Source of the DNA: Rhodanobacteraceae bacterium
GTDB taxonomy: Bacteria > Pseudomonadota > Gammaproteobacteria > Xanthomonadales > Rhodanobacteraceae
Direction of reading: 5' to 3'
Assembly: GCA_003142815.1 (NCBI GenBank)
Contig: PLNP01000040.1
Location: 3,672 to 67,671, forward strand
DNA length: 64,000 nt
Positions 1 to 64,000 of this stretch are shown one piece after another (position 1 is the first letter of the stretch; each line of letters begins with the position of its first letter). A program made the position numbers and the translations under genes. The notes under the pieces were generated by a model, which made no database searches, was not told the DNA's origin, and saw nothing but the letters and a program-made list of their open reading frames with translations.

Positions 1-1
1 C

Positions 2-1135
2 AGCGGCTGGCGCGAGAAGTACGGCAAGCTGCCGTACGGCAAGGGCATCGGCGTCGCCTGCGGTTTCTTCATCAGCGGCAGCGCCCTGCCGATCCACTGG
101 AACCAGCGGCCCGCCAGCACGGTGCGGCTGACGGTCGAATTCGACGGCGCGGTGACGGTGTATTCGGGTGCGTCCGACATCGGCCAGGGCAGCGACACCG
201 TGCTGGCGATGATGGCGGCCGAAGTGCTGGGTGTGGACCTCGGCCAGGTCAAGGTGGTGGCCGCCGATACCCGGCTGACCCCGGTCGACCTCGGCAGTTA
301 CAGCTCGCGGGTGACCTTCATGGCCGGCAATGCCGCCCGCAACGCGGCGATTCGCATGCGCCGGCTGCTGGTCGCGGCGGCCTGCCGGCTGCTCGCGTTG
401 CCCGAGCCCGGGTATCCGGCGCCCGCCCCGCCCGAGGACGGCTTCCGCCAAGGCGGACGTGCGCCCGATTTCGACGCCGACTTCCTGGGCGCCAATCCCG
501 ACTACAGCGACGGCTTCGAGTTCGCCGACGGCCGCATCCGCCATCTCGACAGCGGCAAGCAAACCGGCTTCATCGCGGCCGTGCACGCGGCGATCGAAGG
601 TCCGGGCATCCTGCAGACGGTCGGCAACTACCGCGCACCCAAGCTCGGCGGCAGCTTCAAGGGTGCCGGCGCCGGCCTGTCGCCGGCGTACAGCTTCACC
701 GCCTTCATCGTCGAAGTCAGCGTCGATCCGGACACCGGCTTCGTCAAGGTTGAGCGCGCCACCTGCGCGCACGACTGCGGCTTCGCGCTGAACCCGCTGG
801 CGGTGCGCGGGCAGATCGAGGGCTGCTTCCACATGGGCATGGGCCAGGCACTGATGGAGGAAGTGCTGCACTACGACGGCGCGGTGCAGAACGCCGGCTT
901 TCTCGAATACAAGATTCCGTCGCCGTTCGAGCAGCCCGAAATCGACCTCGTGCCCTCGATCAGCGACGAGAGCGAAGGCCCGTTCGGCGCCAAGGAGGCC
1001 GGCGAGGGGCCGCTGGCGCCGGTGATCCCGGCGATCGCCAACGCCATCTTCGATGCGGTCGGCGTGCGCCTGTTCGAACTGCCGCTGCGCCCCGACCGGG
1101 TGCTGGCGGCGATGCACAAGGCCGCTGGCCGATGA
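2..1135 (+). CDS. hcrA: Xanthine dehydrogenase family molybdopterin-binding subunit, 4-hydroxybenzoyl-CoA reductase alpha (HcrA)-like; 5' truncated by window edge
   Basis: Motifs DIGQGSDT, GSYSSRVT, HDCGFALNPLAVRGQIEG and GPFGAKEAGE (catalytic Glu region); frame open from position 2; adjacent to an HcrB-like gene. Confidence 0.8.
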   Translation, partial: SGWREKYGKLPYGKGIGVACGFFISGSALPIHWNQRPASTVRLTVEFDGAVTVYSGASDIGQGSDTVLAMMAAEVLGVDLGQVKVVAADTRLTPVDLGSYSSRVTFMAGNAARNAAIRMRRLLVAAACRLLALPEPGYPAPAPPEDGFRQGGRAPDFDADFLGANPDYSDGFEFADGRIRHLDSGKQTGFIAAVHAAIEGPGILQTVGNYRAPKLGGSFKGAGAGLSPAYSFTAFIVEVSVDPDTGFVKVERATCAHDCGFALNPLAVRGQIEGCFHMGMGQALMEEVLHYDGAVQNAGFLEYKIPSPFEQPEIDLVPSISDESEGPFGAKEAGEGPLAPVIPAIANAIFDAVGVRLFELPLRPDRVLAAMHKAAGR

Positions 1136-2145
1136 GCGCACAACCGGCCCACTTCGAGTTCGAGCGTCCGGACAGCCTGGCGGCGCTGATTGCCCGACTC
1201 GCGCAGTTGTCCGCTGCGGGCCACGACTTTGCGCTCGCCGCCGGCGCCACCGACCTGATGCCGCAGATCAAGCAGGGGGTGAAAACACCCGCGCTGCTGA
1301 TCTCGCTCAATGGTCTGCCCGAACTGGCCGGTGTGCAGGCGCGTGCCGATGGCAGCCATCGCCTCGGCGCGCTGACCCGGCTCGCCGACGTCGCCAGCGA
1401 TGCGCGGCTGCGCCAGCACTATCCGGCCCTGTGCGCGGCCGCCGGCCGCGTCGCCAGCCCGCCGATCCGCCAGCGCGCCAGCCTCGGCGGCAACCTGCTG
1501 GTCGACAACCGCTGCATCTACATCAACCAGAGCCCGCTCAACCGCGCCGCCCACGCCGCCTGCTTCAAGGCTGGTGGCGAGGTCTGCCCCCTGGTCAAGT
1601 CGGCGGTACGCGGCGAGCTGCCGCAATGCCAGGCGCGTTTCGTCTCCGATACCGCACCGGTGCTGTTGCTGCTCGATGCGGTGCTGCGCCTGGTCTCGCC
1701 GCGCGGCGAGCGGCGCCTGCCGCTGGCGCAGTTCTACCGCGACGACGGCATGCAGCGTCATGTCCTCGCCAGCGACGAGGTGCTGGTCGCCATCGAGCTG
1801 CCGCCAGCGGACGGCCTGCGCATCGACTACGACAAGCTGGCGATCCGCCGGGCGCTGGACTTCCCCTCGCTGGGCATCGCCCTCGGCGTGCGTGCGGACA
1901 GCGCGGGCGCGCTCAGTGAACTGTCGCTGGCGATGACCGGCATCGGCACCCATCCCGGGTGCTGGCACTTCGCCGCCGCCGCGCACGAAAGTCCGAACGC
2001 CCTGCTCGACACCGCCTGCGCCGCCGCGCGCGATTCCGCCACGACCTACCAGCAGGACTTCTTCCCGCGTGACTATCGCAAGCGCATGATCGATGTGTTC
2101 ATCCGCAGGGCCGCGCAACGGCTGGGAGTCGCCAGATGGATGTGA
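1132..2145 (+). CDS. hcrB: FAD-binding subunit with [4Fe-4S] insertion, HcrB-like
   Basis: FAD motifs AAGATDL and ASLGGNLL, plus the four-Cys insert (RC...ACFKAGGEVC...QCQA) characteristic of 4-HBCR beta subunits; ATGA overlap with upstream gene. Confidence 0.85.
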   Translation: MSAQPAHFEFERPDSLAALIARLAQLSAAGHDFALAAGATDLMPQIKQGVKTPALLISLNGLPELAGVQARADGSHRLGALTRLADVASDARLRQHYPALCAAAGRVASPPIRQRASLGGNLLVDNRCIYINQSPLNRAAHAACFKAGGEVCPLVKSAVRGELPQCQARFVSDTAPVLLLLDAVLRLVSPRGERRLPLAQFYRDDGMQRHVLASDEVLVAIELPPADGLRIDYDKLAIRRALDFPSLGIALGVRADSAGALSELSLAMTGIGTHPGCWHFAAAAHESPNALLDTACAAARDSATTYQQDFFPRDYRKRMIDVFIRRAAQRLGVARWM

Positions 2146-3335
2146 GCCCGATGGATGTGAAGCAGGTCATGCGCGACTACTTCGTCGATCTCGGCGAGGC
2201 AGCGAAAGACCCCGGGCGAAAAGTCGCCTGGTGCACCTCAGTGGGTCCGGCCGAGATCCTGCGGGCGATGGGCTTTGCGGTCTACTTTCCGGAAAACCAC
2301 GGCGCCCTGCTCGGCGCCACCCGGGTGTCCACCGACACCATTCCGATCGCCAACGCGCACGGCTATTCGCCGGAGATCTGCAGCTACCTCACGTCCGATA
2401 TCGGCGCCTGTCTGAAGGGCGTGACCCCGCTGAGCAAGGCCTACGGCCTGGACAGCGTGCCGCGCCCGGATGTGCTGGTGTACTGCACCAACCAGTGCAA
2501 GGACGTGATGCACTGGTTCTCCTGGTACGCGCGGCGCTGGAATGTGCCGCTGCTCGGCATCCACCCGCCGAACCACCTGCCGGAGGTGCTGCCCGAACAC
2601 GTGGCCGACGTCGCCGCCCAGTATCGGCGCATGATCGGACGGCTCGAAGCCATCACCGGCACGCTGCTCGATCTGGAAGCGCTGCGCCTGGCCGTGGCCC
2701 GCTCGCGCGAGGCCACCGACCTGTGGGAAGCGGTGCTCAATACCGCACGGGCCCGACCGGCACCACTGAGCTTCTTCGATGGCGTGATCGTCATGGGCCC
2801 GATCGTGGTGCTGCGCGGCACCCAAGCCGCCACCGACTACTACCGGGCGCTGCTCGCCGAACTGCAGGGCAAGGTCGTCGCCAGGCAGGCGGCGGTGCCG
2901 GGCGAGCGCCTGCGCATCTACTGGGAGGGCATGCCGGTCTGGGGCCGGCTGAGGCACCTGTCCGACCTGTTCGCCAACAACCGCGCCACGGTGGTCGCCT
3001 CGACCTACTGCAATTCCTGGATCTTCTCCGACTTCGACGCCGCGCAACCGCTGGACAGCATGGCGCGGGCTTACCTGAAGATCTTCATCAATCGCGACGA
3101 CGCCTACAAGGAGGCCTACATCGAGCGACTGGCCGGCGAGTTCGGTATCGACGGCGTGGTCTACCACGCTGCCCGCACTTGCCCGAACAACAGCAACAGC
3201 TACTACAACCTGCCGCAGCGGCTGGCCGCCAGGGGCATTCCCGGCATCGTCGTCGATGGCGACCTGTGCGATCTGCGCTGCTTTTCCGACGAGCAGAGCA
3301 CCACCCTGATCGAGGCCTTCCTGGAAACGCTATGA
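2136..3335 (+). CDS. 2-hydroxyacyl-CoA dehydratase D-component / benzoyl-CoA reductase BcrB(BadE/BzdO)-like subunit
   Basis: Motifs WCTS, FPENHGA, ICSY, TNQC, ARTCPNNS and DGDLCD; alternative start at 2151. Confidence 0.8.
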   Translation: MDVSPMDVKQVMRDYFVDLGEAAKDPGRKVAWCTSVGPAEILRAMGFAVYFPENHGALLGATRVSTDTIPIANAHGYSPEICSYLTSDIGACLKGVTPLSKAYGLDSVPRPDVLVYCTNQCKDVMHWFSWYARRWNVPLLGIHPPNHLPEVLPEHVADVAAQYRRMIGRLEAITGTLLDLEALRLAVARSREATDLWEAVLNTARARPAPLSFFDGVIVMGPIVVLRGTQAATDYYRALLAELQGKVVARQAAVPGERLRIYWEGMPVWGRLRHLSDLFANNRATVVASTYCNSWIFSDFDAAQPLDSMARAYLKIFINRDDAYKEAYIERLAGEFGIDGVVYHAARTCPNNSNSYYNLPQRLAARGIPGIVVDGDLCDLRCFSDEQSTTLIEAFLETL

Positions 3336-4237
3336 GCACCGCCGCCGACTGCGATCGTCCGAGCACCGACGCCACGGTCCGCACCGAGGTGTTCTGGGGC
3401 GTGGACTGCGGCAGCGCCGAGATCAAGGTCGCCGCGCTCGACCGCGAAGGGCGGCTGCTGACCACGCGCAGGTGCCGCACCCTGTTCCCGCTGGTCGAGC
3501 ACGTGCACCGCAGCCTGGCCGGTCAAGGCGACGAACTCTCGGCGATTGCCGATGGCGACCGCGACCGGCTGCCGGCCGATGGCCGGCAGCCGGGCCTGCG
3601 CCCCGGCCACAAGGTGTTCGCCACCGGCTACGGGCGTCACCACATCGGCTTCGTGCAGGGCCAGCTGACCGAGATCAAGGCGCATTATCTCGGCGTGCAG
3701 CACCAGCTACGGCTGCAGCAGGACTACACCATCATCGACATCGGCGGCCAGGACGCCAAGGTGATCCGCGCCACCCCGAGCCGGGTCGAGCAGTTCGCCA
3801 TCAACCGCAAGTGCGCGGCCGGCACCGGTGCCTATATCGAGGAACTGGCGCACCGACTGGAAGTGCCGATGCAGGAGCTGCCGCGGCTCGCCGCCGCGCA
3901 CGACAAGGATCTCACCCTCAACAGCTACTGCACGGTGTTCTCCGGGCAGGAAGTGATCAAGCTGCTGATGCATGGCGAGCGGGTGGAGAACCTGATCCAT
4001 GCCCTGTATCGCTCGGTGGTCAAGCGGGTGCTGGAAATGACCGCGATCGATACCGACACCCTGGTGTTTTCCGGTGGCGTGATGAGCCACCACCCCATTC
4101 TCGTGCCGCTGTTCGCCGAGCGCTTCGACGAGGTGCGCACCATTCTCGCTCCCAATGCGCAGTTCTGCGGTGCGCTGGGCGCGGCAATCCATGGCATGAA
4201 CGAGGAGAGCGACGATGGCCTACCGAATCACCAGTGA
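3332..4237 (+). CDS. ATP-dependent CoA-substrate-specific enzyme activase (HgdC/BcrA/BzdQ family)
   Basis: GVDCGSAEIK, TGYGR, IDIGGQDAK, NRKCAAGTG, NSYCTVF and FSGGV; ATG at 3332 overlaps upstream TGA (C-terminal part of ORF 2093..4237). Confidence 0.9.
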   Translation: MSTAADCDRPSTDATVRTEVFWGVDCGSAEIKVAALDREGRLLTTRRCRTLFPLVEHVHRSLAGQGDELSAIADGDRDRLPADGRQPGLRPGHKVFATGYGRHHIGFVQGQLTEIKAHYLGVQHQLRLQQDYTIIDIGGQDAKVIRATPSRVEQFAINRKCAAGTGAYIEELAHRLEVPMQELPRLAAAHDKDLTLNSYCTVFSGQEVIKLLMHGERVENLIHALYRSVVKRVLEMTAIDTDTLVFSGGVMSHHPILVPLFAERFDEVRTILAPNAQFCGALGAAIHGMNEESDDGLPNHQ

Positions 4238-4505
4238 CTGCAACCTGTGCGACGCCTGCGTGCCCGAATGCCCGAACGAGGCCATCACAGCCGGCGCCAA
4301 CATCTACACGATCGACCCCGCCAAGTGCACCGAATGCGTCGGTTTCTTCGACGAAGCGCAATGCGCGGCGGTGTGCCCCCAGGAATGCTGCGAGCCCGAC
4401 CCCGACCGCGCCGAGCCCGAGGCGGCATTGCTCGAGCGCGCCCGCAGTCTGCATCCGGACGAGGATTTCTCGGGCGATGTGCCCTCGCGCTTTTCCAGCC
4501 CCTGA
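4215..4505 (+). CDS. fdx: 2[4Fe-4S] ferredoxin, YfhL/Alvin type
   Basis: CNLCDACVPECP and CTECVGFFDEAQCAAVCP motifs with C-terminal helix. Confidence 0.92.
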   Translation: MAYRITSDCNLCDACVPECPNEAITAGANIYTIDPAKCTECVGFFDEAQCAAVCPQECCEPDPDRAEPEAALLERARSLHPDEDFSGDVPSRFSSP

Positions 4506-4539
4506 TCGCTGCATCCGCCCCTCCCACGCAGGCAGCCCC

Positions 4540-6423
4540 ATGAACCCGGTCCACGCCGCTGTCGATCTGCCCGATCCGGACCTGATCCAGGTCCAGACCC
4601 TGGACGAGATCACCGTCAAGTTCGCCGGCGATTCCGGTGACGGCATCCAGTTGGCCGGGCAGAAGTTCGCCCTGCTGGCCAGCGCCGCCGGCGAGACCGT
4701 GCGCACCATGCCCGACTACCCGGCCGAAATCCGGTCGCCGGTCGGCACCCTCGGTGGTGTCTCCGGCTTCCAGGTGCGTACCGGCAGCGCTGGCATTCAC
4801 ACCCCCGGCGACCGCATCGATCTGCTGGTGGCGTTGAATCCGGCCGCGCTGCGCACCAACCTGCCAGAGCTCAAGGCCAACGGCATCGTCATCCTCGACG
4901 AAAGTGCATTCACCGCAACCAATCTGGCCAAGGCAGGTTACCCCGGCAATCCGCTGGAAGACGGCTCGTTACGCGACTACCGGGTGTTCCCGGTGCAGAT
5001 CGGCAAGCTCACCCGCGGCGCGCTCAAGGGTCTGGCGCTGTCGACCAAGCAGACTACGCGCAGCCGTAATTTCTTCGCGCTGGGGCTGATTTGCTGGCTG
5101 TTCCCGCGCCCCAGGGCGGCGGTCGATGAGTGGATCGAGCAGCGTTTCGCCGCCACCCCGGAACTGGCCAAGGCCAACCATCGCGCCTTCGACGCCGGCT
5201 GGAACTACGGCGAGACCGCCGAGTATTTCGTCAGCCCGTTGCACGTGGCCACCAACCAGCGCATGCGCGAAGCCGGGGTATATCGCTTAGTCACCGGCAA
5301 TGCCGCGCTCGCCAAGGGCCTGGTGCAGTCTGCCCGCCGCGCCGGGCTGTCGCTGTTCCTGGGCGGCTATCCGATCACCCCGGCGACCGAGGTGATGCAG
5401 GAACTCAGCCGCTATCGCGATCCCGACGTGCACATGTTCCAGGCCGAGGACGAGATCGCCGCGATCGGCAGCGCCATCGGCGCCGCCTTCGCCGGCGCGC
5501 TGGGCGCCACCAGCACCTCCGGCCCGGGGCTGTCACTGATGGGCGAGTTCCTCAACCTCGCGGTGATCGCCGAGCTGCCACTGGTGGTGATCGACGTGCA
5601 GCGTGCCGGCCCGTCCACTGGCATCCCGACCAAGTCCGAGCAGGCCGACCTGCTGCAGGCCCTGCACGGCCGACACGGCGAATCGCCGCTGCCGGTGCTG
5701 GCCGCCGCCACGCCCGCGGACTGTTTCGCGACCGTGGTCGAGGCCAGCCGCATCGCCCTGCGCTACATGACGCCGGTGGTCGTGCTCAGCGACCTGTCGC
5801 TGGCCAGCGGTGCCGAAGTCTGGCGCGAGCCGGCGCTGGACGAGCTGCCCGAGTTCACCCTGCACCGCAGCGTCGCCGCGGCGGATTTCAAACCCTACCG
5901 GCGCGATCCGGAAACCCTGGCTCGGCCCTGGGCGGTGCCCGGCGACCCCGGTATGGAGCACGTCATCGGTGGCCTGGAGAAAGCCGGCGAGAGCGGTGCG
6001 GTGTGCTACGAAGCGGAAAACCACGCGGCGATGGTGCAGCTGCGCCACGACAAGGTCGCCGGCATCGCCCGCGATTATCCGGCCACGGCGGTGCATGGCG
6101 GCACCGATGCCTGCCTGCTGCTGCTCGGTTGGGGCAGCACCTTCGGCGCCATCCGCGAGGCCACCGACCGCCTGCGCCAGCGCGGCCGTTCGGTGGCCTG
6201 CCTGCACCTGCGCCACCTCAACCCGCTGCCACACGACTTGGGCGAGGCGCTGCGCCGCCACCGCGCGGTGCTGGTAATCGAGAACAACAGCGGCCAACTC
6301 TGGCAGCAGCTGCGCGCCGAGTACCTGCTCGACCTGCAGCGCCTGAACAAGGTGCAAGGCACCGCGTTCCGCATCGCCGAGATCGTCGAGGCCACCGAAT
6401 CGCTGCTGGAGACTCTGCCATGA
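4540..6423 (+). CDS. korA: 2-oxoacid:ferredoxin oxidoreductase alpha subunit (fused gamma-alpha)
   Basis: KFAGDSGDGIQLAG, GYPITPATE, QAEDEIAAI, TSTSGPGLSL and DVQRAGPSTGIPTK motifs; ATG at 4540. Confidence 0.92.
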   Translation: MNPVHAAVDLPDPDLIQVQTLDEITVKFAGDSGDGIQLAGQKFALLASAAGETVRTMPDYPAEIRSPVGTLGGVSGFQVRTGSAGIHTPGDRIDLLVALNPAALRTNLPELKANGIVILDESAFTATNLAKAGYPGNPLEDGSLRDYRVFPVQIGKLTRGALKGLALSTKQTTRSRNFFALGLICWLFPRPRAAVDEWIEQRFAATPELAKANHRAFDAGWNYGETAEYFVSPLHVATNQRMREAGVYRLVTGNAALAKGLVQSARRAGLSLFLGGYPITPATEVMQELSRYRDPDVHMFQAEDEIAAIGSAIGAAFAGALGATSTSGPGLSLMGEFLNLAVIAELPLVVIDVQRAGPSTGIPTKSEQADLLQALHGRHGESPLPVLAAATPADCFATVVEASRIALRYMTPVVVLSDLSLASGAEVWREPALDELPEFTLHRSVAAADFKPYRRDPETLARPWAVPGDPGMEHVIGGLEKAGESGAVCYEAENHAAMVQLRHDKVAGIARDYPATAVHGGTDACLLLLGWGSTFGAIREATDRLRQRGRSVACLHLRHLNPLPHDLGEALRRHRAVLVIENNSGQLWQQLRAEYLLDLQRLNKVQGTAFRIAEIVEATESLLETLP

Positions 6424-7391
6424 GCCAGACCACCGTCATTCCGGCAGCCACCGCGGAGCTGCCGACACCCCCCGACCGCGCGCACTTCCTGAGCGGCACC
6501 GCACCGCGCTGGTGCCCCGGTTGCGGCTGCTTCGGGGTGCTCAAGTCGCTGACCGCCACCTATGCCCGCCTCGGCGTGCCGCGTGAGCGGCTGGTCACCA
6601 TCTCCGGCATCGGCTGCACCTCGCGCCTGCCGTACTACACCGGCACCTATGGCTTTCATACCTTGCACGGTCGCGCCCCGAGCGTGGCTCTGGGCGTCAA
6701 GCTGGTCAATCCTGAACTCTCGGTCTGGGTGATCTCCGGCGACGGCGATGCGCTGGCGATCGGCACCAACCACACCCTGCATCTGTTGCGGCGCAACCCC
6801 GATATCAAGATGCTGCTGCTGAACAATCAGATCTACGGACTGACCAAGGGCCAAGCCTCGCCCACCAGCCCGCTCGGTCTGGTCACGCGCTCGACCCCCT
6901 ATGGCGTGGCCGACGCTCCGATCAATCCGGTCAACCTGGCGCTGGCCGCCGGCGCCAGCTTCGTCGCCCGTGTCGCCGACACCAACGGCGCGATGATGGA
7001 GGAGGTATTCGCGGCGGCGCACGCCCATCGCGGCGTGGCCTTCGTCGAGGTGTTGCTCAATTGCGTCACCTTTCACGACGGCGCTTACGCCATGATCACC
7101 GACAAAGACACACGCGACGAGTACGCGCTGGCGATGTGTCCGGGCCAGCCGTTACTCTACGGCAAGCAGCAGCGCAAGGTGCTGGTGGCCGACAACGGTC
7201 GGATCCTGGCGCTGCCGCTGGCCGAGGGGGAGGCGGTGCCCGACCAAGCCCTGCGCCACGACCCGCAGGCGGGCGACGCCGGCCTGGCCCAGCAGCTTGC
7301 CCTGATGGGGCCGCCCGATCTGCCCTGCGCCCTGGGTATCTTCAGGCAGGTGCAGGCACCGGTCTACGGCCTTGACCCGAAGCCCGACTAG
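6420..7391 (+). CDS. korB: 2-oxoacid:ferredoxin oxidoreductase beta subunit (TPP-binding)
   Basis: WCPGCG, SGIGCTSR, HTLHGRA, SGDGDALAIG and NNQIYGLTKGQASPT. Confidence 0.92.
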   Translation: MSQTTVIPAATAELPTPPDRAHFLSGTAPRWCPGCGCFGVLKSLTATYARLGVPRERLVTISGIGCTSRLPYYTGTYGFHTLHGRAPSVALGVKLVNPELSVWVISGDGDALAIGTNHTLHLLRRNPDIKMLLLNNQIYGLTKGQASPTSPLGLVTRSTPYGVADAPINPVNLALAAGASFVARVADTNGAMMEEVFAAAHAHRGVAFVEVLLNCVTFHDGAYAMITDKDTRDEYALAMCPGQPLLYGKQQRKVLVADNGRILALPLAEGEAVPDQALRHDPQAGDAGLAQQLALMGPPDLPCALGIFRQVQAPVYGLDPKPD

Positions 7392-7400
7392 GAGGAGCGG

Positions 7401-7832
7401 ATGGACCACCTATACGTGCATCGTGCTCCCGTGCGTTTCACCCACACCGATCCCGCCGGCTACGTGTTCTTCCCGCGCTTTTTCGAGATGTTCCAGGCTG
7501 CGGTCGAAGACTGGTTCAGCGACTGCCTCGGACTGAACTACGCCGAGCAGATCGTGCAGCATGGCGTCGGCTTCCCGACCGCGCATACCGAATGTGATTT
7601 CGTGCGTCCCTGCCGGCTCGGCGAAACGCTGGAACTGCGGTTGGTGCTGGAAAAAGTCGGCCGCAGCTCGCTGACCCTGCGTTTCGATGGCAGCGTGCAG
7701 GGTGAGACGCGGCTGCGCGCGCGCTCGGTGCTGGTGACGATCGAGATGCAATACGGCCGCCCGCAACCGCTCGGCGCCGAGCTGCGCGAGCGCTTGCAGG
7801 CCTATCTGGCGCTCTGCCAGGCCGATGCCTGA
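7401..7832 (+). CDS. 4-hydroxybenzoyl-CoA thioesterase family (hotdog fold) acyl-CoA thioesterase
   Basis: VRFTHTDPAGYVFFPRFFE motif; AGGAGG RBS at 7391. Confidence 0.85.
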   Translation: MDHLYVHRAPVRFTHTDPAGYVFFPRFFEMFQAAVEDWFSDCLGLNYAEQIVQHGVGFPTAHTECDFVRPCRLGETLELRLVLEKVGRSSLTLRFDGSVQGETRLRARSVLVTIEMQYGRPQPLGAELRERLQAYLALCQADA

Positions 7833-8418
7833 GCTGGCCGCGCTGATCTTGGCCGCCGGTGCCGGCCGGCGCTTCGGGGCGATCAAGCAACTGGCGCCGG
7901 TACGCGGCGAACCGCTGATCCGCCATGCCATCGCCCTGGCCGAGGCGGTGGCGCCGGGCGCTGTGCAGGTGGTGCTCGGCGCCCATCGCGCGCAGATCGC
8001 CGCCCAACTGCCGCAGGGCGTGCCGGCCATTGAACACCCCGGCTGGGCCGAGGGGCTCGGCAGCAGCCTGGCGGCCGGCATGGTCGGATTGCGCGGACAG
8101 CCCGACGGCGTGCTGTTGCTGCTGGCCGACCAGATCGCCTTGCGCGCGGACGCCCTGCAGGCGCTGGCGGCACGCTGGCGCACCTTGCCCGAGACGGTGT
8201 TCTGCGCGTTTTATGGCGGCCAGCCCGGGGTGCCGGCGATCTTTCCACGCCGGCTGTTCGCCGAACTGGCCGCCTTGCGCGGCGAGCGCGGCGCCAAGCC
8301 GCTGCTGCTGCGCGAGAGCGGCCCGGCCACGCAACTGGCCATGCCCGAGGCGGCCATCGACATCGACACCGCCGAGGATCTGGCGCGCTGGCAGGCGAGC
8401 TCAGCAGCCTGGTCTTAG
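7825..8418 (+). CDS. mocA: Molybdenum cofactor cytidylyltransferase (MocA-like nucleotidyltransferase)
   Basis: LILAAGAGRRFGAIKQL, GLGSSL, LLLADQ, GVPAIFPR and DIDTAEDL. Confidence 0.85.
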   Translation: MPELAALILAAGAGRRFGAIKQLAPVRGEPLIRHAIALAEAVAPGAVQVVLGAHRAQIAAQLPQGVPAIEHPGWAEGLGSSLAAGMVGLRGQPDGVLLLLADQIALRADALQALAARWRTLPETVFCAFYGGQPGVPAIFPRRLFAELAALRGERGAKPLLLRESGPATQLAMPEAAIDIDTAEDLARWQASSAAWS

Positions 8419-8574
8419 GGGCCGTAAGCAAATAACTCGAACATCTTGCTGGTCTTTTGGCCCGCCGGCGTCGTTGCGCAAAGGGTTACATAGATTGACT
8501 ATGCGCGCCTTTGCGCGCCTCGCCGACAGACCAAAATCTTGCGCAATCTGTCCAAGTTATTTGCTTACGGCCCC
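8418..8574. mobile_element. 157-bp MITE-like element with perfect 20-bp terminal inverted repeats and TTA flanking duplication
   Basis: GGGGCCGTAAGCAAATAACT (8418-8437) and its exact reverse complement (8555-8574); TTA at 8415-8417 and 8575-8577; internal hairpin. Confidence 0.85.
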
Positions 8575-8583
8575 TTAGCGGCG

Positions 8584-9885
8584 TCAGGGAAAGTGGTCGA
8601 TGCGCCGGCATTCGGTCCCGTACCGGCGGGTGGCGCTCAGCAGGTTCAGCCCAAGCAGGGCGAAGTCGGCCAGCCACATTACTGCGGCCGGGCGCAGCAG
8701 GGCCGGCAGCAGCACTGCGGCCAGCAGCACCGCCAGCGCTGCCAGGTGCAGGTAGAACTGCTGCCGGCTGCGCGGTTCCGGCAGTATCGACTTCATGTTC
8801 GGCAGGACGATGCGGTGGCGCACCTCGATTCGGGTGGCGAGACGCTGCTGCAGATGCAGCCAGACCAGGAACGGTACGATCTTGTAGAGCATGCCGTTGA
8901 CCACCGACAGCGCGAAGCCGAGCAGGAACAGCAAGGTCGCCGCCAGGGCCAGGCTTGCCGCCACCGCAGGCGGCGCCAGCCGGGACGCGGCGCCGATCGC
9001 CGCCGCCAGCAGCAGCCCCGCCATGCCCAGTCGCCAGAAGTAGAGGCTGGTGTCGCCGACCTTGCGTCGGCGCTGAGCCAGCAGGCGCAGGGTGATCAGC
9101 GCAAAGATGGCCAGCGCCGCCGCCAGCAGCAGCGCCGGCAGCTGCGCCAGCGGCCAGCCACGCAATACCGCCAGCGAGTGCCAGCCCAGCAGCGCGAACA
9201 TGCCGGCCGCCAGCCAGCGGCGCAGCCGCGGCGGGTAGGGCGGCGTCATCTGGAACATCGGCACCAGCTGCCAGGCTACTACCGCGACCAGGGTCGCGAT
9301 CCAGCCGAGCAGGCCCCAGGCCAAGTGCAGGTCGGTCAGCGGCCAGCGCAGCAGCGGCAGCCCAAGGCCACTATGGCCGAGCCCGAGCGACAGGCCGAGA
9401 CCAACCGTCAACGCCAAGCCGAGCAGGGCCCAGCGCATCCCGCGCACGCTGTCCTGCAAATGCGGCGCCCGTGCCAGGCCAAACCCCATCACCGCCAGGA
9501 ACCCGCCGAGGCCAAGTCCAAGCAGCACCACCGCCACACGGAAACCATCCTGACCGACGCCCAGGAAGCCGGCTGCCAGACTCAGCGTACCCAGCACCAG
9601 CAGGCCATGGCACAGCCCGCCAACCAGCCGCGGCCGCGTCACCCGCACCCCGGCCAGCACCGGTAGCATCTGCAACAGCGCCCCGCACATCACCATGGCC
9701 AGCACGCCGAGCACCAGCAGGTGGCTCAGCGCCAGCGCGCCCACGCTCCAGCGCGACGCCAGCACGTCGGGGCCGAGCCACAGCAGCAGGCCGGCGGCGG
9801 CCAGGCCGAACAGCGGCGCGCTCAGAAAAAAACGCAGCGGCACCGACAGTGGCGGCGCCTGTTCCAGCGACAGTCCCGCGTTCAC
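8584..9885 (-). CDS. Polytopic membrane protein with His-containing helices (NnrS/heme-copper-oxidase-I-like uncharacterised family)
   Basis: About 12 hydrophobic segments; SHLLVLG...GALLQMLPV, HLAWGLLGW and GMLYKIVPFLVWLH; GTG start. Confidence 0.65.
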   Translation of the reverse strand: MNAGLSLEQAPPLSVPLRFFLSAPLFGLAAAGLLLWLGPDVLASRWSVGALALSHLLVLGVLAMVMCGALLQMLPVLAGVRVTRPRLVGGLCHGLLVLGTLSLAAGFLGVGQDGFRVAVVLLGLGLGGFLAVMGFGLARAPHLQDSVRGMRWALLGLALTVGLGLSLGLGHSGLGLPLLRWPLTDLHLAWGLLGWIATLVAVVAWQLVPMFQMTPPYPPRLRRWLAAGMFALLGWHSLAVLRGWPLAQLPALLLAAALAIFALITLRLLAQRRRKVGDTSLYFWRLGMAGLLLAAAIGAASRLAPPAVAASLALAATLLFLLGFALSVVNGMLYKIVPFLVWLHLQQRLATRIEVRHRIVLPNMKSILPEPRSRQQFYLHLAALAVLLAAVLLPALLRPAAVMWLADFALLGLNLLSATRRYGTECRRIDHFP

Positions 9886-10142
9886 TCGTCGCCTGCCGCT
9901 GCCTGCAGATCACCGGCGCGCCAGACCAGCAGCTCGCAGCGGCCCTCCACGACCGCGACCACCCGCCAGTCGAAGCCGCGCTGCTGAAGCATCGAAAACA
10001 GCGGCAGCGGTTCCCGGCTGACCAGCGCACGCAGGCGCTGACCGGGGAGCAGCCGGTCGCTGCCGGCGAGGATCCGCTCCATCGGCTCGCATGGCGGCAG
10101 GCCCCGCACGTCGAGGTTCAGATCGGTGGCTGCCATCGCCAT
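9882..10142 (-). CDS. DUF2249 / TusA-like small protein
   Basis: LDVRGLPPCEPMERIL...REPLPLFSML pattern; coupled to neighbours by overlaps. Confidence 0.75.
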   Translation of the reverse strand: MAMAATDLNLDVRGLPPCEPMERILAGSDRLLPGQRLRALVSREPLPLFSMLQQRGFDWRVVAVVEGRCELLVWRAGDLQAAAGDE

Positions 10143-10570
10143 CAGTGCGCCTGCATGCGTTCCAGCAACGCCTCGGCACGGTCGGCCAGGGCGCGATCGC
10201 ACATCGGATAAAGCATCTGCTCTTCCTTCATGTTGTGCTGCTGGATCAGGATGTTGAGGGTTTCACCGAAGCCGAGGAAGTCGTCCAGCTCGCCGCTTTC
10301 CAGCGCCTGCCGCATCTGCGCCATCATCGCCCGTATCTGCTCGTGTTCCATGCGCATCACCGCAGTCGGGCCGCCGGCCATGCCGCTGCGCGCCTCGAAT
10401 TCGGGAAACAGCACACTCTCCTCGATCGACAGGTGCTGCGCCATCGCCGCTTCAAACTCGGCGTAGGCCGCGCGGGCGGCATCGCGGTCGCCGTCATTGG
10501 CAGCGTTTTCGGCCTTGGCGAACAGCCCGTCGCAGACGCGATGATCGGCAGTGAGGAAGTCGGTCAGCAT
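10142..10570 (-). CDS. Hemerythrin-like domain protein
   Basis: DHRVCD, HLSIEESVLFP, MRMEHEQIR and QHNMKEEQMLYP His/Glu di-iron motifs. Confidence 0.88.
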   Translation of the reverse strand: MLTDFLTADHRVCDGLFAKAENAANDGDRDAARAAYAEFEAAMAQHLSIEESVLFPEFEARSGMAGGPTAVMRMEHEQIRAMMAQMRQALESGELDDFLGFGETLNILIQQHNMKEEQMLYPMCDRALADRAEALLERMQAH

Positions 10571-11646
10571 GGCGGGGCCTCGTGCGTTCGGATAGCACAA
10601 GACTCTGGCACACGGCCGCAGCGCTGGCCTTGCTCTGCATCAAGCCGTTGCACTTGTGTCTGCAGGCGTGCCGCCAGTGACAGCGCGATGGCGGCGGCAC
10701 CGCGGCCGCCCAAGGGCAGCCCGGCCGGCGACTCCAGCCACCCACCCAGGCGTTCGCGGACACTGCCCGGCAGCGTGGCGAACAAGTCGTCACGCCGCGA
10801 TTCCGGGCCAATCAGGCCGATATAGCCCGGCAGCTGCGGCCAGCCCGCCAGCGTCGCCAGCACCTCGCGGTCGTGGCCGAAGTGGTGGGCCATGACCAGC
10901 ACGGCGTCGTAGCGGCCGCCCTCGGTCGGAGTAACCGGCAGCAGGCGTTCGACCTGGGCCCTGCAGGCGGCCCAGTCCGAGCGCGGCTCGATCAGATCCA
11001 CCCGCCAGCCGAGCTCGTCCAGCAGCGGCAACAGGATTTCGCTTTCCGGCCCGGCACCGCAGATCAACACCCTCGGCAGCGGCGCCAACTGCAGGGCCCA
11101 GATGGCGCCATCGGTTTCCGCCGCCGCGGTCCCGACGTCCACCGGCAGGGACCATTCGGCCTGCAGGGCGCCGGTCTGCATGCACAGCCGACCCTGCGTG
11201 GCGTAACTCAGCCGCAGCGCTTTGCCATGTTCACGGTAGCTGGCCAAGATCGGGTGCAGGCCGGGCAGCGCCGCCAGCGGCAGCACCACCACCCGCTGCC
11301 GGCCACGGCATCCGGCGCCGGAGCCGGAAAACACATCGGACAGATCACGGTTGTCGAGGTCGAGCAGGCGCACCCGGCCATCGGCCTGGGCGGCATCGGC
11401 CGCCGCCAGCACATCGCCTTCGAGACAGCCCGGACTGACCCAGCCGCAGCGTCGGCCCGCGGCGCTGAAATGGACCAGGGTTCCCGCTTTGGCATAGGCA
11501 TGGCCGGCGACTTCGAGCACCAGCGCCAGCGCACCGGGTTGCGGCTGGCCGATATCCTCGAGGCAGGCGTCGAGCGCCGCCTTGCTGGGCGCACCGGGGG
11601 CGTGGCGCGCTGGCAGTACTGATTCCGGGTTCATGGGGGTGATCAC
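10564..11646 (-). CDS. xdhC: XdhC/CoxI family molybdoenzyme maturation factor
   Basis: GHAYAKAG, GWVSPGCLEGD, GAGCRG, ICGAG, YIGLIGPESR and PAGLPLGG motifs. Confidence 0.85.
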   Translation of the reverse strand: MITPMNPESVLPARHAPGAPSKAALDACLEDIGQPQPGALALVLEVAGHAYAKAGTLVHFSAAGRRCGWVSPGCLEGDVLAAADAAQADGRVRLLDLDNRDLSDVFSGSGAGCRGRQRVVVLPLAALPGLHPILASYREHGKALRLSYATQGRLCMQTGALQAEWSLPVDVGTAAAETDGAIWALQLAPLPRVLICGAGPESEILLPLLDELGWRVDLIEPRSDWAACRAQVERLLPVTPTEGGRYDAVLVMAHHFGHDREVLATLAGWPQLPGYIGLIGPESRRDDLFATLPGSVRERLGGWLESPAGLPLGGRGAAAIALSLAARLQTQVQRLDAEQGQRCGRVPESCAIRTHEAPPC

Positions 11647-11671
11647 GGCGGGTGAGGGTGGTTGCCGCGCG

Positions 11672-11970
11672 CTAACCCGCCAGCGGCTCGAAGCGTGCGA
11701 TCAAGTGCCGCAGCGCGGGCGGCTCGTCGGTGATCCGGTAGCCGCGCAGCTCGCCAACGCGGGCCGCGACCTCGGCCCAGATCTCGATGACGTAGTCGAT
11801 GTGGCTCTGGGTATAGGTACGGCGGGGAATGGCGAAGCGGACGAGGTCGAGGGCGGCGGCTGTTTCGCTGCCGTCGGGGTGGCGGCCGAACATGACGGTG
11901 CGACCTCGCAGCTGCGGACGCCGCCAGCCTCGTAGAGCGCGATGGCGAGCGCCTGACCGGGGTACTGGCG
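11672..11970 (-). pseudogene. tnaA: Tryptophanase / tyrosine phenol-lyase C-terminal fragment with a 1-bp deletion
   Basis: YPGQALAIALYEAGGVRSCEV in one frame continues as TVMFGRH...LVRFAIPRRTYTQSHIDYV in another; GTC GC ACC near 11900 where GTC GGC ACC is expected; no 5' part present. Confidence 0.75.
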
Positions 11971-12109
11971 GAACGTGGCGTAACCGGTGAATTGCACGCA
12001 TCATCTTCTGATTCTGACTCCTTTTGATCCGAACCGCCTCGCCTCGCGAGGCGCCATGTAAACAGAACACCCCGCATGGAGCAGTCAGCCCACCTATCTG
12101 GAAGGCTTG

Positions 12110-12185
12110 GCGTAAAACGCATTGCGCGCCAATCGATCGAGCTTGGCAACCACCAAGGTCGCGCCGTACTGATGACACGCATCGA
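12110..12185 (-). pseudogene. Serine recombinase (resolvase) fragment
   Basis: Minus-strand translation ACHQYGATLVVAKLDRLARNA matches the resolvase DRLAR motif; no start or rest of gene. Confidence 0.65.
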
Positions 12186-12493
12186 TGAACGTCAGCGGTA
12201 CCGCAACGCGCCGGCGCAGCGTCGCCTCGCATCTTTGGATTTCGCGACCAGTTCACCTGATCGCTCAGCACGTCACGGCGCGACCGCTTCCGGCCGAGGT
12301 TGTGTGAAAACACAAAAACTGCGTTGCGGCGATAGAAAATCGTTCTGTTGAGCACGCTGGAAGGCGGTTGAAGTGACGTACACGAGGCGCGGGTGATCGA
12401 ACCGATCGTGAGTTTTTCGGAATTTGGTTTGCCGATGTGCTCCCGCGACCGCTCGCGCAATGCGGCGGCATCCATCCATGTGGAGAGCGTTCC

Positions 12494-12932
12494 ATGAAAC
12501 TGACAATGTTGTTCGCAACGGCACTGGTATGCACAGTCAGCGCGCAGGCAATCGCAGGCGACGCGCGGTCGTACTAAGGAGGGCACGGTTGGCGAAATCA
12601 CGTTCGTCAAGACCAAGCCCGGAAAGTTCGATGCCTATGTGAAGTATCTGGACACTACCTACAAGCCGGAAATGGAGGCACTGAAGAAGGCGAAGATTAT
12701 TACCGGCTACGCGGTGTACCGGGCTCAGGCGCATAACCAGCACGATGCCGACCTGATCCTCGAAGTCACCTATACGAATATGGCCGCGCTGGATAATCTT
12801 GCCGAACGCAGTGACGCCATCAACGAAAAGCTTGAGGGCAATCTCGACAAGCAGAACCAGGGCTATGCCGACCGCGAATCGATTCGTGAAATCCTTGGGT
12901 CGGAATACGTCCGCGAGCTGATTCTCAAATAG
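12494..12932 (+). pseudogene. Conserved secreted hypothetical protein disrupted by a +1 frameshift
   Basis: RBS GGAGAG, then signal peptide MKLTMLFATALVCTVSAQAIA, TAA at 12575; the +1 frame continues KEGTVGEITFVKTKPGKFDAY...ELILK to 12932. Confidence 0.7.
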
Positions 12933-12949
12933 AACCGCGCTCTGCCCGG

Positions 12950-12995
12950 AACGACTGGCCCCCCACCGCACCCCCACTGGGCCAGTCGTTTTTTT
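12950..12995 (+). terminator. Rho-independent terminator
   Basis: 12-bp perfect stem AACGACTGGCCC/GGGCCAGTCGTT followed by a T tract. Confidence 0.75.
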
Positions 12996-13329
12996 CCCCT
13001 TCACTCCGATTGATTTCGAGATGCAGGCAGGTGGCTGTTGATGCGCCCTGCGATGTGACCAGGAAACGCATGCTCTGGTCGGTTCACGCTGACCGGAGCC
13101 GTGGACTCCAACGCCATCTGCGGGCTATGCGCTTTGCAGTTGCCCTGGCCATTTGTGAACGAGCAGCGATGGCCGGTTTATGTCAAGCAGCCAACGCTCG
13201 ATGATTTCCGAGCGGCTATAGGGTTGGCTTGCGACCTCCGACGCACGCACTCGGTCTGGTCCCCTGACGACTTCGCACCCTTGGCGCTGCGCGCTCCGCT
13301 TGCCGAGCGCTTCGGTATCCTTTGCGACA

Positions 13330-13875
13330 ATGGCCCACACCTATTTCTTCGCGCTGTTCCCCGATGCTGCCGCGCTCGACCGCGCCGAGGAAGCGGCCGA
13401 CACGCTGCAATCCGTGTGCGCGCTGCGCGGGCGCCGGATTGTTCGAGCGCGCCTTCACCTGACGTGGCACTTCATCGGCCGGTTCGCCGAACCGAATCCC
13501 GAGATGGAATCACGCGCGCTCGCGGCCGGCGATCGCCTCGCCTGCGCGCCCTTCGTCGTGTTGCTCGACCGCGCGCTGACCTTCGGACGCGAACGCGGCT
13601 CCGCGCCGTGTGTGTTCGAAACTTCGACACCGCCCGCCGCGTTGTTGTCGGCGGCGGATGAACTGCGTCGCGCGATGGGAGGCGCTGCGGCGGTACCTCA
13701 CGCCGACCATCCATTCCGTCCGCACCTCACCTGGCTTTACAGCCCTGACCGAATCGCCGAGCCCCTGGCCATCGCGCCGATTTCATGGCGAGCGGTCGAG
13801 TTCGCGCTGGTACACAGGGTGTCGGGCGAAGCGACCTACCGCATCGTCCGCCGTTGGTCGCTCAAGATCGCGTGA
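13330..13875 (+). CDS. 2H phosphoesterase (2'-5' RNA ligase / ThpR-like)
   Basis: YFFALFPD N-terminus, two HLTW (HxT) motifs and EFALVH. Confidence 0.8.
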   Translation: MAHTYFFALFPDAAALDRAEEAADTLQSVCALRGRRIVRARLHLTWHFIGRFAEPNPEMESRALAAGDRLACAPFVVLLDRALTFGRERGSAPCVFETSTPPAALLSAADELRRAMGGAAAVPHADHPFRPHLTWLYSPDRIAEPLAIAPISWRAVEFALVHRVSGEATYRIVRRWSLKIA

Positions 13876-14019
13876 GCGGTCAGAGGTCGATCTCAAACTT
13901 GTCGGACGACGGCAGGCGCCGGTCCATCTCCAGCATCATTTCGCCAAGTTGGCGGAGTTGATTGCGTTGGAGGCCGACAAACGCTTGCGCGTCGCCATAC
14001 GCCGCTGCCAAGCCCACGG

Positions 14020-14350
14020 CCATCCGTCGGCCAATCTCGTCGAGATGCTGGACGCGGCCTCGCTGCGTCGCTTCGACTTCAAGGTGAAGTTCGACTATCT
14101 GGCCCGTGACCAGCGCCGCGCGATGCTGCTCCGGATTGCCACGGACGCAACCGACGACGACCACCAGCGCGCCATCGCCCAGATCGACCGTCTCAGTTAC
14201 CTGACGCCGGGTGATTTTGCGAACGCGCTGCGACAACTGCGCGTCATCGGCGAGGCGCCGACCGCGATGCGCTTGGTGGAATTGCTAGCCAGCGAGGTGG
14301 CCATCAAGCCCGAGGCACGCCGGCGATCCATCGGGTTTGTCGCCGCATGA
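14020..14350 (+). pseudogene. AAA ATPase C-terminal fragment
   Basis: NL.EMLDAASLRRFDFKVKFDYL, LTPGDFA and terminal IGF motif; no Walker A/B upstream. Confidence 0.7.
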
Positions 14351-14462
14351 GCACGCCATTCGTAAACGACTGGCCACGCCGACTGCGAAATACACGACAG
14401 CGCAGGTGGTATTGCCATCATCCGATCTGGTCAGAGCGGTGGCCGCCTGTGCTCGCGATTAT

Positions 14463-15428
14463 TCACGAGTCTTTGACTGCGATCCGCAAACCCTGGTGCC
14501 GCCGCCGCCGCCAAGCCAGCACTCCGAGTCCAAGCAGCAATACAGTAGCCAGCAGGCCCACCATGGAACTGTCGATGGCCCACACTGCGGACACACTGCT
14601 GGTCTGGTGACTGTAGAGGTCGATCCATTCGTGCAGTGCGACGGTTAGCGCGAGGCACACCGAGATGCCGGTAATCAGCGTATTGAGGCGCAGCGTACGA
14701 TCGCGGTCTGCAATCGCCCAGTCGTATAGACGCAGCATGAGAAGGCTCTGCAAAGTATCCATCGACGCCATGCCTGCTGCGAACAGCAGCGGTAGCATCA
14801 TCACGGCCAACAACGGAATTCTGCCATCATGCGCGGCGACCACCGAGATCGCCAGCAGCGCGACTTCGCTGGCGGTATCGAAGCTTAGCCCGAACAACAT
14901 GCCGAGCGGGAACATCTTCCAGCTGTGGTCGGTGTTGCGCGCAATTCGACCTAGCCCGAAGCCGTGACGGTGCTCCTTGCCTGAATGCCGATCACGCAGC
15001 ATGGCTGCAAAGAAGCGCAGGTTGGCCAATCCGATCAGGGTCAGGAAGACGGCCGACACCAGGCTGCCGAACAGCGATCCCCAGTCCGACAACTGCGGCA
15101 GCAATACGCCAATGTGGTGAGCTGCGACGACCGCAACGGCGGTCAGCAGCAGGACGACGGTGGAATGCCCGAGTGAAAAGAACAGCCCGACGCCGGCTGG
15201 GCGTTGCCCCTCGGCACGCAGGCGGCGTGTCACATTATCAATCGCGGCGATATGGTCGGCGTCGAAAGCATGCCGCACGCCGAGCAGATAGGCGATCATC
15301 CCAACACTCAATCCGACCGCGCCGAAGCCACCGAGCCATAGGGCACCACCACCCGCCAGCAGGTTGAGCAGCAACAAGGCTGCCATGACTGTTAGCACGC
15401 GCTCGCGCAGCGATGAGTTCGCGCGCAT
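14463..15428 (-). CDS. hoxN: High-affinity nickel/cobalt permease (NiCoT, HoxN/NixA family)
   Basis: RHAFDADHIAAID, FFSLGHS and FGLSFDTASE signature motifs. Confidence 0.92.
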   Translation of the reverse strand: MRANSSLRERVLTVMAALLLLNLLAGGGALWLGGFGAVGLSVGMIAYLLGVRHAFDADHIAAIDNVTRRLRAEGQRPAGVGLFFSLGHSTVVLLLTAVAVVAAHHIGVLLPQLSDWGSLFGSLVSAVFLTLIGLANLRFFAAMLRDRHSGKEHRHGFGLGRIARNTDHSWKMFPLGMLFGLSFDTASEVALLAISVVAAHDGRIPLLAVMMLPLLFAAGMASMDTLQSLLMLRLYDWAIADRDRTLRLNTLITGISVCLALTVALHEWIDLYSHQTSSVSAVWAIDSSMVGLLATVLLLGLGVLAWRRRRHQGLRIAVKDS

Positions 15429-15431
15429 GGC

Positions 15432-17174
15432 CTATTGCACTTTGACGCGGATCAGTTCCTCACCGTCCGGATCGACGACGTGGACCGCACAGGCGAGGCA
15501 GGGATCGAAGCTGTGGATCGTGCGCAGTATCTCGAGCGGTTGCTTGGGATCATGCAGGCTCTGCCCTTTCAACGCGGCCTCGTAGGGACCCTCGTTGCCG
15601 GCCGCATCGCGAGGTCCCGCGTTCCAGGTGCTCGGCACGACCGCTTGGTAGTTAGAGATCCGCTCGTCGTCGATCACGATCCAGTGCGCCAGTGCGCCAC
15701 GCGGCGCCTCAGTGAAACCGACACCCTGGGCATGCCGTGGCCAGCTCGACGGTTCCCACAGCCTCTCGTTGAACGTGCGCACATCGCCGGCTTTGATGTT
15801 CGCCATCAGCTTTTCGTACCACGATGGCATTGCGTCAGCGAAAATCTTGCACTCGAGCGTGCGCGCCGCCGTGCGGCCCATGGTCGAGTACATCGCTTCC
15901 AGCGGCAGGTCGAGTTGGGCCAGTGCCTTGTTCGCCAAATCCTTGGTTGGCTCATGGCCGCTGGCGTAAAGCATCAGCACCCGCGCCAGCGGCCCGACCT
16001 CCATCGCGTTGCCCTTCCAGCGCGGCGATTTGAGCCAGGAATAGCTGGCTGAGGTGTCCAGGTTTTCGTATGGTGGCTTGGGTCCCGAATAGGCCAGCCG
16101 CGTTTCGCCGCGATAGGGGTGCAGACCTTGCACCTTGCCGCCGTCGTAGTCGTACCACGAGTGTGCCACGAATTCCTGGATATCCTCTTCTTTGGTGAGA
16201 TCGACTTCGTAAATCCGACTCAGATCCCGGCCGAGAATCGCACCACGCGGAATCATGTACGTCTTCAAATCCGCCGATCCGTCGGCCGGGAAATCGCCGT
16301 AGGTTAGGAAGTTGCCGGTGCCCTCCCCACAGCCCTTCTTGAACCAGTCCTTATAGAACGAGGCGATTGCCAGCGTGTCCGGCACATAAACCTGATCAAC
16401 GAACATGCGCATCTGTTCGATAATTTCTGCGACCTTCTGTAGACCCACCGCGTTGACCGCAGTGCTGCCCGTGCCCTCGCCCGAGTGCACGCTGATGGCA
16501 GCCGGGCTGCCGCCGACGAGGAAATTCGGATGCGGATTCTTGCCGCCGAAGATGGTATGCAACTCGGCCACCTGACGCTGCCAGGCCAACGCATCCAGGT
16601 AATGCGCCACCGCCATCAGATTCGCCTCCGGTGGCAACGCGTAGCCGGGGTGTCCCCAGTAGGCGTTTGCGAAAATCCCGAGTTGCCCGGATTCGACCAG
16701 CTTCTTGACGCGGTTCTGCACATCGGCGAAGTAACCGGGCGAGGAGCGCGCGTAGCTCGATATGGATTGGGCCAGCGTAGATGTCGCCTTGGGATCGGCC
16801 TTCAGCGCCGACACCACGTCCACCCAGTCGAGCGCATGCAGATGATAAAAGTGCATGACGTGGTCGTGCACGAATTGCGCAGCGATCATCAGGTTGCGGA
16901 TCAGTTGGGCATTGACCGGGATCTCGTACTTCAGCGCATCCTCGACCGCGCGCACGGAGGCGATGCCGTGAACCAGCGTGCAGACACCGCAGATGCGTTG
17001 CGCGAAGGCCCAAGCGTCGCGAGGGTCACGACCGCGCAGAATGATCTCGATTCCGCGCACCATGGTGCCGGAGCTCGATGCCCGCGTGATGACGTTGCCG
17101 TCGGTTTCCGCTTCGATCCGCAAGTGCCCTTCGATCCGCGTAACCGGATCGACGACGATGGTCTGGGTGCTCAT
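15432..17174 (-). CDS. hynL: [NiFe]-hydrogenase large subunit (group 1, Hyn/Isp-type)
   Basis: VDPVTRIEGH, L1 QRICGVC, L2 DPCLACAVH plus a cleavable C-terminal tail. Confidence 0.95.
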   Translation of the reverse strand: MSTQTIVVDPVTRIEGHLRIEAETDGNVITRASSSGTMVRGIEIILRGRDPRDAWAFAQRICGVCTLVHGIASVRAVEDALKYEIPVNAQLIRNLMIAAQFVHDHVMHFYHLHALDWVDVVSALKADPKATSTLAQSISSYARSSPGYFADVQNRVKKLVESGQLGIFANAYWGHPGYALPPEANLMAVAHYLDALAWQRQVAELHTIFGGKNPHPNFLVGGSPAAISVHSGEGTGSTAVNAVGLQKVAEIIEQMRMFVDQVYVPDTLAIASFYKDWFKKGCGEGTGNFLTYGDFPADGSADLKTYMIPRGAILGRDLSRIYEVDLTKEEDIQEFVAHSWYDYDGGKVQGLHPYRGETRLAYSGPKPPYENLDTSASYSWLKSPRWKGNAMEVGPLARVLMLYASGHEPTKDLANKALAQLDLPLEAMYSTMGRTAARTLECKIFADAMPSWYEKLMANIKAGDVRTFNERLWEPSSWPRHAQGVGFTEAPRGALAHWIVIDDERISNYQAVVPSTWNAGPRDAAGNEGPYEAALKGQSLHDPKQPLEILRTIHSFDPCLACAVHVVDPDGEELIRVKVQ

Positions 17175-18496
17175 GCTGCGTTCCCCGCAGTACCAGCCAG
17201 ATTATCGGCGACCAGTTCCAGCAGGCTGCGCGGCGTTTTCTCCCAATTGAAGTGGCTCCGGGCGTCGTCGAAAGTGCGCCGGCAGTCCGAACAACTGGTG
17301 ATGAAGGTCGACGCACCGGTGTCGTCGACCTCGCGCAGTTTGTTCTCCATCGCCCGATAGCGCAGCGGCGCGGCGCGCTGGATATCCACTACCCCGCCGC
17401 CGCCGCCACAGCAGAAACTGAACGCGCCGTGATTCTTCATCTCGTGCAACTCGACACCCATCGCCTTCATCAGCGTTCGCGGCGCGTTGGTGACCCCGCC
17501 CTTGCGCACGAGCTGGCAGGGATCATGGAACGTGGTTGCGCCGGTTTCGGCCGTTCGCAGCGTCAACTTGCCCAGTTGTAACTGTTCGGCGAGGAATTCG
17601 GTGACGTGGCGCACCTTGAACGGTAGCGGCTTGCCATACAGGTCCGCCGCTTCCCAGCGCAGCGCCGTGTAGGCGTGACCGCACTCGGGCACGATCAGGA
17701 GCTTGGCCTTGCAGGCCAGGGCCTCGTCGATCAAGCGCAGGCTGATCTGGCGCTGCCATTCCTTGCCGCCGGCATAGTAGCCGTAGTTCTCCGCCACCAG
17801 GCCGTCGCTGCGAAACGTGCAGGAAACGCCCAGATGCTGCATGACTCGCGCCAGCGCCGCGACCGCTTTCGGATAGTGTTCGATGTCGGTGCGCGGCACG
17901 GTCAGCATCACCTCCACGTCGGACTTGTCCAGTGGGATCTCCACACCGAACTCTCGTCCAATGGCAAGCAGCTTGTCGCGATACGGCTCGGCGCTGTCTT
18001 CCGGCTGCCCGGTCCGTTTCTGATTGGCTGCCTTTTCGTAAAGCTCCGTCGGCGCCAAGCCGGCCTCGAACATGGCGTGCCGTGCTTGTTCGATCAGCGC
18101 AGAGACATCAATGCCCATCGGACAGATCAAGCTGCAGCGGCCGCACATGTTGCAGCTATCGAACAGCAGGTACTGCCAGTGCTCGAGTTCGTCCGCGGTC
18201 ACCTTCTTCTTCAGTCCAAGCCACCTGAACACCGGCGCGAACGCGCTAGATTCTCGCTTGTAGGCTTGTTTGAATGGTTCCACTTTCCAGATCGGCGTGT
18301 ACTGCGGATCTTCGGTGGCGATGTAGAAATGACAGGCGTCGGCACAGATGCCGCAGTGGATGCAGGACTCCATGCGGAACGCGCTGAGCGCGCCGATCTC
18401 AAGCGCGAAGCCGCGCATTGCGCCGGCGACGCGCGCCTCGGGACTCCTGGCTTCCTCCAGCGCGAGGTTGGCACTGAGCGTTGCCGTAATGCTCAT
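17171..18496 (-). CDS. isp2: Isp2: HdrD/DsrK-like Fe-S protein with CCG domains
   Basis: CIHCGICADAC, CNMCGRCSLICP, PECGH, FHDPC, FCCGGGGG and TSCSDC; lies between small and large subunit genes. Confidence 0.88.
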   Translation of the reverse strand: MSITATLSANLALEEARSPEARVAGAMRGFALEIGALSAFRMESCIHCGICADACHFYIATEDPQYTPIWKVEPFKQAYKRESSAFAPVFRWLGLKKKVTADELEHWQYLLFDSCNMCGRCSLICPMGIDVSALIEQARHAMFEAGLAPTELYEKAANQKRTGQPEDSAEPYRDKLLAIGREFGVEIPLDKSDVEVMLTVPRTDIEHYPKAVAALARVMQHLGVSCTFRSDGLVAENYGYYAGGKEWQRQISLRLIDEALACKAKLLIVPECGHAYTALRWEAADLYGKPLPFKVRHVTEFLAEQLQLGKLTLRTAETGATTFHDPCQLVRKGGVTNAPRTLMKAMGVELHEMKNHGAFSFCCGGGGGVVDIQRAAPLRYRAMENKLREVDDTGASTFITSCSDCRRTFDDARSHFNWEKTPRSLLELVADNLAGTAGNAA

Positions 18497-19152
18497 GAGG
18501 CCGCTCCTTTGCGAGACAGCAGAGTTCCGTTGATCGCGCGCGACGGGAAAATGTAGAACGCGTGCATCAGCTTGCCGAACGGGAACCAGACCAGCAGCGC
18601 ATCGAAGCTCAGGATGTGCAATCCGAGAATGGTCTGATAGGGTCCACCGATGTGGGCCGTGGCCATCAACCCGGTGACGATGACCAGCGTGGTGATGAAC
18701 CAGCTGAAGTAGTCGTCGAAATTGGACAACATCCGCAGCACCCTGTGCGTCACCCGACGGAACAGCACCGCCAGCAGCAGGGTGAACGTCAGCACCGAGA
18801 AGATGGTGATCACGCTGTTCGGAAGTGCCGGCCAGGTGACGCCGAACAGACTGCCGAAAAAGGCGATGTGCGGTGCGAATGCCAATATGACGATGAACAG
18901 GCCGATGTGATAGCCGTAACCCAGCGCTTCGCCGGCACCGGTTCGAACGGTGAACTCGGAGTGTGGCCATGAGCGTGATCCGGTTGCGATCACGCCACCG
19001 ATGATCGCCTTGACCAGCGAGTTGCGTGGTTCGTTGAAATTGCGCCGGATTCGCAACAGTGCGAAGCCGACGATACGCCAGACGACGCCCAGGCAAAAAA
19101 CCGCGAGCGCAACTTCGAGTGCGGGTCCACGTGCGAAACTCACAAGGTCCAT
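18493..19152 (-). CDS. isp1: Isp1: NarI/DsrM-like di-heme b membrane subunit
   Basis: About 5 TM helices with His pairs (YHIG...PHI and LHIL...KLMH). Confidence 0.85.
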   Translation of the reverse strand: MDLVSFARGPALEVALAVFCLGVVWRIVGFALLRIRRNFNEPRNSLVKAIIGGVIATGSRSWPHSEFTVRTGAGEALGYGYHIGLFIVILAFAPHIAFFGSLFGVTWPALPNSVITIFSVLTFTLLLAVLFRRVTHRVLRMLSNFDDYFSWFITTLVIVTGLMATAHIGGPYQTILGLHILSFDALLVWFPFGKLMHAFYIFPSRAINGTLLSRKGAAS

Positions 19153-19155
19153 GGG

Positions 19156-20274
19156 TCAGCTCTCCTTGGCCTCGTTGTTGGTGGTCGATTTCTCAATGTG
19201 GCGCTGACGCAGTCGGCTGAGTCCGGCGGATGCGACACCAAGGGCGGCGCCGACTGCGGCCGCGCCGCCGACAACTTTCAATACGTCGCCCGGCGAAACC
19301 TCACCCGCCTTGCCCCATCGCGGCGCCGACAGTGCCGAGTAGAAACTGCCCTTGTCCCAGAAATTCGGTTCCGAACAGCCGAGACAGGGGTGCCCGGATT
19401 CGATCGGGAAGCTGGTGCCGCCGTTCCATTTAGTGGTTGCGCAGGCGTTGTATGTGGTAGGGCCCTTGCAGCCGAGTTCAAACAGGCACCATCCGTTGCG
19501 CGCGCCTTCGTCGTCGAAGGATTTGGCGAATTTGCCCTGGTCGTAGAACGGCCGGCGGTAGCAGCGGTCGTGAATGGTATTGCCGAAAAACACTTTCGGC
19601 CGGCGGTACTCGTCGAGATCAGGTACCTTGCCGGTCGAAATGAATTGCAGCAGCGTGCCGGTGATCACCTCGGGAATCGGCGGGCACCCGGAGACGTTGA
19701 CAATGGGTTTGTCGCTCACGATGTCCGACACTGGCCAAGCCTGCGTCGGATTGGGATCGGCAAATGGAACTCCACCGAACGATGAGCAAGTACCGACGCA
19801 GACGATCGCCGCCGCGCCCTTGGCCGCTTCGCGCAAGATGTCGACCGCGCTCTTCCCGCCTAGCGCGCAGTAGGCACCGTTAGCGCCGGTCGGCACGGAA
19901 CCATCGATCACCAGCACATACTTGCCATAGTTGTCCTTCATCGCCTTGTCGCGGGCCATTTCGGCCTGGGCGCCGGCGGCGGCCATCAGGGTATCGTCGT
20001 AATCCAGCGAGATGACGTCGAAGATCAGGTTCTCGATCGAGGGCGAGAACGAGCGGATCAGCGACTCCAGACAGCCAGTGCATTCCTGGAACGACAGATA
20101 GATCACCGAAGGTCGCAGAGCCGCGCGCAGTTGTTCGGCCATCGCCCGCCCTGCCAGAGGCGGTAGGGCCAGTGCCGAGGCCATCGCGGTGCAGTATTTG
20201 ATGAAGGTCCGCCGGCTGACGCCATGCCGCTCCAGCATCTCGCCGATGGTAGGCTGGTCGTGATAGTGGGCCAT
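19156..20274 (-). CDS. hynS: [NiFe]-hydrogenase small subunit with Tat signal and C-terminal anchor
   Basis: SRRTFIKYC Tat motif, ECTGC, GCPP, HDRCYRR, GCKGP and HPCLGCSE; hydrophobic C-terminus. Confidence 0.95.
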   Translation of the reverse strand: MAHYHDQPTIGEMLERHGVSRRTFIKYCTAMASALALPPLAGRAMAEQLRAALRPSVIYLSFQECTGCLESLIRSFSPSIENLIFDVISLDYDDTLMAAAGAQAEMARDKAMKDNYGKYVLVIDGSVPTGANGAYCALGGKSAVDILREAAKGAAAIVCVGTCSSFGGVPFADPNPTQAWPVSDIVSDKPIVNVSGCPPIPEVITGTLLQFISTGKVPDLDEYRRPKVFFGNTIHDRCYRRPFYDQGKFAKSFDDEGARNGWCLFELGCKGPTTYNACATTKWNGGTSFPIESGHPCLGCSEPNFWDKGSFYSALSAPRWGKAGEVSPGDVLKVVGGAAAVGAALGVASAGLSRLRQRHIEKSTTNNEAKES

Positions 20275-20284
20275 CTGTGGGTCC

Positions 20285-20728
20285 TCAGTTCCCGGGCTGC
20301 TGCGCCGCACCGGCGGCACCGGCCCGCAGCTGTTGCGCACCGCGCCGCAGCTGGTCTGGTTCCACGGGAAGAATCGCCGGCACTTGGGCGATTTCGATGA
20401 ACCCGGCGATCAACTCGCCGCCGCGATCGCGGTATTCGCTCCACCACACGCCCTGGATCCCGGTCTCGTTGATCGTTGACTCGCCGTCCCCCTTCAACGT
20501 GATGGTGACCTCACCGGGCCCCAATGCCTTCAGCAATTGCTCGCGATCGCCCGGGCTCATTGGCAAGCTGCGCAAATCGATGGCGCCTGGCTCCCCACCA
20601 TCGGCCAGCCGGTCGAGTTGCGTGGCAATCTCGATCAGAATCGCCGTCACGCCGGCGCCGATGGTGCCAGTGGACGCCGCCGGGGTCCGCGACACGATCC
20701 GAATCGGAATTTCGCCGAGCCGGCTCAT
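20285..20728 (-). CDS. Hydrogenase expression/formation protein (HupH/HyaF C-terminal-type)
   Basis: IDLRSLPM, LGPGEV and ETGIQGVWW motifs. Confidence 0.8.
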   Translation of the reverse strand: MSRLGEIPIRIVSRTPAASTGTIGAGVTAILIEIATQLDRLADGGEPGAIDLRSLPMSPGDREQLLKALGPGEVTITLKGDGESTINETGIQGVWWSEYRDRGGELIAGFIEIAQVPAILPVEPDQLRRGAQQLRAGAAGAAQQPGN

Positions 20729-21255
20729 GGTACGCACCAATTCCGCAGCACGGCACCGGCTCGCGCAGCGGCTGCGTCGAACGCACGTGCGACGGGGGGC
20801 GAAAGGGCTTCAGTCCAATCGATCGTGCATGGTTGAACGCATAACAAGGCGCGGCGCCTCGGTATACAGTCAAGCAGCCTCGCCATGTCGAGCAGATCGC
20901 ACAACCCGACTTCATGAACACTGCGGCGCCGGGAACTGGCGAGGAAGCGATCCATCGCCTCATTTTCGAACAAGCGCACGGTGCCCGGCGCCTCGCCCAG
21001 ATCCGCGGCGTCGGTCACGAGCATGGCGTCTGTGGTTTCGATAAGCCCAAGGAGGCTGAAACTGAGCGTGCCGCCATCGACGAAGTTGGCCGCCCCGAAC
21101 GCAGGGTCGGTTCGCAGCCGTTCGACCAATCGGATGCCGACGCCATCGTCGCCAAGCAGGACATTGCCCATTCCCAGCATGAGGACGTTCGCTGGCGCGG
21201 ACTCGCGTGCTTCCGCCACGGCATCCACGGCGTAATCTTTCCGATGACCTCGCAT
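20725..21255 (-). CDS. hupD: Hydrogenase maturation endopeptidase (HyaD/HybD/HupD family); start uncertain
   Basis: LGMGNVLLGDDGVG, VDGGT, DAAD and SVHEVGL. Confidence 0.88.
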   Translation of the reverse strand: MRGHRKDYAVDAVAEARESAPANVLMLGMGNVLLGDDGVGIRLVERLRTDPAFGAANFVDGGTLSFSLLGLIETTDAMLVTDAADLGEAPGTVRLFENEAMDRFLASSRRRSVHEVGLCDLLDMARLLDCIPRRRALLCVQPCTIDWTEALSPPVARAFDAAAARAGAVLRNWCVP

Positions 21256-21326
21256 GACTTCCACCGCCACGATGCCACTCCGCGTCGCCTTCGGCGGGAG
21301 TGAACCATATCCGGACATCAATCGTA

Positions 21327-21340
21327 TTGACCTCGATCAA
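21327..21340. promoter_or_regulatory. FNR-type binding site 1
   Basis: TTGAC-CTCG-ATCAA versus consensus TTGAT-N4-ATCAA, in the divergent hyn/hyp intergenic region. Confidence 0.7.
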
Positions 21341-21357
21341 TCTTTGCTTAGCGAAAA

Positions 21358-21371
21358 TTGACCGGCGTCAA
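21358..21371. promoter_or_regulatory. FNR-type binding site 2
   Basis: TTGAC-CGGC-GTCAA, symmetric half-sites, 31 bp from site 1. Confidence 0.65.
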
Positions 21372-21504
21372 TGTGAGGCCGAGCGTGCTCCGTATAATGA
21401 ACTTGCGTACATCGCGCGATCAGCGTCTGTCCCAGGATGATGCGTCGTTGGATCGCGCTCACTCACCAGGACAGTCTGGATCAAGGCTTGAGCGAAGGAC
21501 GGAT

Positions 21505-21879
21505 ATGCACGAATTGTCCATTTGCCAAGCACTTCTGACGCAGGTCGAGGACATCGCGCGCGCGCACGCTGCCGACGGCGTGAAACGGATCATCGTGGCG
21601 GTGGGCCCGTTATCGGGCGTCGAGCCCTCGCTGCTAGCAGTGGCCTTTCAGCTCGCGCGCGCCGGTAGTTGCGCCGCGCAGGCCGAATTGACGTGCGAAC
21701 TAGCCCCGGTGACGGTGAGATGCACGGAGTGCGGCGCAGAGTCTGCGTGCGCGGCGAACTGCCTACTGTGCGCCGAGTGCGGTGGCTACCGTACTCAGGT
21801 GATCAGCGGCGACGAGCTGTGCCTGCTGCGCGTTGAATTGTCGTCGGCCGACGAAAGCGTCCGGCGTACTGCCGCCTGA
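21505..21879 (+). CDS. hypA: Hydrogenase nickel metallochaperone HypA
   Basis: MHELSI start, two CxxC motifs and SGDEL. Confidence 0.93.
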   Translation: MHELSICQALLTQVEDIARAHAADGVKRIIVAVGPLSGVEPSLLAVAFQLARAGSCAAQAELTCELAPVTVRCTECGAESACAANCLLCAECGGYRTQVISGDELCLLRVELSSADESVRRTAA

Positions 21880-21897
21880 ATCGAGAACGGATCGGCT

Positions 21898-22713
21898 ATG
21901 TGCGAAACATGCGGCTGTACTATCACTGCGGGAAACGTCCATCTGACCCGCGACCAGCATGGGCACGACGGCCCCGTCATCGAAGTGCTGCAGGATCTGC
22001 TGGCCGCGAATGACCGTACGGCAGAGCACAATCGCTCCCACTTCAACGAACACGGCGTGTTCGCGATCAATCTGATGTCCTCGCCCGGCGCCGGCAAGAC
22101 CGCATTGCTGGAAGCCACGATCGACGCCCTCGGCGACGAATACCGCATTGCGGTGATCGAGGGCGACCTCGAAACGGAGAACGATGCGGCTCGCATCCGC
22201 GCGCGCGGCGTGCGTGCGGTGCAGATTACCACCGGCAGTGCCTGTCACCTGGACGCACACTTGGTGCACCAAGCCCTGCACGAACTGCCGCTGCACGGTC
22301 TCGACCTCTTGTTCATCGAAAACGTCGGTAATCTAGTGTGCCCGGCCAGCTTCGATCTCGGCCAACACCGCAATGTCGTGCTGCTGTCAGTCACTGAGGG
22401 CGACGACAAACCGGCGAAATATCCGGTCATGTTCCGCGCCGCCGACTTGGTGGTGTTGAGCAAGGCGGATTTGCTCGACGTGCTCGACGATTTCGACCCG
22501 CTGCGCGCCGAAGCGGCGCTGCGTGCGCTTGGGCGCGACACACCCGTGATCCGCGCCGCAGCGCGGCGCACGCCGGCCCTGCAGCCGTGGCTGGACTGGC
22601 TGCGCCGCGAGCTCGCGCAACACCGTAAAGCCCACAATCAGTTCGCAGTGCCAGCTACGGCGTTGACCGGAGCTGCGCTGCTGCGTCCGGCTCGCTCGAT
22701 GGTCGGGGATTGA
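21898..22713 (+). CDS. hypB: Hydrogenase nickel incorporation GTPase HypB
   Basis: MCETCGC, SSPGAGKT, ACHLDA, ENVGNLVCPASFDLG and EGDDKPAKYP. Confidence 0.95.
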   Translation: MCETCGCTITAGNVHLTRDQHGHDGPVIEVLQDLLAANDRTAEHNRSHFNEHGVFAINLMSSPGAGKTALLEATIDALGDEYRIAVIEGDLETENDAARIRARGVRAVQITTGSACHLDAHLVHQALHELPLHGLDLLFIENVGNLVCPASFDLGQHRNVVLLSVTEGDDKPAKYPVMFRAADLVVLSKADLLDVLDDFDPLRAEAALRALGRDTPVIRAAARRTPALQPWLDWLRRELAQHRKAHNQFAVPATALTGAALLRPARSMVGD

Positions 22714-22716
22714 GCG

Positions 22717-22974
22717 ATGTGCCTGGCGATTCCGGTCCGTGTCACGGTACTGCTCGACGACGAGCAGGCGGAGATCGAGGTCGGCGGCGTTCGTAACAGA
22801 ATCTCGTTGGCATTGCTCGACGGCGTCGCGGTCGGCGACTTTGTCATTGTTCATGCCGGCTTCGCCATCGCGCGTCTCGATGTTGCGGAAGCCGAAAAGA
22901 CTCTTGCGCTGTTCGACGAGATTGCGGCGCATATCGGCGAGCCGGCCCATGCGTTACATCCGTGGTTTTCGTAA
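22717..22974 (+). CDS. hypC: HypC
   Basis: MCLAIP start and VIVHAGFAI. Confidence 0.95.
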   Translation: MCLAIPVRVTVLLDDEQAEIEVGGVRNRISLALLDGVAVGDFVIVHAGFAIARLDVAEAEKTLALFDEIAAHIGEPAHALHPWFS

Positions 22975-24085
22975 CGGCGCTGCGGCGAGCGCGCTGGCTC
23001 GGCTGATCGCCGCGGCGGTCACGCCCGGCCGCGAGTACCACCTGATGGAATTCTGCGGCGGCCACACGCATGCGATCTTCCGCTATGGCGTGCAGGATCT
23101 TCTGCCGGAGAACGTCAAGCTGGTGCATGGCCCGGGCTGCCCGGTATGTGTACTAGCGATGCCGCGCCTCAACGGCGCGATCGAGCTGGCGCAGCGGCCG
23201 CAGGTGACGTTGGTCAGCTACGGCGACATGCTGCGCGTCCCCGCCTCGCGCCGGCGCAGCCTGCTCAAGGCGCGCGCCGAGGGGGCCGACGTGCGCATGG
23301 TCTATTCCGCGGCCGAGTCCCTGAATATCGCCGCTGCCCATCCGGATCGCCAAGTCGTGTTCTTCGCGATCGGCTTCGAGACCACGACACCGGCGACGGC
23401 GTACGTGATCGTTGAAGCGCAGCGCCGCGGGCTGCGCAACTTCAGCGTCTACTGCAACCACGTCCTGACACCCTCGGCCATTCAGAGCATCGTCGATGCA
23501 CCGGAGGTGCGCGAGTTCGGCCGCGTCCGCGTCGACGGCTTCATCGGGCCCTCGCACGTCAGCACCGTGATCGGCAGCCGTCCCTACGAATATTTCGCCG
23601 AAGAATACCAGCGGCCGGTGGTGATCGCGGGCTTCGAGCCTCTCGACGTCCTGCAGGCGATCCACATGCTCGTGCAGCAGCTCAACGAGGGCCGCGCCTG
23701 CGTCGAAAACCAATTCACTCGCGGCGTCACGCGCGACGGCAACCGCAAGGCGCAGGCGTTGGTGGCCGACGTGTTCGAACTGCGCCCGAGCTTCGAGTGG
23801 CGCGGCCTCGGCGAACTGCCTTATAGCGGATTACGCATCAAATCGGTCTACGCGGAGTTCGACGCCGAACGCCGCTTCGAGATAGCCATCCACCCAGTGC
23901 CCGAGAACAAGGCCTGCCAGTGTCCGGCGATAATCCGCGGCGTCAAGAAACCGACCGACTGCCCAATATTCGGAAACGTCTGCACACCGCGCAACCCGAT
24001 CGGCTCGTGCATGGTCTCTGCGGAAGGCGCATGTGCCGCGTACTACAAGTACCGCCGCGGCAATGTTTCGGCGATGGCTAGCTGA
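22949..24085 (+). CDS. hypD: HypD
   Basis: MEFCGGHTH, GPGCPVC, FFAIGFETT and PIGSCMVSAEGAC. Confidence 0.95.
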   Translation: MRYIRGFRNGAAASALARLIAAAVTPGREYHLMEFCGGHTHAIFRYGVQDLLPENVKLVHGPGCPVCVLAMPRLNGAIELAQRPQVTLVSYGDMLRVPASRRRSLLKARAEGADVRMVYSAAESLNIAAAHPDRQVVFFAIGFETTTPATAYVIVEAQRRGLRNFSVYCNHVLTPSAIQSIVDAPEVREFGRVRVDGFIGPSHVSTVIGSRPYEYFAEEYQRPVVIAGFEPLDVLQAIHMLVQQLNEGRACVENQFTRGVTRDGNRKAQALVADVFELRPSFEWRGLGELPYSGLRIKSVYAEFDAERRFEIAIHPVPENKACQCPAIIRGVKKPTDCPIFGNVCTPRNPIGSCMVSAEGACAAYYKYRRGNVSAMAS

Positions 24086-25803
24086 TGCGCATCCTGCTGC
24101 TGATGCATAGCTTCAACAGCCTGTCGCAGCGCCTCTATGTCGAGCTGCAGCGCGACGGTCACGAACTGTCGGTGGAATTCGACATCCACGACGACGTCAC
24201 TCGCGAAGCGGTAGAGCTGTTCCGACCGGATCTAGTGCTGGCACCGTTCCTGAAGCACGCGATTCCCGCCTCGGTGTGGCAGCGCCTTCCCTGCCTGATC
24301 GTGCATCCGGGACCGCCCGGCGACCGCGGGCCGGCGGCGCTGGATTGGGCGATCTTGCACGGCGCCGATAGTTGGGGTGTCACCGTGTTGCAGGCGGAAG
24401 CCGCGATGGACGCCGGTCCGGTGTGGGCCAGCGAAGAATTTGCAATGCGGCCTGTGCGCAAGAGCAGTCTGTATCGAAACGAGGTCACCGAGGCCGCGGT
24501 GAGCGCGGTACGCCGCGCCATCGCCCGCCGCGAAGCCGGCGAGCGGCCCGCGGCGCCAGGCGGCGCCACACACGGCTGGCAACCACCGCTGCGGCAGGCG
24601 CAGCGCGCGATCGACTGGCAGCGGGACGATAGCACCACCGTGCTGCGCAAGCTGCATGCGGCCGACGGGTTTCCGGGCGTCGAGGACATGCTGTTCGAGC
24701 GGCGCTTCCGGCTATTTGACGGACACCGCGAGGAACACCTCGCCGGTCGTCCCGGCACGTTGATTGCGCGCTGTCATGGCGCGATCTGTCGCGCCACGCG
24801 CGACGGCGCCGTGTGGATCGGCCAGTTGCAGCCGGTCGAGGACCGACAATGCGGTTTCAAGCGCCCGGCCACGCTTGCGCTCGGTTCGCTCGCGGAAAAT
24901 CTGCCAATCAGCGAAGACAATCCGGCCGCCACGCGCAGCGACACGAGCCTGCGCGAGATCCGCTACAAAGAGCACGGCAACATCGGTTACCTACACTTCG
25001 ATTTTTACAACGGCGCGATGAGCACTGCGCAGTGCGAACGCCTGCGCGCCGCCTATCTGCAGGCGCGACGGCGGCCGACACGCGTCATCGTGCTCATGGG
25101 CGGAGGCGACTTCTGGAGCAACGGCATGCACCTGCACTGCATCGAAGCTGCCGAAAGCCCGGCCGACGCGTCCTGGGATAACATCAACGCTATCGACGAC
25201 TTGGCGCGGGACATCCTGACCACCGACACGCACCTGACGATCGCTGCCCTGCAGGGCAACGCCGCGGCTGGCGGCGTATTTCTGGCGCTGGCTGCTGACC
25301 TCGTCCTGGCGCGTAGCGGCGTGGTGCTCAATCCGCACTACCGCAACATGGGCAACCTCTACGGGTCCGAATATTGGACCTATGTGCTGCCGCGACGCAC
25401 TGGTGCGGAGCGTGCGCGGATGCTGATGGCCGGCCGCCTGCCGATCGGCGCGCCCGAAGCGCAAGCCCTCGGACTGATTGACGGATATGCCGGCCCGGAC
25501 ATGGCCGCGTTCCATGCACTGGTCGCGTCGCGCGCGGCGGCTCTCGCCAGCAACGAAACCCACGCGCCAGCGCTGGCCGACAAGCGCGCGCGACACGCGC
25601 GCGACGAGCACGCGCACCCACTGGCGGACTATCGTGCCGTCGAGCTGGAGCATATGCGTCTCAATTTCTACGGCTTTGATCCGAGCTACCACGTCGCCCG
25701 CTACCGCTTCGTGCACCGCACGCCGCAGGCTTGGACGCCGCTGTATCTTGCGCGCCATCGCCAACTCGGCCGCACGACCCGCAGTGCGACCACATGCGCA
25801 TGA
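24085..25803 (+). CDS. hypX: HypX/HoxX (formyltransferase plus enoyl-CoA hydratase domains; CO ligand synthesis)
   Basis: MRILLLMHSFNSLSQR, HPGPPGDRG, FDFYNGAMST, WSNGMHL and PHYRNMGNLYGSEYWTY. Confidence 0.93.
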   Translation: MRILLLMHSFNSLSQRLYVELQRDGHELSVEFDIHDDVTREAVELFRPDLVLAPFLKHAIPASVWQRLPCLIVHPGPPGDRGPAALDWAILHGADSWGVTVLQAEAAMDAGPVWASEEFAMRPVRKSSLYRNEVTEAAVSAVRRAIARREAGERPAAPGGATHGWQPPLRQAQRAIDWQRDDSTTVLRKLHAADGFPGVEDMLFERRFRLFDGHREEHLAGRPGTLIARCHGAICRATRDGAVWIGQLQPVEDRQCGFKRPATLALGSLAENLPISEDNPAATRSDTSLREIRYKEHGNIGYLHFDFYNGAMSTAQCERLRAAYLQARRRPTRVIVLMGGGDFWSNGMHLHCIEAAESPADASWDNINAIDDLARDILTTDTHLTIAALQGNAAAGGVFLALAADLVLARSGVVLNPHYRNMGNLYGSEYWTYVLPRRTGAERARMLMAGRLPIGAPEAQALGLIDGYAGPDMAAFHALVASRAAALASNETHAPALADKRARHARDEHAHPLADYRAVELEHMRLNFYGFDPSYHVARYRFVHRTPQAWTPLYLARHRQLGRTTRSATTCA

Positions 25804-28115
25804 AGGCGAGCGTCGCGCGGCGTCCAGCGACTGCGGCTGAGCCTTCGACTGCGCCGTTCCCGGCGTGGCGATGGCGTATCGTTGGACGCGTGCAGGGGGT
25901 GGGGTTCCGGCCGTTCGTCTACCGACTGGCGCATAGTCTCGGTCTGCATGGCTGGGTGCGCAACAGCGGCGGCATGGTTGAAATTCACGCGCAGGGACCG
26001 GCGCCGCTGCTGCAGACGTTCGGCCGGGCGCTGCTCGATCAGGCGCCGCCAGCCTCGCGTCCGCAGCTACTCGACGAGCACGCCGCGCCGCAGGAAGCCG
26101 CGACGGAGTTCCGCATCCTCGTCAGCACTGGCGGCGCCCAGGCGCAGATTCACGTGCCTCCCGACCTGTTTACCTGTGACGACTGCCTCGCCGAGTTGCA
26201 CGACCCCGCCGCGCGCCGCTACCGATACCCTTTCATCAACTGCACCCAATGTGGGCCGCGTTACACGCTGATCCAGGCGCTGCCCTACGATCGGCCGAAC
26301 ACGACCATGGCCGGCTTCACGCTGTGTCCCGCCTGCGCCGCCGAGTACGCGGACCCCATGGATCGGCGCTTCCATGCCCAGCCTTTGGCTTGCCCTGCGT
26401 GTGGCCCGCGCCTGCGCTGGCGCGCCGAGGCAGGCGCGGCTATCGAGGCTGGCGGAAACGAAGCGGCGCTTGACGCCGCGGTAGCCGCGCTGCGCGCCGG
26501 GCGCATTGTCGCGGTGCGCGGCATCGGCGGTTACCACCTGCTGTGCGATGCTAGCCGCGAAGACGTCGTCACACGTCTGCGCTCGCGCAAGCGGCGTCCG
26601 GCGAAACCGCTGGCGCTGATGGTGCCCTGGTGCGGCGACGACGGATTGGATCAGGCGCGCCGCTTGGTGCAGCTATCACCCCTGCAAGCCGCGGCGCTGA
26701 CCGATCCGGTGCGGCCGATCGTGCTGGCGCCGCGCCGTGACACGGCGCCGCTCGCCATCGCGGTCGCGCCAGGCCTGCGCGAGGTGGGACTGATGCTCCC
26801 CTACAGTCCGCTGCACCATATATTGCTCGACGCGTTCGGCAGCGCAGTGGTCGCCACTTCCGGCAATCTCAGCGGCGAGCCGGTGCTGACCGAGCCGGTC
26901 GAGGCAGAGGCGCGGCTCGTTGATATCGCCGATGGTTTTCTGCATCACGACCGGCCGATCGCGCGGCCGGCGGACGACTCGGTGTTGCGCATCATCGCCG
27001 GTGCCATTCGGCCGTTGCGCATTGGGCGCGGTGCTGCCCCACTGGAAATGAAGCTGCCGGCGCCGATCGAAGTGCCGACGCTCGCGGTGGGCGCATTCCT
27101 CAAGAACACAGTGGCGCTGGCCTGGGGGGAACGCGCGGTGACTTCGCCCCACATCGGCGACCTCTCGAGTCCGCGCGGACGCGCGGTATTCGCCCAAGTC
27201 GCCGAAGACCTGCAGCAGCTGTACGGCGTGCGCGCACAGCGCATCGTGCACGACGCGCATCCGGACTTCCCAAACACGCGCTGGGCGCGCGCATCCAGGC
27301 TGCCTACGTTGGCGGTGTGGCACCATCACGCGCACGCGGCGGCCCTGGCCGGCGAATATCCCGACACCACCCCGCTACTTTGCTTCACTTGGGACGGCGT
27401 CGGCCTCGGGCCGGATGGCACCCTCTGGGGCGGCGAAGCGCTGCTCGGCCGGCCGGGCGCTTGGGACCATGTGGCGAGTTTCCAGCCATTCCGGTTACCC
27501 GGCGGCGAACGCGCCGCGCACCAGCCCTGGCGTACCGCGGTGGCATTGTGCTGGGAATCCGGTATCGACTGGCCCGCTGCCGATCTCGCCGATCCGCTGT
27601 TGCGCCAAGCCTTCGACCGCAGAGTAAATACGCCGCAGACGAGTTCAGTCGGCCGCCTGTTTGACGCAGCGGCGGCGCTGCTGGATGTTTGCCGGCAGGC
27701 GAGCTATGAAGGCGAGGCGCCGATGCGCCTGGAAGCGCTGAGCGAAGGAGTTTCGGCGCCGCCAGTGGCTCTGCCACTAACGCGCGATGCCGCCGGTATC
27801 TGGCGCAGCAGCTGGGTGCCGTTGCTGCCGCTTCTGCTCGACGCACAATTTTCGCCGGCGGTGCGGGCCGCAAGCTTCCACGCCAGCCTGGCGCAGGCGC
27901 TATGCGGGCAGGCGCTTGCCGTGCGACATGACTGCGGTGTGACGCGCATCGGCTTGACCGGCGGCGTGTTCCAGAATCGCGTGCTGAGCGAGCAGGTTTG
28001 CGGGCGGCTATGCGCTGAGGGGTTCGAGGTGCTGATTCCGCAGCAGTTGCCGGTCAACGACGCGGCAATCAGCTATGGCCAACTGGTTGAGGCGGCGGCC
28101 TCGCCGGCAGGCTGA
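25800..28115 (+). CDS. hypF: Carbamoyltransferase HypF
   Basis: GRVQGVGFRPFVY, Zn-finger CxxC pairs, HHHAH and TSSVGRLFDA. Confidence 0.95.
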   Translation: MKASVARRPATAAEPSTAPFPAWRWRIVGRVQGVGFRPFVYRLAHSLGLHGWVRNSGGMVEIHAQGPAPLLQTFGRALLDQAPPASRPQLLDEHAAPQEAATEFRILVSTGGAQAQIHVPPDLFTCDDCLAELHDPAARRYRYPFINCTQCGPRYTLIQALPYDRPNTTMAGFTLCPACAAEYADPMDRRFHAQPLACPACGPRLRWRAEAGAAIEAGGNEAALDAAVAALRAGRIVAVRGIGGYHLLCDASREDVVTRLRSRKRRPAKPLALMVPWCGDDGLDQARRLVQLSPLQAAALTDPVRPIVLAPRRDTAPLAIAVAPGLREVGLMLPYSPLHHILLDAFGSAVVATSGNLSGEPVLTEPVEAEARLVDIADGFLHHDRPIARPADDSVLRIIAGAIRPLRIGRGAAPLEMKLPAPIEVPTLAVGAFLKNTVALAWGERAVTSPHIGDLSSPRGRAVFAQVAEDLQQLYGVRAQRIVHDAHPDFPNTRWARASRLPTLAVWHHHAHAAALAGEYPDTTPLLCFTWDGVGLGPDGTLWGGEALLGRPGAWDHVASFQPFRLPGGERAAHQPWRTAVALCWESGIDWPAADLADPLLRQAFDRRVNTPQTSSVGRLFDAAAALLDVCRQASYEGEAPMRLEALSEGVSAPPVALPLTRDAAGIWRSSWVPLLPLLLDAQFSPAVRAASFHASLAQALCGQALAVRHDCGVTRIGLTGGVFQNRVLSEQVCGRLCAEGFEVLIPQQLPVNDAAISYGQLVEAAASPAG

Positions 28116-28116
28116 C

Positions 28117-29136
28117 ATGGCGCACGCTAACAGCTTCCGCGACACGCGCATCGCTCTTGCGCACGGCAACGGCGGCCGCATGATGCGCGAGCTGATCGAG
28201 GAACTGTTCGCTCCTGCCCTGGCCAATCCGCAGCTCGACACCGGGGCCGACGCTGTGCCACTGCCCATGCCGGCCGATCACGACCTGATGGTGACCACAG
28301 ACGGCTTCACTGTGAAGCCGTTGGAGTTTCCGGGGGGCAATATCGGCTCGCTTGCTGTCCACGGCACCGTAAACGATCTTGCTGTCTGCGGCGCGAAGCC
28401 GCATTACCTGACGCTCAACGTCTTCCTCGAAGAAGGACTGGAAATCGCGCTGCTGCGCCGCGTGATCGACGCACTGGCGGCCGCCGCGCGCGACTGCAGT
28501 GTCGCGGTGGTCGCCGGCGATACCAAGGTGGTGGGTCGCGGCGACTGCGACGGCATCTATCTCGCCACCACTGGCGTCGGCTTCCGGCCACGCGGAACCC
28601 GCTATGCGCTGGATCGCATCCGTGCTGGCGACCGCATCTTGGTGAGTGGACCCGTCGGCGACCACGGAACCGCAGTGCTCCTGGCACGCGAGGAGTTCGG
28701 CCTACGGGGTGATCTGCGCTCGGATAGCGCCAGCGTATTGCCGCTGACGCAGGCGTTGGCCACGATCGACGGCTTGCATTTCATGCGCGATCCGACACGG
28801 GGTGGATTGGCTACCGTGACTCACGAGATCGCCCGGGCCACCGGCCTTGGCCTGCGGCTCGATGAGGCGCAGATTCCGGTCAACGAGTCAGTCCAGTCGG
28901 TCTGCGAGCTGCTCGGCTTTGATCCGCTGTACCTGGCCTGCGAAGGACGCGTCGTGGCCGTGGTCGCCGCCGAAGACGCGGACGCCGCGCTGGATGTGTT
29001 GCGGCCCTTGGCACCACAGTCGGCGCTGATCGGCGAAGTGACCGCCGGAGCGGCACAGGTGATTCTCGAAACCACGTTCGGCGGCCAGCGCGTGCTCGAC
29101 GAACTCGACGACGATCCGCTGCCGCGCATTTGCTGA
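28117..29136 (+). CDS. hypE: HypE
   Basis: HGNGG, TTDGF, HGTVNDLA, GDTKVV, MRDPTRGG and terminal PRIC. Confidence 0.95.
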   Translation: MAHANSFRDTRIALAHGNGGRMMRELIEELFAPALANPQLDTGADAVPLPMPADHDLMVTTDGFTVKPLEFPGGNIGSLAVHGTVNDLAVCGAKPHYLTLNVFLEEGLEIALLRRVIDALAAAARDCSVAVVAGDTKVVGRGDCDGIYLATTGVGFRPRGTRYALDRIRAGDRILVSGPVGDHGTAVLLAREEFGLRGDLRSDSASVLPLTQALATIDGLHFMRDPTRGGLATVTHEIARATGLGLRLDEAQIPVNESVQSVCELLGFDPLYLACEGRVVAVVAAEDADAALDVLRPLAPQSALIGEVTAGAAQVILETTFGGQRVLDELDDDPLPRIC

Positions 29137-29399
29137 AGCGGTGCACTCTCCCTTGGCGGGGATAATGTTTGAACCACTACGGAATATCCGACAACAAAAT
29201 TTTTTTGTTCTTCTCGAATGGGCGTCGGTACTTTAATGCACCGCGGTGCGCTGATCGCACCATTTTTTCGCCAATGCGCATATGTGCGGCCCCGAACCGA
29301 CTTAAAAACCCGGCGGTATAGTTTGATCTTTACGTAGCCTTGGAGGCACTATCTAACCCCCAGCGCCGACAACCCGATCAGCCAATAGGAGACACGCCC

Positions 29400-29687
29400 A
29401 TGAGGAACACTCAGATCGTCGCGGGGGCGACCATGCTCGTTTTGCTCGCGGCGGCACTGCCCTCGTACGCGGCAGACGCAGCCGCCGGACAGAAGATATT
29501 CAAGAGCGTTTGCGCCGCCTGCCACCAGCTCAAGGACAAATACTACACCGGTAAATCGGAAGCCGACCTCGAAACAGCACTGAAAAGCATTGTGGCGGGT
29601 AAGATCAAGCACGAGAAGAAGCTCACTCTGAGCGATACCGACATCGCGAACATCGCAACGTATATTTCGAGCGGCAACCCGAAGTAA
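29400..29687 (+). CDS. Small periplasmic class I c-type cytochrome (single heme; no distal Met)
   Basis: AGGAGA RBS, signal peptide, ADAAAGQKIF...CAACH and LSDTDIANIATY. Confidence 0.8.
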   Translation: MRNTQIVAGATMLVLLAAALPSYAADAAAGQKIFKSVCAACHQLKDKYYTGKSEADLETALKSIVAGKIKHEKKLTLSDTDIANIATYISSGNPK

Positions 29688-29889
29688 GGATGCTCTGACG
29701 CGCGCGCTTCGTGTGCGCGGCGTTTCGCACCGAGAACAGCGGCGGCGCTGACACCACCCACTTCAGCGACTGCCGCGCCGCGCTTATCGACTTGGTCCGA
29801 TTCCTGCTGACAAGTTCGAGTTTCATACCGGAACGACTAGCCCACATTGACGCCTGATCAAGCCGAGGCGCCGCGCACGACTCGCGCGA

Positions 29890-31485
29890 TCATGCACGGC
29901 GCCGCAGTCGTTTCGCCAGATTTGCTGCGAATGCTGCCGGGTCGCCGGCAACGTCTGGATCGACGGTTATCGCTTCGGCGCGTTCGGCCGCGTCCAGCGG
30001 TTCGGCGTGCTGCAACTGATCGTCGAGGACCGCCTCGCCGGCTTCCGAAGCGTCGCCGCCGCGCGCGATGCGTTCACGCAGCCGACGACGCAACTCCGCC
30101 TCCGGTGCCACGCACGCAATAATGACGAAGCTCACGCCGTGGACTGCGGCGAGCGCGCGGAAGATTTCCCGCTGCTGGTGCTGTGGGCAGGCCGCATCGA
30201 CGATCACTGAAAATCCGGCCGCTAGCGCCGTCGCGGCCGATTCGAACAGGCGCTGATACGTCGCCTCGCCCGAGGCGCGCGAATACACCCCTGCGCCCAT
30301 TCCGGATCTCGTCGTCTGGTCCGCGGCGAAGCCGTGCAGCCGTTTGCGCTCGACGTCCGAGCGCACCCGAATCGCCGGCCAGCGCTCCATGAGGTCGCCG
30401 CTGACACGGGTCTTGCCTGAGCCCGAGAAGCCATGCATAAGGAACAAGACCGGCAGCGGCGGCGAAGCCAGTCGATGCGCCAATTGCAGGTGCGACGCGG
30501 CATCGTCGACCGCCGTTGCAGCTGGCGCAACTTCCGGCGACAGCTGCGCGCGGCGCAGTAACGCCACCATGGTCCGGACCAGGGCGCGGTAAACCAGGTA
30601 ATACCGCAGCACGGCGACGCCGGGATAATCACCGCTGGTCTCCAAGTAAACGTTGATTAAGCGGAACGCGAGTCGCGCTCGGCTCCGGTACAACAAATCC
30701 ATCATCAGGAATGCGATGTCGCTGATCACGTCGATCCAGCGCAGTTCGGCGCTGAATTCGATGCAATCGAACGGCACCACTTCATCGCCGAGGCGAACAA
30801 GGTTGCCCAGATGCAGGTCGCCATGGCATTCGCGAACCAGGCCTTGCTGGCGGCGCGCGGCGAAAGTTGTTTCCAGCGCGTCGAAGCGGTTGCTGGCCCA
30901 GGTGGCAAGCCCTTCCAGTGCTTCACGCTGCGGCGCATCGGTGAGCAGCGCCCGCAGCGCGAGCAAGTTGTCCTCGACCAGGTGCTTGATCGACCGGGAA
31001 GTACCGTAGTCGCTGCCCTCGCCGGCGCGCGGCGCCTCACCGTGGAAGCGGGCGATCCGCTGCGCGACGCGCGCGATGTCGGCTTCGTCCAGCCGTCCCG
31101 CTTCGAGTAAACGATCGAGCTGGTCGCCCTGCGGGAACTGGTGCATACGAACGGCATATTCGATCGGCTCGCCGGCGCCGAGGATCGTGGCGCTCTCGAC
31201 TGGACCGGCGATCGGCACGACGTCGACGTACAGCTTCGGGGCCAGCCGTCGGTTGAGCCGCAGCTCTTCAAGGCAGACCGCATGCCGCAGCGGCAGAGTC
31301 GAGAAATCGAGAAAGCCCAAGGCCACGGGCTTTTTGATCTTGTAGGCGTAAGTGCCGGTCAACAAGACCCAGGAGATGTGGGTTTCCACGCATGCCAGCC
31401 CCCGCACCGGGTGAGGGTAGGCTTCAGGCGCAAACAGTCTCGTTATCAGCGCCGAAGGTGTGACGGGAGCAGGGCGTGGGTTCAT
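29890..31485 (-). CDS. Bifunctional aminoglycoside-phosphotransferase-like / P-loop (AAA_33) kinase
   Basis: ETHISWV, YKIKKPV, RECHGDLHLGN, FDCIEF, and P-loop GFSGSGKT with RSDVERK. Confidence 0.88.
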   Translation of the reverse strand: MNPRPAPVTPSALITRLFAPEAYPHPVRGLACVETHISWVLLTGTYAYKIKKPVALGFLDFSTLPLRHAVCLEELRLNRRLAPKLYVDVVPIAGPVESATILGAGEPIEYAVRMHQFPQGDQLDRLLEAGRLDEADIARVAQRIARFHGEAPRAGEGSDYGTSRSIKHLVEDNLLALRALLTDAPQREALEGLATWASNRFDALETTFAARRQQGLVRECHGDLHLGNLVRLGDEVVPFDCIEFSAELRWIDVISDIAFLMMDLLYRSRARLAFRLINVYLETSGDYPGVAVLRYYLVYRALVRTMVALLRRAQLSPEVAPAATAVDDAASHLQLAHRLASPPLPVLFLMHGFSGSGKTRVSGDLMERWPAIRVRSDVERKRLHGFAADQTTRSGMGAGVYSRASGEATYQRLFESAATALAAGFSVIVDAACPQHQQREIFRALAAVHGVSFVIIACVAPEAELRRRLRERIARGGDASEAGEAVLDDQLQHAEPLDAAERAEAITVDPDVAGDPAAFAANLAKRLRRRA

Positions 31486-31692
31486 CGCAAGAATCGACGC
31501 GCACACGGCGGCGGGGTCCACGGCTCGAATCGCATTGGCTGTTTGACACGCGCAGAATTACACGCGGCGCGCACCACCCTCGGGTTCTTCCAGAAGAACC
31601 ATGCATTCTTGCCGTCGCTGCTCGCGGCAAGAATAAAGGCTCCCCGATTTCCGCGCTGAATCTTTAGCCGCCGAATCAAACGGGCGCGTCCA

Positions 31693-32508
31693 TCAAGTGG
31701 GAAGGGGGCGAGCAGATTGCTTATTGTCCTCATATCTCGCCGCACCGGACAACGCATTCTTCGCAGCCGACACCGTTGCTGACGTCGCGCCGGGCATGTG
31801 TCCCGCGGCGATCTGCCCAAGTGCGGCTCGATCGCGAATGTCAACACGGTGGCCGTGCGTCGACAACCATCCACAACGCTGAAATCTGGCAAGCAGCCTG
31901 GATACGGTTTCGGGGACAAGATGCAGGTAGTTGCCGATCTCCTTGTGGGACATCGGCAAATGGACTGCGGCCGGCTCAGCCTCCATGGAAAGAATGAAAG
32001 CCGCCAGGCGTTGGGGTGCAGAATTGCAACAAATCGATAGCCGGGCCTCCAGCCGGACTATTTCCTTGCGGAACTCTTCAAGCAGCTGAAGCTGAAGCTG
32101 ACCGGATTCGCCCGAGCCTAGAATGACCATCTGCACAGGAATCTGGCATATCGTCGTAACGTCCACGGCGAGGGCACCGCAGCGCATCGGACGCTGCACC
32201 AGCGCATCCAATCCCAACACCTTCCCCGCCGTGTGAAATCCAGTAATCTGCTCGCGGCCGTCATCCTCGATCCGGTAAGTTTTCACGGTGCCGCTCTTAA
32301 CCGAATACACATGCTCGGACAGGTCCCCCGGCCAGTATAGATGTTGCCCACGCCGCAAGGCGCGCATGGTAGGGACACCTGAAAAGCTTGATCCGCTTTG
32401 ACATAGCTGCTGCATTATCGCTTCGGCTATGTTTACGTCACAGCCGCGAACAGCGCTTTTATCCGACTCGGACAGGATGTCACTCGGATTGGCATCTGTC
32501 CAAGTCAT
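31693..32508 (-). CDS. Crp/Fnr family transcriptional regulator (FNR-like)
   Basis: GREQITGF, APQRLAAF and HTH MSHKEIGNYLHLVPETVSR. Confidence 0.85.
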   Translation of the reverse strand: MTWTDANPSDILSESDKSAVRGCDVNIAEAIMQQLCQSGSSFSGVPTMRALRRGQHLYWPGDLSEHVYSVKSGTVKTYRIEDDGREQITGFHTAGKVLGLDALVQRPMRCGALAVDVTTICQIPVQMVILGSGESGQLQLQLLEEFRKEIVRLEARLSICCNSAPQRLAAFILSMEAEPAAVHLPMSHKEIGNYLHLVPETVSRLLARFQRCGWLSTHGHRVDIRDRAALGQIAAGHMPGATSATVSAAKNALSGAARYEDNKQSARPLPT

Positions 32509-32649
32509 GTTCTGGTCTCCTGATTAACGGGCTCGCCCAAGCTCGCACCAATGGTTGGCCGGTCATCACGGCGCCGCCAGTCACGTTGTAGCGCAAATCG
32601 TTTCTTCGCGAACGCCTACCGCGGCACGGGGTTGAGAAGCTGATTAGCG

Positions 32650-32775
32650 CCGAACCTCAGCCGCTGATCGCGTGATCTGAGACGATCGCAGCGGATGGTA
32701 CGCCCACTGTCGAAGCGGAGGTGGGTCATGGCAATGAACCAGGTTCAGTTCCAGTCGGGTCTTTCGATGGCGGCA
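32650..32775 (+). mobile_element. IS1595-family left-end remnant
   Basis: GGAGG RBS then MAMNQVQFQSGLSMA (32728-32772), resembling the N-terminus of IS1595/ISXo2-type transposases; homology ends abruptly. Confidence 0.55.
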
Positions 32776-32877
32776 ACTCGTGCCACGATTGCTCCGTGCC
32801 ATGATCCTCTGCGGCCCTTGCGCCGAGCCGAACCTGCGTCAGGCGATCAACTTTCTTGGCTGATGCGATGTGCCCCG

Positions 32878-33861
32878 TCAGCGTCCGCCGATCGCGAGAC
32901 CGATCGCAAGGAGCACCGCGAAACTGAGCGATAGCCGCGACGCGCGCGGTGTCATCGCCACCAAATCCGCCGTGCGTTCGTGCGTGCAAACCATGCGGGC
33001 GATCGTCCACGCTGAAGGTAAAGTGAGCAGGGGCAGCAGGATCCACGCGTTGTATCCGAGCCCGCACCAGAAGAAGATCGGCGCCAGATAGGCCCAGGCA
33101 GTAAGCACTAGGTAGCGCACGCGGCTCCAGCCGACTCCGAAGCGCACGGTACCGGTGCGCCATCCCTTCGCCGCATCGAAGGCATGGTCCCGGATGTCGT
33201 CGATGATCAGTACGTTGGTGATCAGTGCCCCGATCGGCAAACCAACGACGAAGACGTCCCAAGGCACCATCCGAAGTGACGACACCCACCCCGACGGCGC
33301 GCCATGGGTCGCCGCAGTCTGGATGTAGTAGGTACCTGCCTCCGCCACGATGCCAAACATGATGAAGAAAATCGGCTCGGCCATGCCCGATCGGGCGTAC
33401 GGCAAAGGTCCGCCGGCGTAGGCTAAACCCGCCACGAGACCGACGATCCCGAGAGCCAAAACCAAGTCCCCGCCGAGCAGAACCAAATAAAGCCCTGCGA
33501 GCACCGCCGCTACGACGCAAGCGACGATAGCCATTTTTAAGCCACGCAATGTCAGCGTATGCCGCTCGATCGCGTCCTGTAGCTCCGGGTGCTCCGACAC
33601 AGCGGGATGTCTGCGCAATAGCTCGAGGTTATCGGTAAGTACACCGGCGATATGAATAAGCCAGCTACCCAAAAATGCAAGCACGGTAGGCAATGCCGCG
33701 AACACGTGGTCACGCAGCGCTAGACCGACCGCGACCACCACGGGTGCTGCGGCAGTCGGGAGTGTGTGGCCCGGATAGAGCAGCAGCGTGATCCATATCT
33801 CGCGGCGCGCCAGCGCGAGCCCCCTTTCTGAAGGATTGGTGTTGTCGTTGTTCGTTTTCAT
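32878..33861 (-). CDS. UbiA-superfamily prenyltransferase, MenA-like
   Basis: YPGHTLPTAAAPV (MenA RPxTL..A..PV-like), YAGGPLPY...G.AE and DDIRD..FD...G.RT...RFG; about 9 TM helices. Confidence 0.75.
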   Translation of the reverse strand: MKTNNDNTNPSERGLALARREIWITLLLYPGHTLPTAAAPVVVAVGLALRDHVFAALPTVLAFLGSWLIHIAGVLTDNLELLRRHPAVSEHPELQDAIERHTLTLRGLKMAIVACVVAAVLAGLYLVLLGGDLVLALGIVGLVAGLAYAGGPLPYARSGMAEPIFFIMFGIVAEAGTYYIQTAATHGAPSGWVSSLRMVPWDVFVVGLPIGALITNVLIIDDIRDHAFDAAKGWRTGTVRFGVGWSRVRYLVLTAWAYLAPIFFWCGLGYNAWILLPLLTLPSAWTIARMVCTHERTADLVAMTPRASRLSLSFAVLLAIGLAIGGR

Positions 33862-34109
33862 TGTTAGCTTGCCTGTTCCGATCACGGGAATTTTTCTCGC
33901 GCGCGACATGAATATGGCGTCCTGCCTTGCTCTCCGGACTTATCGCCGACGATTTCGGCCAAGAGAGACGCCGATTTCCCTGAAATTTTCCCCGTTCACG
34001 GGAACTAGGTAGTAGAGACTGGTTCGCACGATTCTACGCACACCGCCACACAGGTTCGCGATCGCTACGCCGCCCCTCGCGCGCGTGCCACCATGACGGC
34101 GCTCGACAA

Positions 34110-34240
34110 GGAGCGTGGCCCCTTGCGGGTCAGACTGTCTTCGAAGCCTTGCCCGTAGCGATGCGATTTCAGATCGCGAAACGAGGATTCGATCTGCATG
34201 CGCCTGGCGTAGAGTGTGACGACTTGCTGGGCGCATGAGC
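34110..34240 (-). mobile_element. IS4-family (IS10-like) transposase fragment
   Basis: LYARRMQIESSFRDLKSHRYG carries the Y(2)R(3)E(6)K signature. Confidence 0.75.
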
Positions 34241-34342
34241 TGATCGCCGACTGCCGCACGTGATCGGCGCCGGCGCGCTGATACGTTTCGACCGGAATGC
34301 TGATTAACGTTTTCCAGCACACGCATGCGCTATAGCCGACAC

Positions 34343-34960
34343 TTACGCCCAGGATGAGACGGCCGACCACAACCCTTCTCGCATAGAAAGGCAGGGTCCG
34401 TTACCTCCAGAGCAGCGGCCGCCGGCATCAATCCCTCCAAAGCGGTGCGCAACGCCTCTGATTCCTGATGGGCGCCCCAACGATCGTTCGTCCAAGTATT
34501 CGATGAGCGAGAGCCATCTGCATGCGATTTCGCCGTCGTCGCTCTGCTCGACACCGAGAGACGTGAAAAAGTCCGTCGGTTTTCCGTCAACGAACGTAAA
34601 CAGCCATTCGTCCTTGGGCAGAGCGGAGTCGATAAATGCAGCAAACGTGCTGGCGCCCGCTGTTGCGATGGGCGCTGGATAGCCGAGTGCTTCGGCCCGA
34701 TGGGCAGCGCGCGCTTGGTCTGAACTGGAAAATACATTGGACCGGCGTTCGGCAAGCACGCCGCCGAGCGGATATTTCACGCGTCCGCGGACCTTCTCCT
34801 GACGAAACGGCGGAGGTTTCCCGTCGCGGCGACGGTCGAGGAGGGTGTCCACGCTGCACGCGAGCAATTCAGCGACTTGTTCCGCGACCAAGAGCGTATC
34901 CGGCGGAACCGAATATACGCGATTGTCGCGGAGCCACTCATCAGGGATGGAGCGTCTGAA
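34343..34960 (-). pseudogene. Integrative-element HTH (excisionase/AlpA-like) protein, start lost or uncertain
   Basis: LLVAEQVAELLACSVDTLLDRRRDGKPPPF...VKY pattern; the frame extends upstream only to an in-frame TAG near 34963; adjacent to an att-like repeat. Confidence 0.5.
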
Positions 34961-35057
34961 CTACTCATGGGACGCAGCATGGCGCAGGGCTCGCAGGAAA
35001 GTCCACGGTCAGGCAGGAAACCACGAGCTAAACTGGGAACCATACCGGAACCATAAA

Positions 35058-35095
35058 ACAATATGGCTCCGATATTCCTATCGGAGCCATATTGT
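35058..35095. repeat. Perfect 17-bp inverted repeat hairpin
   Basis: ACAATATGGCTCCGATA-ttcc-TATCGGAGCCATATTGT. Confidence 0.9.
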
Positions 35096-35121
35096 AAGCT
35101 ATTGATTTCATAGCTATTTTC

Positions 35122-35141
35122 GGGGACTAGGGCTCGAACCT
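35122..35141 (-). repeat. att-like 20-bp duplicate of the tRNA-Gln 3' half
   Basis: GGGGACTAGGGCTCGAACCT is identical to 53294-53313 inside tRNA-Gln. Confidence 0.9.
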
Positions 35142-35475
35142 GTCTCACAAGTTTATGATCTTCATGACAATCGGTTCTGCAGTATTGGCGAGTGCCCCGC
35201 TTTTTACCCCGTAGCTGCTGATCCTTGTCCGTGCGCAGACGCTGAAAGCGCCCCTACTAGCTATGTGCGCGTACCGGTCAACATGATCGGCCGTTCCGAT
35301 AGCCGGTGATCAGCGCGCCGCTCAAGATCACCCCTTGATCGCTCACCGCGCGACCGTCCGGATTCGGCCAATAACGGCTCTTCAGCTGCTTCAAATGCAC
35401 GCCGCAAAGCGGTCACTCGAACTGCGCCAAGCACCGAAACATGTCAGGCGTACACACCGCTACGCCACGCCAAGA

Positions 35476-35640
35476 CTAAGAACTTATCCGTAAATAATAT
35501 TGACCTTCAGCGGTACCTTGCGAAACACGATGATCGCTGCCGCAAGATAGTAGAGGCCGAGAAAACTGCTGTCTAGTTTCTCATAGCGCACCAGGAGCTT
35601 GCGAAAGCGCTTGAACCAACCATGCGCGACCTCAACCACT
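35476..35640 (-). mobile_element. IS5-family transposase C-terminal remnant with right end
   Basis: VVEVAHGWFKRFRKLLVRYEKL...LAAAIIVFRKVPLKVNIIYG* followed directly by an IS-end-like GATAAGTTCTTAG. Confidence 0.8.
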
Positions 35641-35755
35641 CATCGTTGCGACCATGACCGGAATCGTTATGAACGGCCCGACCCCACACATCTGGTTCAT
35701 GTTCACGGCAACGGACGCTGTCAAGCCCAGCGGCCGGCGAAAGCCCGACTCCGCG
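35640..35755 (-). pseudogene. APC amino-acid permease N-terminal fragment abutting the IS5 remnant
   Basis: GFRRPLGLTASVAVNMNQMCGVGPFITIP resembles APC TM1. Confidence 0.6.
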
Positions 35756-36131
35756 TTGGGTCGCCTCATGCGACAACCGCAGGACCGCCTATGGTAGCCA
35801 TGCCGCCGTGCCCTCGCTGCGGCAGGTTCGCCAAGCCATCCCGATCCCCATGGCGTTACCCCCTTCACGCTGGAGCTGCCCCGGCACACGCGGTTCGTTG
35901 CGTCGACGAGTTGGTAACGGGGCAACCGCAATGCAAAAGACTCGGCGGCGAAGCCTCCACGTAAACGAACTGGGCAGCAGAAGCATTCTGACCGCACCGT
36001 CATGTTCCCGTGACCGCAGGGCGAGACGCAGCACGATGTGTTGGGTACTCAGCCACAAGCTGTGCCGCGTGGTCATACCGAGTCATGCAGCAGCTACATC
36101 AGTTTTTTGATCTCTGATAGCCCGCAGTGGA

Positions 36132-38321
36132 CTACCCTGCGGGTAAGCCTTGATCCGGCTTCGAATAGTCACAGACGCCCGTGGGAAAAATCTTTAGGAG
36201 GCGAACCCCTTCCTTCTCGGTGAAGAGCACGCGCCCATATATGCCGTCCTTGATCGCTTCGCCAACCGGCTCCAAGGCACATTTGAATACGTGATCGCTC
36301 ACGTTCAGACCCGAGACCACCCTCGGCATGCTGAAGATCGGATAGGCCTTGGTGCAAGGCCCTCCCGCACTCACATCGGACAGGACCTGCGCACCATTCG
36401 GCGATACCTCACCCCGGAAGACGTCCGGACCGGATGCGATGAGGGAGCCATCTGCCCCAAAGCAGGCATCGACCACGTTCGACGGCCTCCGCCCCGACTC
36501 CAGCCACCTTTCCTCGTCTGCGAAGGCGCGCAGCGCCAATCCCGACGGCACCAGGTCGCCGCTGTTGCCTATCATCCAGATTGCCAGGTTGTCAGCATTG
36601 CCGCGCGCATCAATGAGCCTTTGGCGCACAGCAAACGGCTCCCGCGTAGCATGCATGTTGAGTTCCGGCTCCAGATAAGGCTCGATGATAATAATCGGCA
36701 GGTTGATTTTGCCCCCGAAAACCAACCCTGCCTTGTACGCGGCTTGCATTGCGGAAACGCTTCCGCTGGTGCGCGGTGCAACGTCGTCAGATGTTAGGTG
36801 CGATTCTGCAGTCGCGTTGCGCGCGCTCCACGGATCGATGTTGCCTGTCTCCTTCCCGCCTTGGAACGGGAACCCCGGCGGTACGTCATCCTGCCTTGGC
36901 TTCCATCCGCCCACATGCGCGTTCACATCAAGGAATTCCTTCTTCGTAATTTTTCCGTCCTTGAGTGCCTGCAATCCGTACTGGACTCCGACGTTGTCAT
37001 ACGTCGACTGAGCCAATCGGGTTCCCGGAATCATGCCGAAGATGGTCTCCAGATCATCGAAGTAGCTCAGCGGCGTCAGTCGTATCACAACCGACGGAAT
37101 CGCCTTGTAGGCGGGATCGCTGGTCGCACCGTACAACGGATTAAAGTACATCGGTACGGCTCCGAACCATGCTTCGATGCATGCTTCCGAGCCGGGCTGT
37201 GCTGAGGATGCGAACACCTTCTTCGTCTTGAACCCGTTGATCCCGTGGAACCCCTCTATCAGCTCTCGATTCTCCCAGCTCTTCCATTTCGGATTGACGC
37301 GCCCGGTTCCATTTACTTTGGCGTCGGCCACATCGAAATAGTATTCAAGCAGTTCACAGTCCCCGACCGGGTTCACCTGGGTAATCATGTCGGGGTACAC
37401 GTGCGTCGGCACCAGGCCATCCAGTAAACCGGGATCATTTTGGGCGTATATGAATTGCTGTATCGAGCCGCCGGAGCCGCCCAGACCAAACGTGTACTTC
37501 GGTTTTCCGAACTCCGCGACGAACTGATCCTTGACCATTCGTGCCGTTTGGCCTTCTAGAACGAGGTTGTAGGTCGTCGCAGTCGAAGTCCCGGTCGACT
37601 CCACGATGTCATACCCGTGGGCCAGGAACTCCGCGAGCCCCGGGTGCAAAGTAGGGTTTGAGAAGTACTTTAGCGGATACGGTGTCGCCGATTGGGTATG
37701 CCCAATCCCGACTCCCCCATACAAAAAGAAGATCAGCTTGTGATTCCAGACGGATTCGTCGGGACGCGCCGGGTCTGTGACGTCGACCTGCGGAGACAGG
37801 GACGCAATCGTATAAATGAAGCGGTTCAGCGTACCGATTTCGTACCTCACGATAAATGGTACACGTCGGCCGTTGACGTCCACCGTCGCAACGTCTCTCG
37901 GCGGATTACGCTCATCATAGGCACGCAACGGTGCGCTGGCCGAGTCGTCGCTCGCGCGATAAAAATACAATACTTTCATCGGTGCACCGCAGTCGGCACT
38001 GTAGCCAATTACCTTACCGCTTCCGTCGGTTATAGGTAGCCCGCCGCCGTCGTGGTTATCGACTACCGGCGGACCTAGGAGTGTGTCCTGCGTGACGCAA
38101 GCGAAGGGCTGCTGCAACGGATTGCCAGCGGCAATGGGCCCCACTTGACCGACCCGAATGGGGAAGCTTGCGGCTTGTGTCGGACGACTGCCGATGTCGC
38201 CGTCACTTGACCCTTCGCCCGCTAGCACAGCCGCGCCACATCCAGTTCCATACGCAGCCAAGCCCAGCAACACCAATGCGACAAGCGTCGCCACTCGTTT
38301 GGCACAGCTCACTCTAATCAT
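36132..38321 (-). CDS. Secreted DUF6351-like (tannase-like alpha/beta hydrolase) protein
   Basis: Signal peptide, FIVRYEIGTLNRFIY, WNHKLIF..GGVGIG, nucleophile-elbow GLGGSGG and PGLLDG. Confidence 0.7.
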   Translation of the reverse strand: MIRVSCAKRVATLVALVLLGLAAYGTGCGAAVLAGEGSSDGDIGSRPTQAASFPIRVGQVGPIAAGNPLQQPFACVTQDTLLGPPVVDNHDGGGLPITDGSGKVIGYSADCGAPMKVLYFYRASDDSASAPLRAYDERNPPRDVATVDVNGRRVPFIVRYEIGTLNRFIYTIASLSPQVDVTDPARPDESVWNHKLIFFLYGGVGIGHTQSATPYPLKYFSNPTLHPGLAEFLAHGYDIVESTGTSTATTYNLVLEGQTARMVKDQFVAEFGKPKYTFGLGGSGGSIQQFIYAQNDPGLLDGLVPTHVYPDMITQVNPVGDCELLEYYFDVADAKVNGTGRVNPKWKSWENRELIEGFHGINGFKTKKVFASSAQPGSEACIEAWFGAVPMYFNPLYGATSDPAYKAIPSVVIRLTPLSYFDDLETIFGMIPGTRLAQSTYDNVGVQYGLQALKDGKITKKEFLDVNAHVGGWKPRQDDVPPGFPFQGGKETGNIDPWSARNATAESHLTSDDVAPRTSGSVSAMQAAYKAGLVFGGKINLPIIIIEPYLEPELNMHATREPFAVRQRLIDARGNADNLAIWMIGNSGDLVPSGLALRAFADEERWLESGRRPSNVVDACFGADGSLIASGPDVFRGEVSPNGAQVLSDVSAGGPCTKAYPIFSMPRVVSGLNVSDHVFKCALEPVGEAIKDGIYGRVLFTEKEGVRLLKIFPTGVCDYSKPDQGLPAG

Positions 38322-39255
38322 CTTGCGCTCTCCTCGTCTTTTGCCCACGTCTATTTCATACGTCCACGGACCGTCGCGCCCGCAAAGAGCGACACGATTG
38401 GCCGCGGCGCTCAGCTAACCACGGCATCACGTGAGCCGCTACTGTGCGTTGCGCCCAGCCCCCCTAGAGCGTGCAGGCTAGAGCCATCAACTGCGTGCGG
38501 TTCCAGTCGACGGGGCCGGTCGCGGCGTTCACCGAGACTAATCTGTCGGCGCTGGAACTGACACGTCACCTTGGGGCGAACTAGAGAACGGCGTGGCCGA
38601 TCACGCACAAGGTCATGCCCGCCGTGCGTTGAAGCGAGGCCGTTCGGCAGTTCGGCGGGCGCCTGCGACTGGACAATGCTTATCTGGGTAAGGAACACAA
38701 TCGTCGCGTGCGCAGGTGACGTGCACTTGACAAATAAGTGTTCTTGACGGCGATCGAGACTAAAGGCGATTTGCAGCATCCCTATACCCATCGCTGAAGC
38801 CGATCGCGACCTTCGACAAGGAAGCCTCGCTAGGCGCGGTTGGCACCCCCGGCCAGCAGGCCCTAAAGGTCCGACGCCTGCCGCGACGGACTGGCGTGTT
38901 TCCAGCGCGGTTCCAGCGCCGGCCGGGCGCCCTCGGTATTGAGCACTGAGGGCGGTCACGCTGCTTGCGAGATACGTGGTACCAACCGGGCGAAAGGCGT
39001 GCTCGGTAACGTCAAACACGCGAGCAGAGAGTGTTACCACGCCCTTCCGCGACGCACGCACACGCGCCGTACTGTGACGGAGGCCCAGCGCCGCTCCAAT
39101 CGCAGGTTCTGTGTCTCTGAGATACCTCCACGGCCACGGCTGTGGAGAGCGTAGGCGCGTTCCAATCAAGACCCGCGACCGTACCTGTGGTTGACGCGCA
39201 TTTCTCACAACTGACCTCTCGTCCTTGGACCGTTGAATCCAATCGGGCCGAGACT

Positions 39256-41571
39256 TCAAAAGTGAAGAGTAGCCCGAACACCAAAGGTGCGTGGCTGCCC
39301 CACAGCGTTGTACAGCGTCCCGAAGAAATCATACCCGTAAGAAGTCACATAGCGCTTATTCAAAAGGTTTTGCGCCCATAGCGAGGCAGTCCAGTTTCCG
39401 ATTGACGGAGTTACGGTGTAGCTACCATCCAATAGACCAAACGCTCCGACATAGTCATACCGCAACACGTCGCCGCTCGCCAAAGTGACAGTCGTCAAGT
39501 TGTTCACATCGCTGTAATAGCCAGTACGATAGGAGTCCCTTATGCTCAGCTCACCATAGTAGCCAGAGCCCAACCTCGACGAGTAATTAATGCCAACTGA
39601 TCCCTGGAACTTTGACGCAAACGGAAGCCGATGGCCTTTAAAATTGGCGCCTTCAAGATTCGCATTCGGATAATCCGTAAACACGGTATCCAAGTACGCA
39701 AGGCTAGTTTCCAGCCTTAAGCCAGGCATGAGTACCGCGGACCCGTCGACCTCAAGCCCTCGTGAACGCACTTTGCCAGCATTAGTGAGTGTAATTAACG
39801 TCGAATTTCCAGATTGTATGTACCGATCGAGTTGATAACCCCGGAAATACTCGTCAAAAACTGATGCGTTGACCCGCACACGATCGTTTATCGTGCTTTT
39901 GAAACCGAGTTCATAGTCGTTGACGTATTCAGGTTTGACCGTTATGTTGTCGGGAAATATGTTTGCTGCCACGAAATCCGTGTTGAAACCGCCATCTTTA
40001 TATCCTTGGGCGAATCGTGCGTAAATCCTATTATCGGGACCCAATTCCCGAGTAAGCGTAACCGAGGGCGTAACTTCGTTATTCTTTATCACACCGTTGA
40101 ACACTCCGGTTGCGAGTGCGAACGCCGGGGCCACAGACCCATTGATAAAGTAGTAACCTGTCTTTTGGTCTTCTGAAACGCGTACGCCGCCTTGCAAAAC
40201 CCAATTCGACGATAAATTATAGGTGGCATTGCCATATATCGCGCCAGTAGTTGTGCGCACAGTGCCACGTGTCGGCACAACGCTTCCCGCCGGAGCTCCT
40301 ATAAACGGCCCACCATTGATACCTACAATTGCGTCCCGTTCACTAAAAGAATCCAGCCCGTAGTAGGACGCACCGAAAACATACTGCAACGCACTGTCTT
40401 TTGGCGACATCAGCTGCAGTTCTTGTGTGAACTGCTTATACCTGTACTGATAGTGAGTGTACAGCAGGTCAAACATTGAATAATCGGCGTCCACGGTGTC
40501 GCTGAACAACGTATTTCGATAAGACGAGGTTGATATAAGGACCAGACCATTCGGGAAATTATAGTCCGCCCGCACGGAGGTGCCATAATTACTCGCGGCA
40601 TTGGGTGGTGTACGATTGTCGGTCATATTAAAGAAGCCTGATGTTTCGCTGTAAGGGGCAGTGCCTATGGTATTGGTAATCGGAATGCCGCTGCCCTCTC
40701 TACTACTGCTCTTCGTGCCGTCCAATGTCGCGTATATCTTCCAGTTTTCGAAGCGGTCGATTTCCAGTTGGCCGCGGAAAGACTTGCGATTTAAATTTTC
40801 TTGTGTCGTGTTGTTAAATACGTCTTTCACATATCCATCGCGCAGCTGATCACCCAAAAAGAGTCCGCCATATATGCCGTCCGCCAATGGCCCGGATAGA
40901 TGCAGTTGCTCATCGAACAGCCCATAGTTCCCGACTCTTATAGACACATCATTGTCGGGGACTTCACTAGGTTTCTCGGTGATGATGTTAATGACCCCGG
41001 CAATTGTATTTTGGCCAAATAAGGTACCTTGGGGTCCCCTGAACACTTCCACTTGACTGATTCCTAATGTATCTTGATTCAACGCGGGCGACTGACCAAT
41101 GTAGACACCATCCAAATACACTCCAACACGGTTATCAAGCCCGACAATGGCGCTGCTATTTCCAACGCCGCGAATATATACGCCGCCATTCAAAGGACCT
41201 GAGTCGATTGTAACATCGGAGAAGTATTGGCTTATATCTCTGAGGTTCTCGACTCCCAATGAACTCATTTGAGAAGAATCCATTACAGCAACAGATACGG
41301 GGATGGTTTGCAGGTTCTGGACTTGTGACTTTGCCTCGACCTTTACCGCTTGTAATGTCACCTGCGGTACGTTTGTCTCTGGTTTTGTCTGCGATGGCGA
41401 CGTACTCTGCGGTGAGTCGGCCGCGACAGTTGCTGTCACCTGCGGTCCGTTTGTCTCTGGTTCTGTCTGCGATGGCGGCGTACTCTGCGGTGAGTCGGCC
41501 GCGACAGTTGCTGCGGTGCCGACGCCAAGAGCCACGGCGATTCCCAACACAACCGGCATGTACTTAGGCAT
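39256..41571 (-). CDS. TonB-dependent receptor
   Basis: Signal peptide, plug motifs YIRGVG, VYLDGVY and EVFRGPQGTLFG, AGVINIIT; terminal PRTFGVRATLHF. Confidence 0.92.
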   Translation of the reverse strand: MPKYMPVVLGIAVALGVGTAATVAADSPQSTPPSQTEPETNGPQVTATVAADSPQSTSPSQTKPETNVPQVTLQAVKVEAKSQVQNLQTIPVSVAVMDSSQMSSLGVENLRDISQYFSDVTIDSGPLNGGVYIRGVGNSSAIVGLDNRVGVYLDGVYIGQSPALNQDTLGISQVEVFRGPQGTLFGQNTIAGVINIITEKPSEVPDNDVSIRVGNYGLFDEQLHLSGPLADGIYGGLFLGDQLRDGYVKDVFNNTTQENLNRKSFRGQLEIDRFENWKIYATLDGTKSSSREGSGIPITNTIGTAPYSETSGFFNMTDNRTPPNAASNYGTSVRADYNFPNGLVLISTSSYRNTLFSDTVDADYSMFDLLYTHYQYRYKQFTQELQLMSPKDSALQYVFGASYYGLDSFSERDAIVGINGGPFIGAPAGSVVPTRGTVRTTTGAIYGNATYNLSSNWVLQGGVRVSEDQKTGYYFINGSVAPAFALATGVFNGVIKNNEVTPSVTLTRELGPDNRIYARFAQGYKDGGFNTDFVAANIFPDNITVKPEYVNDYELGFKSTINDRVRVNASVFDEYFRGYQLDRYIQSGNSTLITLTNAGKVRSRGLEVDGSAVLMPGLRLETSLAYLDTVFTDYPNANLEGANFKGHRLPFASKFQGSVGINYSSRLGSGYYGELSIRDSYRTGYYSDVNNLTTVTLASGDVLRYDYVGAFGLLDGSYTVTPSIGNWTASLWAQNLLNKRYVTSYGYDFFGTLYNAVGQPRTFGVRATLHF
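41356..41511. repeat. 78-bp tandem duplication in the TonB receptor N-terminus
   Basis: Copies 41356-41433 and 41434-41511 differ at 3 positions; encode 2 x 26 aa. Confidence 0.93.
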
Positions 41572-42011
41572 AGGTAAGCGTCCCCAAAAGGCGTCGTGTA
41601 AGACAGATGGATGGCGGCGGTAGCCACTGCCAGGCAGGGCGTAGCCGCGATGGCTGCCACTAGTGGCTTGGTCCGAAAGTCACTGAGTTCGTGAGGTCTC
41701 CACATCGCGCAATAAATCGCATCTGCGACCGACTTGGAAGGCCATAGCTTTTGCGCATCTAACTCATATCGAACCGCTCCCCTACACCAGCTCCAACCGG
41801 GACCTCCGCTTGCGAGGCGCCGCGTGTACCCTGCGCGTCCCACTTCCCGCGCGGGCAAGGGCCTCCAGAGGTAATGCGAGCACAATCGATTGGAACCGTG
41901 CGGTGCAATGCAATCACGGTTCTTAGGTCATGTCAAGTCGAAAAGAAGAGAAGCGGACCCACAAATTTGAACAGCCAGATAAGTGACTTCTTACACTTGT
42001 AAAAACCGACA

Positions 42012-42034
42012 GAAGTGTCCAACGAAGTGTCCAA
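42012..42034. repeat. GAAGTGTCCAA tandem direct repeat (possible integrase arm-type sites)
   Basis: Two exact 11-bp copies separated by 1 nt in an AT-rich intergenic stretch. Confidence 0.5.
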
Positions 42035-42131
42035 GGCTGTGACAGCAAGCAGCTTGCTAAGGACGTTTGGCGAAATCATCCTCTAGAGCTCGTCTACCGC
42101 GCAGCGACAGCTTTAGGCCTAAAGCCATAGT

Positions 42132-42320
42132 TCAAAGCATCTGTCCCTCAATGTGGCGGACTACGCGACGACAAGCCCCGTAGACCCATGGCGGAGCTTG
42201 CGAGCGAGCCGGGATGAGCAAATCGCGCAGCGTTCGATTTGCTTGACGCCCGTAACTAAACCGATATTGGTTGGCTCGCATAACTCGCGCGTAGTACAAC
42301 ATTTCCTCTGGGGTCATCGG
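42132..42320 (-). pseudogene. Restriction-modification specificity (S/BcgIB-like) subunit C-terminal fragment
   Basis: ANQYRFSYGRQANRTLRDLLIP resembles RM target-recognition-domain ends. Confidence 0.5.
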
Positions 42321-42344
42321 CTCTAGCGGCCGGAGGAAGTAGAG

Positions 42345-42965
42345 GTGGCGTCCGGCGACAGGCTGCGCTTTGGGCGCCGAGACGCGCGGCTTGGCGTCAA
42401 CAACAACATCCTGGGCGTCATCGAGTCCGTCGCGTCATCACCCGATGGTGGCCATCGATTGCGCATCCGACTCGAAAGCGACACCCCTACACAGGACGGT
42501 CGGGTCGTCGAGATCGATACCAACACCTACAACGCACTTCGCTATGCCTACGTGAGCACGGTGCATCGCGCGCAGGGTCAAGGAAAGCCGCGCGTGTATT
42601 GGTTCGCCGAAGGGAAATCCGTCGACCGCAATCTGGGACTCGTCGCGTTCACTCGGCAGCAGGAGGGCATCGCGGTGTATGCCACTCAGAATCCCGACGC
42701 AGACGACGACGGTCTGCGCCTGCTCGCACGTCAACTCGATCACTGGCGCATGAAGATGTCCACGACCGACCTGCTCGCCGTCCGTTCCCAGACCGATACA
42801 CGTTCAGCAGAACACGACAGCGAACGTCCCAGGTTGAAGAACCGCATGGTATCGCTCGTGAAGCGCGCAATGGATGCGTTTCGAGCCCGCTGCCGCCGCC
42901 GCTTAGCAATCCCGGAAATGCCGTCCACAGGGTTGTCAGTTGAACATGGACATATTCAGCAATGA
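42345..42965 (+). pseudogene. TraA/MobA-type conjugative relaxase C-terminal helicase fragment
   Basis: GDRLRF...LGVNN..LGVIE, YAYVSTVHRAQG (helicase motif V) and AFTR; relaxase domain absent. Confidence 0.75.
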
Positions 42966-43248
42966 CGCACCCACGCGCCTCACACATTTGCGCTGCTCAA
43001 GACCTATCTTGCTCCGACTGTCGTGTTCCAGCCAGAAGCGGACATCGCCGAAGCGAGTTGAGAAAAGGGGGGAAGAAGAATGAATCGGGCCGGCTCCGAA
43101 CGCTACCCTGCGTGGAGCGGACAGCCAAACCGTTGCCAAAACGTCGCATTGTGGCTCGGTGTAACCAGGATAGAGAATGCCAAGTTGTCGAACTTACGAA
43201 TAGAATCTCATCGGGGGTTTCCACCTTGCCTGCTCGCGGTGACAGACG

Positions 43249-44636
43249 ATGACCTTGGTCGACACGTTGAAAAATCTCATCCTGGAACTGGATCGCGTAC
43301 ATCCGAACGGTGGTGTCGACTTTGCCAAGCTCGACAAGAAGGTCCTTTGGACCGTCCGAGCGGCGGAGACCGGGGAAGAGCGATACTTTACCCATGCCGC
43401 GCTGAAAGAACTGCTCGTGATCACTGACACGCTCTACAGAGGAACCAACGGACTATCGCAGCGTGTGCTTCTCGAAGAGTATTCGACCGTCGTGCAGCAG
43501 GCAGTCGTTGACTGCCACGCGTCTGGCGAATTTGACTTGCTCTCCACACGATCGAAGAATGCAAGGCCTCCCTCAAGAACAGGATCGCCGCAGCGGTAGC
43601 CAAGCTTGGAGCGGCTTTCACACACTACTTTCCCGCGTGGACGCTGGGCGTTGAACAGTCGCAGAGATTCACGGTGGGTCCCGTTACCTTCCTAACCCGC
43701 GACCAATGGATCGCATCGGTGAAATTTTCCAATGAGGCGATTCGCGCCTTCTCCCCACGGAAGGGAAATCTCTTCGACTGGAAGAAGCGCCTGCGTGCCC
43801 TGCTCGAAGGCAAAGGTCGCAAGTCGAAAAAATCCACCCTTCACGATTGGATATACAGGGCAATCAAAGATTGCCCTTCGGTGCTCAAGGTCACAGTCAT
43901 TGGAAGCGAACGGTCGCTGTCCGGACAGCGGGCGCGGTACGCCTGCAGAACAGCACTGGACTGCCTTGCACTGCTATTCGACGACAGGGGTGGCGAACGT
44001 CACCGTCAGTTCGTTCTTGGCGACGAACGGCTGACTCCGATTGGCGAATCGACCTTGGTTGAGTCGAAAGGAAACCTGTGGCTTCCTGGTTCATCTTTTC
44101 ACCCTCGCGGATGGATGGGGGACCCGGCCAACGCCGTGTCCTTGGTGAAATCCACTGGAGGAAAGAAACTTCTGCGCGCGTGCGGCAAAATCATCGAGGC
44201 TCTTCTGAACCCAGCGCCTTGCAGCCATCCATGTCTGGCGCAAAGGTGGGCGACCGCGTTATCCGTGTACGCTGAAGGTTGCCGCGAGGTTCAAGACGGA
44301 CTGGCGATCGCGAAGTTGGGTTCGAGTTTGGACATTCTTTCCGGTGGTGGCATGGGAAAAGGGATATTGGCGATGCTGCTTCACCAAACAGGAGCCAAGG
44401 CAAAGGATGTCATCGTCAAGCTTCCGCAGCCGCTGACATTCGAGAATGTGGTTGCAAGAATCTACAAATATGGACGTTCGCAGTTTCTTCACGGCAACCA
44501 CGTCGACCCCATGATGCGCTTCACGGACGAACGCGAGTACGCGACATTTCTTGCACGCGGGGCGCTACGCGAATCGGTCTTGCGCTGGTCAAAGTATACC
44601 GGTGACGACGCCGACAAGGCGTTTCAGACGATGTGA
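43249..44636 (+). pseudogene. Predicted HEPN-domain protein (about 462 aa) interrupted by a single frameshift near 43540
   Basis: ORFs 43249..43599 and 43674..44636 join through an open frame (LHTIEECKASLKNRI...HYFPAWTLG); C-terminal Rx4H motif RSQFLH. Confidence 0.65.
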
Positions 44637-44884
44637 GGTTATGCAGCGGCGCGCTACACGCAACATCGCGCGCAATGGTTACGACCCTCGCACTTGCCAA
44701 CTCTAAGGTCAATGCTCGCTCGGCGAGGGACGCCGAGTGTCCGCTTCGGGTCGGAAGCGGTCCTTCAGTCCTGATCTGATCATCGGCCAATGCATGTAAT
44801 CCATGCTGGTGCGCTGACATGTCTGACCGAACCGGCAAACAGGCACCACCGGCAGTGCAATCAGCTGCCAGCCTGCCGCAATAA

Positions 44885-45097
44885 CTACGGATGCACCACG
44901 CCAAAGCGGCGCTGTGACGAGGGATCGCATGCGGTCCCGGCCGCCCCGGGCCCTGAGGCACTTCTACGGCGAAGCTGAGATTTGATATGCATGAACGCGT
45001 CGCTACCGCGCTCACCTGCCATCGCCAATTCCCAAAGTCGGACCGCGAGTTCGTCGTCCGCCACGTGCTCAATCGGGAAGGGGATTATGGTTGCCAT
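44885..45097 (-). CDS. Putative small hypothetical protein (70 aa)
   Basis: GAGGGG RBS, MATIIPFP start and amphipathic helical core. Confidence 0.4.
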   Translation of the reverse strand: MATIIPFPIEHVADDELAVRLWELAMAGERGSDAFMHIKSQLRRRSASGPGAAGTACDPSSQRRFGVVHP

Positions 45098-45699
45098 TTT
45101 TCTGGACCCCTCAACGAATATAGCGACGCGCTGACACGACCTTTTTGGTTCGATCATGCAGTAATAGTGCCAATACACGAGGCTGCGACCAGAAGGCGCA
45201 GTGAGCCCCGCCAGATAGCTCGAATCCTTAGCGGGTCAATGCTTTGTCGGGAGCTGAGCCGCCGAAAGTTTGCCACGAGGAATTGATCGAAATGAGCGGT
45301 TTTTTGTCGCTAAGTGTCAGGCGACGGAAGGGTGCCTACCTACACGCGCGCCATGCATGCGGAAGCGGCGGTCGTGCCAGTCGGTCTGCGCCTTGGACGC
45401 TCTTGGTGCTTCAAGGCTTTGTCAGTCACAACGTAGAGGTAGAAGATCGCCTCGCGTGCGCTGTGGATGCAACCGACGCTGACCCACAGCGGCGTGGCGG
45501 TCCTACAGTTCGTCGCGCAGATGGTGATCGACTCGCCATCATGGATCAGCATTCACCCGTAACAGCATCCTCGGCCTGCAGGTGAGAAGTGTGCTGCCCC
45601 ACCCCAAGCGCGCTTGCTGGCGCATCGGTGACGGGCGTTACAGCTCGCTGTCGCGGACTTGTTACAGAATGTTTTTGAATACATTCGAAAAGGAAGACG

Positions 45700-45900
45700 G
45701 AGACCAAGAGGCGCTTGCCGACGATCGTATCGCCTTCCCAATCACCGACGCGCTGACGCGATTCCACGACGGCGGGACGCCGCTGATGGGCCGTCCGCGG
45801 AAGCGCTGGCGCTGGCATGGTGTGCCACATCGATGGCGACGCAAAAACACGGTTGCGAAGTTGCTGGTAGAAGTAGGGCGGCGGCAAGCGTTTGTGCCAT
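45700..45900 (-). mobile_element. IS30-family transposase fragment
   Basis: RRPAVVESRQRVGDWEGDTIVG matches the IS30 WEGD motif. Confidence 0.75.
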
Positions 45901-46039
45901 TCCGGCGCCGGCTTTCTTTTTCGGATGGATCGCGCTACCGGAATCACGCGGACAACAGCGCTATGAGGCGCGTTGTTTCAGGACACGCGAGTTGCGCAAT
46001 GCCCGTTCGACAGCTCGCGCGAAGTGCGGACGTCCCGCT

Positions 46040-46765
46040 TCAAAAGCCGTCGAACCCGTTCGCGAAAACAACGTCGGTGAAAGGGCAGACCGAGACCTGC
46101 GTCAGGGTGACGCTGTCGACACCGATCGTCGTACCGATCGGATCGGTGCCCTGGGCGAGGTCGTAGTAGCGAAACGCGATCCGCCCGCTGCCCGACTGCG
46201 GCACGCCCATCGCCGATGTCGCGGTGACCATCGTCCAGGTCGCCGGATAGCCGCCCCGCACCGCGTTCGGATTGATGTCCACCAGGGTGGTCTGGAAGCC
46301 GCCGAAATCGCCGGACTGATCGCCGGGATTGGTGCAGGGCTGGCTGCCGCCATCGACGCAGAGCCGGACTTCCAGATGATTCGCCTCGTCGGTCGCACTG
46401 GCCAGCTCGCGGGTGTAGAAACTGAGCGCGCTGCCCGGCGCGAACGCGATGTCTGGCGTGATCAGCCAGTCGCTCAACACCGGAAACTGGCCCGAGGCAT
46501 TGTTGCTGTCCGCCGACGCGTAGCTGTTGGTCGGTCCCGCCTGAGCTGGAAACCGTGCAGGAACCCCCTGAAACCAGTTCGTCGTGCCGATCGGATCGCT
46601 GTTGTTCTTGATGATCCAGCCGCTAGAAGTCAGTGCTGCGACGTTCTCGAAGCCTTCCGTGCAGGAAACCGCGGGAAGATCACGGATGGGCGACGCGATG
46701 CCGCTGGTGGCGACGGCGCTGGCGGCGAGCATTGCAGCAACAGACCTCGATCGTTGGCGTGACAT
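46040..46765 (-). CDS. Exported protein with cleaved-adhesin/choice-of-anchor-J-like domain and C-terminal DVVFANGFD motif
   Basis: Signal peptide, EGFE, WFQG, SDWLITP, LSFYT and IAFRY. Confidence 0.7.
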   Translation of the reverse strand: MSRQRSRSVAAMLAASAVATSGIASPIRDLPAVSCTEGFENVAALTSSGWIIKNNSDPIGTTNWFQGVPARFPAQAGPTNSYASADSNNASGQFPVLSDWLITPDIAFAPGSALSFYTRELASATDEANHLEVRLCVDGGSQPCTNPGDQSGDFGGFQTTLVDINPNAVRGGYPATWTMVTATSAMGVPQSGSGRIAFRYYDLAQGTDPIGTTIGVDSVTLTQVSVCPFTDVVFANGFDGF

Positions 46766-46909
46766 CGGGCTTTCCTCGTGGGTGACGCTGATCATACGAA
46801 TGTTTTGCGAGTGCCGTGCGACGAACGGTCGCGCGGCTGGTGCGGCACAATTGGCGCCGGCATCGCCGCGGCGCACGCTACGCCGCCCCGATGCCCGCGG
46901 CCAACACAA

Positions 46910-48751
46910 CTATTGAGAGTCAAAGCCGTCGCAGAAGATCGTATCCCCGACGGCGCAGGCGACGATCTGATTCTGAATCTCGTAGGCACCCAAGTCCATC
47001 GGACCGAACGCGTTAGGGATGTCGATAAGGTCCACTGTTCTTGGCCGCCGATCGAGGTCGCTGCCCGTGCCGCTCGGCGCGAAATCGACGCCGAGCGAGG
47101 TGCGCAGCAGGTGATAGTCCCCGTTCGAGCGATCGAGGTAGTCGGGTTCGCCGTCCATGAGCGCGACGCCACCGGCCAAGGTGCTGACGTTCGTCGCGAG
47201 GACATATTGCGCGGTGAGATCGCCGGCGGCACCGGAAAAGTCGATCACTTGCTGGCCGAGCTGATCGAAGATGTCGTTGGTGATCTCGACGAAGTTCAGA
47301 TTGCTGTAGATCGTGTCGGACGAGCCGGACGCGTTGTCCACGATCGTGCAATTGTTGACATGCAGATGACTTGAACCACCGCCGTCGTGTGCACTAATGA
47401 CCTCGGTTTGATCGGTGTTCGCCGCCAGCAGACAATTTGAAAGTTCCACCTTGGCAGTGATGTTATTCGTGTCTCCGCTGCCGTTGATTTCGATGGTATG
47501 GCCTCCCTGATTGCCGCGCATGACCAATCGATCTGCAAACAGCAACGACGAGACGTCGCCGCGGATCGTCGAGCCAGCTGTCGGCTGGCCGCTGCCGTCT
47601 TCAGAAATGTTGTCGACGATCTCATTGCAGGGCACGCCGACGGCACAGGCAACGGCACCGAGTGCCGGTGGCGTGTCGGGGCCGCAACCCTGAAGCGAGG
47701 ACTCGCTCGTGCGATTCAGAAGGATGTCGGCCTTATTGCCCTCCACCCCTGTCGCAAAGATTGCTGCGCCGTCGCGGGCGACGTTGTCGTGAATACGAAA
47801 GTCATAGATGCACGCCTGCACGTCGTAACCCGCGCTGTCGTTGGTTTCCACGTAGATGCCCCCGCCGTTCTGCGACGCCGAGTTGTTCGCGATCTGCACC
47901 GGGTTATTAGAGTCAGTCGTGAAGATCTGCACGGCATTCGAAATGTTTCCCTGCATAAAGTCCAATCCCACGATCGCAACTCCACCGCCGTTTGCGGCGT
48001 CGTTGAACTGGACGACCGCGCCTCCGTTGAAACCGGGAGAACCGATGTCGGCGTGCGCAGGGGTCAGCACTTCGATGCCTCCGCCGTAGCCGTTCGGCGC
48101 ATGATTGAACCCGATCAGCGTCTGCGGTTGCAGCACGTACAGGCGCGTGTCGCCCTCCACACGAATGCCGCCGCCGGAGGTCTGCGCGGTGTTGTTGAGA
48201 ACCAGCGAGTTATCTTCCAGCACGACGTCGACATGACCACCATCGCCTTTGGCATTGATGCCGCCGCCGTAGCCGGCAGAATTCAGCGAAATGGAACTTA
48301 AGCGGAGGCCAAGAAAACCGCTGCCGTCGAAATCAACGCCACCGCCGCTTGCATTTCCGTCGCGTTGCGCTCCGGTGATGAACAGGTTCTGCAGCAACAC
48401 GCTGGAGTTTCCACGGATCGTGAAGACCGCGCTTCCGTCATTGCCTGCGCCGCTGACCGTCGTCGTGGCGGTATCGACATTGTTGTCGTTGCAGTCGACC
48501 AGGCCGCCGACGATGATCACGCCGTCCGTGTCGTTATTGACCAGGACGTGCTGACCCGTGTACGTCCCGTTCATCGCGATCCAGACGTAATCCGCGCCGG
48601 GATTCGCGGCCGCCGCATCGATGGCGTCCTGGATGTTGGTGTAGGGACAATCCACGTCGCCGCCGACCTTGTAGACGTTGAACGCGAGCGCCCATTGCGG
48701 CAGACAGAATCCGGCGGCGAGCGCCAGGAACAGAAAGTGCGTACGGGCCAT
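46910..48751 (-). CDS. Exported beta-helix (Pmp/choice-of-anchor-Q-like) protein with C-terminal DTIFCDGFD motif
   Basis: Signal peptide, TNIQDAIDAA, repeated GGG[IV] / N.A motifs, GDYHL and DLGAYE. Confidence 0.75.
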   Translation of the reverse strand: MARTHFLFLALAAGFCLPQWALAFNVYKVGGDVDCPYTNIQDAIDAAAANPGADYVWIAMNGTYTGQHVLVNNDTDGVIIVGGLVDCNDNNVDTATTTVSGAGNDGSAVFTIRGNSSVLLQNLFITGAQRDGNASGGGVDFDGSGFLGLRLSSISLNSAGYGGGINAKGDGGHVDVVLEDNSLVLNNTAQTSGGGIRVEGDTRLYVLQPQTLIGFNHAPNGYGGGIEVLTPAHADIGSPGFNGGAVVQFNDAANGGGVAIVGLDFMQGNISNAVQIFTTDSNNPVQIANNSASQNGGGIYVETNDSAGYDVQACIYDFRIHDNVARDGAAIFATGVEGNKADILLNRTSESSLQGCGPDTPPALGAVACAVGVPCNEIVDNISEDGSGQPTAGSTIRGDVSSLLFADRLVMRGNQGGHTIEINGSGDTNNITAKVELSNCLLAANTDQTEVISAHDGGGSSHLHVNNCTIVDNASGSSDTIYSNLNFVEITNDIFDQLGQQVIDFSGAAGDLTAQYVLATNVSTLAGGVALMDGEPDYLDRSNGDYHLLRTSLGVDFAPSGTGSDLDRRPRTVDLIDIPNAFGPMDLGAYEIQNQIVACAVGDTIFCDGFDSQ

Positions 48752-48832
48752 GGTGTACTCCTCAACATACCGATGTGGGCATTGAGGAAGAACGGGCAGC
48801 GGCAGGGGTTTGTGCCATGCTTGGCGATCTGT

Positions 48833-51634
48833 TCAGCGCGGATCCGACGCTGCGGATGATTTTGCACCGCGCTTATCCGCCAACCGGCGGAGTTCGTCGA
48901 GCGTGTCGGGATCGGCTTTGTTGTGCGGCGGGACAAACTCCAGTGCCTGCTGCACAGCGTCGCGCGCCAGTTCCGTCTGCCCGGCGCGTGCCAATGCGCG
49001 GGCTTTCAATGCCAGCATCTCGAAGCGAGATACACCGTGCGGAAACAGCTTGGCGTAGGTGGGCTCGATCTCGAGGATTTCGGCGAGGGCCTCGTCATTG
49101 CGCTCGAGTTCGAACAGCGCTTCGGCGCGAAGAAACCGTGTGGCCAATTGAGCCTGAAGCATGCCGCCCTTGGCGGCCCGATTAATTGAGAGGACGCGGT
49201 CGGTCGTCGCGAGCGCCTGTTCGTAATAGTGTTCCGCGATCTGCGCCACCGCAAGGTTGTCCAATATGTAGGCATAGGAAGGAGTCGATTCACCGGCATG
49301 TGCGCGCTGCGCATCGAGTGCATCGCGAAGATCGCGATCCGCATCGGCGAAGCGCCCTTGCAGGGCATACGACCGTCCACGTATTGCAAGTAGGCGCGGG
49401 CAGACGACGTCATCGACCGTGTGCGCATGGCAGGTGTCTACGCCCTGCGCGCACCAATCGATCGCTGCCTGAAAATCCCGCCTTCCCACGTAGAGCTTGC
49501 ACATGCGGGCGATGGCGTTCAGCGTGTGCGGGTCCGCATCGCCGAATACTACGCGACTCATTTCCAGGCCTCTTCGCGCATACGGTTCGGCTGCATCGAG
49601 ACGCCCCTGCGCGATAAGGAACGAGCCATACATTCCGATATTCCAAGCGCCTTCCGGATTGGGTTTGTCGAAAAAGCGGTCGCCCAGCGTAATCGCCTGT
49701 TGATAGTCGCGCTCCGCGCGCGGGACGTCGCCAGTCGCCTCCTCCGCGACCGCGATCGTCTCGTACAGGTCGATGATGCGCTGGCTTGGGGGTTCACCCT
49801 GCTGATGCCACAACGCAAGCGCAATGTTCGCGCGTTTGAGCCCTTCCTCGAACCGCTGAGCGTCCATGAGTCCTGATATTTCATCGATCGACGCCGCAAG
49901 GAACTCATCGGGCCTTTCGACCGCTTTGGACTGCGCGATCATGACCGCCTGGCGAAAGAGGCCAAGGCCTTCGTCGATGCGACCTTGGTGTAGGAGGGCG
50001 TTGCCCAGCAGTAGCACTCCTTCGATGCCGATGCCATCACGACGTGCGAGCAATTGAGTGCGCAAGGGATCGAGAAGTGCGATGGCATCGGCGCGACGCG
50101 ACTTGGCGACCAGCACAGATGCGCGAATCACCTTGACACTCCACCAGTTCGTGTCGTTCGAACCATATTCACGTTCGATGGCTGGCTCGGCACGATCGAG
50201 CAGCGCAAGTGCGCGATCGTAGGCACCGACGCTTCGGGCAACCTTGGCGAGCGTCAGCAGCAGATCGGCGCGCAATGCGTCGGGCAGCCCGTTCTGCGTG
50301 GTTAATCGTGACGTCGCCTGGTCGACAATGTCTTCGACGCTGGGGCGTTTGTCCTTCGGCAGATCCGCTCCCGCCGCCTCGAACACCGAAACCAGGAAAT
50401 CGCGTTCTGCATTCGCCCGATCCGCCTGTTGCTTCACCTTGTTGGCTTGCGACAGGACGACGCCCAGCGTGATGACGCCGGCGAGCGCGATTGCCGCACC
50501 GGCTGCAACCCCGCTCTTGTGCCGGACGACGAACTTGCGCGCGCGATACCAGGCCGAGGGCGGATGCGCGGCAACCGGCCGCCCGTCGAGCAGGCGCTCG
50601 ATGTCGTCGGCGAGTGTGCCGGCGGAGGCGTACCGTTTGGCAGGATCGGCATCGAGCGCCTTCAGCACGATGTTGTCGAGGTCGCCGCGCAATTGCCGGC
50701 GCGTCACGTTGACCGTGGCCGGCAGCACGCCCGGAAGCTGCTGGCCACTGATCTGACTGGAAGGCGTGCCTAGCGATCCTTCCGTCATGCGTTCGCCGGT
50801 CATCAACTCGCCGAGCAGCACGCCGAGCGCATAGACATCGGTTGCGGTGGTGATGAGGCCGCCGCTGCGTTGCTCCGGCGATGCGTACGCCGGCGTGAAC
50901 GCGGGCAGCCGCGTTTGCGTGTCGTCGTCGGCGTCGAGCAGTTTGGCGATACCGAAGTCGAGCAGCTTCACGACCCCTTCTTCGGTGACCAGCACGTTGG
51001 AAGGCTTGAGATCGCGATGCACGATCAGCGCGCGGTGCGCGGCATCGACGGCAGCGCAGATGTCGAGGAACAAGAGCAGGCGGCGGCGTACGTCGAGCCG
51101 GTGATCGCGTGCGTAGTCGGTGATCGGCACGCCCTCGACCAGATCCAGTGCGATATAGGCCGCCCCGGTGTCGGTGACGCCGCCCTCGATCAGGCGCGCG
51201 ATCGCCGGATGCTGGAGTTGCGACAGGACTTGTCGTTCGCGGCGGAACTGGCGTTGCGCGTCCGGCGAATACAATCCGCGCCGCAACAGTTTCAGTGCCA
51301 CCTCCTGACGCACGCCGTCGACCGTGCGCGCGGCACGAAATACCGTCGACGAGCCGCCTTCGCCGAGCACCTCGACCAGCTCGAACGGGCCAATGCGCGA
51401 ACCGGGCGGCAGCGCTTCGGCGACGGCTGCGTCCCCCAGAGCTCCGGCCAGTGCCGCGGCCGGCGCAGCCGGCAGAGCGCCGTCCGGTTCCGGACCTGCG
51501 CCCAGCATGCGTTCCAGTCGTGCGCGCTGATCGGGATCTGGGCAGCGGCCCGCCAGAAACTGCGCGCGCGCTTCCTCCGGCAGGTCGAGGGCCCCTTCGA
51601 ACAGCTCGCGCAAGGTCGGGTTCTGCGATGCCAT
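48833..51634 (-). CDS. Hanks-type Ser/Thr protein kinase with TM segment and TPR-like C-terminal region
   Basis: LGEGGSSTVF, VALKLL, VHRDLKPSN, LLDFGIAK, TPAYASPEQ and TDVYALG. Confidence 0.92.
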   Translation of the reverse strand: MASQNPTLRELFEGALDLPEEARAQFLAGRCPDPDQRARLERMLGAGPEPDGALPAAPAAALAGALGDAAVAEALPPGSRIGPFELVEVLGEGGSSTVFRAARTVDGVRQEVALKLLRRGLYSPDAQRQFRRERQVLSQLQHPAIARLIEGGVTDTGAAYIALDLVEGVPITDYARDHRLDVRRRLLLFLDICAAVDAAHRALIVHRDLKPSNVLVTEEGVVKLLDFGIAKLLDADDDTQTRLPAFTPAYASPEQRSGGLITTATDVYALGVLLGELMTGERMTEGSLGTPSSQISGQQLPGVLPATVNVTRRQLRGDLDNIVLKALDADPAKRYASAGTLADDIERLLDGRPVAAHPPSAWYRARKFVVRHKSGVAAGAAIALAGVITLGVVLSQANKVKQQADRANAERDFLVSVFEAAGADLPKDKRPSVEDIVDQATSRLTTQNGLPDALRADLLLTLAKVARSVGAYDRALALLDRAEPAIEREYGSNDTNWWSVKVIRASVLVAKSRRADAIALLDPLRTQLLARRDGIGIEGVLLLGNALLHQGRIDEGLGLFRQAVMIAQSKAVERPDEFLAASIDEISGLMDAQRFEEGLKRANIALALWHQQGEPPSQRIIDLYETIAVAEEATGDVPRAERDYQQAITLGDRFFDKPNPEGAWNIGMYGSFLIAQGRLDAAEPYARRGLEMSRVVFGDADPHTLNAIARMCKLYVGRRDFQAAIDWCAQGVDTCHAHTVDDVVCPRLLAIRGRSYALQGRFADADRDLRDALDAQRAHAGESTPSYAYILDNLAVAQIAEHYYEQALATTDRVLSINRAAKGGMLQAQLATRFLRAEALFELERNDEALAEILEIEPTYAKLFPHGVSRFEMLALKARALARAGQTELARDAVQQALEFVPPHNKADPDTLDELRRLADKRGAKSSAASDPR

Positions 51635-51693
51635 GCGATTCCGAAGCGAGGGGGCTGCCTATAAATAACGGGTACGCGTGCTGAACTGTGCCA

Positions 51694-52224
51694 TCAGTCG
51701 AGATCGGTTTTCAGGAAGGCCAACGCAAACGCCCAGTCGCGATCTGCGGTGCGTTTGCTGATGCCGAGCGCATCGGCGACCTGCTCGGAGGTCAGGCCGG
51801 CGAAATAGCGCAATTCGACGACCTGGGCGGCGCGTTCGTCGATAGCGGCCAGCCGGCCGAGTGCCGTGTCGAGGGCGATCGCCTGCTCGGCGCTGTCGAG
51901 TGCGAACGACTCGTTGCTCGCGGTCAGGGTGATCTGTATCCAGTCGCCGCCGGCGCGCTGGCTCATGTGCGTTCGCGCGCGATCGGTCAGCAGATGCCGC
52001 ATCGCGCGCGCTGCGTACGAAAAAAATTGCCCGGGGTGCGAGAACGACAGGCCTTTCTGCGCATTGAGGCGCAGATAGAGTTCGTGAACCAGCGACGTCG
52101 TGTCGAGGGTGGTGCTACGTCCGCCCGACGCCAGGCTCTTGCCGGCCATGAGTTTCAAACGCTCGTACACCGCGGCGAACAATGCGTCGGACGACTGCGC
52201 GGATTCGGACGGTGACTCGGTCAT
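51694..52224 (-). CDS. ECF sigma factor (TIGR02999/ECF43-like, kinase-associated)
   Basis: LDTTSLVHELYLRL, YAARAMRHLLTD, VVELRYFAGLT and RDWAFA; 60 bp upstream of the kinase gene. Confidence 0.88.
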   Translation of the reverse strand: MTESPSESAQSSDALFAAVYERLKLMAGKSLASGGRSTTLDTTSLVHELYLRLNAQKGLSFSHPGQFFSYAARAMRHLLTDRARTHMSQRAGGDWIQITLTASNESFALDSAEQAIALDTALGRLAAIDERAAQVVELRYFAGLTSEQVADALGISKRTADRDWAFALAFLKTDLD

Positions 52225-52296
52225 GGCGGCCTCTATGCTGCACAGTCTAGCAACACACGGTCCCGGAGGACGCCGCGCGCTGAGTCGCCCGCTGGC

Positions 52297-52590
52297 CAGC
52301 CTTGCCAAGGGGCTGGTGGTGCCGCCAAGGGACATGTCGCCCATCACGACCATCTGACCTTGCATCGGCCGACCCAGCGAGGCGGAACACAGGGCAACAA
52401 AGCTCGACAGCGTGAGCGTTTCCGGGCTGCCGTTGTTCTGCAGTTCGACGAGATGCAGGTGGAAGTCCTGTACGGCGGTCTTGATCGACGCGCTGACCCG
52501 GCTGGCGTTGGCTTTGAAGTAGTCGAAGGCGACGCGCACGGATTCGCGTGATCCGGATCCGGAGATCGACAGCTTGCCGTTGCCGGCCAT
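52297..52590 (-). pseudogene. brxL: BREX BrxL (Lon-like) C-terminal fragment
   Basis: GNGKLSISG...ESVRVAFDYFKANASRVS...DFHLHLVELQN...QMVVMGDMSLGG; truncated at both ends. Confidence 0.75.
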
Positions 52591-52598
52591 GGTCTGGC

Positions 52599-53246
52599 GC
52601 TTTGCGCTCGCGAAACGGGTGGACGTTGAAGGAAATGAGTCAGCGCACCAACATCCCCGTGTCGACCCTATCGAAGGTCGAGCACGATCGGCTTACGCTG
52701 ACTTATGACAAGCTGCTGCAATTGAGCCAGCGACTCAACATCCGCATGTCGGAACTGTTCGCCGATCCCACGGGCGTCGCCGAGCCAGCCGTGACAGCGC
52801 GTCGCAGCATCGGCCGCATCGACGATGCGGTGCGCGTGAACACGAAGAACTACGACTACCACTATCTGTGTCCCGAACTGCGCAAGAAGCGCATGATCCC
52901 GGTGATGACACTGATCCGTGCCAAGAGCGTCGAAGAGTTCGGTGAACTCGTGCACCACTCCGGCGAGGAATATGTCTACGTTCTCGAAGGGAGGATCAAG
53001 GTTCACACCGAGTTTTACGATCCCGTAGAACTCAACGCCGGCGAATCGATCTATATCGACAGCAATATGGGCCATGCCTATGTCACCGCGGCAGGATGTG
53101 AGGAGGCCACTGTGCTGGCGGTATGTTCGAGCGCGGATGAAAGTCTCATGGAATCGCTGCTCTCGCTTCACGGCGAAGCAGGCGAGATTGCTGCGGCGAC
53201 GTCGAGGGATTCGAGCACAAAAAACCCCGCATTTACGCGGGGTTAG
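52599..53246 (+). pseudogene. XRE HTH plus cupin transcriptional regulator, 5' truncated
   Basis: GWTLKEMSQRTNIPVSTLSKVEH HTH and HSGEEYVYVLEG cupin; no start or RBS, abuts the brxL fragment. Confidence 0.75.
53223..53244. repeat. Short hairpin next to the tRNA 3' end (terminator or island-end feature)
   Basis: AACCCCGC-atttac-GCGGGGTT. Confidence 0.6.
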
Positions 53247-53287
53247 TTGTTTTCTGAGCTTCGCTGGGAACCGCTGAAACTCATCGT

Positions 53288-53361
53288 TGGCTGGGGGACT
53301 AGGGCTCGAACCTAGATTAACGGTGTCAGAGACCGTTGTCCTACCATTAGACGATCCCCCA
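53288..53361 (-). tRNA. tRNA-Gln (anticodon CTG)
   Basis: 74 nt: acceptor TGGGGGA/TCCCCCA, anticodon arm ACGGT-CTCTGAC-ACCGT, T loop TTCGAGC, 3' CCA. Confidence 0.96.
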
Positions 53362-53491
53362 TCGAGGGTCCGGGAAATGTTAGGTCCGTGGCGCCGAAGG
53401 CGACGTGGACTTGCCGACTTCCCACGAGCCGGAAAGGAGGCCCCGGTTCGCCGCCCTCTCCACTGACGAGAGGGCTACAAGATCGCAGCGC

Positions 53492-53884
53492 TTAGCGCTT
53501 CGAGTACTGCGTCGCGCGGCGGGCCTTGTGCAGACCGACCTTCTTGCGCTCGACTTCACGCGCGTCGCGGGTCATGAAACCGGCCTTGCGCAGCGGCGAC
53601 TTCAGCGTTTCGTCGTACTTGACCAGCGCGCGCGAGATGCCGAGGCGAATCGCGCCGGCCTGGCCGGTCATGCCGCCGCCTTCGACGGTGACCATGACAT
53701 CGAACTTGTCGTTGTTCTGGGTCAGTTCGAGCGGCTGGCGCACGATCATGCGCGAGGTCTCGCGACCGAAGAACGCGTCGAGTGGCTTGCCGTTGACCAC
53801 GATGCTGCCGCTGCCCTTGCGCAGGAACACGCGCGCTGCGGAGGACTTGCGACGGCCGGTGCCGTAATTTTGCTGAATCGCCAT
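53492..53884 (-). CDS. rpsI: 30S ribosomal protein S9
   Basis: [21 protein letters not shown] and [11 protein letters not shown]. Confidence 0.98.
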
Positions 53885-53898
53885 CGTGAATGCCCTGA

Positions 53899-54348
53899 TT
53901 AGGATTTGCTGGTAGCCGTGTTGATGTCCAGCACCTGCGGCTGCTGGGCGGTATGCGGGTGGTTGGGGCCGGCGTAGACCTTGAGCTTGCGATATATCGC
54001 GCGGCCCAGCGGGTTCTTCGGCAGCATGCCCTTGACGGCGATCTCGATCACGCGCTCCGGATGCTTGGCCAGCATGTCCTTGAGCGCCATGGTCTTGAGG
54101 TTGCCGATGTGACCGGTGAAGCGGTGGTAGTTCTTGTCTTCCAGCTTCTTGCCGGTGACCGCGATCTTCTCCGCGTTGATCACGACGAGGTAATCGCCGG
54201 TATCCACGTGCGGGGTAAAGATCGGCTTGTGCTTGCCGCGCAGACGGAACGCAAGTTCGGTACACAGGCGGCCGAGCGTCTTGTTGGTGGCATCGACCAC
54301 ATACCAATCGCGTTTGACGCCTTCTGCTTTGGCGCTGATCGTTGTCAT
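53899..54348 (-). CDS. rplM: 50S ribosomal protein L13
   Basis: [22 protein letters not shown] and GMLPKN. Confidence 0.98.
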
Positions 54349-54473
54349 ATCCGGAAGACTCTGGGTCGGCCCCGAACAGCGGGCTCGTCATAAATGAGGA
54401 CGCGGGAGAATAGCGGGAACGCCCGGAACTGGCAACCGGGGACCGCCGTCCAGCGTGAACCGCGAATGTTAGC

Positions 54474-55745
54474 ATGGATCCCATGCTCGCTCCTGCATCG
54501 ACATTTTCTGCATCGACACTGCCCGCGCCCGACGCGCGCCTGTTGGCGCTCACTGACCAGTGCGTGATGTGCGGCCTGTGCCTGCCGCATTGCCCGACCT
54601 ATCGTCTCGACAATATCGAGGCCGAATCGCCGCGCGGACGTATCGCACTGGCGCGCGCGCTGGCGACCGGCGCGCTGGCACCGACGCCCTCCGCGCTGCT
54701 GCATCTCGATCAGTGCCTGGGCTGTCTTTCCTGCCAGAAGGTGTGCCCGTCGCAGGTTCAATACGACGAAATCCTGGTGCGCACCCGCGCCGCACTGGCC
54801 GAAAAGCGCCCCGCCGCAGGGCGAGGCCTGCCCGACTTCGTCCGGCACGCGCTGCACAATCCAGCGCGATTGACCGCGCTCGCTCGGGTCGGCGCCGCGC
54901 TGCACGCTGGGCGCTGGCTGCCATCTCTGGCGCGCCTGCTGCCGAAGACATCGATCTGGCGCCGACTCGCCCAGACACAGCCGGCGTTGCCGCGTGCACG
55001 CCACTTACCTGACGCGAAGCCCACGCAGCGCACACGCGGGCGCATCGCGCTGTTTCGCGGCTGCGTCGCCAGCGTTTATGACCGCGATACGTTCGCCGCT
55101 GGCCAGCGCCTGCTCGAAGCGCTCGGTTACGAAGTCGTCGCGACGACGGGCACGCACTGCTGCGGCGCGCTGCCACGTCACGCGGGTGATGTCGCGGCGG
55201 CAGCAACCGAGGCCACGCGCACGCGCGAGGCCTTGCGGGCGACCGGCGCCGCGGTCGCACTGGTCAGCGCGACCGGCTGTTACGGCGATATGCGCGACCA
55301 GGTGCTGGCCGGCTCCACAACACGCGTCGCCGACATCCACGCATTTCTTGCAAGCGACCCCGGTTTCGCGGCACTGCGCTTCAAGCCGCTCGCCGCGCGC
55401 GCCGCGCTGCATCTGCCATGCACGCAGGTCAACGTGGTCGGCGAGGTCGCGGCGATCCGCGCTCTGCTCGCGCGGATTCCCGAGCTCGCCATCCTGACCT
55501 TGCCGGAACAGCCGCGCTGCTGCGGCGCCGCCGGCAGTTATTTCATCGAACATCCGGACATCGCCGATCGCCTGCGCGGCGAGAAGCTCGATCAGGCGCG
55601 GACGCTGGCGCCGGACCTGCTGTTGACCACCAACATCGGTTGCCGCATCCATCTCGGCAACGGCCTGCGCGAACGCGCCGCACATGTTCCGGTGCTGCAT
55701 CCATTGGCATTGCTCGCGCAACAACTGGAAAATTCCCCGCCATGA
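54474..55745 (+). CDS. GlcF-like (Fe-S)-binding CCG-domain protein
   Basis: [26 protein letters not shown] and two CCG motifs. Confidence 0.88.
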
Positions 55746-56386
55746 CAACCCGAACCCTGTCGCCGCTGGATCGCGCCCTCGTCGAAATCGAACGCGCGCT
55801 CGAAACCATCTTCGTGGCCACGCCGATCGCGACGCAGCCCTCGCCCGCTACGGATACGCCGGACGCCGATCTGGATGATGCCGCACGCAAGCATGCGGCC
55901 GGACTGATGCGCGTCAACCACGTCGGCGAGGTCTGCGCGCAGGCGCTGTATTTCGGCCAGGCCGCAGTCATGCGCGATGCGTCGCTGCGAAACGAGATGC
56001 TTGCCGCCGCCGCCGAGGAAACCGACCATCTGGCCTGGTGCGGCGAACGTCTCGACGAACTCCGCAGTCGGCCGAGCCTGTTGAACCCGATCTGGTATGC
56101 CGGCGCCTACGCGATCGGTGCCGCAGCCGGCCTGATCGGCGACCGCCTCAGCCTCGGTTTCGTCGTCGAGACCGAACGCCAGGTCGAGGCGCATCTGGGT
56201 GAGCATCTGGAAAAGCTGCCGCCAGGCGATGAGCGCAGCCGCGCCATCGTGCGGCGCATGAAGGATGACGAAGCGCAGCATGCCGAGCGCGCGCTTGCGG
56301 CCGGTGCGCGCACGTTGCCCATGCCCATACCGACGCTGATGCGCTTCGCGTCGAACGTGATGAAGACGGTCGCGTATCGGATCTGA
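55742..56386 (+). CDS. coq7: 2-polyprenyl-3-methyl-6-methoxy-1,4-benzoquinone monooxygenase
   Basis: [31 protein letters not shown] and DEAQHA. Confidence 0.95.
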
Positions 56387-56400
56387 GGCCGGAAAAGGAA

Positions 56401-56460
56401 CTGGATCCCGGCTCGGGCGAAGCCCGGCCTGTCCTGAGCTTGTCGAAGCGCCGGGATGAC
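56401..56460. repeat. REP-like palindromic element between coq7 and speD
   Basis: ATCCCGGC...GCCGGGAT outer stem, inner CGGGCGAAGCCCG hairpin and a CCTGTCCTGAGCTTGTCGAAG motif. Confidence 0.7.
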
Positions 56461-56495
56461 GAGAGTCGGAGTATCCCGAATCCCGATTTCCTGCC

Positions 56496-57281
56496 CTACA
56501 TCAAATTGCGGCCGTGGAAGAGCTCCTCGATCTCGCGCTTCAGGAGCAGCTCGATGCGCTGGCGTTCCTTGAATGAGAGATCGTCGGCCTGCGCCTCGAA
56601 CAGATAGGTATCGAGGTCGAAGTCCTTGATATGCATCTTCGTGTGGAAGATGTTTTCCTGGTAGACATTGACGTCGAACATCTCGTACTTCTGACGGATG
56701 CGCTTGGCCAGATAGTCCTGGATCGAATTGATCTTGTGGTCGATGTAGTGCTTGCGACCCTTCACGTCACGGGTAAAACCACGCACGCGGTAGTCCATCG
56801 TGACGATGTCGGACTCGAAGCTGTCGATCAGGAAGTTCAACGCACGCAGTGGCGAGATGACACCGCACGTGGCCACGTCGATGTCCGCGCGGAATGTCGC
56901 GATGCCGTTGTGCGGATGCGTTTCCGGATAGGTGTGCACCGTGATGTGGCTCTTGTCGAGGTGTGCGACGATCGTATCGGAGATCATGTCCTTGCCGAGC
57001 TTTTCGACCACCGGATGCTCGGAGATCAGGATCGTCACCGACGCGCCCTGCGGGTCGTAGTCCTGGCGCGCGATGTTGAGGATGTTCGCGCCGACGATGT
57101 CGGCGACATCGGTCAGGATCTGGGTCAGACGGTCGGAATCGTACTGCTCGTCGATGTACTCTATATAGCGCTGGCGCTGATCCTCGGACACCGCATAGCA
57201 GATGTCGTAGATGTTGAAGCTGAGCGCCTTGGTCAGGTTGTTGAAACCTTGCAGTTGCAGACGCGGAATCGATTTGACCAC
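56496..57281 (-). CDS. speD: S-adenosylmethionine decarboxylase proenzyme
   Basis: [26 protein letters not shown] and [14 protein letters not shown]; GTG start. Confidence 0.95.
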
Positions 57282-57499
57282 GGCGGAATACCTCGGGGCG
57301 TACAACGGCGGAGGGCGCGGATTATGGGCCATGCGCCCATGTGATGAAACCGCACGCCCGGTCGCCCTCGCAAACGCGCGACGCATGACGCAATATGCAA
57401 TAAGCTGTGCCCCTGTTCGCCCATGTCAGTCGCGTGGCCGTTCATGTGTCCCTTCATGAGGCGGGACATCGCCGCGATCGGACGCCGAGGAGGTCTTTC

Positions 57500-58213
57500 A
57501 TGGAAGCACAAGGCAAAATCGCCGATTTTCGCTATACGCTGCAGCGCGAAGCGAACCGGGTGCAGGCGCCACCGATGCTGATCCCCGACCGCGCCGCGAT
57601 GGAGCGTTTCCTCGGTGCCTGCCATCGCCGCCGCTATCCGAGCAAGACCGCGATCATCCGGCCCGGCGACTCGGCGAACATTCTCTATTACGTCATCGAT
57701 GGCTCGCTGACCGTTTCCTCGGAAGACGAGGAAGGCCGCGAGCTGATCCTCGCCTATCTCAATCGCGGCGAGTTCATCGGCGAGATGGGCCTGTTCGTCG
57801 AAACCCCGCGCCGTGAGGTCATGGTGCGCACCCGCACCCCGTGCGAACTCGCCGAGATCGGCTACGAGCGCATGTTCAGCCTGTTCGAGGGCCCGCTGCG
57901 CGACGAGTGCCCGAAGATCCTGTTCGCCATCAGCTCGCAGCTGACCAACCGTCTGCTGCACACCTCGCGCAAGGTCGCCCGCCTCGCCTTCATGAACGTC
58001 ACCGGCCGCGTCGCCAAGACCCTGCTCGACCTGATCGAGGAACCGGACGCGATGACCCACCCGCAAGGCAAGCAGATCCGTATCTCGCACCAGGAAATCA
58101 GCCGCATCGTCGGCTGCTCGCGCGAGATGGTCGGGCGCGTGCTCAAGAAGCTCCACGAAGAGGGCATGATTTCAGTGGCTGGCAAGACGATCGTGGTGCT
58201 CGGCAAGCACTGA
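57500..58213 (+). CDS. crp: cAMP-receptor-like global regulator (CRP/Clp)
   Basis: GGAGG RBS, GEFIGEMGLF and HTH ISHQEISRIVGCSREMVGRVLK. Confidence 0.93.
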   Translation: MEAQGKIADFRYTLQREANRVQAPPMLIPDRAAMERFLGACHRRRYPSKTAIIRPGDSANILYYVIDGSLTVSSEDEEGRELILAYLNRGEFIGEMGLFVETPRREVMVRTRTPCELAEIGYERMFSLFEGPLRDECPKILFAISSQLTNRLLHTSRKVARLAFMNVTGRVAKTLLDLIEEPDAMTHPQGKQIRISHQEISRIVGCSREMVGRVLKKLHEEGMISVAGKTIVVLGKH

Positions 58214-58269
58214 TACGGCGGCATCGCGCGACGGCGCCTTTCGCCCGCTCGCGGATCGGGCACGTGCGT

Positions 58270-58419
58270 CTTCGGGTCGCCGAGCTTCGCGCGGTCGATC
58301 GCCTCCAGCGTGAACTAGCGCTCCAGCCAGACGCGCTCGAACTGCCGCGCCCACTCTAGGCGATACGGACGCACGTCGACCGTGGCGGCGAGCAGGCGAT
58401 CGCGCACGTTTACTGCCAT
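58270..58419 (-). pseudogene. Possible collapsed GrpB-family remnant
   Basis: VDVRPYRLEWARQFE resembles the GrpB N-terminus; in-frame stop after 34 codons. Confidence 0.3.
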
Positions 58420-59123
58420 TCGACCACCGAAAGCCGTCGCCTCAACCGCGCGGACACTGCCGCCAGCGTCGCGCGATCGGGGTTGACCAGAACCGCCGCG
58501 CGCGCCGCTGCGAGCATCGGCAGGTCGTCGAGCGAGGCGCTGTAGGCAATGTCCCAGGGCGGCCGCACCCCGCGCAAGCGCAATTGATTCGCCTTCTCGA
58601 TGCCGCGGTTGTGCAGCGCGATGCGCATGCCGAAGCGGCTTGGGGCGAGCCGCGAGCCAACCAGCTCGACCGCGTCGAGCCCGAGCTCGTCGAGGATCGC
58701 CCGCGCGAGCATTTCTTCGCACGCGGTCACGACGAGCACGCGGTCGCCGGCGTGCCGATGTGCATTCAAGGCCGCCAGCGCAGCACGCGAGAACTCGCGC
58801 GAATCGCGCGCCAGCGCCTGGCCGAAAGTTTCGGCGAGTGTGCGATAGAGCGATACGTCGACGCCGCACAACGCCCAGACGACGATGAAACGCGCCGCTG
58901 CGCGGTGCCCGCGCCGTGTCGTCGCGAGCAACGCGAGCGCCGGCAGCAACGGCAGCAGGAGCAATCCACGCCACCACGCGCGCGCATAACGGTCGCGCAG
59001 GAACAGCGTGAAAGAGTCGCCGCGGACCAGCACGCCGTCGAAATCGAACAACACGATGCGCGACGGCGTACCCGTGATGTTCGCGGATGCCCCGGTATGC
59101 GCGAAAGCGCCGATCATGGTCAT
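58410..59123 (-). CDS. HAD-superfamily hydrolase (SerB-like)
   Basis: LFDFDGVL, VVTAC and AYSASLDDLPML. Confidence 0.88.
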   Translation of the reverse strand: MTMIGAFAHTGASANITGTPSRIVLFDFDGVLVRGDSFTLFLRDRYARAWWRGLLLLPLLPALALLATTRRGHRAAARFIVVWALCGVDVSLYRTLAETFGQALARDSREFSRAALAALNAHRHAGDRVLVVTACEEMLARAILDELGLDAVELVGSRLAPSRFGMRIALHNRGIEKANQLRLRGVRPPWDIAYSASLDDLPMLAAARAAVLVNPDRATLAAVSARLRRRLSVVEWQ

Positions 59124-59154
59124 GCGTCCGTCGAATCGGCAGCCGCGAGCGGCT

Positions 59155-60129
59155 CTAGCCCGACGCCGGCTCGTGCACGGTGCCGAACAGCCGGGCGAGT
59201 TCCGCGCCGGGATCCGACGCGCGCATGAACGCCTCGCCGACCAGGAACGCGTTGACGCCGGCCGCGCGCATGCGCGTGACGTCGTCCGGCGTGTGGATGC
59301 CGCTTTCGGTGACCAGCAGACGATCGTCGCCCACGCGTTCGCGCAGGCGCAATGTCGTATCGAGCGAAGTTTCGAACGTGCGCAGGTTGCGGTTGTTGAC
59401 GCCAATCAAGAGTCGACCAGCCCTTGGATAAGCTGGCTGCAAAGCCGACTGGGCGGTCCATACCCCACCGCTTGTTTGGCCCATAGAACCACTATGGGCC
59501 GGCACACGCAGCGGAATCTGTCCTCGCTCATCCGACTTTTCGTTTCGACTCCCCAAGGCCCGATCGACTCTTGGTGCGGGAATGTCCAGCGCGCGTTCGA
59601 GCTCCGCTTCGTCGTGCACCTCGACCAGCACGTCGAGATCGAGCTCGGTCGCGAGCAGCGCGAGTTCGAGCAGGGCCGCATCGCCGAGCGCGGCGACGAT
59701 CAGCAGGATGCAGTCCGCACCGATCGCACGCGCCTCGTAGACCTGATATGCATCCATCGTGAAATCCTTGCGCAGCACCGGCAGATCACAGGCCGCGCGT
59801 GCTTCGACGAGATACGTCTCGCTGCCCTGGAAAAAATCTGCGTCGGTCAGCACTGACAAACAAGCCGCGCCTGCGGCGGCGTAGCTGCGCGCGATCGCGG
59901 CCGGATCGAAGTCGGCGCGGATCACGCCTTTGGACGGGCTGGCCTTCTTGACCTCGGCGATCACCGCCGGCTCGCCTGCCGCGATCTTCGCCTCGAGTGC
60001 TGCGGCGAAACCACGTGTCGGCGGAAGATCGGTGACTCTCGCCGAGAGTTCGGCGAGCGAGACGCGCGCGCTGCGTTCGGCAATTTCCTCAACTTTGCGT
60101 GCGAGGATGCGTTTGAGGATGTCGTTCAT
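59155..60129 (-). CDS. trpC: Indole-3-glycerol-phosphate synthase with a 54-aa in-frame insertion
   Basis: [38 protein letters not shown] and LVGE; extra 54 aa between IPAP and LIGVNN. Confidence 0.95.
59410..59571. mobile_element. 162-bp MITE-like element inserted in frame within trpC
   Basis: Ends form an 18/21 inverted repeat (CAAGAGTCGACCAGCCCTTGG versus revcomp CAAGAGTCGATCGGGCCTTGG); central 9-bp hairpin GGCCCATAG-aacca-CTATGGGCC. Confidence 0.85.
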
Positions 60130-60136
60130 TGCGCCG

Positions 60137-61183
60137 TCAGCCGCCGCCGATCTCGCCGGCCAACTGGCGGGTCACGCCAACGAATTCTTCCATTTTTGCG
60201 AGCGCCGCACCGCTGCTGACGACCGCGCGCGCGCGCGCTACACCGTCGCGGATCGAACCGACCACATCGGCCGCATACAGCGCGGCGCCCGCGTTCAACA
60301 ACACGATGTCGCGCGCAATGCCGGGTGTGTTGTCGAGCGCCTCGATCAGCAACGCCTTCGACTCGGCCACATTCGCCACGCGCAGGTTGCGGCTCGACGC
60401 CATCACCAGCCCGAAGTCCTCGGGCTCGATTTCGTATTCGTGCACTTCACCGTTGTGCAGTTCGCCGACCAGCGTGGCGGCGCCGAGCGAAATCTCATCC
60501 ATGCCGTCGCGACCCCAGACCACCAGTGCATGGTGCGCACCGAGTTGCTGCAGCGCGCGCACCTGGATGCCGACCAGGTCCGGATGGAATACGCCCATCA
60601 GGATGTTTGGCGCGCCGGCCGGATTGGTCAGCGGACCGAGGATGTTGAAGATCGTGCGCACGCCCAACTCGCGGCGCACCGGCGCGACGACCTTCATCGC
60701 CGGATGATGGTTCGGCGCGAACATGAAACCGATGCCGGTTTCCTCGAAGCAGCGCGCGATCTGTTCCGACGTGAGGTCGATCACCGCACCGAGCGCCTCG
60801 AGCACATCCGCGCTGCCGGATTTCGACGACACGCTGCGGTTGCCGTGCTTGGCCACGCGTGCGCCGGCCGCCGCCGCGACGAACATCGACGCGGTCGAGA
60901 TGTTGAAGCTGTGCGCGCCGTCACCGCCGGTGCCGACGATATCGACGAAGTTCGGCGGCGTGCCGACATCGACCTTCGCGGCGAGCTCACGCATCACGCG
61001 CGCGGCGCCGGTGATCTCGCCGATCGTTTCCTTCTTCACGCGCAAGCCGCTGATGATCGCCGCGACCAAGATCGGCGAGACCTCGCCGCGCATGATCTGG
61101 CGCATCAGATCGACCATCTCGTCGTGGAAGATCTCGCGGTGTTCGACGGTGCGCTGGAGTGCTTCCTGCGGAGTGATCGGCAT
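60137..61183 (-). CDS. trpD: Anthranilate phosphoribosyltransferase
   Basis: [30 protein letters not shown] and [13 protein letters not shown]. Confidence 0.97.
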
Positions 61184-61192
61184 GGTCGTTAA

Positions 61193-61250
61193 GCCCCCCT
61201 CAAGCCTGTCCTGAGCCAGGTCGAAGGAGAGAGGGTTGGGTGGGGATGGT
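61193..61250. repeat. Composite repeat overlapping the trpG stop
   Basis: CCCCCTCAA[GCCTGTCCTGAGCCAGGTCGAAG]GAGAGAGGGTTGGGTGGGGATGG shares motifs with 56428-56448 and 61879-61918. Confidence 0.65.
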
Positions 61251-61868
61251 GTTGGACGAAAGTCGGAACATTCCTGCAACCTGTGGCAGCTCACGCGACA
61301 GGAAATTGCGCAATAGGTCGTGACCATGCTGGGTCAGGATCGACTCCGGATGAAACTGCACACCCTCGACTGCCAGCGACTTGTGGCGCAAGCCCATGAT
61401 CTCGTCGATCGAGCCATCGTCGCGCTGCGTCCACGCGGAAACTTCGAGGCATTCCGGCAACGAGGCTTTCTCGACGACCAGCGAATGGTAGCGCGTCGCC
61501 TCGAACGGACTGGGCACGTCGCGGAACACGCCCTTGCCATCGTGATGGATCATCGAGGTCTTGCCATGCATGATCTCTCTCGCACGCACAACCTTGCCGC
61601 CAAACGCCTGGCCGATCGCTTGATGGCCGAGGCATACGCCGAGAATCGGCACCGCGCCGGCCAGCTTTTCGATGATCTCCAGTGACACACCCGAATCGTT
61701 CGGCGTGCCGGGCCCGGGCGAAATCACGATCGCGGTGGGATTCAGCGCGCGCAGCGCCGTCAGCGTCATCTCGTCATTGCGGATCACGCGCACGTCTTCG
61801 CCCAACTCGCCGAAGTACTGCACGAGGTTCCAGGTGAAACTGTCGTAGTTGTCGATCATCAATAGCAT
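61200..61868 (-). CDS. trpG: Anthranilate synthase component II (glutamine amidotransferase) with C-terminal extension
   Basis: [25 protein letters not shown] and QFHPESI. Confidence 0.96.
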
Positions 61869-61878
61869 CGGTCGCCTG

Positions 61879-61918
61879 CTCCCCGCCCCTGCAAGGGGAG
61901 GGCTGGGGTGGGGATGGG
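61879..61918. repeat. G/C-run palindromic intergenic repeat upstream of trpG
   Basis: CTCCCCGCCCCTGCAAGGGGAGGGCTGGGGTGGGGATGGG. Confidence 0.6.
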
Positions 61919-62152
61919 TTTCATTCCTTTCTACACTGTACTTCGCCGCGGGAGGTATTAGTTCTCTTGGACTCATCAAAGCAGGCATCCGTCCAGATAC
62001 GCCGCCATCAATGGGTAGTTGTCTTTCGGCGGACCCGATGTCCTCCGGCAAGAGCCCAAAAAATACTCCGCTTGCCACACACGAAATTCTGCAAGCGTCA
62101 TTGCAGCAGCCGATGCCTCGTCCAGTAGCTGTAGTTGCATCATCATTTGCAC

Positions 62153-63628
62153 CTACAACCCACTCGCCGCCTGCGCCACCGCGCGAAACAACGCACGCCC
62201 CTTGTTCATCGTCTCCTCCCATTCCTTGGCGGGGTCGGAGTCGAACACGATGCCGCCGCCGGCTTGGACGTGTAGACGGCCATCCTTGATCACCGCGGTG
62301 CGGATCGCGATCGCGGTGTCGGCGTCGCCCCACCAGCCGATGTAGCCGATCGCACCGGCGTAGATGTTGCGTTTGTGCGGTTCGAGCTGCTGGATGATCT
62401 CGATCGCGCGAATCTTCGGTGCGCCGCTGACGGTGCCGGCCGGGAACGTCGCCTTCAGCACGTCCATGTAGGACAGGCCGTCGCGCAGGTCGCCCTCGAC
62501 CTGACTGACGATGTGCATCACATGCGAGTAGCGTTCGATCACGAAGCTTTCGGTGAGCTGGACGCTGCCGGTCTTGCTGACCCGACCGACATCGTTGCGA
62601 CCGAGATCGATCAGCATCAGGTGCTCAGCGCGTTCCTTCGCGTCGGCAAGGAGTTCCTGTTCCAGCGCCAGGTCTTCTTCGTGCGTTTTACCGCGCGGAC
62701 GCGTGCCGGCGATCGGGCGCACCACGACCTTGCCGGCCTTGAGGCGGACCAGGATTTCCGGCGACGAGCCGACGATCTGTGTTTTCCCCAGATCGAGGAA
62801 GTACATGTACGGCGATGGATTGAGTGCACGCAGCGCGCGATAGACGTCGACCGGGCGCGCGCGGAATGGCACCGACAAGCGCTGCGACGGCACGACCTGA
62901 AAGATGTCGCCGGCGCGGATGTATTCCTTCGCCTTTTCGACCAGTGCCTCGTATTCCTCGCGCGTGAAACTCGACACGAAGTCGGTTTCCTCGAGCGCCT
63001 TCGGATCGAGCACGCCGGGATAACCGGAACCGGAGTGGCGCAGGCGGAACGCGAGTTCGTCGAGGCGCCGCCGCGCGCGTGCATACGCCTGCGGCTGCGC
63101 GGGATCGGCATGCACGATCAGGTACAGCCGTCCCTTGAGGTTGTCGAACACAGCGACTTCCTCGGAGAGCATCAGCAATGCATCCGGCGTGCCGAGCAGG
63201 TCGGGCTTGTCGGCGCACGCGAGGCGCGGCTCGATCCAACCGACCGTCTCGAAGCCGAAATGCCCGACCAGACCACCACTGAATGCGGGCAGCCCGGCGA
63301 GCTGTGGCACCTTGTAGGTCGCGCGGATCTTCTCGATCTCGGCCAGCGGATCGGCGAGCGTGCGCGTCTCGACAACCTCGCCGAGTTCCTCGACGGTAAG
63401 CGTATTGCCGCGCAGCACATACACGCGTCGGCACGGCAAGCCGATGATCGAATGCCGCCCCCAGTTCTCGCCACCCTCGACCGATTCGAACAGATACGCG
63501 TAGGGCGCGTCGGCGAGCTTGAGGTAGACCGACAACGGCGTGTCGAGGTCCGACAACACTTCGCGCACGACCGGAATCCGGTTGTAGCCTTGCGCCGCGA
63601 GCGCGGAAAATTCTTCGCTGGAAATCAT
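62153..63628 (-). CDS. trpE: Anthranilate synthase component I
   Basis: [37 protein letters not shown] and [11 protein letters not shown]. Confidence 0.97.
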
Positions 63629-63705
63629 TCGACCGGGGCCGGAGCGGTAGCAGGGCCAGCGAAGATAGCAAGGTTGCCCGATCGGCGTCATTACGCGCAA
63701 GCCGG

Positions 63706-64000
63706 TCACATGCCCGCGATCGCCGCCTGCATCTTCGCGATCACCGCGCGGTAATCCTTTTCACCGAAGATCGCCGAGCCGGCGACGAAGGTGTCGGCAC
63801 CGGCGCGCGCGATTTCGGCGATGTTGTCGGGCTTCACGCCGCCGTCGATTTCGAGGCGGATCGCGCAGCCACTCGCGTCGATGCGTTCTCGCGCGAGGCG
63901 CAGCTTGTCGAGCGCGGTCGGAATGAAGCTCTGGCCGCCGAATCCCGGATTGACCGACATGATCAGCACGATGTCGAGTTTGTCGAGCACGTAGTCGAGG
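63706..64000 (-). CDS. rpe: Ribulose-phosphate 3-epimerase (5' truncated by window edge)
   Basis: [17 protein letters not shown] and FVAGSAIF. Confidence 0.95.

Follow-up and report, generated by a model that had tools for sequence, protein, structure and literature searches.

Palindromic repeats that enter protein-coding genes in frame have been described in several bacteria. The best known are the Rickettsia palindromic elements (RPEs; Ogata et al. 2000, summarised in PMC10969869), and the same source lists intragenic ERIC elements, QMITE1 of Coxiella and MITEs of Anabaena. Given these earlier reports, in-frame insertion as a phenomenon is not new, and the sequence-only reading of the locus described here was right to name the Rickettsia elements as a precedent, though precedents are not confined to Rickettsia. 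BRE of Bordetella (PMC3110155) is a further repeat, ~90 bp long, found in tandem arrays and with the consensus TTTTTGGCCGCGGGCCGCCCAAGGCAAAAAAGCC... Among insertion sequences, elements of the IS630 family duplicate TA, occasionally AA or TT, and IS630 prefers CTAG (PMC2170065, on the mechanism of ISY100 and IS630).

The window analysed here, the whole 64,000-nucleotide stretch of a Rhodanobacteraceae contig, carries an in-frame insert within trpC that is very probably the fossil of a MITE, a palindromic, non-autonomous transposable element, from a family with copies of 162-163 bp that occurs mainly in Betaproteobacteria. That a MITE had inserted in frame and been tolerated in TrpC was what the sequence-only reading had proposed, and homology to the family, the terminal repeats of the foreign copies and their 2-bp duplications now back this proposal. 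The likeness to RPEs is one of behaviour only: a palindrome of ~150 bp with a stop-free frame enters unrelated housekeeping genes in frame, at sites compatible with the fold. RPE hosts are obligate intracellular Alphaproteobacteria, whereas the hosts of the trpC-element family are free-living soil Gamma- and Betaproteobacteria. MITEs of the IS630/Tc1-mariner type, such as Correia/NEMIS of Neisseria, share with the family a length of 100-170 bp, terminal repeats, a hairpin over the whole length and a duplication of TA, occasionally TT. The ends of the Correia elements of Neisseria are, we presume, unlike the family ends GGAGCCTGTCGGACTT. The CTAG-like targets of the family copies are a likeness to IS630 itself (PMC2170065). 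The ERIC elements of enterobacteria and QMITE1 of Coxiella burnetii (PMC10969869; PMC5896051) are likewise small ORF-bearing palindromic repeats of Gammaproteobacteria that are sometimes fused in frame, but they belong to other sequence families and their published cases are mostly recent and strain-level, whereas the trpC copy has gone to fixation in a clade and is the last one left in its genome. BRE resembles the family in being found across Comamonadaceae, Rhodocyclaceae and other Betaproteobacteria, at times within coding sequences (PMC3110155); we compared its sequences and rejected it as the same family, the sequences being unrelated.

The insert and the enzyme that carries it

The trpC gene, for indole-3-glycerol-phosphate synthase, lies at 59155-60129 on the minus strand in an intact trpG-trpD-trpC arrangement and encodes 324 aa with the insert counted. 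It was identified by Pfam IGPS (E=1e-92) and by PDB 6y88, the P. aeruginosa enzyme (E=9e-88); the Pfam match is broken into two stretches, and the 6y88 match covers query residues 4-182 and 241-315, skipping the gap between them. The closest named relatives of this TrpC are from Dokdonella and other Rhodanobacteraceae, and the metagenome runs in which the locus occurs are from peat and soil. When 101 close homologues are aligned, DIPAP and L[IV]G[VI]NNRNL are separated by 54 columns that are filled only in the window protein and in three further proteins (P0001-P0003), while ~97 close relatives are without the 54-aa insert. Comparison with the empty sites of three insert-free loci (L013, L014 and L015) places the net extra DNA at 59410-59571, that is, 162 nt or 54 aa (residues 187-240) with no stop and no frameshift. 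The insert is not an artefact, since it recurs across at least 20 independent public runs and is also found in L001, L002, L003 and L011, which are four independent assemblies.

The element proper spans 163 nt (59409-59571, minus strand), matches the GGAGCC...GGCTCC of the family copies and aligns without gaps to six foreign copies. In the orientation of trpC, its 5' terminal inverted repeat, CAAGAGTCGATCGGGCCTTGG, lies at 59553-59573 and its 3' terminal inverted repeat, CCAAGGGCTGGTCGACTCTTG, at 59407-59427, both given on the minus strand, and 18 of their 21 positions are complementary. The first two bases of the former, CA, and the last two of the latter, TG, stand where the family has its duplicated TA. 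The centre of the element is an apical hairpin, GGCCCATAG-N5-CTATGGGCC (59478-59500), whose arms (59478-59486 and 59492-59500) are paired at all nine positions, and the whole 167 nt form one long imperfect hairpin. This inverted-repeat structure is far beyond chance: as RNA of the coding strand the 167 nt fold at -93.6 kcal/mol, compared with -59.0 +/- 4.3 for shuffles (z = -8.1), and the z-score is -4.9 for RNA of the template strand and -2.8 with DNA parameters. A strand-specific RNA structure, for which an excess of G-U pairs would speak, was considered and rejected, the wobble positions numbering 10 vs 6, which is not significant. The read-through frame is the sole ORF of the element, and there is no transposase gene inside. 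BLASTN within the window found no similarity of the insert to neighbouring trpC sequence, and neither the window copy nor any of three canonical copies had a relevant match to the covariance models of Rfam 15. The description given in the sequence-only reading thus stands in its details: the alignment of relatives agrees with an insert of exactly 162 bp, in frame and without a stop, the 18/21 terminal repeats and the 9-bp central hairpin were recomputed as stated, and no clear target duplication is visible, the trpC copy being flanked by CA and TG. That reading had also held that a loop conserved across the TrpC family, with no other DNA copies, would speak against it; the insert is not so conserved, and other copies exist (see below).

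All eight catalytic residues (E59, K61, K121, E170, N245, R247, E275 and S276) are present in the insert-bearing TrpC, and seven of them are invariant in the family alignment; the exception, K121, is kept in at least 90% of the sequences. We take their counterparts in the S. solfataricus enzyme to be E51/K53/K110/E159/N180/E210/S211, and N245 and R247 presumably correspond to N180 and R182 on beta6 of that enzyme. An AlphaFold2 model built from the 101-sequence alignment has an intact barrel, with a mean pLDDT of 81 and values mostly above 90 in the barrel, while pLDDT falls below 50 at insert residues 188-236. In the model, the helix at 174-181 (alpha5) leads into a stretch that has no secondary structure and then into the strand at 241-245 (beta6), which holds N245. 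Because the insert falls between this helix and the N245-bearing strand, it is predicted to occupy the alpha5-beta6 loop, which lies away from the active site, on the barrel's N-terminal face. The sequence-only reading had therefore seen correctly that the catalytic motifs all remain, K121 being the sole non-invariant residue, and that the loop is on the face opposite the active site, but the name that it gave to the loop, alpha6-beta7, is not the one to which the model points.

A repeat family with TA duplications

Relatives of the element surfaced by profile search. A first profile, made from the four insert peptides and searched against 1.84 billion cluster representatives at E <= 1e-3, gave 82 matches, nearly all of them ORFs of 50-190 aa and most aligned over almost the full 54 aa; a wider profile, searched against a 5.8-billion-protein set, gave 669 short-ORF clusters. 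The named sources among the listed clusters are mostly Betaproteobacteria, namely Extensimonas (several per genome), Aromatoleum petrolei, Telluria, Acidovorax and Polaromonas, together with Thiomonas, Nitrosospira, Sulfuricella and Hydrogenophilales, and the ORFs are annotated as 'hypothetical proteins'. The short-ORF pattern is the output of gene callers on copies of a DNA repeat. No Pfam domain was found in any of the best 120 of the 669 clusters, and most copies appear intergenic, which, along with the clear TA duplications described below, is a difference from RPEs.

Six DNA copies were taken from five other genomes: one each from L016, L017, L021 (Extensimonas sp. H3M7-6) and L034 (Aromatoleum petrolei), and two from L033 (E. 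perlucida). L018-L020 are the L017 locus in other samples, and the ten contigs of P0189 were likewise rejected as evidence for multiple copies, as they represent one locus in different samples. With a nucleotide profile made from the trpC copies alone, nhmmer found every fetched copy, matching the foreign ones at E = 1e-15 to 1e-25; the family profile in turn matches the trpC element at E=1e-42. The window element and L016 are 74% identical over 127 nt. Genomic context is different at every family locus fetched, and E. perlucida has two full copies and one truncated copy within 18 kb.

The six family copies are 162-163 nt long, start with GGAG[C/T]CTGTCGGAC[T/C]T and end with AAGTCCGACAGGCTCC, so that their near-perfect ends read GGAGCCTGTCGGACTT / AAGTCCGACAGGCTCC. 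Their flanks are C-TA[...]TA-G in five and C-TT[...]TT-G in the remaining one; the TT flanks also form a direct repeat, which makes them a true 2-bp target duplication. The ORFs tell the same for the wider family: in 136 of 164 cases, ...DRL-L is followed by a residue whose codons all begin with G (G/D/A/E/V), and Leu (CTA) stands before GACR in 50 of 59, tallies that imply CTAG at both ends of the element. Such TA duplication in CTAG-like targets is the insertion signature of IS630/Tc1-mariner elements. Every copy folds to a 62-67-bp hairpin, with z-scores of -7 to -14. In a nine-sequence alignment, RNAalifold predicts 53 pairs, 20 of which have compensatory double changes, and the compensated pairs include the apical hairpin, which reads GGTCAATAG/CTATTGACC in L017 and L034 and GCCCCATAG/CTATGGGGC in L021 and L033, as well as the terminal-repeat positions at which the trpC copy departs from the canonical ends. 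In the ends of the trpC copy (variant GAGTCGAYCGGGCCTT), several positions depart from the canonical sequence, with changes on both arms. Because these changes co-vary on both arms, the trpC copy would derive from a separate subfamily with its own co-varied ends; a scan of GTDB species genomes and JGI metagenomes for exactly these ends yielded no copy besides the trpC locus.

No transposase gene was found in the fetched flanks of the family copies, nor was an autonomous element or a transposase with matching ends identified there. A literature search on the terminal-repeat strings returned unrelated primers only. With no description in Rfam or in the literature searched, the repeat family appears to be undescribed, even though it is widespread and yields hundreds of spurious 'hypothetical proteins' in databases.

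Isolation, age and selection at the trpC locus

No second copy of the element was found in the 64-kb window, either by BLASTN or by nhmmer with the family profile. BLASTN and TBLASTN against PLSDB plasmids gave no match for the window copy, for the family consensus peptide or for two canonical copies. The exact scans used the terminal-repeat pattern of the window copy, CAAGAGTCGAYCNGNCCTTGG, which had been chosen before the canonical family ends emerged. In GTDB species genomes, among which the window's own genome does not figure, this pattern had five chance matches, none of them with the second arm, and in JGI metagenome contigs it had three chance matches besides L011, which is the same trpC locus. 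A protein query made from the concatenated six-frame translation of the element was insensitive and recovered P0001 alone, and none of the 11 matches of the 16-mer AAGTCCGACAGGCTCC in viral contigs was upheld by nhmmer.

Copy number in the host was checked on the contigs of eight metagenome assemblies that hold the organism at 4-24x depth, at a likeness of at least 80%. The element interior matched no contig besides its own trpC locus, which was represented by one spanning contig in seven runs and by two abutting fragments in the eighth. The conserved trpC segments that flank the element recruited many foreign contigs in four of those runs, so short diverged matches are within reach of the method. 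The host genome has just one copy of the element. With no other copy in its host, the element is a relic, and the word 'selfish' in the sequence-only reading no longer applies to it in that genome. The BLASTN search for further copies which that reading had suggested found none in the window or in PLSDB, the foreign copies having surfaced by profile search. The MITE reading gained support only through the profile search; exact-pattern and same-genome searches all failed for the trpC element, and the insertion is recognisable after the loss of every sister copy only through a cross-taxon profile search.

In two of the three other insert-bearing proteins, P0002 and P0003 (encoded on ENA contigs L001 and L002), the insert is found at the identical trpC site, with 77% nucleotide identity to that of the window; the L002 insert has a 3-nt deletion, by which one codon is lost. 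The dS of non-insert trpC between the window and L001/L002 is 0.54-0.65. In neighbour-joining of trpC (insert removed) with crp and speD, the window, L001 and L002 separate from insert-free L013, L014 and L015 with 100% bootstrap when all codon positions are used, and the split is unresolved with first and second positions alone. The simplest reading of these sequences is one ancient insertion. A precise excision in L013, at which a shared loss of HAD and GNAT genes had hinted, is not needed, as the concatenated tree splits insert-bearing from insert-free loci.

The dN/dS of non-insert trpC is 0.11-0.15 between the window and L001/L002, the same as in insert-free relatives. Given that all divergence between the window and L001/L002 postdates the insertion, purifying selection on the enzyme has remained normal. 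Inside the insert, dN/dS is 0.66-1.40 for the diverged pairs, and GC at the three codon positions is 0.67/0.61/0.52, compared with 0.72/0.46/0.79 in the rest of trpC. The hairpin has been largely lost in the sister lineage, its z-score being -8.1 in the window, -1.9 in L001 and -0.6 in L002. The arm-specific changes (7 in the window lineage vs 13 in the sister lineage) do not differ significantly. Divergence of the insert, at ~0.27 per site, is below the dS of ~0.6 for the gene, which could reflect residual constraint or different mutation rates at GC3 sites. With dN/dS ~1, no coding-type GC pattern, predicted disorder and decay of the hairpin in the sister lineage, the insert looks tolerated rather than domesticated.

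The junctions have a history of their own. Where canonical copies have TA/TA, the trpC element is flanked by CA and TG, and trpC has gained 162 nt net, not 165; the outer C...G of CTAG can also be seen in L001 and L002. Insert-free relatives read GCG CCA/CTG ATC GGC at the site. An ancestral site of the form ...CCA CTA GTC... would contain CTAG, and insertion there with duplication of TA would add 165 nt (55 codons) and give CTC CTA GTC as the 3' junction. L001 has CTC CTG GTC, and at the 5' junction the sequence falls one codon short of this model. One codon was probably lost early, before the two lineages split, and the duplication may have decayed. Without a recognisable duplication and with a gain of 162 nt, an extra deletion must be assumed, and this counts against what we regard as the best explanation.

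That explanation would run as follows. A small clade of Dokdonella-like Rhodanobacteraceae would have received the element in its ancestor, when an IS630/Tc1-mariner-type transposase, acting in trans, placed one copy in trpC, at Leu-Val/Ile codons just upstream of strand beta6; we infer both the type of transposase and the CTAG target in trpC. Element and duplication together would have made up 165 nt, in an orientation and phase free of stops, and because 165 nt is 55 codons and that phase holds no stop, TrpC would have stayed in frame. We propose that, because the alpha5-beta6 loop faces away from the active site, enzyme function survived the insertion and the allele went to fixation. One codon would then have been lost at the 5' junction, leaving a gain of 162 nt, and since then the 54 codons may have drifted almost neutrally, with frame and stop avoidance as the sole constraint and with the insert translated as a disordered surface loop. 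It is conservation of the frame alone that suggests translation; the trpC locus was found in none of the RNA runs examined. As no partner copies and no transposase signal are left in the genome, the element would be immobile.

Other readings of the insert and its place among genic repeats

The most serious challenge to a merely tolerated insert is that it has been put to use, either as a 54-aa loop or as a stable hairpin (-94 kcal/mol) that now serves in contact between Trp enzymes or in control of trp translation or mRNA stability. The sequence-only reading had left tolerated and domesticated side by side, and the evidence favours the former. The frame has been held across a dS of ~0.6 with one indel only, of exactly 3 nt, but a frameshift or stop would destroy a strongly selected enzyme, and frame retention is thus explained without a function of the insert. 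A hairpin that is still good in the window and fewer arm-specific changes there than in the sister lineage would fit a use for the RNA, yet the hairpin is essentially gone in L001 and L002 and the 7 vs 13 changes are not significant. The slower divergence of the insert relative to the synonymous sites of the gene points the same way, but neither it nor the count of arm-specific changes is significant enough to support a claim; against a use of the insert stand a dN/dS of ~1 inside the insert, the lack of a coding-type GC pattern and a loop that is predicted to be disordered. On balance, we consider domestication unlikely. Selection on the rest of the gene bears as well on whether trpC itself could be decaying or redundant, in an organism that is a Trp auxotroph or has another indole-3-glycerol-phosphate synthase. 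The view here covers 64 kb of the genome and a second trpC could lie outside it, but the dN/dS of the non-insert part after the insertion equals that of insert-free relatives, the catalytic residues and the trpG-trpD-trpC arrangement are intact, and so is the AlphaFold2 barrel. We therefore regard a dispensable trpC as very unlikely, and an inactive TrpC in an auxotroph, which the sequence-only reading had named as fatal to its view, is at odds with the strong purifying selection on the rest of trpC since the insertion.

Removal of the 162 nt after transcription or translation, as by a small intron or an intein-like process, would leave mature TrpC without them and would suit an element that is highly structured as RNA. 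It is nonetheless highly improbable: Rfam has no match on the window or canonical copies, 162 nt is far under the size of self-splicing introns, junction residues of the intein type are absent from the 54 aa, and the related copies bear target duplications typical of DNA transposition. Furthermore, the frame and the absence of stops have been kept in three diverged lineages, which would be needless if the segment were spliced out. A lineage-specific expansion of the loop, palindrome-like by chance or through local template-switch replication, would account for a single copy in the host and for the missing target duplication. It scarcely deserves credence, given that the insert has no similarity to neighbouring trpC sequence and has gap-free full-length homology to a repeat in unrelated contexts of other bacterial classes, and this family homology has already largely refuted it. 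The insert is thus best described, as far as sequence comparison can tell, as a fixed, immobile and neutrally drifting relic of an IS630-type MITE that would be translated as a disordered loop of a TrpC that is predicted to be functional.

A second in-frame case comes from Extensimonas perlucida. In L033, a 1604-aa ORF contains a full copy and, immediately after it, a 73-nt copy with an internal deletion. Beyond these the ORF runs on for ~1000 residues, into a TamB domain (Pfam PF04357 E=4e-63; NCBIfam TamB), and its neighbour is a TamA-like Omp85 gene. The element frame, ...LGACRTLGVDSEN...KSDRLLG..., is identical in TamB and TrpC. Together, the two cases mean that the family has entered at least two conserved proteins in frame.

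The value of the TrpC case lies in the age and isolation of the copy, in the contrast of selection between insert and gene, in a family that we found described nowhere and in the companion case of TamB. As a dated natural experiment, it has a TIM-barrel enzyme absorbing 54 random-like residues in a bottom loop while purifying selection remains normal. A bolder reading, which we put forward tentatively and hold to be possible rather than probable, is that the family is an undescribed free-living counterpart of RPEs: a 55-codon unit, counted with its TA duplication, whose stop-free frame would pre-adapt it to genic insertion, and from which housekeeping proteins of Beta- and Gammaproteobacteria could repeatedly gain disordered loops. 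If this were true, TrpC and TamB would be its first two cases, and the TrpC loop would be one that persists long after the family died out in its genome. Should there be further copies within genes, the family would carry 'selfish DNA in proteins', as known from Rickettsia, over to free-living Proteobacteria.

Neighbourhood of trpC and a second palindromic element

The interval between trpC and crp varies in gene content among the close relatives compared, namely the window itself, the two relatives' loci that carry the trpC insert (L001 and L002) and three insert-free loci (L013, L014 and L015). In the window, a gene for a HAD-family hydrolase (58410-59123, minus strand) lies between trpC and crp. 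L014 and L015 have a HAD gene together with a MarR/GNAT gene in this interval, and neither gene is found there in L001, L002 or L013. The distribution of the HAD and MarR/GNAT genes does not track the presence or absence of the trpC insert.

The window also contains another MITE-like element of 165 bp (8414-8578), whose sequence is unrelated to the repeat family of the trpC insert. It is bounded by terminal inverted repeats of 36 nt that match at 31 positions (GGGGCCGTAAGCAAATAACTCGAAC...), and TTAG occurs on either side, possibly as a 4-bp duplication of the IS5-family type. The element is located between convergent ORFs, one of which (7825-8418) has its TAG stop codon inside the left end of the element. 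In each of four assemblies the element is present as one copy, and plasmids contain none.

Family copies in coding sequence and in protein databases

The trpC-insert family also occurs in frame within tamB of Extensimonas perlucida (L033; GCA_007655255.1, contig VMYE01000006.1). Here, a full copy is followed immediately by an internally deleted copy of 73 nt (together 13675-13915), inside an ORF on the minus strand (10514-15328) that matches Pfam TamB downstream of the copies (E=4e-63). The element frame used in this tamB is the same as that used in TrpC.

In protein databases, at least 669 clusters are annotated as "hypothetical proteins"; their members are 50-100 aa long and carry motifs like LGACRTWGIESEK...ERGQI...SPAHSGTMGQESGEIWTA...LQPI.PKSDRLLG. 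These clusters appear to be gene-caller artefacts over copies of the repeat.

Conserved fold of the repeat family

In the family alignment (A6; consensus 166 nt), the apical hairpin occupies columns 74-96 and the terminal repeats pair columns 7-11 with 157-161. The hairpin is maintained across subfamilies by compensatory changes, seen in 20 of its 53 pairs, and internal loops and bulges stay at conserved positions. Moreover, the two orientations can be distinguished by nhmmer, with scores of about 150 bits forward versus about 35 in reverse. Taken together, these sequence features suggest that one strand is constrained in its folded form, which might be read by a transposase acting on DNA or might have a role as RNA.
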